The notes under the pieces are model-generated. The model ran no database searches. It saw only the letters and a program-made list of their open reading frames with translations, and was not told the origin of the DNA. DNA of 64,000 nucleotides from Marsupella aquatica (Eukaryota > Plantae > Marchantiophyta): positions 7,675,079 through 7,739,078 of the forward strand of contig OZ316898.1 of the NCBI GenBank assembly GCA_973895155.1, given 5' to 3'. Shown here piece after piece: positions 1 to 64,000 of the stretch. The position numbers and the translations under genes are program-made. Numbering within the stretch: position 1 is the first letter of the stretch; every line of letters begins with the position of its first letter.

Positions 1-13161: not shown

Positions 13162-13880
13162 CTTGCTCTCTTCGCTACGCCTGTTGTTTGAGAACCTTGA
13201 CCAATTGCGCTGGCAGGGACTGCAAAGCGAAACTGCCAAACGTATTGAAGCGAGTGTGTAACTGAGGGTGGCACCAATGGACTTCATTGATCGAGAGACT
13301 GCACGCACTCGAAAACACCAGCACGGGATGGAAAATGGGGTATGCATGGATCGCATCTGCAAATTAGCCACCCGGGTAGTTTCTATGGTCGGCACGACTG
13401 CAACGGAGAGACTGGGGTTGTTTCCCAAACATCATTCCCCTAATCGACCGAGATAGGCAGCCAGTAGAACGCAAACAGCATGGATGGAAAAATGGGGTAG
13501 ATCGATCCCTGGAGAGAATCTGCGAAGTCGTCATCTGGATAGGTTTCTATGTTGGACAGGACATCCAAACATCTTTCCCAGATTGCTCCAGAAAGGTAAG
13601 AACTGGGGACGCAACGCACACGCGATGGAAATGGGTACACACCTATCTGGAAAGAATGTGCCACGTCGCATAGAATGAAACACCTTTCGCACAGCTTTTC
13701 CAACTTCGCCCACCCCACACTGCGTTCCGTCGCCGACCTCTGGTGTATATATAAGCGGCATCTACCTTCGACACATTCACTTCCTCTTGCCACCCACTGC
13801 AGCTTTCGATAGCTTTGACCTCTCTGCCGATCGATCAGTGCCTTGACGCTAGGTTGTAAGTTAGATAACGGCAACGAGAG

Positions 13881-15494
13881 ATGGCAATTACGAGAGGCGC
13901 TGAACTTTTCATTTGTGTGGTGGCGCTCTGCTGTTGCGTAGCCTCCGTGCGTGCACAGCAGTATGCGGTCACAGAGTGGACGTCAGGAGCTCATGCTACA
14001 TTCTACGGTGGAGAAGATGCTTCCGGAACTATGCGTGAGTGAACCCGATGAGCTCGAGTTTTTTAACATCGTCGATCCATGATTGAGGAAAACATTGATT
14101 TACGCGCTGACTTGTGAATCCTCGTGAACTTTCCTCTTCTTAAGTATTCAATGGCAATCTTGATACTCTGAAACCAGTGATTTAATTGAACTCGAAGCTA
14201 GGTTTCGATCTGATATTTGAGGATGACTGTTTGTGCAGAGGGTGCTTGCGGATACGGTGACCTTTACTGGCAGGGATATGGAACGAACACGGCCGCGCTG
14301 AGCCATGTGTTGTTCAACGACGGACTGAGTTGCGGAGCATGCTTTGCACTTCAATGCGACACCTCACAGAGCAAATGGTGTTATGGAGACAAAGCCATTT
14401 ACGTGACGGCCACCAACTACTGTCCACAAGGTTCCTTCGGCGGCTGGTGCGACTATCCGAAGCCACACTTCGACTTGGCCTATCCTGCATTCACCCAGCT
14501 TGCGCAGGCTGTCGGCGGAGTCATTCCGGTTCATTATAAGAGGTAAGTCGCTTCCCACCTTGACCGAGTGCATTATATTTATCTTCAGAGAAACTTGCAG
14601 AAGCTGCTCATTCAATCTGTGAATGTCGTCCGTTTTGTGGTTGTTGGGTAGTATTATATACACGTAGATAGGTCCAGATGATCATTCGATAGATTGCTTA
14701 CATAAGCCGACACCAACGCAACCACTATTGACTACATGACCGACTGCGGACTGTTTGATTTGTGAGCAAACTCATAGTTGATATATAATGCAGTCGTGCG
14801 CTTGTGACAGTTGCCTCATTAGTACTCTACGGTTGTGAGATGCCAATGACATTTAGAGACAATCTATCTTCCGTTATGTGGTTGCTGGGTAGTACATATA
14901 AATCAGTCGACAGAAGCTTACACCAACGGATACCTACGCAAGCACTATCGCAAAAATGATTGAATATGTGACCGATTGCGGACTGTTTGTGAGCAAACTG
15001 ACAATTGCTAATGTTGTCATGCATGAGCTCGTCACGGTTGCCTCATTAGTCTACGGCTGCGAGATGCCAATGGAATGTGGAGACAACTTTGAACAACGTT
15101 CCGTTTCACTATTATCTACTATTTGCTTTCATCCATGTACTGATTCAATGTGTTGCGGTTTCATTACAGGGTTCCTTGCCTCAAAGATGGCGGTATCCGA
15201 TTCACTATCAGTGGTAACCCGTGGTACATTAGCGTGTTGGTCACCAACGTCGGAGGAGCTGGTGATATTCAGGCCCTTTCCATTAAAGGGTCGAATTCTG
15301 GATCATTCCACGCTCTGAATCACAACTGGGGTCAGATCTGGACATTGGGCACCCAGTTTCTTGGTCAGACACTAACTTTCGAGGCGACAGTGGGACACGG
15401 CCCATATCAGAAGACTTGGACTTTCTGGAATGCTGTCCCGGCCAACTGGCATTTGGGGCAAACTTACGAATATAGCTACAACTTTGACTGGTAG
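13881..15494 (+). CDS. EXPA: Alpha-expansin, intact, 3 exons (13881-14034, 14239-14542, 15170-15494)
   Basis: MAITRGAEL signal peptide, [40 protein letters not shown] introns. TATATATAAG at 13746-13755. Confidence 0.94.
14628..15088. repeat. Degenerate ~240-bp tandem duplication inside expansin intron 2
   Basis: Blocks TCCGTT.TGTGGTTG.TGGGTAGTA, TGACCGA.TGCGGACTGTTTG, GTTGCCTCATTAGT and GAGATGCCAATG each occur twice in the same order. Confidence 0.75.
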
Positions 15495-17838
15495 TGTGGA
15501 ACTCAGCTCCACAGCCGGCAGAGCCATCTACTATTTTGATGGAATCGGGGCTGAGATTATTTGAGTGTTGTAAATAGCTAGCGCTCACTGTTTCCAGAAA
15601 AGAGTTTGTTTACTCTTGAAAGTTTGTAGGAATAATGTGTGGAGTGAATACTACCATACGCTCCATGCCCGTTAAGCAGGAGTAGGCTGAGGTGTTTGTG
15701 TTCACTTACAATGTCACACTACATGGTCATCATTGAGCTGACCTTCGAGGTGAGATTTTGGGACTGCAGTACACGCGTTACAGATTGCTATAAGTGTTAT
15801 TCCTAAGTTGATCAGTAGATTGCACGAGGACATAACTCGCAATGTCTGCAGATCATGCACTTCTGCAACATCTCACTTACTGTTTATAATAAATTCATTT
15901 TCCTTCTGGAAAGGAACCATTTGTTATTCATGTATCGGAGTACACTCATATCTCAGATTGAATTGAATGATTTGAAAAAGTAACAACCGGAAATACGTAA
16001 GTGCAGCCATCACATTAAGAAAGGGGTTTTTCAATAGTAAGAACGTATGGCATCTTCCACCGAGCCAAACGAGACTACAACAATCACCTCATTGGACATC
16101 CTTGTTCAACAGATTGCTCCAAACTAAATGCACATGTGGAAGGTTAGACGCCTATGAGGTCAGCACGGGGCCCTGTTTACTTAGAGCCCTTACTTGCACC
16201 CGGTGCACAATCTTCAGGGTAGATTTGGCCAAACAGCATCAAGATGAGCGTTTCCAAAGGGACTCCCTTTCACAGCAGCAGACCCCTTAAGCTCAAAAGC
16301 AAGACCGGATATCACTATCTTCATACCCTTTTCTATCAATGCGAACCCATATTTCTTCCTGGCTAAACCGCATATCGAATACAAGTTTCTGGCCTAGCGC
16401 AGCAAAGCAAAGTACAATAGAGCAAACTGCTGCAGTGAAAGGACCAAAATCCGTCCCATCTCACACTGCAATGCCTGATGTCAGTAACATGATTCAACCT
16501 AGTCATTATTGTAAGGAGAAGAATTCGCCTGGTGCTCTTTCCTCAATACTTCAGTTGGAGACCTCGATCACCAGGTTCTCGGTCCTGGCGGTGATAAGAT
16601 AAGGTTGCGAGCAAAATCGATAAATGACAACACATGAAATGTCAGGAAGCCTTGAAAATTCACATGCTACGTTCAGATGAGACGTCCTCTGGCAGTATAT
16701 GAACACTTTCTTCTTTTCATCGAGTAGACAATCAGCAGTGCAGTGAGACAATCTATCTGCGTAGCACACACGCAGCAACAGGGCTTGGGATCATGGAAAG
16801 TAATGAACCTCGAAGTACCCCTATGATTGGTCGCTGAATCTCTTTTAACTTAAGACCCGCGTTGCAACTCACTAGCAATAAACTGAAACAGTATGGAATA
16901 GCACAGATCCCCTCAAAACAACAGGGTACAATCGAAACAAACAACACCGCTGGCCCGGACCTGCCAAGAACTCTGTTTACTGGAGTTAAGAATTTTCTGT
17001 GGGACAACAAAGACGATTCCATGTGGCAGAGGCTCACAAAGCTATCGATACGGCTATGAATATTAAAGAAACAAAGGTACCTTCAAGATCAAAAATTCAA
17101 GTTCCATACAGGTCTCCAGTCTCAACCACAACATAAGACAGGTGAATATTCAAGCTCAAACCTTCAGAGTTAGGCGAAGGTTACTTTGAGAGGAAAGAGA
17201 TACTTGAATGAATAAGATGCCGTATCCATTAAACTTAAAATTTAGCTGAGAGGAAAAACAATTCAGCAGGCAATACTGACTGGTCGTCATTTGGCTACTC
17301 TTGGCTCAGTAACCGACATACTCAAACCTTCTAGAGAAACAACAAAACTACTTTTGCCTCTTGAAACCAATTCAATAGTCTCCGTATTGCATGTCCTCCA
17401 AGGTAGCCACCTATTTCTTTGGAGAAAAGTTTCTGACGGACTACCTACAGCCTCTCTTTTCTTTCTTTCTTTTAAACTATCTACAGCCTTGTACTGCTCA
17501 CCCTGCATGAGTGCACCAACCCGACATGGCTTCCTGTAGTAAAGTGAACGAGACTCTACAGCATTAGCTTCGGGGAAAACACAATTGTAAACTTTACATT
17601 CAGCAGAACAAAGAGAGCTGGAGTTAAGGTGGGGCTAAACAATCCCTCAATTAGGGTTGACCATAGAAATCCGCCTGATTCAATTCTGGTCAAGGAATTC
17701 CTCAGCCTGTCTTCTGCCTTTTCCACTGCACTAGCTCTTCTCTAGTTCTGTGTAACAATCATTATACCTAGTCATCGAACCTCATTGTCCACGAAAACGA
17801 AACCCATCTGCCACAGAAGGCTGTTTCTCTCTCTCGCT

Positions 17839-18405
17839 CTATTTGGTCTTGTTGTCGGGCATGGGGAACATTCCCTGACTGGGAGCTCCTCTTGGTGGAG
17901 CAAACCCTAAAAATTTCTGGAGGTTGGAACGGATGCTGACAGAGCACAGAAAGTAGAGAAACACCATGGCACAATCCGTCGGATCCTCGCCAGATAAGCC
18001 TCGGTGAGACATCTTCTGAACGAGACTGAGAGGAGTGAACGGCAACTTCGCCACCGCCTTCCCTTCAAACAGAGAATTGAGGAGCCCGAAGACAACGATG
18101 AGCACCACCGCCACAACACCACCGCTCTTGAACTTGGAGAAGGAGAGGTCGCGCGACGATTCCTTGAGACTCGTCTCGAATCGGTCCATCTTCTTGGCCT
18201 TGGACTTCTTCGTGGCCGCCACCGTCGGAGTGCTGCTCTTCATGCTCTCCAGTTTCTTCGTTGTTCGGTCGATGGTGGACCGCAGACTCTTGTACGAGCT
18301 GGTTCGGTAGATCAGCAACCACGAGATGCCCTCGCAAATCCATGCCGACGCGAACGAGATCCCCAATATCAGCAGCCCATCGCCATACCTTGCGGTCGCT
18401 GCCAT
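17839..18405 (-). CDS. TMCO1: TMCO1 / calcium load-activated calcium channel (DUF106, Oxa1 superfamily), 188 aa, intronless CDS
   Basis: EGISWLLIYRTSSYKSL, coiled coil, FEGKAVAKLPFTP, MSHRGLSGEDPTDCAMVFLYFLC, QKFLGFAPPR. First ATG at 18405. Confidence 0.95.
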   Translation of the reverse strand: MAATARYGDGLLILGISFASAWICEGISWLLIYRTSSYKSLRSTIDRTTKKLESMKSSTPTVAATKKSKAKKMDRFETSLKESSRDLSFSKFKSGGVVAVVLIVVFGLLNSLFEGKAVAKLPFTPLSLVQKMSHRGLSGEDPTDCAMVFLYFLCSVSIRSNLQKFLGFAPPRGAPSQGMFPMPDNKTK

Positions 18406-18465
18406 CCTTCGTCTCACAATCTTCTCGATACTCGATCTAGACGATCTGCCTTCCTTTTCTCTCGG

Positions 18466-18510
18466 CTTCCTTCCTTCCTTCCTTCCTTCCTTCCTTTCCT
18501 TTCCTCCTTG
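18466..18510. repeat. (CTTC)n microsatellite in the TMCO1 5' leader
   Basis: cttccttccttccttccttccttcc run. Confidence 0.85.
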
Positions 18511-18537
18511 CTTGTTCTTTCCTTACAAAAAAACTTC

Positions 18538-18970
18538 GCAAACGAAGTGAACAACCCAATTTGTGACTAAACCACAATTATTACTCACGAGCCCTATGCC
18601 AAAAAGGCAAAAACCATGCAACAAAGTGAACAACCCAATTTGTGACTAAACCACAATTATTACTCACGAGCCCTATGCCAAAAACTTGGCAACAAAATGA
18701 ACAACCCAATTTGTGGGTAAGCCACAATTTATTACTCACGAGCCATATGCCAAAAAGGCTAAAACCATGCAACAAAGTGAACAACCCAATTTGTGGCTAA
18801 ACCACAATTATTACTCACGAGCCCTATGCCAAAAACTTGGCAACAAAATGAACAACCCAATTTGTGGGTAAACCACAATTATTATGCATGAGCCCTATGC
18901 CAAAAACTTTGCAGCAAAGTGAACAACCCAATTTGTGACTAAGCCACAATTATTACTGACCACCCCTATG
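18538..18970. repeat. Tandem minisatellite, 6 units of 71/79-80 bp
   Basis: TGAACAACCCAATTTGTG core preceded by unit starts at 18547, 18626, 18697, 18777, 18848 and 18919. Confidence 0.93.
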
Positions 18971-21391
18971 TCTGTGCATTGCACGGAGCAAGGAGGGCCG
19001 GTCCATAGGGAGTCAGGCCGAGTCATTTATAGGGTTCCCATTTCTTTCATTGATGGTCAGGGAAAATAGCAAATCAAATCTAATGAATGTGGATCTTTCC
19101 CGCCCAGGAGCTTTTATGTATTATGATGAAGAACAAGAAAAGGCTGAATTCCTTATTATAGTTGTACTAGATAATAATATATAACAAGAAGTCTCAAACA
19201 TTTCTCACTTTGTTCCACATTCCACTCACTTATTTCTTCTAAGTTGCCAGTATGCTCCACAATTTCAAGGAAATTAAATTGTTTCTAGTGAAATCTATTT
19301 ACTAGGGTAACCCGTAGCTCCTGAAGGGGCGGTTGTGATTTAAGAGGATGATTTATCTTTTTTTGCCTTGAAACCATAGCTGACCCATCCAAAGAGAGTA
19401 TTGTGGTTAAACTGACACGGTTCACCAGGTTAGACGAGGACAAATAGAATAGAGCACTTTTCTACTTTCTTGAACACATTCTTTAATTGGTTAATTTTAG
19501 TAGCCTGGATCCACCAGGTATGGCTTGGAGTACATTGATTTCTTGGTTTATTTTAGTAACCTGGATCCACCAGGTTTGGCTTCAAGGTCAGTGGCTCTTT
19601 GAAATCACACCTACCTATATAAAAGCCCCATTCCCTGGCACTTCCTCTTTATATCTGTCCTGTGGTGAAGTAAACATTGCCTCAGCATAAAAGGTTGAGC
19701 ACTAGCTCACCACTCTGGCCAGTAATCACACATCAAAATGTGGTAATATAGGGTGCATATTCACTAATTTGACAAAAATATTGAGGTTTATCATGGTATA
19801 CACTGATGTAGTACACCATAAATCTCATATTTTGATGTGGAATTACCGGGGCCCACTCACCACACTACTCCTCATCTCTGTGATGTGGTGAAGTGAACTA
19901 GTCTCACCTATTCCTGAACCTATGCAATTTATAATGAGAGGCACAAAGAACCCCTGCCTAGCTCGTTATATGTGCAGTTGTGGACTATTTATCTTTTTGC
20001 CTTGACACCAAAGCTGACCCATCCAAGAGAGGATAGACTGTCAACTCCTGAGCACACCCTTAATATGTAGGGTCCCCCCCTAGGGTAGCCACCCATCCAA
20101 GAGAGGATGGTAGTTAAGAGGACGATATATTTTGTTTGCCCTGAAACCTAAAGTTGACTCATCCAAGTGAGGATAGACAATCAACTCGGGAGCATGCGCC
20201 TCTGTAGGGTAGCCACAAGGGGGTCATAACAAGGGGGTCATACCAAGGGATCCAACAGGGACCCAGACCAAGAGGGAGAGAGGATGAACAAGAGCCCCAA
20301 AACAGACCAGCCAGGGGCTGAGGAGAAACCATGCAGGACTGACTCCCACCACTACACCCCCCCCCCCCCACACACGCACACGCATACCCTCCACAGCCCT
20401 TGCATGTCGCTGCAAACATTGCCTGTTGTGATTGTGGGACAAATCTAACCTGGCACAACCATACGCCATGAATATTGGAATGCACTTTTTGTGGGGCTAT
20501 GTGACTAAAATGAGTGACAACGTGTATATTTCCACAAAAATATGGCAACTTAGTAAATCTCGCTTTCTTCTTTGCCCTCTAAGCCAATGTGTTCATCGCC
20601 CCTTGTTCCTTTTTGGGTTTCTTTTCAGCCACTTTTGGTGGCAATTGTTTTACCAAAATCCACCTTCAACAGAGGCTCTCTTATTTTTTGCCAAATTTTA
20701 TCAAGATTTTTCAGTTCCTGTGAGCTAGTCCCCCGTGAAACAAAATGCCTTGACTATCAGATTATTAAGTTTATTATCCTTGCATGGGGTGAGCTTAGGT
20801 GAAGTTGTTGCTTGAATGGACCACACTGTTTGACCTGAAGGCTCCAATGGACAAACTATTCAATATACAATTGTTATTATTATCATCATTATTATTCTTA
20901 AGTTCAATTTGTAACTGAATTAAAGTTGACAGCCATGATTTATTAAAAGTGGCCAGGCACAAGGGGTTTTGGTTTTGTCTGCAACCCTACCGTCTGTAGT
21001 GAACTTAAGAATAACCCTAAACCACCATCCATATATTCTTCATATGTCGTAATTAATATGAATAAAAGAATCTATTTTAATTTGTTCTCATATGACAAGT
21101 TCCTTCAAACCGATCATGGACAAACAAGGGCCTAACCAAAGCAGAAGGTCCCATGCTAGAGCCCCACAACACCGCTCTAGCATGGGAACAGCAAGTCCAT
21201 ATGTAAATTGTGACCTAGGCAGCAAGCCATCTGATATTCAATATCACATGATACATACCATGGTAACAGTACTATCGTCCTCCCAACACAACAATGAGGA
21301 TGGGTCATTTTGGCCCTTTTTCCATAAGACAGTGCCAAAAAAATGTAAATATTTTTGAGTTTTATGCAAAACTAGCCTGATGCATGTGCAC

Positions 21392-21512
21392 AAAAGATGT
21401 TGAGATGGAAAAAGATGTCGAGGTGAAGAAAAGATGTCGGGGTGAAAAAAGTTGATGATGAGAGAGAAAGATGTCTAGGTGAGAAAAAGAAGTCAACGTG
21501 AAAAAAAGATAT
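21392..21512. repeat. Degenerate ~19-bp tandem repeat (AAAAGATGTCGAGGTGA-like)
   Basis: About 6 imperfect copies visible. Confidence 0.65.
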
Positions 21513-22771
21513 CATTATGTGTTTATGTGACCTTGGCCACGGAACCAAGTGGAACTATTTCATCCATCCTATTATTAATTAATATCTGAGGACGAATAGA
21601 GGACTGATGATGCAAAAGGACTAACAATACTGGGCATGGGACGGAGGGTGAGGCAAGGTGACGAGGCAGCCACTCACAACGCATGGAGGATGATGCACAG
21701 AGTACTCATAATGATTGCTTTGGGAGGGAGGGAGCCCGGGTCAGGCCCGAGAGCATCAATGATTGCATTGGGAGGGAGGGAAGGCATCGGCCACGGGAGG
21801 GTGCCGGCAACTGCATCAGGAGGGCCGGAGGGCGAGGGAGTAATCAAATGATTACCAAAAATCACCCAAAAGATCTACCGGCTGTCATTCCTTCCCTCCC
21901 AAAATGTATTTTGTAATGGGATGAAGGATGAAAATGAGTGCATGATTCAATATTACAGATGTAGATGTCATCATGGTGAAATGTCTTGATGTTTTCAAGT
22001 GCAATCAATGCAACTATGCACTATTTAAGGTCTACATAGTGCTAGGTGTCAAAGCATTCCCTTTCCTCAAGGGCCTCAATCCATGCAAGGCGTGTTCCAT
22101 TTCATATGCAAAGTTTTGGGGGAATAAACACCCTAAAGCTTAAGTCAATAAAGTTCTTTTGAGGAATTGTTTTACCCCTTACTTAATGGAATATTCTTGG
22201 AATAATCCCAAATTTGGTTTTAAAAACCCTACAACTCTTATAATTCTGAAAATTAGATTAAAACAACCCTAATGTTCTTCAACAAAAATTTAAAATTCTT
22301 TCACTAAACCCAATAAAAAAACCCTATACTTATTCGCGTGTGATGGGTTGGAAGAAAAGAAGTGAGGATCCTGGGTCCCTTTACTCTTTTTTAATTAACA
22401 AACTAAGAGGGGAAAGCCCTATATCATGTTGTTTAAGTTTACAATCATGCATGTTAACGCATGAAATTTAATTTGTAAAATCTCAACTCATGTTTGAATT
22501 GCTTTAGTTTACAATACCTGGAATTTTATTTTACGAAACATACTCCTTGGCGGCCAAAACTAATAATCTTAGCTCATCCCAAATGTTAAAGTTGGGTTTA
22601 ATCAAACCGCAACCGTGAGCTAGGGAGCCTTTAAATTGACTAAACGAAAGGGGCGTCCTTGAGTATAGGCACAGACCGGGATCATTTCTCTCTGACTAAT
22701 TATCCGTCTAAGTAGATAGTGTCACCCAAAGTGTCTCTCATCATGCAAGGGAACCTCATGGTCACAGCTTA

Positions 22772-23827
22772 CTACCTCTTTGGCGATTGGCAGAGGATAT
22801 CATTCTTTGATGATCCACAACCCATCATGAAGCTGGGCACTTTCTTGGTGATTGATTTTGATCTTACAGGATGTGGTACATTAAGTTTCGGATGGGGGGG
22901 AGCATTCACAATCCAACTACATTGAAGAAGCTCCTTTGCACTAGGGCGGCATTGTGCATCAAAGGCTAAGCAGCTTTCAACAAATTCTTGACATGCTTGA
23001 GAGCAGTTGGGTGGCACATCTACCGAAAGGAGACTCCCTAACTCTGGGTCACCTTCATTGGTTTCAAGTCCAAATAGACTTGGCTCTTCCTCAGGGGGTT
23101 TGCCTGTTAACATCTCGACTATACAACAACCCAATGAGTAGATATCTGACATCTCATCTTGTTGGGCCATACTTATCACCTCGGGTGCGGAATACTCTGG
23201 GGTCCCAGTCACAAAAATCCTCCGTCTTCTTTTACTGTCTCCGGGCCTAGGATCCAAAACAAGGTCTCCTTCCTCCATAATCTTGGAAGAGCCAAAATCA
23301 CAAATTTTAATATTGTTATCCCCGACAAGGAAGTTTGCACACTTGAGGTCTCCGTGTACTATCCCTCTATTATGTAAATGGTATAGTCCCATAAGCACAT
23401 CTCTAGTGTATGCAGCTACAATGGGCTCCTCTAAGCTTCCTCCATTTCGATGTGTCTGCTCAAGTACATTGCCTCCCGGCACATACTCCATGAAAACATC
23501 AAATGTAGTTGTCATGTCAGTTGCCCTTGCAGCTTTAGTTATGGCATAACCCAAGTAACCAACAATAAATGGTGAATTGCTTTCGCTGAGTACTCTCTTC
23601 TCTTTTGATAAAGCCAACCTCTGTTCCACTTCTTTTGTGTTCACGCTCTTTACAGCAAACTTCTCTCCAGTGTCGTTGTCTATGGCTAGGTATACCTTTC
23701 CAAAAGATCCATCACCTATTAGCTTACTCCGAGTCCAATGTTTAATTGTAGTAGAAAATATTTCACTATTCTCACCAGCTTGACTGATATTTTTTACCGG
23801 CATTTTCCCTGTATGGTCTACTACCAT
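22772..23827 (-). CDS. Ser/Thr protein kinase, MAP3K (STE11/MEKK)-like, intronless, non-RD
   Basis: WTRSKLIGDGSFGKVYLA, FAVKS, FMEYVPGG, HGDLKCANFLV, DFG, GTPEYSAPE, SDIYSLGC, RPSAKELL. Confidence 0.92.
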   Translation of the reverse strand: MVVDHTGKMPVKNISQAGENSEIFSTTIKHWTRSKLIGDGSFGKVYLAIDNDTGEKFAVKSVNTKEVEQRLALSKEKRVLSESNSPFIVGYLGYAITKAARATDMTTTFDVFMEYVPGGNVLEQTHRNGGSLEEPIVAAYTRDVLMGLYHLHNRGIVHGDLKCANFLVGDNNIKICDFGSSKIMEEGDLVLDPRPGDSKRRRRIFVTGTPEYSAPEVISMAQQDEMSDIYSLGCCIVEMLTGKPPEEEPSLFGLETNEGDPELGSLLSVDVPPNCSQACQEFVESCLAFDAQCRPSAKELLQCSWIVNAPPHPKLNVPHPVRSKSITKKVPSFMMGCGSSKNDILCQSPKR

Positions 23828-25514
23828 TGTACCTTTAGTTTATCATAGCATAGTATAAGTAGTCCACCCTTGCTAGCCTTTTTTTAAGGATATTAATCTT
23901 GGGCATGGTAAGGCCTCGTCAATCAATCCTTGCTAGCTTCCAACACTTAGCTACAACCCTAGTAGGCGATATGGCAAAGTTTGCGTCTGCATAGCAAAGT
24001 TGAACACAACACAACCCAGTGAAGGCATGTTAGCTTTTACAACCCATAATTAATTTCACGGACAACTGGGTAAAAGCATGATTTAAAGCTTTGTGCACAT
24101 AGTGTGCCATTAACATGTAAACATAGAAAAGTACTGTCCGTATTTGAGTAATAAATTTCTTTGTCACAAGAGTCAATCCTTCTTCTAAAGGACAAGGCAA
24201 CAGTCCGCAGTATTGAACAAGCCAGATCATTCTGTTTCATCTCTAATCACGGTCACTAGCCCGGCCACTAGTCTGAGTGCACATTCTTTGAATGTAAGTA
24301 AAGGGGAGGGCATTCAAGCTTATTGCGCCAGAGACACACCCTTACCCCCAATCCCTGTTTTCCATTCACACCCTCACTTTCAGTTACGCCCCCAGAGTCA
24401 CAGTCTAGAGGGTTCTCTCAATCGTAGTCTCTGAACAGTGGCTTTTGACTGATTCCGCTTTTGATTACAATTATATACTTAGATCAATGAACATGTATAT
24501 ATTGTCTATTAATGGTCAGAGAAAATAACCATTTGGGACATGATTTTAGGCTAGTTGTATGGCCTCCTAGCCATTCTATTCTTAATCTCTCAGTCAACTC
24601 TTACTAGTTACCGGGCTAGTCACTTTGCAATCGTATGCTGCAAGAGGATTATACATAATACTCATGCATCCATTCCATGTGTAGGAATATGGCAAAGATT
24701 TCAACTACTAAATTTAGTAGTTGAGATCAAGTGATAATATATCATAAATTTCAACTTCGTCCATGTCATGTTTGAATTATGTAGAAATTAATCTGCAAGA
24801 TAGAATTACTGGAGAACGTAGATACTGCTATGCTGAATATTTGCAGTAATTTACAATGCAAAGGATCCCGTGCCACATTGTTAGCATGTTTAGGAATTAA
24901 TCCACAAGATATACAAAGTTTAGAGGAGGCCTCCAAATAACTTTGCTTGCCTTGATGATGCTCAAATAACTCAAGGAAAGGGTTGTGAAAGGACCCTGCA
25001 CAAACCACCTGTAGAATTGACTGAAGTAGACCACGCACATGTTGATGAATGTGGCTCATAAGAGAGGATTGACCCCATTAGCTTCCAACCTCGCCTCCCA
25101 CGCTTTTGTCAATCCTTTCACCAACTATGCTCCCTCCTCTTCCACTCATGTTTCCTACTTCTAATTGATTTGATGGAGCTGAAACCAACATTGATGGAAC
25201 CTATGGTTTTGGATGCTCTTAAAGAATCTAGGCCTGGTCTTCTACTAGAACCTTGAATAAGACGTGAAGACGATCCTATTATATAAGTTGTGTGATTCCA
25301 TGGAGGGATTGCACTTCAGGAGCTCCCTAGTGCACACATGAGATTAATAATTTTACCCTGAGTCTACACTAGGTGCTTGAAAGGCATTTGCTCTCAAAGA
25401 AGTTGACGTTATTAGACACCAGAAACATGCATTCTCATTGAAGAGTTTAAACTACATGATGTCCATTTACAGCAATTTGATACCAAACCCCACATTTTAA
25501 GCTAAAGCTTATCA

Positions 25515-25533
25515 TGTCTCTTGCAAAGAGACA
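25515..25533. promoter_or_regulatory. Candidate bipartite auxin response element TGTCTC-N7-GAGACA
   Basis: TGTCTC TTGCAAA GAGACA, about 1.7 kb upstream of kinase 1. The motif is certain; function is inferred. Confidence 0.45.
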
Positions 25534-26166
25534 CACCTTTTCAAAGTTATAAGGCTGGATCCATCCCGTTGGCTAAGTGTGACAATGTCTTGTTATAGCT
25601 CTCAAATGCTGCCTTGTTTGTCCAGTTAACAGATCAGGTAAAAGAGGCTTTCCTAAAATCATTCCTTTCATTCGTTTCCTCTTGACTCGGACACTCATTC
25701 GTATTGACTTCAAAAATTCGAAAACATGTTGCAATGAACTCTGGTTTCACAACAAGTGAGACATGCATTGTATAAAAGCTCTTGAAGGTCTAATTATTTT
25801 GGACAGTCTTTGCTCTCCTGCCAAAGTTTTTAAGTTTGTAGAGAACAATTTATTTTGGATTGATGGCTACATTAAAGCTTGCATCCTAAGTGAAGTAGGC
25901 GAAGGTATTAGTAAGTGGCTCTTAATTAATTTGGTACTAAAAACATTTGTGCTGGGCTAGTGCACAACTTGGCATCCATGATTATCGTGTCCAGAACTTC
26001 ACCCTGCTGTCTAGAAATTGCACACCATGATTTTGGCATGTCCGAGTCTACGGTAATAATTGGCTAAAATCTACGTGCAACAAGCTAGTTCATACCAGTA
26101 CTAAATGGTTCACAGCCTCGATTTTGCGTCTCAACAGTTGTCTGTGTCAAAATGATTCATTGCATG

Positions 26167-27153
26167 TTAGCGCCGTTTGTTCAAATTCACTCCACAACCC
26201 AACAAATTTGAGAAGGAGAACTTCGATTTGGGTTTACGAGAAGATGCTTCAAGCTGGCGTGGATAAGGAGGAGCATTGACAATCCAAGAATGCCGCAAGA
26301 GGACGGCAGCTGAAGGGCGGTGTTCTGGGTCCAGAGCAAAGCACCGATCCACAAATTCTCGGCAGCGTTTCGAGTACGTGGGTGGGATGTCCACCGTACA
26401 TTGTGAGAGTGCAGGATTTCCATCTGCGTCTCTCTCGTTCACATCAGGGTCTTCATATGCATAGATTGCAGGTGGGTCTTCTGGTGGGTTTCCAGTACAC
26501 ATCTCCACAATGCTACACCCTAGAGAGTATATATCGGAAGGAGTGTCCTGCTGAGCCTGATCCACCACCTCAGGTGCCATATATCCCACAGTCCCGGTGA
26601 CAAAAATCTGATTGCGATGGGCTCTTGAATATTCAGGACTAGTGGGCGGGATGCGGTAATTTTTACTCAAAAACTTTGCTGAGCCAAAGTCACAAAGCTT
26701 GATGTTCTCAGATCCGACGAGAAAGTTAGCACATTTTATGTCACCATGGACGATCCCAAGATTGTGTATGTATTTCAGTCCGTGCAAAACATCACGAGTA
26801 TACGCAGCTACCAAGTTCTCACTCAAGCCTCCTTCATTGCGATCGAGTTGCTCCCTAACCGAGCCCTTTGGCACTAACTCGATGAAAAGATCAAGTAATT
26901 CTGTATTGGAGTCTTTCCTTTTGGTTGCTGCGCATCCCAAATATTGCACAACGTACTTTGAGTTACATTCTGATAAAGCATTTTTCTCGATGGCGAGTGC
27001 CATTCGCTTTTCCTTGTCATCCTTATGGACAGATTTTACAGCAAAGAGCTTCATGTTTTCCTGGTTGATCGCTATGTAGACTGTTGCATATGTTCCTTTT
27101 CCTATTTCCTCTCCCCGAATCCATTCCTTGATGGGGAAGGGTATTGGAGGCAT
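26167..27153 (-). CDS. Ser/Thr protein kinase, MAP3K-like, intronless tandem paralog, non-RD
   Basis: WIRGEEIGKGTYATVY, FAVKS, HGDIKCANFLV, DFG, GTVGYMAPE, SDIYSLGC, RPSAAVLLRHSW. Collinear with the 22772-23827 kinase. Confidence 0.93.
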   Translation of the reverse strand: MPPIPFPIKEWIRGEEIGKGTYATVYIAINQENMKLFAVKSVHKDDKEKRMALAIEKNALSECNSKYVVQYLGCAATKRKDSNTELLDLFIELVPKGSVREQLDRNEGGLSENLVAAYTRDVLHGLKYIHNLGIVHGDIKCANFLVGSENIKLCDFGSAKFLSKNYRIPPTSPEYSRAHRNQIFVTGTVGYMAPEVVDQAQQDTPSDIYSLGCSIVEMCTGNPPEDPPAIYAYEDPDVNERDADGNPALSQCTVDIPPTYSKRCREFVDRCFALDPEHRPSAAVLLRHSWIVNAPPYPRQLEASSRKPKSKFSFSNLLGCGVNLNKRR

Positions 27154-27748
27154 GTCAATAATACAATACTAGCTAGGAATTGCACTCAGAGCAATACATT
27201 TCCTGTCCTTGAGGAATCCTCAACTTGAATTTGACAAAGCGGATTGAGTCAGCCCGTTACAAATCTAGAGGTGGGGTCTCAAATTGGAGGATCAATTTGT
27301 AAAGACAGATATACATGATAAACTGCAATAGCATTTGCCAATCTTGCCGACTGGTTGCCCGTATCGAGTTTCTGACTTAGCTGAGTGAAGCACATTTAAT
27401 GATGTTGTACTAATGTTATGTGTAACTTTTGAACACAATCAGCATTCAAGGATTGAAGGTTGAAACAAATTGGGGGTTGTTTCCGTCTTGCGTGGCAAAT
27501 CCAATGACTTGAATGCTGAATTTCAGAACGAACTAATGACCTATTGTAAATCGAACGATCACGTATGTCAGCCTTGGTTAATTCAATAAAGGATATCAAT
27601 ATAAAGTTTAGATAGGGATAGCTGAATGACAGAACCACTTTGTGAAATTCCAGCTTATGGCACTGAGATACAGAGGTTGACATGAGATTTGAAAACCTTT
27701 ATCAATTGTGAAAGTGATTAATACACAGACTAATGTCAAAGTAACCGG

Positions 27749-27767
27749 TGTCTCTTGGTAAGAGACA
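27749..27767. promoter_or_regulatory. Candidate bipartite auxin response element TGTCTC-N7-GAGACA
   Basis: TGTCTC TTGGTAA GAGACA, about 0.6 kb upstream of kinase 2. The motif is certain; function is inferred. Confidence 0.5.
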
Positions 27768-30456
27768 CACCTTTTCCAGACGTATTAGATGGCAATAATT
27801 GAGTTGTAAACTTGAATTCATGAATCCATTGCCTTCACTTTGCTCCTTAGTTTCTCGACGCTACCTCCAAGACCACCCTTTTAGCCGAAAACTTCGAAAT
27901 CGAGAATCAATCATGGCTTCACCTCATAGAATTCAATTTAGAGTGACTCTATGACTGCTTTCAGTGGTTCTGCCAATTGGAAAGCTCCAAAGAGTCTCAA
28001 AGCAGATACTAGAACGACTCAAAACATCATCCGATTACCCAACAGAGTAATGTGGATTGAAGTGCGAGGAAATCAGCGTGATTTATGTTATGATGTTGTG
28101 TGCCCATGAGACGAGAAAAAACGCAACATATTCACCATGACGTTGAGCTAAGTTAGAATTGGGGTATTCTAAGAACCCAACAAAAGCATGAGAGTGCTGC
28201 TGTTTTGGGAAATTGATGCATTTTTATTGCAATTTGACTTGTGATGCCCATCGCAGCATGCAGCACAGGCTAGCAAGAGACAGTCGATCTTCATCAAAGA
28301 AGCCACACAACTATAAATCACGAGATCAATTACTAGCAATTTTCTTTAGATAGATTGAACACGACAAAGCTAGTACAGTACTCATGTTAAAAAAGCACCC
28401 TACTAATGGGTCATGGTGAATTCATTCCAGGGAAATTATTTTTGACACAAGCTTCGTGGCTAGATAATTATATGAAGCCATATGCTTCTTGAGGGTGTCT
28501 TAAAACTCTGGTCAGAGTGTGGTCCAAACGCAGAATCATGATCCAAACCCGTTTCATTTGTGGGCTGTCCCCTATTTCTATCGGGCAACTATTTTGCCCC
28601 CAAAAAACTAATTGAAATTCATTCAATAAACCAGCATACAAATGGGGTGGCCCACCAAAGGTCATGGAGCCCAAAACACCAGGGAGGCTGGCACCAGGAG
28701 GGAAGTAGATGATCCTAATGGAAGGGAGCTAAACCAGAAACCTAATGGAGTAGCAGAACTTTGAAAGACCAGCCAGTGAACAGGAACCGTGGGGTACCTA
28801 ACAGTGTTTTCCCGATAATATGCAATAGTATCAATCTAGCCTGCAGTGCCACTTCAACTCCTGAAAACAAAGATCAGTCACGGAGAAGGGGAGGGACAGG
28901 TGAGACTTGTAATAGTTCTTGTAGTTCCCATAGTCCTGCCCAAGTACCATAGCCAAAGCACATGTTATTAAGAGCTTCATCGGAAGTGGATTTAGCAGCC
29001 CAAGTCCTGGACTGATGCCCGTACTAAGGTAAATCCCAAGCCGATGCCAGGATTTCTGGATGACAGCAAGAGCTACCAGTTATGGATTTTCTTGGGTGCC
29101 CAAGCAGGTATTTTTTCTTTCACACCCCCTCAATGAATTCTCCTGTGGGTTACCTTTGTCCAGACACTGGACAGGTGCCTGTGCATTTTCATGACTAGAT
29201 CTTCTAGACCAGATTACTGTTCACAGATGTCCTCATCCAACGGTTGCCAACAATGATAATATGATTGGGGTATGTTTGAAAAGTCACCAACAAGTGAGCT
29301 TGAACTACCCTCAACCATTGGTCAGACTGATGGGGGGAGGTTTTGGTTTTGTAGTTACTTACCTCAACCTGGCCAATGCCACCAGGATATTTTGCCATCC
29401 TTAGCTCTGCATGGGTAAGCTAATACATACAGCAAGCGAGTGCCCCTGGAGGCAGAAGGGGATTTGAATTAAAGAACCTGGCCCCCCTGGATTTGAAGGA
29501 ACTCTAATTGGGTTTCATCTTAGTTGAATTAGTGGGTCAATAGGAGAATATGAATTGAAACCTTATCACAAGATATGACTGATGAACAAAGGTATAACAA
29601 CAAGGCATCGACATGCCCAAAACATTGGAAGACGAATCAGACCAAGCCTAACTTCAGGAAAGACATTAAAAGGGAGAGGGAAATAAAAGACATTGAAGTT
29701 TGAATGTAGGTCCCAATTGTGTGAGGAGCCATCTCAATTTGTGCTCTTGGTATTTTTAACTTGTTGCTTTTGACTCAGTCCCCATTTCAAGATGCTTTTT
29801 ATGTGGACCTTTTGCATTCAAGTCCCCATCTTCACGATAATCATGGTTTCATTTATCGTTTAGATGTACATCTTAAAGAATGAGATCATGCTAGCAATTG
29901 TACCCATCAAAATTGGTCCTAATCATAACTAGACATGCATTGTGAAGGCTTTGTGTTCACAGGGCCACTTGTCTCTCCAGCAATTGTACTGAGAAAATGT
30001 CATAATCTGGCCTCTAGATTGCTTCAGTCTTACTAGGACTATGTAGTGAGATCCTTTGGCAACTTATCCCTAACTTAGGGAACTCTATTTACACCAGATT
30101 CCAATCTGATCAATTTCATTGCCAGTTAATTTTATTCTCATGTGAGGACAGATCACCGAATCTGATGTATTAAGCCCTATCAAATAGGTGCCAAAATAAT
30201 ATCCTTATTTAATCGTGACATCCTTTCCACATATGTTGTTGAAAGAGGTGGACTCTGGCAAGCTGGCTAGGCACGAAATGAACTTAGACATGTTGGCAAA
30301 AGCACAAACAAACAAACACATCTGTTAATCTTTTTAGTTTTTTCCACAAGTATGTGTTAAGAGTCAACTTTAAGATTCATATTAGTTTCCAAGCTGAATC
30401 CCCAAGAAAGATTGAATCACAGGTGGCCAACTACTTAACTGGGATTAAGTTTAAAC

Positions 30457-32130
30457 ATGACATCATTTTTTGCCCTTGATGGTGACCAAGATTCAAAACC
30501 TGCATCCATTGATGGCACTGAATATGAGTCTACATCAGAATCTTCCGCAGGGCCAGACGATGAAAAAGAGCAGGCAAAGGAGGACATGCTGAAGTCAGAG
30601 CAAAAGCTGTCCCCTGTTATAACAACAAATGCAGCGGGTAAACCAAAGGCCAAAGTAAAAAAGAAATCATGGTGGTGGCAGAGATCATGGAGTAAGAAGT
30701 CCAAGAAGAAAAAGCACAAGAAAAAGAAGCACAAGAAGCACAAGAAGAAGAAGAAGAAGAAGCACAAAAAGAAGAGAAGTGGGAAACGAAAGGGGAAATC
30801 AACAGTGTCAATGCATAGACATCACCATGCAACATTTTCTCATCTCACTCATGATGCTCTCCTGCGCCTCAAGTGCTCCCCCGTTCACCGTGTGGGATAC
30901 ACCCATGTGCAGATTGTGAAGAACATAGAAAAACATTACAGGTTGAAACTAGGGAAAAAGTTCAAAGTTAGATTACAATTAAGTTTGGAAAAGCTTGTGA
31001 GAAAAGGCTTGCTTGTCCCTACCGGAATCAAGGACAAGTACAAACCAAGTGAAGCATTTCTGGCACAGTTTTCCCGTCTCAAGGTCGTTGATGGAGCTTC
31101 AAACCGCCACTTTGGACTGCTAATCCACAAATATAAAAGTAGGAGGGACAAAAGTCGTGGAAGTAGGAGTAGAAGTAGGAGACGGTCTCACAGGAGGAGG
31201 AGGAGGAGGAGAAGGGGGAGGAGGAGGAGAAGGAGAAGGAGAAGGAAGAGAAGGAAGGGGAAGAAGAAGAAACACCCACGTCAATTTCACCATCGTCACC
31301 AGTCAAAAAGGCAGTTGGACAGCAGTACTAACAGCCATACAAGCAAGAAGGCAGAGTCAAAGAAGGGATCAAGCAGCACCAATACAATTTTTGGGGAAAG
31401 TATAACAAAGTGGCTTTGGCCCTCTAAGGAAGACAACACTAAACAAGAGAAAAATGTAAAATCCAAGGCCCTCAATGAAGATGAGAAAAACCATTATAGC
31501 AAGCAATCATGGGTAAATAAATTCAAGCGCATGCCCCGGGGCATGCTTGTGTCTCAGAAGAGGAAAGCTGCACCTGGTAGACATTTAGTAAGTCGCCCAA
31601 AGGGAGCAAGATATCGTAGATTTAATCGGCTTCGGATCCGTGAGCGTGTAGAGAAACCTGTATTTTCCACTCCAGAGGGATCTATCCACTGGTCAGATGC
31701 ACTTTCTCGCTTAACATCAAAAGCTTCTGACAATTCTCATTATGAAACACCTCCCACTTCAATGTCTCCTAGTGATGAGGATGAGTACATGAGTGACACT
31801 ACATCAAAAAGTAGCAAGCCCAAAGATAAGTCTAGAAAAGAGCATGACATATTGCATGCTATGAAGGAGAGCAGCAAAGGTTATGCAAGCCGCAGGAGTT
31901 TTTTGCAGAGGGTTAGCGATACCCTTCGTGGTGCTTTTGGAACCACACGCGTGAGCACCACAACTTGTGAAGGAGGCCCCTCTAGGCCTCAGAAGTTTTC
32001 CAAGACCCCTCCTAAATCTAAAAGGCCGCTCAAGACCAGACCTAAATCTTCAGGACCCTTGGCACGACCTACAGAAGACCCTGGAAGATCTTGTGGCAAT
32101 TCAATGGTTGCTAATCCCAATATACAATGA
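30457..32130 (+). CDS. Histone H1-related protamine-like basic protein (Lys/His tract, H15 winged helix, Arg-rich segment), 557 aa, intronless
   Basis: HATFSHLTHDALLRL...IVKNIEKHY.LKLGKKFKVRLQLSLEKLVRKGLL matches the linker-histone globular domain pattern (~30826-31062), followed by SRSRSRRRSHR8GR9KRRK. Confidence 0.82.
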   Translation: MTSFFALDGDQDSKPASIDGTEYESTSESSAGPDDEKEQAKEDMLKSEQKLSPVITTNAAGKPKAKVKKKSWWWQRSWSKKSKKKKHKKKKHKKHKKKKKKKHKKKRSGKRKGKSTVSMHRHHHATFSHLTHDALLRLKCSPVHRVGYTHVQIVKNIEKHYRLKLGKKFKVRLQLSLEKLVRKGLLVPTGIKDKYKPSEAFLAQFSRLKVVDGASNRHFGLLIHKYKSRRDKSRGSRSRSRRRSHRRRRRRRRGRRRRRRRRRKRRKGKKKKHPRQFHHRHQSKRQLDSSTNSHTSKKAESKKGSSSTNTIFGESITKWLWPSKEDNTKQEKNVKSKALNEDEKNHYSKQSWVNKFKRMPRGMLVSQKRKAAPGRHLVSRPKGARYRRFNRLRIRERVEKPVFSTPEGSIHWSDALSRLTSKASDNSHYETPPTSMSPSDEDEYMSDTTSKSSKPKDKSRKEHDILHAMKESSKGYASRRSFLQRVSDTLRGAFGTTRVSTTTCEGGPSRPQKFSKTPPKSKRPLKTRPKSSGPLARPTEDPGRSCGNSMVANPNIQ

Positions 32131-33871
32131 TGGACAAGATTCTGTCCAAGAGAATGATTCTACTTTACCTCTACCCCAAAGGCTTGCAATTTTTTTACAA
32201 GAGTGATTACTTATTCTTAGCACTAGGTTTACTTATTTTGAGAACACTTTTGTATCAAGTATCCATTGTTTACTTGCTGTATTTGAAGAGCTTGGTATAC
32301 ACAACACATGCATCATTTGCCAATACTTGTACCCATGGCTTTCAAGTCTGTCATTTCTCTCAATGATGGAGTATGTGAACACCTTGACCGAGTAGCTATA
32401 TGTAGTTTGGAGTTCTGAGAAAGCATATTTAGAGCTTAGACACATGGTCACTGAGATGTTCCAATGTAACTAAGGCCTGAGAAAGCAACAGCTTGGTTTC
32501 TCTGCAATTACTTACATTGGCCTAAGTTACATTGGCCTTTGGATTTGTAAAATCACCACTATTCAAATAAAGATGTATCGTTTTGTATAACTTGTCTTGG
32601 ACATGTCTAAATTTTTGACAATCGTCAAAAATCATAGCAAAACTCAAATATTAATATTTCACTGTTTCTTTACTTGTAAGTGTTACTATGTAGTCCTGGC
32701 TAACACAATAGCAGCTAGTCAGGGATGCTGCCACTTTCGAGACATTTATTTAACTTTGTAGTCCTCTTGGTGCAAAGAGTCAAGGGATTGTATTGATAGA
32801 GGTTGTAAGAGGTTGTACTTTATTCTAATTACAGTATTTCTGGTAAAGGTGTATTAGTGTAGATGTATTACAAACTGACTGTCACATTAACTGGATCAGA
32901 GTTTTAGTGGTCTATGAGTATGTCATACTTATATTGTAGTGGAGACCACTTGGAGTATTTCTACACTATAATACTACAATCAGGGCTTCAGCTCACAATA
33001 CTAACGACACCATGGTAACTGGCATCATGTCAAACCTATATGTCCATCCCGCTTCAGCTTCTTACTAGTATTGTGTTGTAGAGTAGTCTTCTCAGTGTCA
33101 TTCTCCATGGATTTGAAACACTTGTAGTCTCACTTGAAGTTATTGTTTCCGCTTTTCATGGTGTGATTACTTTTGGGTTAAGTGAGTTTCTTAATTATAG
33201 AACACTAGCCCAAAGCCTGTATGTTTTACCATTGTAGTTGTGGTCAAGTTGTTGTTGGTGTGGCAATTGGGTGGCAATACCCATGCATTGCGCATAAATG
33301 TTGAGGTGAGTGCAAGTGAGGGAAGGAAGTGTTGTTGTTCAAAGTGTTATTGTTCCACTGTATCGTTTGTGCAATCATGTTGTGGTTGAAAAAGTAGGCT
33401 GTTTTTTGGGTGGGTGGTTGTTGCTGGGGATACGTTGTCCTTTTAGGGTGACTTTACAAGACTTTGAGGGCACTTGTGAGCTTTTTTCACCAAAGCAAGA
33501 GGGCCATTTCACACACTAAATATAGAGCTCAGGGGCTTAAAGTGTTTTTGGACTCCTTGGAAGTGAAGCAAGTGATGCTAGAGTAATTTGCTAAAAGACA
33601 CTAGAGTAATTTGCTGAAAGACAGGTTGGGGACCCACTCCACCTGAATATCATGTTATTCTTTGGATGGAGTCTTTCTAGCTCTGACAAGAGTAGACCTG
33701 GCTTATGAAAGACTTGCGGGGTCCACATCTAGTGCAAATGACTCAAACAATGAATAGACCAAAGGGCCAGAAGAAGGAACCTCCAAGAGAGGTGGTTTCA
33801 AATCTGGGACAGAATTGTGCTCCAGGAAAGCAAAAATTGGGCCCCACTCCATTCCATGTAGGATCCGCAAC

Positions 33872-34217
33872 AGGTTAGGTTGAAAAAGGCCCCCAACATT
33901 TTGTAAAGTGACCAGCAGCAACAGCTGCTCCCCAATGGATGGCCCACATCCCATCTTGGAGTTTTAAAAAAAGTGGAAACTCCAAGTCTTGTAAAGCCAC
34001 CCTTAGTTGATGTTGTTGAAAGGAAAGTGATGCCATAAGCTTCTCTTTAGGTTAGGTTAGGTTGAAAAAGGCCCCCAACATTTTGTAAAGTGACCAGCAG
34101 CAACAGCTGCTCCCCAATGGATGGCCCACATCCCATCTTGGAGTTTTAAAAAAAGTGGAAACTCCAAGTCTTGTAAAGCCACCCTTAGTTGATGTTGTTG
34201 AAAGGAAAGTGATGCCA
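33872..34217. repeat. Recent tandem duplication, 182-bp period
   Basis: About 164 bp apparently identical, starting AGGTTAGGTTGAAAAAGGCCCC at 33872 and 34054. Confidence 0.92.
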
Positions 34218-36234
34218 ACGTACTTCTCTTTCTCTACTTGCTTCATTCCAAAAACAATACTTGATGTACTGGCCTGTAGTATAGCCAACACATCTACCTT
34301 GCACTTGACTGTAAAAGCAAGTAAGTGGCTCTGTGCCCTTACTGTAAAACATTATGTACTGGCCTATATTATAGCTAACACATGTACCTTAGTATAAAGG
34401 CACGTGCCATATATTTCCTTGGCACTCACTTTCGTCAATCAAGGACACGTACATTACTGTAAAAGCAAGTGCCATATAGCTCATTGAGCACTCCTTTGAG
34501 GAAATCCAAGAATGTAGAAAAATATTGGAAAACCTCTAACCAGACTTTGTTCCCTCCTTTTTCAAAGTTTTTAAACAGACTGTGGGAGCAATTCGGGTGA
34601 GCTCCCTTATTACAAAGTGGTTGATATACTGACATTAGTGTCCCAATAATTGCACATCAGTTTTGGTGGGCTCCCTTATTAGAGTGGTTTATATATGACC
34701 CCCTTATAGACTAGTCCCACTAATTGCACATCAAAATGAGGCAGCATACTGTGTCATGTGACATGTAAACACAGGCTCAAGGGAATTCAATATCATGATA
34801 AATAAATTATTCTGTTAAAAATCATCGGGTGTTACACAGCTGGCTGTCGGTTTGTGATGTGCAATTACCAGGATGCCAGATGGACCAGGGCCTTGCATGA
34901 ACCCGTATAGAAACGGACTAGTGACCAGCAAACACAAAACCTGTAAGGCATGTGAATTAAAGCCATTGTAGCTGGTCATACAAAGGTGGGTGCAGCTGGT
35001 CTTTGAGCGAGTCAGACATTTGGGGAACATGGGTCTTTCTCAAAGTCCCACCCTCACCACCCAAAGCTAACAAGTTTTGAACACGCAAGCACAACCAGAA
35101 GCTGAAGTCACCAACATGGACAGCTGTGACAAGAACATTCTTGGAAAGGAGTTTGGGGGTTTAACAGCAAGGGGTCCAAGGGCAATTGGGGGCGGAGAGG
35201 TGCAGATTTTGGGGACTAGGGAGAAATACAGGGGCATGGTTTTGGGGAATGAAAAGGGGGGAGGGGTCTCATTGGATGCTCAATCGTACGAGTGAGAATA
35301 ATCCTTTGTGCTCTAAACACGTACTGGTTGCTTTTCAAACCACCTTGCATCTTTTACTTTAGTTGGCGCACTAACCATAGGGTGTAAGCTTGTAATTGGC
35401 TACTTGGCATGCATGGAAAGGCACCTAGCAAAGTGAAACGACACATTGACTTATCTCTCAATATTTCGTTTCATGCATGCCGATGCATCAACAATGGGGG
35501 GGGGATCCTTCTACAATGGAACCCATAACAATAAATATTAAATTTATGTTCCAGGCGTAGAGCAAATGAAACAAACTTAAGACCTCCATATCCAATCTTT
35601 GACCCTCAAGAGTGGAATATCGTGTCCCACTTATTGCCGGGGACCTTGCAGACATGCAACTAATTGGAATGGAATGGCAAAAAACCTGAAGGGATTATTT
35701 GTCAAGAGGTATGGTCAGCATAGAAAGCTGCTTCAAGTCCTTCAATATTCTGAATACTTATATAATTTATACTCCTCATAAAGGCAGCCTTGACTAGAGG
35801 TAAAAACTGTTGGAGTTATGTGAAGCCATGAATTGAGAATATGGTTGTGACCTAGCAAATTGTCCCTATAATTGCAACGCTCACTACAGTCGTTGATCTT
35901 GTTAGTCCTTGAGAAATTTAGATCATAAAAAATTGTAACCTTGCTTTTGAGAGAAATTACAAAAATCCTTAGTTTTCTGAATAGCAAACTCCCTAGCAAT
36001 GGCATTGCATGCATGGCCATCTGGGGTGGGGGGGGAGGGGGGGCGGGGGGGATTTGTCTTGAGGCTTCTTACATTTCATCAATCAATTCAATTCATAAAT
36101 TCTTATTATGGAACATTTGTGGCCATGGTGATTGACCCTCCACAGGTTCAAGTATCAAAATTCTAGTGTATGTTTTTGAGAGGTCATGCTCACTCACACC
36201 CAGATAGCAAGGGTGAAAAGGGGCCTTGGTGAAA

Positions 36235-37542
36235 ATGCCAACAAAGTTGGAAACCATGTCCTACTTGAAGTACATGGGCTTTGCACGAGGCTCAAAGAAA
36301 AAGCATCAGCAAACAACCTCAGGAAAACATAAAAACAAATCCTACATGAAATACTTGGGCTTGGCACGAGGCTCAAAGAAAAAGCATCGGCATAGAGCGG
36401 AAGGAAAACATGGAAAGGCAAGGAGGAAAATGAAGTCCACACCAAAGATGCGAACACATCGCCATGCAACGTTTGCACATCTCATTCATGATGCAATTCT
36501 TTGTCTCAACTGTGCACCCTTCCCATACTATCGTGGCTCTAGCAAGAGGGCCATATTTAGAAATATTGAGACACACTACAAGATTAGGTTGGGGAAGAAG
36601 TTTGACATTAGGTTGAAACTTACTCTGGCAAAGTTGGTGAGACAAGGCAAACTCATCCCTCTTGGACAGAATAGTATCAGATACATACTCAGCCCAAAAT
36701 TTTCAGAGCACTTTAAAAGACTAAAGGTTATCAATGGTGGTGCAAATAGACGTTTTGGCATAGGAATCAGAGAACGAAGGAGAAGCCATAGCCACAGTCA
36801 TAGGAGCAGATCTCCACACCACAGGTCTAGGTCCCTGCACCGGAAGTCTAGATCTCGGTCTAGGTCTCGGCATAAAAGGTCAAGATCTAGGTCGACATCC
36901 ACCCAGAGATCAGAAGCAAGAAAGTCTGGGCTTACTAATTTGGAAAGTTGGTTTGGTAGTGCAAGTGGGTCTCGTAGTGGATCCAAATCTGAGGCTGGTA
37001 GTGAATTCTGTAAAGAATGTGGATCCAAGGTTGGTAGTGAAACTTCAAAGTCAAAGTCTGTCAATGAAAGTTGGTTTGGTTTGGGAAGTGGTTCTGATAA
37101 TGAATCCAATTCCAAGGAAGAGAGTGTACCCAGACGCGAGAGAAAGAATGAGGATACTGGAGCAGGAACTAGTTCAAGCTATACCAGTAATAGTGGCAGG
37201 TTCAGAGAATGGTTATGGCCAAGACCAGTTGCAAGTGAGGATGGAACGGTAGATAAAAAATCCCAACAGATTGAGAAACAAGGACTGGAACAAGGAGGTT
37301 ATAGGAGATCCAAGATGGCAATGTCACCCAAGAAGCCATTGAGTAGAAGTCAAAGTCATCCAAGCTCTAGAGGATGGTCAATTGAACACCAAAATCTTGC
37401 AAGCCCTAGATCTCAAACCTTGGGTTTGGGGAAAAAATTGAAGCAAAATGTGTTGAAGAGATATAAGCGGGGCGGGATCCAGAATAACATATTAAGTCGA
37501 AGCCTGAGTAGAAGTCCAAGTTTCCAACGTGCTAGAGGATAG
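36235..37542 (+). CDS. Histone H1-related protamine-like basic protein, paralog (H15 domain plus RS/His-rich segment), intronless
   Basis: HATFAHLIHDAILCL...RGSSKRAIFRNIETHY...LKLTLAKLVRQGKLI retains the H1 GSS..AI signature, followed by RRRSHSHSHRSRSPHHRSRSLHRKSRSRSRSR. First ATG at 36235. Confidence 0.85.
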   Translation: MPTKLETMSYLKYMGFARGSKKKHQQTTSGKHKNKSYMKYLGLARGSKKKHRHRAEGKHGKARRKMKSTPKMRTHRHATFAHLIHDAILCLNCAPFPYYRGSSKRAIFRNIETHYKIRLGKKFDIRLKLTLAKLVRQGKLIPLGQNSIRYILSPKFSEHFKRLKVINGGANRRFGIGIRERRRSHSHSHRSRSPHHRSRSLHRKSRSRSRSRHKRSRSRSTSTQRSEARKSGLTNLESWFGSASGSRSGSKSEAGSEFCKECGSKVGSETSKSKSVNESWFGLGSGSDNESNSKEESVPRRERKNEDTGAGTSSSYTSNSGRFREWLWPRPVASEDGTVDKKSQQIEKQGLEQGGYRRSKMAMSPKKPLSRSQSHPSSRGWSIEHQNLASPRSQTLGLGKKLKQNVLKRYKRGGIQNNILSRSLSRSPSFQRARG

Positions 37543-39524
37543 TCAAATGAACAATAAAATCTTACATGCCCCAGGGCAGCAGTTAATCTCAAAGCCTGGG
37601 TCTAAGGTAAGGATTGGGGCAAATGTTGAGGAGATCATTTTAGAATGGCCAGGGAGTCCCCTGAAAACATCAGGAGAATGAATATGGGTAAACCTCCACA
37701 ACCAGGCACTACTCTAAACAGTCTGACTGGTAAACACCTCGAGCCATGACTGCTACCGAGAATGATCAACTTTTTGACCCACTTTGAGATCCAAACTTCA
37801 CATTCAATAGTGAATGGTTCTGGGTCTGAATTTCCAGTTGGATTAAATTAAATTCTACTCTTGCATTCAATCTGCTAGAATCCTGCCGGCAATTCTATTT
37901 GTTCATTTCTATTACTACAGGGGCAGAACTATATTTAAGGGAAGAAGGACCGGGAAAATCCAACATCCCATTAGTTGATTTGAGACACGCTAGAGGCAAT
38001 GTGGGTTGCAAATCTGACCTGTTGAATCTCTCCTAGCATATGAAGAATTGTTGTGCATCACAGAACATCTTTTGGCTTGTCTAGAGAAATACACAAGTAC
38101 TGCAGCTACGGTAGCAGTAGCCATTTTTGCTCATGAGATATTTTGTAAAAAGGCAATTGACAAGAAATGTCATGAATCATGCCTGAGAGTTCATTTCTTG
38201 AACCCGGAGGGATAATCATGAAAGATGATATGTTTGTTTGAATCATACTTTGGATCATGCAATTGAGTATCAGTTGTAATCTAATTTGCATCCATTGATG
38301 AATGTTACAATCTGGTGAGTACGTACCAGAAATAGGATTTCCAAAATTTCCAATCTCAAACTGGTGCATTTAATCATGGCGACAAGCTTCAAATACTTTC
38401 AGTTGAAATATAATAAAAATTTCAAGAATAGTGAGATTGAAATGTAGTTAACATGACACAATGAGCCTTAAAATATACCATTTCGTGATCCAAACTCTCT
38501 CAAAGTTTACTTAGATTTAAAATTACATGCACCTTTATCTCTACTGTAATTTCTTAGTCAGATGCTTGCCTTACTGGACGTAGAACGTAACTCAACCAAG
38601 AACATCCTCCAAGCTGTGCTTCTAAATGTTGCCACAAAATTTTGTTGTCTTCTTGGCAAAATTTCAACTTACTAATTTTAAAGTTGATTTTAGTGAAACC
38701 CACCAGAATACTCAAAACTTTGTTGAACAATGATTTCTTTCAGCCAGGGAGCTGATGGTTGGCTTAGGTAATCATACTCACGTCCCAAAGAGACCTCTTT
38801 TCCCTGTCCTGCATTTTTTCTTTGTTATCTCATGTGCGCATGAATGGTTTTTGTTTCATTTCCATGAAAGCAATGATTCCATTTAATTAAGGGGGGGGCG
38901 GTTGGCTGCTCTTGATTGTAGAAGACTTCTGAAGGCAGTTGGACACGTGGTTAGACATAATGGATATTTTTAGTTGTGTCAACTTGGAGAGAGACACAAC
39001 TTGTACTTGTAATTAGATCATACAACTTTGTAGTAGACTAATCTATTCAATTAAAGGCAGGATTAAAATGCCTTTAAACCAGTCATGTGATAAGACCGAC
39101 AACATTTCACAGTGAACTCTTCTACAAGGGGAAATCTTTAAAAAAATCCTCTTGCCTCTTTCTGGACTTTTTGAAGTTGTGAGGGACTCTTTGGCTTGTT
39201 GGGCCTTGTTGCTCCTCTCCGGGTGTAGTCCTGTTTTCTCTCTTTATTAGGTCTGTTTCCCTATGAGATCATGTCTCCAGGTTTGGAGGTTCTGTCCTTT
39301 TGGCAGTTTGTGATATATGTCCTTAAAATCTTTTGGCAGTGTGATATATATCCTTTCAAATATGTATTCTTTCAAAACATGTGTGTCCCTGGCAGGGAAA
39401 GTTGTATCATGAACAGTTCAAAACAAAAACTGCATCGTGATTAGTCCAAACCAAAAACTGAAGCATGTTCCAGGATGAACATGCTATTACTAAAACTAAA
39501 AACATCGGAAAGTATGTCAACTAC

Positions 39525-39766
39525 ACTCTATTTTGGGGAAGGCCTAATCTATACAGGTAGTGGATTGGGAAACCTCTCAAAGAATGAATTTGTTATTGGG
39601 TGTGCCATTTTTCATTGATGTTGGGGCTCTGCTTTCCCTTTCCAAAAATAAATTAGCTCTATTTTGGGGAAGGCACTAATTTGGACGGATAGTGGACTGG
39701 GAAACCTCTCAAAGAACCACTTTCATTGATGTTGGGGCTCTGTTTTCCCTTCCCAAAAATAAACTA
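39525..39766. repeat. Degenerate ~130-bp tandem duplication
   Basis: CTCTATTTTGGGGAAGGC, TGGGAAACCTCTCAAAGAA and TTCATTGATGTTGGGGCTCTG each occur twice. Confidence 0.8.
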
Positions 39767-41135
39767 CCGTATGTAATTAGAGGATGCTCGAGTCAGAGAT
39801 GTACCCTAGATAAGAATGACTATGGGCCTAGGCATTCACATTTTTTTCCTTTCCCCTCTTCCTTGGTTTTTGGGGTTGCATTTGACTCTCCCATTTTGGG
39901 TGTTTGTCCTATTTGGACCCCTTTTGCTCTCACTTCCATTGTACTTTGTTTGGTCCTTATTTCAGAAATTATGGTTTTTATTTTTCAGAGGGCTATTGGT
40001 TTTGGAGGGTCTTCACCAATACCTCTTGGTGACCCTCTTATGCAAGTCACTACGGAGCTTACTAGGCCTTTCAGTTTACTACTCAATAGGGATTCATGTC
40101 CTTTGCCAGTGTGAGGTGCTGCGCACTATGCCTTTTGGCTCTTTGGTCTTCTTAGGGTTTTCCCCTGCGTTCTCCGCTCTACTTGGTCTTTTACCTTTGG
40201 GATCATGTCACCAGGATCGGGGCCTGGATGGACTCTTTTTGTTCTTTGGTGATGTGATACATAGTACACCAATTCTTTCTCAAAGAAAGTTAAAGATGTT
40301 TTTTTTTGTGTTGGGGGGGGGGGGGGGAACCAGCGGGCCAGAGGCAAGAGGGCACCAAAGAAGCCAAAGGGAACAACAGGTGTAGCAAGAGAATGTAGCA
40401 CTAGAAAATAACAAGCCTCACCCACAGAGGGAAGAGCAAGAACAAAGCTTGGTCTCACTCTCCTCTACTAAACAAATGCTCATCATTCAAAGTCCCCAAG
40501 TCTCCAGTAGCCTGGGTAAACAGAATTTGAAGAGAGATTGAGAGCATCCTACATGGGGCAGCATGAAAAGTCTAAGTGGTAATGCTAAACGCCCCCTGAG
40601 CTCTAAGCTACAACTGAAGTCCAATCAGCTGAAAGTACTGCAATTGCAAGCGGGACTGCAAGGCGATAAACCTACATTTCACAAGGTATACTTTCAGTCC
40701 CAAGTCACAAAAGCAGACTAACACAGAAATGATTCTATATGTCTAACTCCACTCCTCAATATATGAGTACGCTCAGCCTCCATAAGAGCGACCACATCGA
40801 CCAGCCTCAACTTCTTCTTACTTGAAGTAGAAAAAGCAGCAAGATGATCCAAAGGCTCCAAGATCACATAATTAAGTCCAGAATCAACATTTCCTGCCAT
40901 CAATGCTTCTTGAAGAAAGTCTGAAAGAAGCCCTTCAGATTAGATTTCTCAGTAGTAACCCACTAGAGCTATCAGCTTAATCAAAATCTAGCTACTGTCA
41001 AGCCTTCATAGCAGAGTAAACCCTTCAGATCCAACCCATACAGAAACTTGTGCCACCGCAAGGTACAATTATAGAGATGAATCTGAAAAAAACTGGCAAA
41101 AGGTGCTCAATTCCAGGGAGATAGTTGCTCACTAT

Positions 41136-41450
41136 CCTAGGACCCCCTAAAATGTAAGATTTTTAATATCTTTAACCCCTATAAAGATTTAAAAGACACT
41201 ATTCTTCTTTTGAGAAAATTCTGAAGTATTGCTTTAGAACCAATAAAATGATACTATCCTTTGTCGCACCTGATGTCTCATTTTTTGGGGGTTTCACTTC
41301 CACAAAATTGGCACATCACATGCGATAAAAAATAGGGTCATTTTATTGGTTCTAAGGGAAAACTTAAGAACTTTTGTAAAAAGAACAATAAGGTCATTTA
41401 AATTCAATTTTGAGACTTATAAGAACATTAGTGGATTTTTAACCCCTAAT
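41136..41450. mobile_element. MITE/foldback fragment (left end plus internal palindrome), related to the copy at ~56070-56309
   Basis: End CCTAGGACCCCCTAA is inverse to TTAGGGGGTCCGAGG at ~56295-56309. Shared CAATTTTGA.ACTTATAAGAACATTA. 58-bp-arm inverted repeat at 41234-41355. Confidence 0.6.
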
Positions 41451-42404
41451 GCAGAGTCAACCACACTCCTTGCCCTCTCACAACACTCTTCCATCTCCCA
41501 TGAACCAGCAGTCAACACCTTTAGGCAGGCTGACCCATCCAGTACTCACTTGCGTCCAAAGTAGATGCGAGTACCTTCATTCATGTGTAACCAACCCCCT
41601 TAGCCCTCAGGTTGATCGTGGGCTTGGGTTATCTATTACTTAATTACTTTCCATGAGTTGACAGAGTGGGGAAGGGAAGGAGGGCTTTTAACTGTGGAGA
41701 CACTCCAAAACCCTTACAAAATATCAAAAATCTGTTTCTAGGTCTTTTTTTCCTAGGTTTTGGAGTGTGTTTTGCTCTCCTCTTTTGAGTTTGGTTGTTC
41801 TCTTTTGCTTTTACTCCATGGTTAACTCTGGAGACTCTCCAAACCTTCTCCAAAACCTTTTACAAATACCCGAGTTATTTTTGTAGGTTTTTGGAGTTTG
41901 CATTATTTTGCCCTATTCTTTGGAGTTTGTTTTTCTTTCCTCTCCGGGCATCGTTTTGCTTTTATTACATGCGATTTTGTTTGGTCCTATTTGACAATGT
42001 TCAAATACCAGAAATAAACAGAAACAATAATTTACGATTCTTAATCGTACCATATCAATTAAGTTGAACGTATTAGATCCTTTTGATCGACGGCGCACAT
42101 TCATTAGAGAAAGCTTCCCGTGACCCGTGCAGAGGGTTTACCTGAGCAGGAGTATCGTTTTATGACGTTTGTAACCGTTGTCCCACGGAGAATTGTCATT
42201 GGTGTACTTTCACTCTGTCATTTGTAAATCCTCCCATTGCAGTGTAGGTTGTAAGTTGCTGCAATGCTGCTGCAGCCTGTCATGATTGTCCTCTCCTGTC
42301 GTGTGTCGTCCTAGTTTGGGACGCCGGGTAACTCTCGCCGGGTTGGGCTCGCCGGATAGGGTATGCCGCAGAATCCTCAGAGGGACTCATCACGGTAACG
42401 TGTA

Positions 42405-43030
42405 CGGCCCAGATGTCCTCCCTTAATACAGGGGCGCGTTGAATCACTTACAGCTGAATTGCTTCCGGGGAACTTCCCGGGAAGAAGAATTTGCGCGTTA
42501 ATTTTTAAATTTGTTTTCTGATTATATAGTGGTCAATGTTTGAAGCAGAAGATGCCAAGAACATTCATTATCTAATTTTCGGGAATTGTTTCATTGACTG
42601 TTAGATCTCCTGATTTTGAAAATCAACCGTCAGATTTGGATTGGTGGTGTCTACGGTTCGGTGGGCTCGAATATTATTTTAATTTTCCCAGATTATCTCG
42701 TGACTGTTAGATCTCCCAAAATTTTAAATTTTAACCTGCAGATTTCGGCTAGTGGGGTCTATGGTTAGGTGCGCTCTGCGGGTACGTGTCCCCACAATAG
42801 TACAATACTCATCACTGCCCAGATGTCCTCCCACACGGGTGCGATGCTCTTGATGGGCTGCTTTTCAGTTGAATGGCTTCCAGAAAACCCCCCGGGAAAA
42901 TATCTTCTGCAGGGTAGTGTCTTTTTTTTTTCCCAACCGGTGACACTTTCTAGATCAACTCCCGGCCGGTAGATCTCAGGAGATTTAAAGATAACCTTCA
43001 GATTTGGGTTATTGCGTCCATGGCTAAGGC
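42405..43030. repeat. Nested degenerate direct repeats (~108-bp and ~410-bp periods)
   Basis: GCCCAGATGTCCTCCC at ~42407 and ~42817; GACTGTTAGATCTCC at ~42596 and ~42702; CAGATTT.G block three times. Confidence 0.6.
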
Positions 43031-43387
43031 TACCTCCAACAATAGGGTCAAATGAATCTATAACCTAAAAAAAAAACATTATGAAGTTAACTTTGGAGGG
43101 ATGACTTCCCTATTTATATGGCAATCAGCCTCCATTCTCATAACCCTGGCCCTACATTTGTGGCAGAAATCGTAGCCAATAGGGAGATCTCTATCTTGAC
43201 CTCTATCCCCATCTGGGTCACATATTCCAATAGTGGAGGCAACTAGGCTCGTGCCCCTATGAGAATTAGGGCTAGGTTCCATGGGCTGGGAGTGAGGAGT
43301 ATGGATATGTGTCAGAATGTTCAAGACAATGAGATTGCAGCTTCTTCAGGGATTGAAGGGTATAACAATGTTATAGTAGGGAATATT

Positions 43388-43502
43388 ATTTTTCCTCACA
43401 CTCCCTCTTAAACTTGTACCCCAGGAGTATGATTTTCCCTCACACCCCCCTCTTAAACTTGTACTAGGGAGTATGATTTTCACTCACACCCCCTCTTCAA
43501 TT
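43388..43502. repeat. ~46-bp tandem repeat x3
   Basis: GATTTTCCCTCACACCCCCTCTTAAACTTGTAC...GGAGTAT unit. Confidence 0.75.
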
Positions 43503-45883
43503 TCAGGGTACCCCCTACCCTTATATAGGATTCTCATTGACTCCTAAGTCGAAACTCATACAGTGACAATAGTGTGTATACATTGGCATAAGGCCTATTT
43601 TGGGCCCAAGGGGGTGTGAGCGGGAGTGATCTTACTCCCTGCCCTGGCCCATGGAACCTACTGTAGCCCTTAGGGGTCATTGAGAAGTTGAAGACCCAAG
43701 AAAAATGACCAAGATGGAATTGGGCCAATTTTTTTGGCCGGGCGGGGATCGGTTCGGGATAGGTTCGGGGACGGTAGGGTAGGGTCGGGTGGTGGAGGCG
43801 ACTAGGCTCGTGCCCCAACGAGAATTTACGTCGTCGGTAGCTCAGAGCTCTGGTTAGTTTCATAACTTTCATTGATTTCGATACGGCGTTCGGAGGACAT
43901 GTCTGCCTAATCCCGGCGGGTCTACTCTGCTGCAGTGCTGCAGCTGACTGCACGAGCTGCTGTCGGTTCTCAAATCCTCTGAGCTCGAAATCGGTTCGGA
44001 CTTCGAAAATCCTCGTGAGCAGAATCACTCTCCTGACGCCATCAGCCCACACGCAGTACCTCGCTCCTTCCCTCCGTCAGCTCTCTGTGAATCACTGTGA
44101 ATCCCTTGTTTTTTGCTCTGCTCCGGTGGCTTTTTGGGGTCTTTTCGTCGGCAGATGAGAACAGAGAACTGAAGACAAGGACTGATTTGGAATGTGAATG
44201 ATGGAGCTGATGGATCGTCGTGTGATGAGAATCTCTGAATTTCGTAGCGCGACTGGAGTAATTTTGATGGATGGAGGAGTTGATGATATGTGACAATTAG
44301 TATGGAGGTCTTTGTTTGTTTCAGTCGCTGTTGAGGAGGTGGTGAAATAGTATTTGCATTGATTGCTGATTGGTCTCGATCACCTGGTGATGAAGCGCCG
44401 TCCGCTATGAGAAATTGTGGTGACGGGCGGAACGCAAGCGCCTGCATAGCTGAGCTTCACCTGAGCTGGCCGGGTTGAATAGGAAGGAAGGTACTTACCG
44501 TAGGAGAGTTTGTCGATGGGTTGAACCGAAATATTGTCGCACCGATGATGACTTGCTGACTTACTCACATGAGCAACGTGGCGATCTTCTCAGGCATGCG
44601 GTCCCGACTTGCAACACATTCGGCAGATCTGAATGAATCTTTTTCTTTCTCTCGCGTTGCTTCGATCGCTTGGTGTTGGTCTTCATTGGCGGTAGCGGAT
44701 TCTTTTACTCTGCCGTCTAGAACAATTCTTCTTGCTGGCACTATTACTGGTACTTTTCTGATCCAAAAGAATTGTTTGAACATGCCCTCCAAATTTCTGA
44801 AGTCATGCCTGTTTTCCAATCCTGCCGCCGATTCGCGAAGTCTCATCGAGTAGTCCGGCGTTCTCTGAAAATTTGAAAGTTGAGGGGCCTCTCCCGCTCC
44901 TCGCAAACATCGTCTGTCCACCCACATGCGAGCTGGGAATCGTAGCGTATATTTTTAACTATAAACATTTTCACACCTCTGCGTCGATTATACCTTCAAG
45001 AAAACGCTATTGCAGGAACTGCAGTCTGTGGTCATAGAGCAATTGTACCTCCTTAGGAACTGGTTCTTTGTTGGAAGCCGAACTCGTACGTCCGGTTGAA
45101 TTTGCCAACTTGATTTCCTGGTCATATACGTATCATAGATGAATTTCTTGACCGCCGGTGAGCCGCTGAATTGCTTTGTCATCCTCTTTATCGATAATTT
45201 TCGATGGATGTCTTTATAATGTATGCATTTCTGCGCAGCTCCGAGAATGCGTCTCCTCCAAGAGATGTCCTTCGTCCGCAGCTCATCGTCAACTGTCAAT
45301 AGTCAAATTCAAGAATCTCCGATTGCCTCGGTCCATATCAAGAACAGGTTGTAAGAATTACCTCTCTCCCGGCCGGCGTGACCTGCAAAATTACAAGCAC
45401 CAGTCTTGTACTGCCAGCGCCTTTCACACCGTTCACCTACAACGGAGGCAGCTGATTCGCACCTCACATCTCCCGTACTTCTCGCACCGACGGACACCGG
45501 CCTTAAAGTTACAGCTCACCGAGGATTATTTATTTTTCTCCCACTTCACAGTTCTTGCCGGCTTCTATCAAATATTGGTTCTCGTGGGCGCCTCTTCATC
45601 GCGGCTCCGTTAAGACTAGAAGCCTCAGTAGTTGCAGAACTATTTGTGCTACTGCTACCAAGAAGTGTAGGAAGTGTTTTGGCGAAATCGAAGGAGGCGA
45701 AATCGAAGAATTCGGAGGCTGAGGATGCGGAAACTTTGATGCCATGTTATTTAAGTAATTCTTCCTAGCAACAGTAAGTCGGCCGTTCGAAAAGCGGAGA
45801 ACTGAATTTACTTGCAGAGGCGAATTAACGCTCTTCGTAGAGTTTGAACGCGCATAGACTTTTCAAACTGAGAAGCCAGGAGG

Positions 45884-48800
45884 ATGGGGATAATGGCGGT
45901 ACTGAGTATAGCATTGACAATGACGGGCTTTACCGGTGGGATCGCCCTCGGCATTCTTGCGGGATACATCATGCTCATTTACTTTGAGCCCGACGTTGTG
46001 AAGGTTCGTTTCCTCTGCCTCATCTAGCGTAATAAGGTCTCCAGCTTAGCGCGAGCACGAGAGATACATTAATTGTGATCTTGCCACTGAATGGTATCGT
46101 AGGCTTATTTGCTGGGCATCTCCCTCTTTGTGCTGCCTCTCAGGTTGTGTTGCGGACTTTAGATGCATATCCAGTGGATTCTTTGTCGCAAGTCCTGAGT
46201 TACTTGCTACTCTGTTCTTGCTGTTTGCGTTTCCGGGCCCTTGGAAACTAACGAAAATTGAAATTTGCTTTTCAAAGATTTCAGTCTCAGGAGCTATCCC
46301 TTTGGACAGCTTGTGTTGTTTTTCACCGTAGTGTAATGCAACAAATAGTGGGACATTCAGGGAGTCCCTGGCTGCAGTGGCCTGCAAAGTAGACTGAAAC
46401 GCATGTATGCAGCGAAACACAACTTAAAGCATTTAGAACTGGTTGATCACTTTCTGGAAATTAGGAATCGTCGCGTCGCTGAGTCTAACAAACGATGGCA
46501 AGCACCACAATATTTGTGGCGGCAATGTGGATAGCTTACAACTTTATGTAGCTTTCTAGGGTATTTCTTGCGAAACCAACGCAGGTGAGCTTGATCGAAT
46601 GCAGCCGGTCGTCGTCGGTTTAATATGTCTCTGTGCAAATGTTCTCCTTCTACCTGAAATTCACCTTGGGAGGCTTGTGCTGGCGTTCTGAGTTGGGCTT
46701 CAATCAGAATCTTTGCACCTCAATATATAGTGGTTTTGTCATTCGTCTCCACACGCCCAGGTTTACCTAAGGAGCAGTCCCACTTTATCTAGTGGAGCGC
46801 TGGAACTACTCAGACTCAACGAATAGCGGGACTTGGGAAAACCGATTCTCAAATTGACATTGTTTCTTGCTACTATTGTGCTGCAGGAGCCTATAGTCAC
46901 TAATTTGCAGAAGCTCGATTTTAAGGGACTGCAAGAACTTCTCCCGGAGATTCCACTGTGGATCAAAAGCCCGGACTACGAAAAGGTGACCGCCTGCTTT
47001 TAATGCGCTGCTTGAGCAGTTCACAAGGAATTCTCGTTATATTTTGTGTGATCAGGAAGGAATAAAATGAATGGCATTTCATGCCACATTATACTTGGGT
47101 TTTGCCAAAGTTTCTGGGGTATGTCTTTACGATTCAACTTCTGATACAAGGGATAGGGTTGGGGCGAGGTGAGGGGAGGGGAGGGGAGGGGAGACATCGT
47201 TAAGCCAATGAAGAGATAGAGACACTTAGAGTACTCATTAATTTTCATCAGAGGTAAAGTCGACGGACAGTTTGAACAACATTTAGTAATTTGGCATCCA
47301 ATTACAATCTTTTTAAAACACTTCCGACGGCGAGACCGACCTGGCTATCCATCACTAGTGACTGCTGTGACTGTGTTACTTGCAGGTTGACTGGTTAAAC
47401 ATATTCATGGTGGAAATGTGGCCATACATGAACAAGGTAATCTCCTCTGTCCTTCGACTATGATACCCTTGACCCTGATAGTGTCTTAAAACACTCCTCA
47501 TGTCTTCTTTCATGAGAAGGATTTCCAGTTTTCTTGCTGGAAAGCTGATTAGGGTTAAGAAGGTTAACCTGTTGAAACTTACGGTCAAATTAGTAGACTC
47601 TACGTCGAGAATTTGATGTGTAACTAATGCGTCATCGACCAGGCTGTTTGCAAGATAATTCGAGAAACTGCAGAACCGTATATAGCAGAATACAAGCCAA
47701 AGTTCAACCTGGAGGCAGTCGAGTTCAAATCTCTTACGCTTGGTACTCTGCCACCAGTTTTCATGGGTACGTTGAATGTTCCGGATCTCGTGGTTGTTTG
47801 ATTCAAATTTCACCGGCACAAGAAAGGGCTATCCATTTGTCCTGCAATGGGTCAATTCTTATAAGTTATGTATTTGTTAGTTTTTTTGGTTATGGCTGAG
47901 GTTCCGCACGACATTGTAGGCGGCAGCATTATCCTTCACGTCATCTCATCCATCTGCTGGAGTCTTTTGTGCAACTTTTTTGACGCTTGCAATTATTGTC
48001 TTGATTAGGAGTGAAGATACATGAAACACAGGAGAAAGAGTTGATGTTTGAAGTGGCTGCCAAATTCGCTGGGAACCCGGATATCAAGGTTTCAGTGAAG
48101 GCCCATGGCCTAGAAGCAGTTGCACAGGTACGTCCTGATCTGAAGCAACCTGACGCGGATGATGGCATTCAATAAATCTCATCATGCGACATATGCCCCT
48201 TAGCTAGTGTCTCAAGGGGGAGAGTAGAGAACGTGTACAAAGGATCCTTTGTACACCTTCTCTACTTTGCCCTTCAGACACCCTTTATACACCAGTGTGC
48301 CTTGTGCTCACGTTCCTATGTAATGGCCTACTGCAGTTGGTGGATGCTCAAGTCTTTGCAACAGCACGAATTACACTGAAGCCTCTGGTTCCAGCATTTC
48401 CTTGCTTCTCCGGAATCTGTGTTTCACTTCTGGAAAAGGTAAGCTGTCTGTAGAGACTGATATTCAAGTATGACTTCTGGTTCGTGGACTAAGATACCGG
48501 TCTATTTCAAAGACTGCTCACTAAAATGGGCTGCAAGAATCCTGGAAGTAATACAATATCATGATTTAGGACTCTAATTATGCTCCAAAATTGCTGACGC
48601 GAAGTACCTACTAGTGAGACTGACGATGAGTGTGAGTTACAACATCTCCTATTAGGACAACGAAAGGGTTAAATGACCGACTTAATCGGAGTGCGACATG
48701 TCTCTTATCGGGAACGTTCTCACTTTCTGACACTGTATGCTGTTGGTGTTGTTCTTTATGATGTGAAAACAGCCCCACGTGGACTTCGGGTTGAAGGTTT

Positions 48801-51349
48801 TCAACACTGATCTCATGGCTATCCCATTTCTCGACAGATATGTTCAGGTTTGTGTTGGAGACCGAATAGAACTTTTATTCCGTGATTGCGGGTCATGGAA
48901 CGTCATGTTACACCTGTTTGTTCAGGATGTGTTGACGGAGAGTTGTCACCACATCTATCCAGTACCTCGAGTCCTTAGACTGGTCAGTCTCAGATGTTAC
49001 AATTCAAAAAGTAATCCGTCATATTCTTTCAATGACTGACGTCCTCGTGCAGTCCAGAGTACTAGAGGCTTTGCGAGATGAAACTTTTAAGAATGGCTGT
49101 GCTCAAGAAGATATAGTTCTACATGGGGAAACAATGAGAATCCGACAGTCGTAGTAAGCTTTGGTGTGACGGAGAAGCTTTGTCCCTAATCAAGTTATTC
49201 TTAATTGCAGGGTATGATTAGGCAGACCGTTGCAAGCATGTACCTGTGGCCAAATAAACTGGCAGTACCTGTAATCAGCCACGAAATGTAATTTCTCTTA
49301 CGCCTAAACTTTGTGTGTTTACGTGTTTGAATCTGAGGTTTTCTTCGATAAGTAAGTCAAGCCAATTGTTCAAGGTGCTTTCTCTGCTGCTAGCATCCTT
49401 GTGATCAACTCTGTGTCCAATAGACAGTCCAATCTGTCTAGGGAGACATACTGCAGACAACCTCTCCCAGCTCGGATTTATCAATAGCATATAGTTCCTG
49501 GCACCAAATGTTCTGCCACGATGATGCACTGGCTTTCACTTTCATCGTCCCAAAAGTAGTCCCTCTCGGTAGGGAACCGTGGACGCCTACTTCCACTCAA
49601 TACTTTATGTATCCTTTCCGAGACCCTCTTTAGGATCCTTTGTTTCTCATTCGATCAGTTTCATTACACTAAAGAAACCTTTTTTATTATTGCGAATGAA
49701 TTATAATTGCGGATGGATTCTATATCTCATACTCTATCCCTCTTTCTTTGCTCGTTCAGAGGTGTAAGAAAAGCACAGGGTGTGTTAGTTGTGACTGTGT
49801 TGCGAGCCAAACAGCTAAAGAAGGCAGATCTTCTAGGGCGGTCCGACCCATATGTAAAATTGAAATTGGCTGATTCAACTCACAAAACAAAGGTGATCAT
49901 GAACAATCTCAATCCAGAATGGAATGAGACGTTCACCATGATTGTGAATGACCCTGAGGCAGATTCCCTTGAGATATCTGTCTGGGACTGGGACCAGGTA
50001 TGAGGCTCTTTGTTCCCTATGTGTGCTTTCCTTACGTTGTCCCTTTCTGTATAACCTTAGCGTTTCGACATGTTTTCTGCAGACGTCTCTCTAATTTCTA
50101 GAGCAAAGCGGCTGACGAAATCTATAATTGAGGTGAGTGCAGGTCGGTGGACATGACAAGCTTGGAGTACAAGTTATATGTCTCAAGGAGCTCACTCCAG
50201 TTACTCAACAAACATTTACTCTCAACTTACTGAAGAACTCTGACGAGAGGGATGCGGCAAATAAGAAGAATCGGGGACAAATTACTCTCGAGCTGGAGTA
50301 CAAGCCATTTGATGGCAACGAAGAGGAAGAGGAAGAGGAAGAAATGGATTTAGATCAAATTGAAAGCCACAATATCAACGATTTCCCCAGTATTCCGACA
50401 GCTCACGTCTCGTTTGATCAACCTCTGACGTCTCCAGCCCCAACAGGAGGGGGCTTGCTTCTGGTCATAGTCCACGCTGCTGAGGACGTGGAAGGGAAAA
50501 GCCACACAAATCCATATGCTAGGATCATATTCAGAGGGGAAAAGAGGAGGAGTAAAGTAAGTAAACGTCTGAGGAAATTTCCTTTAGAACATCCCTAGTG
50601 AGTTCAAGCGAAGCAGCAAGAATCGTCTTCGAAGCAATTCTATTGGTTAAATTTTACAACAACGACGAAATTTGCCTTAATGCGCAACACTCCTTGTTGA
50701 AATCTTTAGGTGTCTGGCTTTTGCAGATTATTAAGCGGAACAGAGATCCCCGATGGGAAGCAGAGTTTGAATTCGTCCTGGATAAATCACCAGTGGCTGA
50801 CCGCTTGCTTGTGGAAGTCAAAAGCAAAGGCACCGGCATCATTCATTATAGGGTACAATCCATGTGTTTTCTTGCTTTTGAATCTTGTTGAAATTAGGCT
50901 ATCGATTATTTCCTATACTTTCGCCGTGCCATTCTTGCTCTAAGGAAGAATTTCTACGTAGTGGGATACCATGTGTTTCTGCAGTATGTAAGCTTGTATT
51001 CTTGTATGCTTGATCATATTTGCATTACCATAAGGAGATATAAACTCACATTTTGTGCTGTAACCAGGAATCACTGGGACATGTAGAAATTGATTTGGCG
51101 GACGTTGTGAGAAACAGGCGCATTAATGAAAAATTTCAGCTACTGGGTTCTAAAAACGGCAAGGTGCATGTGGAGTTGCAGTGGAAGACCACTGGAGGCC
51201 TGTCCTTTAAGAAGAGTCGTACTGGTTTACCTGTGCCACGAGCTTCTGAGTCGAGAGTTGAAAATTCTAATCCGATTAAACCAGGAAAGTATCCTTCAGG
51301 TCCAATTCCAAATTCAGGCCAGCTTCCACAGGGACAGTATACGCCATGA
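45884..51349 (+). CDS. SYT: Plant synaptotagmin (TM-SMP-C2A-C2B), SYT1/SYTA-like, 12 exons, 608 aa
   Basis: Exons 45884-46003, 46887-46985, 47386-47436, 47643-47766, 48009-48127, 48337-48438, 48773-48847, 49211-49287, 49760-49997, 50143-50556, 50727-50852, 51068-51349. All introns GT-AG and frame-consistent (1827 nt). Motifs LPEIPLWIKSPDYEKVDWLN, LTLGTLPP, DLLGRSDPYVKL, NLNPEWNETF. Confidence 0.95.
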
Positions 51350-52827
51350 GCAATCACTGACGACTAAACAATATGTTTTGCTGGTACTTGACCAAAGAGT
51401 GGAAAAACTTTGAATTGGTCCGAAGCTGTTGAGCTTGATCGTGCTGTCAGGTTCCACTTACAGAAATAATCTCTGAAGAGTGCACAAACAACCAAAGTAC
51501 GGGGATGTATCTGCCGAAGATTTTACAGAGAGTAAATGGTCCAAGTGAGATGTTAACTTCATTATTCCGATCACCTTAAACTGGGGCCACCGGAAATAAA
51601 TATGACAGGCTCAATGAGCAGGGTCTCAAGATTAAAACGGAGCAGTCTGGTGCCAACAGCTACTTACTTGCCTCCAGGAGCCTTCACAGGGGTTCTAATT
51701 TCGGTCGTCTTTCCGGAAGATCTTCTAAAGGTATTGAACCCAGATTTGCTTGCTGAAGCATGTCCTGCCGGCGTGATACACGGTACAAAATGAGAGCGAT
51801 TTTGATAGTAGTTGTACTTCATGTGCACTGAATTTGCAGATGTTAATTTATAGATTTAGTTACACTAGATGAATTGGGAGAGGAATTTGCACACTTTGCG
51901 AAACAAGACAATGTTATATCTTGACCGCGAGTCAAATGTGGTAGTGTCTATGGACGATTTCAGTTTCAGTTTTGGACCATTTGATCAGTGAACAGGCTTC
52001 TGTTTAGCTTTAGTTCAGGGAGATCTTATCACAAATCCGGGGAATCGCCGTATACTTCCTCACCCGACTGTTTACTAGGCGACCAGAGACTGCAATGCCA
52101 CGCTGCTTCTCTGTATTAGATGGTTGTCGACAAGCAACAAGCAAAGCTGCGACCATCTTGCTCCGCCGTGCAGCCTGAAGTACAAGATTGCGGACAACTC
52201 TAGTGACCCAATCTTATCATGCACGCGGTGAAAGCTATAATTGGCTGCCAAGACTTAGCCGTCTTGCTTTCTCACGAAGAATGGTTTGGTATCCACATGG
52301 GAAAATCCTCGTGTCAAATTTCCCTGGCTGGTCTTTACTGGGCACTTTACGATTGCCTAAAGTTGTTCAAACTTGCCCGTCTTCCTGTGTAATGAACGCT
52401 TAACGATCGATGTTGGGATCACTATGATGGGAATACAGACTCCGCCTCAAATGCCGTATGAGCAATAGGGACGAGAGCATGGCACAGGCAAGTCGTGTAA
52501 AGATCCATTTCTGTTATGGCCCCAGTAGAGTGGGAGCGGCGAGATTCTTTACTTCTGTATTTCTGCAGTTCTTGAATCGTGGACGGAATATTTGTTGTGC
52601 ACATAGGGATCTCCCAAGGCTTACTGTAAGGCGAGTCTATGTGTATGGTACAGAGTTCTAATGTGTTAAATATACTTGTCGTACATATGAAATCGATCGA
52701 GCTTTCTTGAATAACGTGAGGATTGTGGCGTAATGGATTTGCGCAAAAATTCACTTGTCTAATGGATGGCAATGCATTTTCTTGAATAATTTTCCATTTG
52801 CGCACAAATTAACTGGTCAAAGGGGTA

Positions 52828-53000
52828 ACAGGGATTGTGAACTCATCTGTGTCCAAACTAATGTTCAGACACAGTTGGGCTAAAGGGATATCAAGGATTG
52901 TGAACTCATTTGTGTGGAAAGTCACTGTTCAGAACTGTGGGTTTAGAGGGATAACAGGGATTGTGAACCTATTGGTGTGGAAAGTCGTTGTTCAGAAATT
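52828..53000. repeat. Degenerate ~63-bp tandem repeat x3
   Basis: GGATTGTGAAC....TGTG..AAA......GTTCAGA occurs three times. Confidence 0.7.
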
Positions 53001-54106
53001 GGAGTGTTACAGCAAACGTTGGAATAATCATTTGAATGTTGAGGAGGCCGAAAACTGCATCAGAGGGAATGTAGCTGTAGTGTGGAATAATTTGAAGTAT
53101 TCGATTTTGAGATGGGTCTGGCACATTGGTATTGTTATCGGTGAGACGAAACAAGCGTAGCTTGTTCATTTTCAACATGCCCTTCAAAAGATTGCATTCG
53201 TTTGTCAGTAAGTTGGATGCGCCAGCAGCAGTGTTAGAAATTGGTTAGTAGGGAACACATGTAACCTTGGGGATTCAAGCACATGCTTTCTAGTAAGAGG
53301 GCCTCTGATAATACAATACAGTTTTCATAACCACGTGCGAATTCGATTTTACAGTGAGTGAGAAATGTGGGCCAGCTGATATTTAAGTCATCTGTGCGAC
53401 TGCTGTGACAGTAAGGCAAAGCTTCACGTCTTTGGTTTGAGGGTGACTTACAGCAAAGCATCACAAAATTCTAGTTTCTGTGACTTGATTGTGAAAACCA
53501 TACTACCAGTTTGAATGAGTTCCCTGAATCATGGAGACGTTTCCACCAGTTTATTTTTTTGTCAATAAGAAAGGCTCTGTTACGTCGATAAACCTCAATT
53601 GGCCAACTCGACACATTACACGAGGTTCCAGAAAATCAAGCGAGACTTGTTTAAAGGGATTTAGGCCAGATTACACCCAATTGTTTTCCGTCAGCACTAC
53701 TGAAAGGATTCTGCAGCACAGAAGCTCGTAAAGGGTTATGCCAAGTTTCACTCCGAAGCACCAAACGCTCAAGAATGGAGATAACAACATTTGCCCACAA
53801 AAACCTCAAGGAATGACTACTGAACACCATGCTCTTTTCTGCCTTCAAATATATCTATCCCACTTGTACATCTTCTATTCTCACGAAATGCTCAGAGGTA
53901 CGCTCGACATTTTACTCATCTAAAGCCGAGAATTTTTCCCTTTGTCTTTCCAACTTTGTGCCCAAAAAAAACAAAATCTGGCTCGGTTCCTGCGGACCAC
54001 AATGATGCCCACTTTTGCTCGCCCAGCATAGTAAAATAACCAGCCCGTGACCAAAGCTATTTGGTCAGGTGAAAAAATACATAGAGTTCACACTAGTTTC
54101 ACAAGA

Positions 54107-54282
54107 TCATTTTGACAATGCATCCTCCGACAATAAGTTCTGGGCCATTTTCGGGCCCCATCACACTGGGCCGTTGACAACATCATTTTGACAATACATC
54201 CTCCGACAATAAGTTCTGGGCCATTTTCGGGGCCCATCAAACTGGGTCATATTCGGGCCCCATCACAGTACAGAACCCCTAA
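54107..54282 (+). promoter_or_regulatory. ~75-bp tandem duplication rich in site II (TGGGCC/GGCCCA) elements plus an imperfect telo-box
   Basis: TGGGCC at 54141, 54167 and 54217; GGCCCA at 54231; AACCCCTAA at ~54274. Confidence 0.5.
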
Positions 54283-54450
54283 CATCTGCAGTCGGTTCTG
54301 AACAGCGCTAGCTTGCCTGACCCCCGAAAAGAGGTTTTCCGTTGATCCCATTTTGCTTGTCTATCTATTATCTGAGTTGTCACAGCAGACCAATACGACC
54401 CCGGCACTATCGATCCTTCTGTCTTGTCGGCAGCGCACGACACGGACCGC

Positions 54451-54538
54451 GTGCATGATGAGATGATGAGAGTTGTTGCAACCAATTCGACGATCCATTG
54501 GTATATTGTGTGATGCTATGAACTTCTCACTGAGTCAC
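54451..54538 (+). ncRNA. Candidate box C/D snoRNA with a putative 18S rRNA guide
   Basis: Box C ATGATGA (54455 or 54463), C'-like GTGATGC (54510), guide ATGAACTTCTCA (54518-54529), box D CTGA (54530-54533), short terminal GTG/CAC pairing. Confidence 0.55.
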
Positions 54539-56069
54539 AATTTAGTGTTACTTAATTCGCAGAACACCATCGCCGGGGGGCATTACCCGTGTATTCCCTT
54601 CGCCTCTCCTCCAAGATTCTCGCAGCAACAGTCCGAGGATGGCAACAATATTAATAAAATAAAGCTTTACATGTTCTTTCGTGGGGACTGCGTCTCCTGG
54701 GTCCAGAGGCTAGGTCCGGGTCAAAGCGAGTGGTTGACCGCCCCCATTCATTGGAAATGATTGGGTTCGCTTCGGGCCTGCAGCCGATATGCTTCGCCGA
54801 GAGAGTAGACGTGTGGGCTCCGGAAAAAGCCGTCTGGCTTGCTGGCTTGCTGGCTTGCTTATTCATGTGTTCGTCTGGCAAACCAGAAAACTACCCTTTC
54901 ATGGATCCATCGATCACCAACTTTTCTCAAGCCACGCAGATGTGGAGGATTGCAAGGTTGTTGACAATCACATATAATGAGCGAGCTATCAATTCAATAT
55001 TGTTGTTGTGTCCAGAGGGACGAATTTCGTGAGGGAGAGATGGCTGGCTGCGTGGCTGGCTGCGTGGCTGGGATTTGGGTCCACCCTTGCACCATGCTTT
55101 GGACGCTGTTTCCACATATTTTTGGGGGAGATTTTTTTTCTCGGCACATGTGCCTTCCATTCTATTGGAACAATTGAGCTGGCAAGCACACGCTGAGCCT
55201 TGTCTGAAGAATCTGATGCCTTCACTCACGCATATGGCTTTTGGAGGCCTCCCAGAGCCTGTTTGCCCACAAATCAAATAACATTAGTCTGGACGGCAAG
55301 CTTGCAACTTGCTTGCTTGCTGGAGGCCCTCAAAACTTGCATTATATATATTGGAATAGCTAGGATTCAAGGAAGTGACTTAGGAAGTAGTAGCCTAAGA
55401 CATGCTAGTGAAGGAAACCACTGGTTAGGATTACTTGGTCAATCAACCCAAACATGGTGACCAACCAAACAAGAAGTGTGATCAGGTTTTGCCCGCACCC
55501 AACAAAATTCTAAGGCAGCAATGAATTGGATACAGATTATCACAACAATCATTGTGGGTCAGTTTGATGATTAAAGCACATTTCTACATCTGTTTGATAT
55601 TATACACCTAATGCAAAATAATTATACAAATTGCTTGTCAATTTGATATACCTAAATAATCTGGATGTCAAATGGACATACAATCCACCTTCCTGATGTT
55701 GCAAACTTGAAAGAAAATGTTTTTTCACAAGGACAAAAAGCCAGTTCTAAAGTTTTCCGCAAAGTGGTAGATGGTGGATGTGTTGTCCATCATTTTGTCT
55801 TGGGTTCAGGGTGAGTCAAGGTTCCAACTCAAGATTAACCCCTGTGTGTTTGTATACAGGTTGAAACTGGAATAACACCCAAGACTGGCCTCACCCTGAG
55901 TTACCATGAGTTTGTGCTTCCAACTTTGCAAGTTGCCAAGCTGCATGGAGACTTTGGGCACACTGAGCAAGAGAGCATACTTATGTGTTCTATGTGGCCT
56001 TTGGACATTTGTTAGTGCTCTAGACCATTTGTTTTTCATGACCTTTGCTTCATTGCAGAACTTGGGGCT

Positions 56070-56309
56070 TTAGTTCCCACAAAAATGACATATCACGTGT
56101 GACAAAGGATATGGTTATTTTATTAATTCTGAGGGAAGACTTAAATATTTTCTCATAATAACTACATGATCTCTTAAATCCAATTTTGAAACTTATAAGA
56201 ACATTACTTAGGGTCTTTTTAATCAAAATGTTGGGAAAAATTTGAGAATATTCTAACTTTATAGGGACTGAAAAATACATTTTCATTTTCTTTCTTAGGG
56301 GGTCCGAGG
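56070..56309. mobile_element. MITE/foldback fragment (right arm and right end) of the 41.1-kb family
   Basis: CCACAAAAATGACATATCACGTGTGACAAAGGATA matches the arm at 41300-41355. Terminates TTAGGGGGTCCGAGG. Confidence 0.55.
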
Positions 56310-58772
56310 CCTAAAAAAGTCACAGGTTATGGGGAGGCCCCCATATAGTGAGACCCCCAAGCACAGAAGCAACAACACAGAGGTCTGTCATTACCCAATC
56401 CTCTACATTTGTGGAATAGACAAAATCATCACTTAAACGAGTCACTCATAATTGATATCAACAACATGTATCAGGTATCAGCCTTGTCCATAATTCTTGT
56501 GAATCTCAACTCAGTAACTAAGATTGGGCCTTTGCATCTCCATGTATTTCAGCTAGGCAGCTGAGATTGACTCAATCTCGGCTGACCTAGCTCGCAAAGC
56601 TCGATAGGCATGTGAGCCAAAAAAAATTGCAAAAAAACCAAAAACTTGAAAAAAATGGGGCAAAATCCTGCATCCATATCATATGGACACAGCCCATCTC
56701 AGCTGACCTTGCCAAGATGGGACATCTGTACCATACGGACTACCCATAGTGAATTTGTTTTTTGAATTTTATTTTTTTTGTCCTCAGACTATTTTTATTT
56801 GAATTGTTTTCCTGCCTCAACTCAACTGTCTCTAAGATGACATGACAAATGATATCAGGTTCACTGATGGCCTTGACTATAAGTAATGAGATTAACTTAC
56901 TCTACATTTTCTGTTCAAGTTACTTTGTTTTTCATGCAAGGGGTGCAATCTTTACAGCATTAGCTTTGAGCTTGCCTTCAATGATTTTGTGCAACATCAA
57001 TTGAGTAGAAGTTCCTGCTCCTCCATGCTGTCTGTTTCTTTGCCCAATTAAGTTGCACTTCAATTTTGCATGAGATTACAGATTTTGAGTTCAGCTAGCT
57101 AGTAAGTGACAGTTTTGTCATGGTTAACAGTTCAAAATTGCAGCTTTGTCAAGTGGGATTTCAGATTTTGTTTTGGTACAATGAAGTTTGTTCTGGCCGA
57201 CAGTTCAAATTTTCAGCTCTATGTCAAGGGGGATTTCAACTTTGCTTTGTGTTTTGAATTTTGTTTAGCTAGTGAAGATTTTTGTTTTGTTGGAGCTAGT
57301 GAAGATTTTGTTTTAGTTGAGCTAATGATGAATTTTGTTCCGGATCCCGTTCCCGATGCCAATTCAATATCATGGGGAGAACAATATAAGTTGCAAAGCA
57401 CTCCCGAGAGCTCTCCACACCCGTGTAATGTGAAGTTCATCAAAACTAGGCAGATTTGCACTTGGGAATCCAAAGTTGGATTTTATTTTGTATTGGTGCT
57501 TATAATTTTGGGGTCTTGAGACTCAAAAACAAGTAGACTAGCGAGCCCTTAGGAATCAATTTGGATCCACAAAAGTTGATGTATGATTTGACTTTTTTGA
57601 ATAACAAAGTGTTGGATCAAAGAATCCCATTTTGTATTCAAAGCTGTACTTTAGGGATTTCAAAACCAAAGAGATATATTGCATGAAGTACTTTCTACTC
57701 CTCTGGTCTCCAGGCAAAATTTCCCTTGTTACTAAGTAAAATTGCCTATAATTTATACCTAGAATATACCTTTACAAACAATAAATTGAGACACATCCAT
57801 TGTCATGAGGTTTCCTTAGACATGCATACAATCTGCATATGGGAGATTCAAAAAGATTCCAAAAGCAACAAATAAAAAGCATATAACAATTGGATTTGAA
57901 AATGCAAAAAACTTTGCAAGCATGAAGATTTTCACAAATTTTGAAAAAATTCCCGCAAAATTTGAGGGTAAATGGAGCTAAGATTTTGTTTGATTAAATT
58001 TAATTATAGCACTAATCCAGAAAATCTTTAGGGAATGTATTTTTGGGTGTATTTTCCAGAATACAAAAGTTGTAAGTATGGTATAATCCTTAGATTCTAA
58101 GATAGCATCATTCAAAATTTGAGGTGGAATGAAGTAACTTATAGTATTCAAGATGTAACAGTTTGAGGATGTGATGCTTAAACCATATTATTAGGCTAAT
58201 AATTAATTAGCAGGCAGACTAATAATGTTTAGAATAATCTAAAATTATAAAATATTTGAAAAAACACTTAAATTTTTTTCAAGAAATATTCTAAAAGAAT
58301 TTGGAATCTAGTTTGCTATTTTGAATATTGGATACAATATTGGTTCCAACAATTATTGCCTTGATACCCGTTGGCCCCAACCTTTGTAACCTAAGGGGAA
58401 TAATTGTATACATAATCTCCTTGGTACTCGTGGTGTTATGTATGCAATTACTTGATAAATTCTTCTTTGGTTCCTGGACTCCAAAAGCATATGTCAATGG
58501 ACCTTCATGCTTAGCATAGACAACGTTCACAACATTAAGCCCATAACCCACACTGGTGGACCTAGCCCCCTAGCGTCATCACCAATCCCAACACCCACTC
58601 CTAAGTGCCCTTGGTGCCTGAATACTTCCACAAAACTCCTTGAGCAAGCAACTTGATGCCCCTTGCACTCCTAGCGGCCACTCCCATATGAAGCCGCACT
58701 TGCTCCCTAACACAACCGTTGCTCAACGGTCCTCACTGTATGCACAAGCAACCAAGCACTTTGGTAAGTACC

Positions 58773-58975
58773 CCTTGGGCCCTCACTCCGTATAAAAGAA
58801 GTGGACCCCCTTGCAATTGGGCCCTCTTCCTGCTTACCCCTTGTTATTTCCATTTTACTATAAAAAGTTCCCTTATTACCGGTAATAATTATAATTATTA
58901 GTTCAAAATGAATAAAAACTATTGTTCGAGCGTTTGCACGTCCTCCACGTATTAGTTAAGATTGAGGGCCTAGGG
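58773..58975. mobile_element. MITE with 13-bp imperfect TIRs and TAAGTACC target-site duplication
   Basis: Left CCTTGGGCCCTCA, right TGAGGGCCTAGGG (11/13). TAAGTACC on both flanks. Paralogous empty site at ~59524-59555. Confidence 0.75.
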
Positions 58976-59742
58976 TAAGTACCCCGAAAAGATCTAGACC
59001 TTCCAAGACTAGCATCTTAACTCAAGCTCAACAGACATTGGTAAGTAGATCAGCAAATAGAATCTCCAGGGCCTGCATGGCCCTGCCATAAGCTGAAGCT
59101 AGAGCCAACACCCATTGTTCATCCAGAACAGCCCCTCTTTGGGTGCAGCTTGTGCTTCCCCACTTCCTATTTGTCATTGGCTGGCTGCTCTGCCCCTAGG
59201 ACATGCTCATGGCCCAAGTAGGATAGCTTGTTCCAAAGCTTGTCCTAAAACGCCAGAACCAGATTGGCCTTGACTCTAGCAACCAACTTACGGTAGTGGT
59301 GGATCTTACCACCTACTTAGCGCCCTCCCCAACGCCCTCACCAATCCCAACACCACGCCTAAGTGCCCTTGGTGCCCGAACACCTCAATGGAACCGGGCA
59401 TGGAACTCCTTGAGCAAGCAATTTGATGCCCCTGACACCCCCGGTGGCCTCTCCCATACAAAATTGCACTTGCTCTCTAACACGACCGTTGCTCAACCGT
59501 CCTCACTGTCTACACAAGCAATCAAGCACTCCAGTAAGTAACCCAAAAGGATCCAGATCTTCCAAGTCTAGCATCCTAACTCAAGCGCAACAGACGTTGG
59601 TAAGTAGGTCAGCGATAGGTCCTCCCATTGCCATGAGCCGGAACAAGAGCTGACACCCATTGTTTGTCCAAAACAACCCCTCTTTGGGTGCAGCCCGCCT
59701 ATGACATGGTCATGGCCCAAATAGCGCAGCTTGTCCTAAAGC

Positions 59743-60038
59743 CCCTGGGGAATCACTCGTTGGATTATTAGAACAGGGTGCGAACAAATGAAGGTTATTT
59801 TTAATCTTGTTGGTGTAATAATTATAATCAAAAATTTGTACTAAAGGCGTTTAAAAATCCAATTTTGGTAAAAATATTAGTTTTTATATTCAACAAGGTA
59901 TTTAAAAATTTATCAAAGTCATATAATAAAGGGTACAAGGGTATTTTTAATTGAATTTATTTATTAATTTATTTTTTCAAATTTCATTGGTTTGTTCTCA
60001 CGTGTTTTAGGGGTTTTACTCTAAGTGATTCCCCAGGG
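59743..60038. mobile_element. MITE, 296 bp, perfect 15-bp TIRs and 8-bp TSD
   Basis: CCCTGGGGAATCACT (59743-59757) and AGTGATTCCCCAGGG (60024-60038). CCTAAAGC on both flanks. AT-rich non-coding interior. Confidence 0.9.
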
Positions 60039-61037
60039 CCTAAAGCTTCTCCCAAGCTTGTCCCAACATGCCGAAACCAGAATGGTCCCGACTCTAACAA
60101 CCAACTCCCAGTTCTCACTCAACTGATAACCTAGGGCCAAATGCACTTGGAACTCAACCTCCATATCTACTTGGCCTTGCCTCCCCAATTCGAGCCCCCT
60201 TGGGAAACTGAATGTGGTTTGGGTGCTATTTTGGCAGGATTTGGAAAGTGGGCGAGATAGCCCGCATAAACCCCAAGAATTTATGGCAAACCTAGTCCCA
60301 TCTTAGCTCAGGAGAATGTAGGCTGCCTTGAGATCTTTCCAACGCACCCAAAAAGTCGTCCAACGGACTTCCCGTTGAGAACTTATTGTCATTTCCGTTT
60401 GATGTTTCCCCTTAGTGTTGCGACCGTCGCGGTTCACGACTTTGGCTTGCCCTTAGCCCCCAGGGAGACACCACTCCCCTTATATATGCTTCTCAAGACC
60501 TGCCTGGACCCCAAAGACCTACTTTGGCCCCCAACCTGGACCCAAACTGCACATTTGGACACACCACCAACTGGCTATGCCCATAACTTTCTAGTTATGC
60601 GTTCATAGGCGGAAAGCCTTAGCCTGTTGTGATTGGGCCGACCCAATGCTCATGCCTAGACCCTCAAAAACCGTCGTTGCTTGGGGCCCCTGAGCAGCCA
60701 AACCTTGGTTGGGCCATATCTCGTGCCCCAAGCGTCCGTTGCGCCTGAAGTAAACTCCATTAGCCTTGGGCCCAAGAGGAGCTCTCACTCAAGCCCTCAA
60801 AACTCAAAGTCCATCCAGGGGTCCGGACGGTCGACCTTGAGCCCGGCCCTTTCCCATGACCCAACCAGCCCCTAGCTAGTCTAAGTCCTTAGTGTGCATC
60901 ACCAACTTAGCACCTTGCCCTCGCTAGTGCAACGCCTTGTTGCCCACTTGTCTCCCCATACTTAGTCCTCATCGGATGGCCGTTCTGGGGCTTGGACCAT
61001 AGAGCTTGACGTCAGACTCAGCGATGCTGGAGCTAAG

Positions 61038-61335
61038 TGTTAAGGTAATCAAGTTCCGCAACTCACACCCAATGCACCAGTCATCGACACAAGTGATATG
61101 TGGTTCACCTTCTCACCGCTATGTCCATAGGAAGACACATTCAAGAGAGCTTTACTAAACTCTAAGCATTTTGGCCATACTGAGTCTCCATTGTGTAAGC
61201 TCTTCTTATCTCTCTGAGATAGCTGGCTGCGTGGTAAGTGAGGTTACAATAAGCCTTAGTTTCACTTATCTGACTATGCTTAGCCTAGCTGCAATTACAT
61301 GTTCTAACCCTAGACCTAAGAATAAATACCTAACA
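61038..61335 (-). mobile_element. Lone (solo-like) LTR related to the copia LTR at 3639-3982
   Basis: TGTT..AACA ends and collinear blocks TCGACACA, GTGGTTCACCT, AGAGCTTTACT, GGCCATAC, AAGCTCTTC.TATCTCTC, AATA.CTAACA. Confidence 0.8.
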
Positions 61336-61360
61336 CTTCAGTATGATAATTAAAGAGTGT

Positions 61361-61772
61361 GTGAATGTAACTATTCAGGGTTTCTATGGAGTCTTCAATA
61401 TCATCATGAAAATTAGTAGTCATGATTGAACCTCTTTCTTACAAAAAGAATTGAAAAAGTAACTCAAAGTCTTTTCAGCCTTCACAGGCTTTACTAGTCA
61501 AACCAAGAAAGGGGCCAGGGGGATTTTAATTGCTTGGAGAGTACACTAGAATGAAGAGTGAGGAATTGGAGTCCAAGCATATGTCAACGTACCTTCAGGT
61601 TGATAACCGAGGAGTTTATGAATGTAATGTCTATTCAGTGTTTCTATGGAGTCTTCAACATCATCTTGAAAATTAGTAGTCATGATTGAACTCCTTTCTT
61701 ACAAAAGGAATTGAAAAAGTAAGTCAAGGACTCGTCATCCTTCACACACTTTACAAGTCAAACCAAGAAAGG
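61361..61772. repeat. ~150-bp direct repeat, ~258-bp period
   Basis: TTTCTATGGAGTCTTCAA..GAAAATTAGTAGTCATGATTGAAC..AGTCAAACCAAGAAAGG occurs twice. Confidence 0.85.
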
Positions 61773-61947
61773 CAATGTTGTAGGAATGCGTCAACCCAAG
61801 AAAGGCAATGTTGCAGGAAGTTGATCTGTTGAGCATGATTATGGACTAAAAGGAAAGGAAAGAAATGAGAATATATCCACGCTCATGCAAAATAGTAGCG
61901 CAAACATGCAAAGTGAAATGATTCAATCGGACAGATATGCATAGTGA

Positions 61948-62310
61948 TTTATTTTATTTTTAAACAAAAAAGGGGAGGAAAAGCCCCCACAAAACAAAAC
62001 CCCAGGGGATGAAATCCGCCCCGGGACAAAGCGGGCCAGCCAAACAAACCAGCAGAACCTGGATTAATCAGGCCAGGCAACCTTGGTGGTGCCCAGCCCA
62101 AAGTCCCAGCATCCAGTGGGTCCTCACATAAGTTTCATTTGCATATCGTGCAGCTGAACCCTAGTCCAACCTTCATCCGGAAACATGGAAGGCTTAAGGA
62201 AGGGTCCCAAACTACTCTGACATGCATGGTGAAATGAGACAATTTTGTCACTTGTGGAAGACTTTCATTCCTCTTTTGCCAGGAACAACTTTGTATTCCT
62301 CTCTCATGAT
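61948..62310 (-). mobile_element. Probable L1-like LINE 3' fragment
   Basis: Minus translation contains ERNTKLF (L1 ORF2 C-terminal W..RN...F-like), followed by a G/T-rich UTR and an A-rich tail. Confidence 0.35.
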
Positions 62311-64000
62311 GCTGTTACTCTCTATCAACAGACCATTTCAACCCAGTTTCATGAGCGTACTCTAATCAATCGATCACAATTAGGTTTGTTGCAGTCTGCA
62401 ACTTGCTTCAAAGATCATTGACTGTAGGTTTTCCTGTGGATGTAGTCATTCTCCTGGGCATTCTCTTGCACTTTGCGTGGGACGGTTTGACCTTCTTCCC
62501 TACATCATCTTGTGTCTGCTACTTACTTTTACAGCATTGCAGAGCAAGTTTTTATAGTTAAAGTACCAAGTTGACTATAGTGTAGTCTGAGTATTGCGTG
62601 TATTTTGCTAGTTTAAATTTCTCTCGGCAAAAACAAAAGAGGTTCTGATTCAAAACCTGTTGGGAAATTCCCAGGGAAAATTTCTGGTTTTGGTCATTTC
62701 CCTTCATATTCGAGGGCATGCAACCGTGGCAGGAACCTAGTCACAGGTTCATATGTAGAAATTTACACCAATTTATTCTAGCTTCAATAAACTTACTTCA
62801 AAATGGCTCAGAATGAATTGTGTATTCTATGTGAGATGCTTGGCCTAGTCTTTGGTTTGAGCCTATAAATGCCAGCTGCTTGGAAGACTATGTAGTTATT
62901 ATTGTGCTATAATAAGTATGACACAGAATACATGTGCTGAACTTCATCTAGAACAATAACTTCATAGTCTTCTAAGCAAAGGAAAGGCAGCTCCAGGCAG
63001 CCCAGCCCAAACAGCATAATCAATGAATTGGTGTGCAGTCAGGCAATGACTCGTCAAGCTGCCCGGCTGACCCACTTCAATCTCTACCCACACATAGCTG
63101 GCCCCTTCTAAGACGCTGCTGTTTTAGTATTCATAATAAATTTGATTCTACCCTATTTAGGAATCTTGATTAGTTTAACTAGTTTTTGAAATAGAGACTA
63201 TCCTATATTATTCAAATGTATTGAAACAATGATTCTAAAAAGGTAATTGTAATAAAAATGCACTCCTCTAAAGTGAGGAGAGCTACGTACTTTTGTGTCA
63301 GACAATTACATTAAATTGAATATATATATATATTAATATATATATATGTACCTTAGCGTACAATACTTTGTGGTTGAAGGAGAGTACACTAGCTTTGAGC
63401 CTCTCTATTTAGATGACACCTGTTAATCTATAAACCATAAACATTGGAAAATTTTGACCAATGGACATGTAACCTACAGGGCATCTTTCATTAATGTCCT
63501 GGTTTAGCCTTGTGAGTATTAAAATTATAATTTCATATATAATCTAAAATGAAAAATATATTTATATAATCTAAATCATGCTCAACCAACCCACTTGAAA
63601 AGTTTTTGTTGGGCCAAGGGTATCTTCTTAGCTGTTGGCTAACGAGTATAATTTGGTAATTGTTTTGGCTACAGGCCTATTATTCAAATGACATAATTAC
63701 ACAACGACTAAATGCAGATCTACATTATAATTCATGAGATCTACCATTCATGACCTACTCAATAGAGTGAAGCCATAGGTCTCTGGTAACAGTTTGTTTT
63801 ATATTTAAACTATGTTTGTGAGTAGGGAGGGGCATGGGGAGTCTGGGTGCAAGGAACCCTTCCTATGTAGCGCACGGGTATTCAGGCTAGTAAACATGGT
63901 TGTCAATGATATGCAGAAGCACCACTCATACTTCCAAATGCAACAGTCACTTACTTATGATTCTTTGGCTTACACCAGCTCGCATAATGGATCACATTGA

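Follow-up and report, generated by a model that had tools for sequence, protein, structure and literature searches.

The window, a 64,000-nucleotide stretch of Marsupella aquatica contig OZ316898.1, carries two intronless open reading frames in tandem on its forward strand: gene 1 (30457..32130, 557 aa), which encodes a long-form H1-like protein of the family here called type B, and gene 2 (36235..37542, 435 aa from its ATG). Both proteins are very basic, mostly disordered and built round a linker-histone (H1) DNA-binding domain. The two ORFs were present as given in the preliminary description of this DNA, with one correction: gene 2 truly starts with the ATG at 36235, which lies 9 bases into the ORF as listed, and not with the TTG at 36226. 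The claim that the two are paralogues was borne out, gene 1 and gene 2 sharing 46% identity over 158 aa (E 3e-34). A transposon origin or multi-copy status was ruled out because contig depth at the genes equalled that of the flanks. The read contigs of four public runs, examined over 6000 bases (31543-37542), cover intergenic DNA as well as the genes, which indicates that these runs behave as DNA. A search for RNA runs containing this stretch found none.

Domains, basic blocks and tails of the two proteins

Each ORF encodes one H1/H5-type winged helix, on which the AF2 models, Foldseek and a family profile searched against the PDB agree. Together with a conserved, family-specific extension of about 30 aa, the domain spans aa 114-225 of gene 1 (30796..31131, + strand; profile, AF2 model and structure alignment) and aa 67-180 of gene 2 (36433..36774, + strand; Pfam, AF2, Foldseek and profile), and the intervals at which a winged helix had first been proposed (30826-31062 and 36463-36703) fall within these two domains. 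Gene 2 matched PF00538 with 26.7 bits (cut-off 22.4), gene 1 gave no match to this model at E ≤ 1, and the gene 1 orthologues scored 19.7-20.1 bits. All 12 matches of a 5-sequence family profile in the PDB were H1.0/H5 chains (best E 2e-5). The AF2 model of the gene 2 domain displayed an H-H-H-strand-strand topology, and nine of its ten best Foldseek matches were H5/H1.0 chains, eight of them with target-normalised TM scores of 0.69-0.79 at 25-30% identity; linker histones again dominated the ranks below the top ten. In the full-length AF2 model of gene 1, the folded part was confined to residues 127-209, with the rest predicted to be disordered. Alignment of this model to H5 by VIA-align gave Z 9.0, rmsd 2.0 and 26% identity, and many other winged helices tied with H5 on Z, but at 6-18% identity. 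Structure prediction, which had been proposed as a check, thus returned a three-helix winged-helix fold with a beta hairpin for both domains, and the fold and profile matches support H1 descent of the pair.

The composition of the flanking regions largely followed the preliminary description. Gene 1 begins with an acidic segment (aa 1-60, net charge -9; 30457..30636, + strand), which is kept in its Calypogeia orthologue, and a Lys/His tract precedes the winged helix in both ORFs (in gene 1 aa 61-113, 57% Lys; 30637..30795, + strand). Directly after the winged helix lies an Arg-type block, which is Arg-rich in gene 1 (aa 226-275, 56% Arg; 31132..31281, + strand), matched in position by a longer poly-Arg block in the Calypogeia orthologue, and Arg/Ser/His-rich in gene 2 (aa 181-232, with 33% Arg, 33% Ser and 13.5% His; 36775..36930, + strand), where it is conserved in kind in the Calypogeia orthologue. 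The suggestion that the pair yields two chemically different protamines stood in part: the difference is old, being kept in the Calypogeia orthologues, but the gene 2 block is only one third Arg, a weak fit to a protamine.

The usual Lys/Ala/Pro-rich H1 tail is indeed absent from both proteins, whose tails are Ser-rich with 3-4% Ala and 4-7% Pro (4% and 7%, respectively, in gene 1). As judged from the alignment and AF2 model, gene 1 ends in a disordered Ser/Lys-rich tail (31282..32127, + strand) with the short conserved motifs W-x-W-P, basic R-Y and E-H-D-x-L-H; aligned with its orthologue, the disordered Ser-rich tail of gene 2 (36931..37539, + strand) contains the motifs S-W-F-G and W-L-W-P, together with a unit that occurs once in this tail and as a repeat in Calypogeia. 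A Pfam search of both tails found nothing, and an Atlas search with the gene 1 tail gave no usable match. The conserved motifs indicate that the tail is more than discarded spacer, and such conservation would argue against a simple throw-away pro-piece.

The type B family, its gene cluster and its promoters

By sequence comparison, the pair are long-form members of a small, liverwort-restricted and unnamed H1 branch, for which we use the name type B. Among 1.84 billion representative proteins, 16 reached E ≤ 1e-3, five of which were true family members (two from Calypogeia fissa), the next-best matches being for the most part H1s with an Arg tail from Sphagnum, Calypogeia and Riccia. In the reverse direction, gene 2 was recovered (34.7 bits) by a profile built from the canonical Arg-tailed H1s, and a search that started from the Riccia canonical protein retrieved Riccia and Calypogeia proteins only. 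Calypogeia P0002 is the orthologue of gene 1 (43% identity across 582 aligned columns by tblastn, E 4e-101; 51% identity across the N-terminal 255 columns by BLASTP) and its sister in the tree with support 99/91, and the Calypogeia orthologue of gene 2 is an unannotated 686-aa ORF (L001:19354-21414). In this tree, where the canonical Arg-tailed H1s (type A) comprise Calypogeia and Riccia genes (P0008, P0015), type B (88/97) stood apart from type A (99/97), at 34-44% domain identity between the types, and orthology of the pair with the Arg-tailed H1 clade of Calypogeia and Riccia was not borne out. The winged helix shares 64-72% identity between the window genes and their Calypogeia orthologues, and that of the canonical type 84% between Calypogeia and Riccia fluitans, another species pair, which makes the comparison only indicative. 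Short family members (197-292 aa, Riccia included) consist of the winged helix and an Arg/Ser tail alone; the form first described as oversized is therefore a later elaboration of a protamine-like H1. In every member that reaches past the winged helix, the Arg/Ser/His-rich block begins at the domain end.

In Calypogeia, the orthologues of both genes are clustered with a third paralogue and two canonical genes for an H1 globular domain with poly-Arg, in the order canonical H1-polyArg (-), type B (+), gene 1 orthologue (+), canonical H1-polyArg (-), gene 2 orthologue (+). On a second liverwort-like contig, a canonical H1-polyArg gene accompanies a gene-1-like gene. No canonical protamine-type H1 was found in the 64-kb window; the canonical gene that lies between the two orthologues in Calypogeia is missing here, with the flanking non-coding blocks still in order. 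Two G-R-P motifs resembling AT-hooks occur in the gene-1-like protein of L002.

Upstream of gene 2, comparison with Calypogeia revealed conservation in two non-coding blocks (35272-35301 and 35407-35490, within 35272..35490; 82% identity over 88 bases), and the orthologue comparison a conserved proximal promoter block at about -145 to -75 (36090..36160). K-mer sharing among nine promoters returned just short, weakly supported motifs besides this gene 2 orthologue block. The Marchantia protamine gene MpPRM depends on MpDUO1, and the DUO1 motif is RRCSGTT (PMC6290024). All three canonical H1-polyArg genes have two copies of this motif within 450 bases (background rate 0.44-0.7 per kb); upstream of the window genes it occurred only at -1218 of gene 1 and not at all for gene 2, in what is a weak test.

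Sperm chromatin and competing explanations

In Marchantia, sperm chromatin consists of protamines whose release by cleavage of H1s specific to the male germ line has been reported (D'Ippolito 2019, cited in PMC13251019 and PMC9402228), and protamines often arise through cleavage of larger winged-helix precursors (PMC13251019). On the evidence of the genes, type B shares its layout with protamine-like sperm proteins and with liverwort H1 plus poly-Arg genes, the basic block being placed exactly where protamine-type H1s bear their poly-Arg tail. Because related species have true protamine-type H1 genes next to this family, a function in sperm DNA packing is plausible, if unproven. The most likely job, to which we give about an even chance, would be the condensation of spermatid chromatin, by protamine-like proteins or by precursors that release the block. 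The winged helix should bind DNA or nucleosomes, flanked by strongly basic disordered regions; the basic block would be released from the precursor by a presumed cleavage, or the uncleaved protamine-like protein would itself act; Ser phosphorylation may tune the gene 2 block, and Trp/Phe motifs in the tail may aid self-association, with a presumed phase behaviour. The initial proposal of sperm protamine precursors thus gains from H1 descent, the position of the block, the old chemical difference between the paralogues, the conserved acidic N-terminus of gene 1 and the clustering of the orthologues. It loses from the separate clade, the lack of DUO1-motif enrichment, the low Arg share of the gene 2 block, the conserved tail, the absence of a canonical protamine-type H1 from the window, the lost C-terminal ends and the stop at codon 18 of gene 2 in a related sample.

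A more elaborate version, which we consider rather doubtful, sees in the long type B proteins sperm chromatin precursors that are made of several parts and confined to leafy liverworts. Two cuts would free a protamine module from the interior of the protein, with poly-Arg in gene 1 and Arg/Ser/His under phosphorylation control in gene 2; charge would be masked by the acidic N-terminus, and the conserved tail with its Trp/Phe motifs would drive or control phase separation of the condensing spermatid chromatin; as part of the same tentative scheme, the poly-Arg and Arg/Ser/His chemistries would have been apart since before the Marsupella/Calypogeia split.

The pair may instead be nuclear proteins of an H1-variant or Arg/Ser-domain kind whose job lies outside sperm, for instance in general chromatin architecture or RNA-linked nuclear bodies, their closeness to protamine-type H1 genes reflecting tandem-duplication descent only, a reading that we regard as somewhat unlikely. 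It would accommodate the separation of the type B clade from the canonical protamine-type H1s, the long conserved tail with its own motifs, a gene 2 block more like an Arg/Ser domain than a protamine, the unenriched DUO1 motif and the two G-R-P motifs of the L002 protein, but it sits poorly with a basic block that in every member occupies precisely the position of the protamine tail, with short members that are plain protamine-like H1s, with cluster linkage in two other genomes, and with a winged helix that diverges faster than the canonical type (only indicatively, given the differing species pairs).

Both window genes end earlier than their orthologues, with the C-terminal end lost, and it is conceivable, although improbable in our view, that they are decaying copies, heading to pseudogenes, from a sperm-protein cluster which relatives retain intact. 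Beyond the stop of gene 1, the orthologue comparison identified a relic of the ancestral C-terminus in the +1 frame (32131..32206, + strand), so that its conserved terminal L-Q-E motif is out of frame; no indel was reported there in the four public runs, with contigs across the relic in at least X1 and X2. An intron restoring this frame was set aside because the orthologues are colinear single ORFs and the sole GT..AG pair noticed by eye spans about 32 bases. The stop of gene 2 falls inside a repeat, and beyond it comparison with Calypogeia uncovered the tail repeat a second time (37543..37652, + strand), in decayed form and interrupted by stop codons and a frame change. A related sample (run X4) has a nonsense change that places a stop at codon 18 of gene 2. 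Decay would also agree with the missing canonical H1-polyArg gene between blocks that kept their order. Against it, ORFs of 557 and 435 aa are still open through low-complexity sequence, synonymous changes prevail in gene 2 (9 synonymous and 5 missense differences in the related sample), the promoter blocks are conserved, and an in-frame Met at codon 38, ahead of the domain, could rescue the nonsense allele.

Relation to known H1-derived proteins

Collectively, the pair represents a real, unnamed variant of H1-derived protamine-like proteins. To our knowledge, Marchantia is the one plant whose sperm chromatin proteins are known in detail. The presence of another H1-derived family, with short and long forms, beside the canonical protamine-type genes in Calypogeia and on the second liverwort-like contig suggests that the H1-to-protamine route gave more than one bryophyte product. 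The type B genes are concrete candidates for the staging of chromatin condensation in motile plant sperm, and the apparent erosion of the cluster in Marsupella may bear on the evolution of sperm genes under relaxed constraint.

Outside the family, the closest sequence relatives are the liverwort protamine-type H1s (MpPRM and the male germ-specific H1 precursors, for which the type A genes P0008 and P0015 of Calypogeia and Riccia stand here), which resemble type B in having a winged helix followed by an Arg-rich block, in being intronless, and in being physically clustered with it in Calypogeia and on the second liverwort-like contig. Type B differs in forming its own clade (34-44% domain identity), in a conserved stretch of about 30 aa that follows the wing, in its basic N-terminal tract, in the Arg/Ser/His-rich rather than poly-Arg block of gene 2, and, for the long members, in a conserved tail of 200-400 aa after the basic block, which makes the block internal. 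With somatic linker histone H1 (PF00538) it shares the winged-helix fold and a tripartite organisation in which the ends are disordered, but type B is much longer and lacks the Lys/Ala/Pro-rich C-terminal tail, and gene 1 falls below the Pfam threshold. Reuse of the H1 globular domain in a new context is also seen in plant GH1-HMGA and GH1-Myb (SMH/TRB) proteins, whose AT-hook (G-R-P) motif and Myb domain (Pfam) were both absent from the window proteins. Among animals, protamine-like proteins of the PL-I type and winged-helix protamine precursors occur in surf clam, mussel and spider, some of these proteins being cut at several sites into small protamines, with Ser phosphorylation common (PMC13251019, PMC11607694). 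Type B is of independent plant origin and shares no sequence with these animal proteins beyond the H1 domain, but it resembles them in form, being large and basic, with one winged helix of the H1 type and extended disordered regions.

Two H1-like genes and their linker-histone domains

The window carries a copia-type element, protein kinases and an expansin-like ORF (copia-type gag/integrase and expansin-like ORFs at 85-1548 and 7889-8488, minus strand) and is therefore plant DNA; by sequence, the closest relatives found for genes 1 and 2 agree with a liverwort origin. Gene 1 (30457-32130, 557 aa) and gene 2 (36235-37542, 435 aa) are intronless ORFs lying 4.1 kb apart on the plus strand, and their proteins are 46% identical across 158 residues (E = 3e-34). 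The listed gene 2 ORF opens with a TTG (36226); since its orthologue in the leafy liverwort Calypogeia fissa begins at the position matching the ATG at 36235, we adopted the length of 435 aa. Upstream of gene 1 are two paralogous intronless protein-kinase ORFs (22772-23827 and 26167-27153, minus strand; Pkinase, E about 1e-54), and no kinase gene was seen in the Calypogeia loci examined; that these could be kinases of the Arg/Ser block is pure speculation.

Segment composition confirmed every item of the preliminary description of both ORFs. Gene 1 comprises an acidic N-terminus (aa 1-60, net charge -9), a tract of 57% Lys and 7.5% His (aa 61-113), the winged helix, a block of 56% Arg (aa 226-275) and a tail with 16% Ser, 12% Lys, 4% Ala and 7% Pro (aa 276-557). 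The corresponding segments of gene 2 contain 23% Lys and 7.6% His (aa 1-66), 33% Arg, 33% Ser and 13.5% His (aa 181-232), and 20% Ser (tail, aa 233-435).

The linker-histone winged helix proposed earlier for both ORFs was borne out by Pfam (for gene 2), a family profile, AF2/Foldseek and structural alignment. PF00538 matched gene 2 at 26.7 bits (threshold 22.4) and its orthologue at 29.1 bits, gave no match to gene 1, and scored 19.7-20.1 bits against the gene 1 orthologues. When a profile of five domains from type B, the H1-like family of the window, was compared with the PDB, 12 of 12 matches were H1.0/H5 chains (best E = 2e-5); this domain spans 114 profile positions vs 74 in Pfam, with a conserved extension beyond the wing. 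For the gene 2 domain, AF2 gave a model (pLDDT 70-88 across the core) with a helix-helix-helix-strand-strand topology and an additional helix. Of the top ten Foldseek matches to this model, nine were H5/H1.0 chains, the following ranks being mostly linker histones as well; eight of these H5/H1.0 matches showed target-normalised TM scores of 0.69-0.79 at 25-30% identity. In the full-length model of gene 1, only residues 127-209 were folded, and among 48,161 PDB representatives they matched winged helices generally (Z 8-9.4), with H5 and H1 chains by far the highest in identity (H5: Z 9.0, rmsd 2.0, 26% identity). Genes 1 and 2 very probably encode H1-derived chromatin proteins.

Type B relatives and their genomic neighborhood

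Word-based searches returned two related proteins, one of them from Calypogeia, and an exhaustive profile search of 1.84 billion representative proteins gave 16 matches at E<=1e-3, of which five (P0001-P0005) were clear type B members. The next-best matches were mostly Arg-tailed H1s, including Sphagnum P0006 and P0012, Calypogeia P0008, Riccia fluitans P0015 and Riccia sorocarpa P0009 (a 124-aa model). In the maximum-likelihood tree, type B formed one clade (88/97), with P0009 on a long branch within it and gene 1 paired with Calypogeia P0002 (99/91), while type A, consisting of genes with a canonical H1 globular domain and a poly-Arg tail, formed a second (99/97). Domain identity was 39-72% among type B members, 34-44% between type B and type A, and 84% between the type A domains of Calypogeia and Riccia fluitans; in the reverse direction, a type A profile retrieved gene 2 at 34.7 bits.

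In every member reaching beyond the winged helix, an Arg/Ser/His-rich block starts at the domain end. P0005, a 265-aa public model, reads through as a single 292-aa ORF with an Arg/Ser tail, and the Riccia sorocarpa P0009 locus (L005:8001-8594) as a single 197-aa ORF of winged helix and Arg/Ser tail. In its simplest form, a type B protein is an ordinary protamine-like H1, made up only of winged helix and Arg/Ser tail; genes 1 and 2 have added a long tail to this form. Disorder is predicted for these long tails, which had no match in Pfam or Atlas. W-P, basic R-Y and E-H-D-x-L-H motifs, with further invariant residues downstream, are common to the tails of the three gene 1 orthologues; in the gene 2 orthologues, the shared elements are S-W-F-G and W-L-W-P motifs together with a repeat unit.

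In Calypogeia, where the L003 and L001 pieces belong to one contig, the order is a type A gene (L003:8451-9146, minus), the 292-aa type B ORF ending right past its Arg/Ser block (L003:10001-10879, plus), the gene 1 orthologue (L001:10001-11812, plus), another type A gene (L001:16332-17066, minus) and the 686-aa, unannotated gene 2 orthologue (L001:19354-21414, plus). On L002, a 7-kb ENA contig, a 665-aa gene-1-like ORF is paired with a 345-aa type A gene. On our reading, the type B family arose within or next to the protamine-type H1 cluster. Public annotations miss or mis-splice the type B members at L001:19354-21414, L003:10001-10879 and L005:8001-8594. The gene-1-like protein at L002:1766-3763 has two AT-hook-like G-R-P motifs close to its N-terminus and a Ser-rich block at the site of the gene 1 poly-Arg.

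Upstream regions and divergence of the window locus

Marchantia MpPRM depends on DUO1 (PMC6290024). Two copies of the DUO1 consensus, RRCSGTT, were found within 450 bases upstream of each of the three type A genes (L001:17370-17416, L002:6514-6573 and L003:9544-9600), a pattern that fits DUO1 control of type A as reported for MpPRM. Gene 1 of the window has a sole copy, at -1218, and no copy lies upstream of gene 2. A promoter block near -115 is common to gene 2 and its orthologue, and the core of this block recurs upstream of one type A gene, at -231. Conserved non-coding blocks upstream of gene 2 (35272-35490 and 36090-36160), containing CATGCATG-type motifs, are 78-90% identical to L001:17542-17812 and 19213-19283, which in Calypogeia sit between a type A gene and the gene 2 orthologue. 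In two runs, contig depth was very high over G-rich simple sequence just 5' of gene 2 (35943-36142 and 35495), the length of which differed by five bases between samples.

No type A gene or remnant was found anywhere in the 64-kb window. Non-coding blocks that in Calypogeia flank the type A gene are retained in the same order (32366-32423, 35272-35301, 35407-35490 and 36090-36160), and the interval 32423-35272, the counterpart of the type A site, measures about 2.9 kb vs 5.5 kb in Calypogeia; on the simplest reading, type A was lost or relocated in the window lineage. This interval also contains a repeat (33743-33942) over which read depth is raised.

A rival reading holds that genes 1 and 2 are undergoing decay in the window species. 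Gene 1 stops about 25 codons early relative to its orthologues, and the C-terminal motif conserved in both of them sits at 32131-32206 in the +1 frame, a change that sums several upstream indels (vs the Calypogeia and L002 orthologues; region 32040-32206); the 3' flank is likewise still recognisable in its first bases. Across four public runs, which represent two coded organisms, no indel was reported in this region; it is spanned by contigs from X1 and X2 at least. The gene 2 stop falls within sequence that is a tandem repeat in Calypogeia, whose orthologue is about 250 aa longer, and the next copy of the tail repeat (37543-37652) has decayed, with stop codons and a shift of frame. In run X4 (coded organism B), 36286 C>T is a nonsense change at gene 2 codon 18, and an in-frame Met follows at codon 38, ahead of the winged helix; X4 differed from the window at nine synonymous and five missense sites in gene 2, rough counts from contigs of mixed depth.

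Possible role in sperm chromatin

The products of genes 1 and 2 are read as H1-derived, highly basic, largely disordered DNA binders. Judged by architecture and linkage, the preferred reading is that they help condense spermatid chromatin, either as protamine-like proteins or as precursors, and this role is about as likely as not; a second rival is a nuclear role outside the germline. Excision of a protamine from within these proteins, as the preliminary description had envisaged, seems rather unlikely. Marchantia sperm chromatin is protamine-based (PMC9402228), its protamines are reported as cleaved from male germ-specific H1s (D'Ippolito 2019), and larger winged-helix precursors often give rise to protamines through several cuts and phosphorylation (PMC13251019). 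A sperm-condensation role for genes 1 and 2 would fit the protamine sperm chromatin of Marchantia, its origin by H1 cleavage and the literature on winged-helix precursors.
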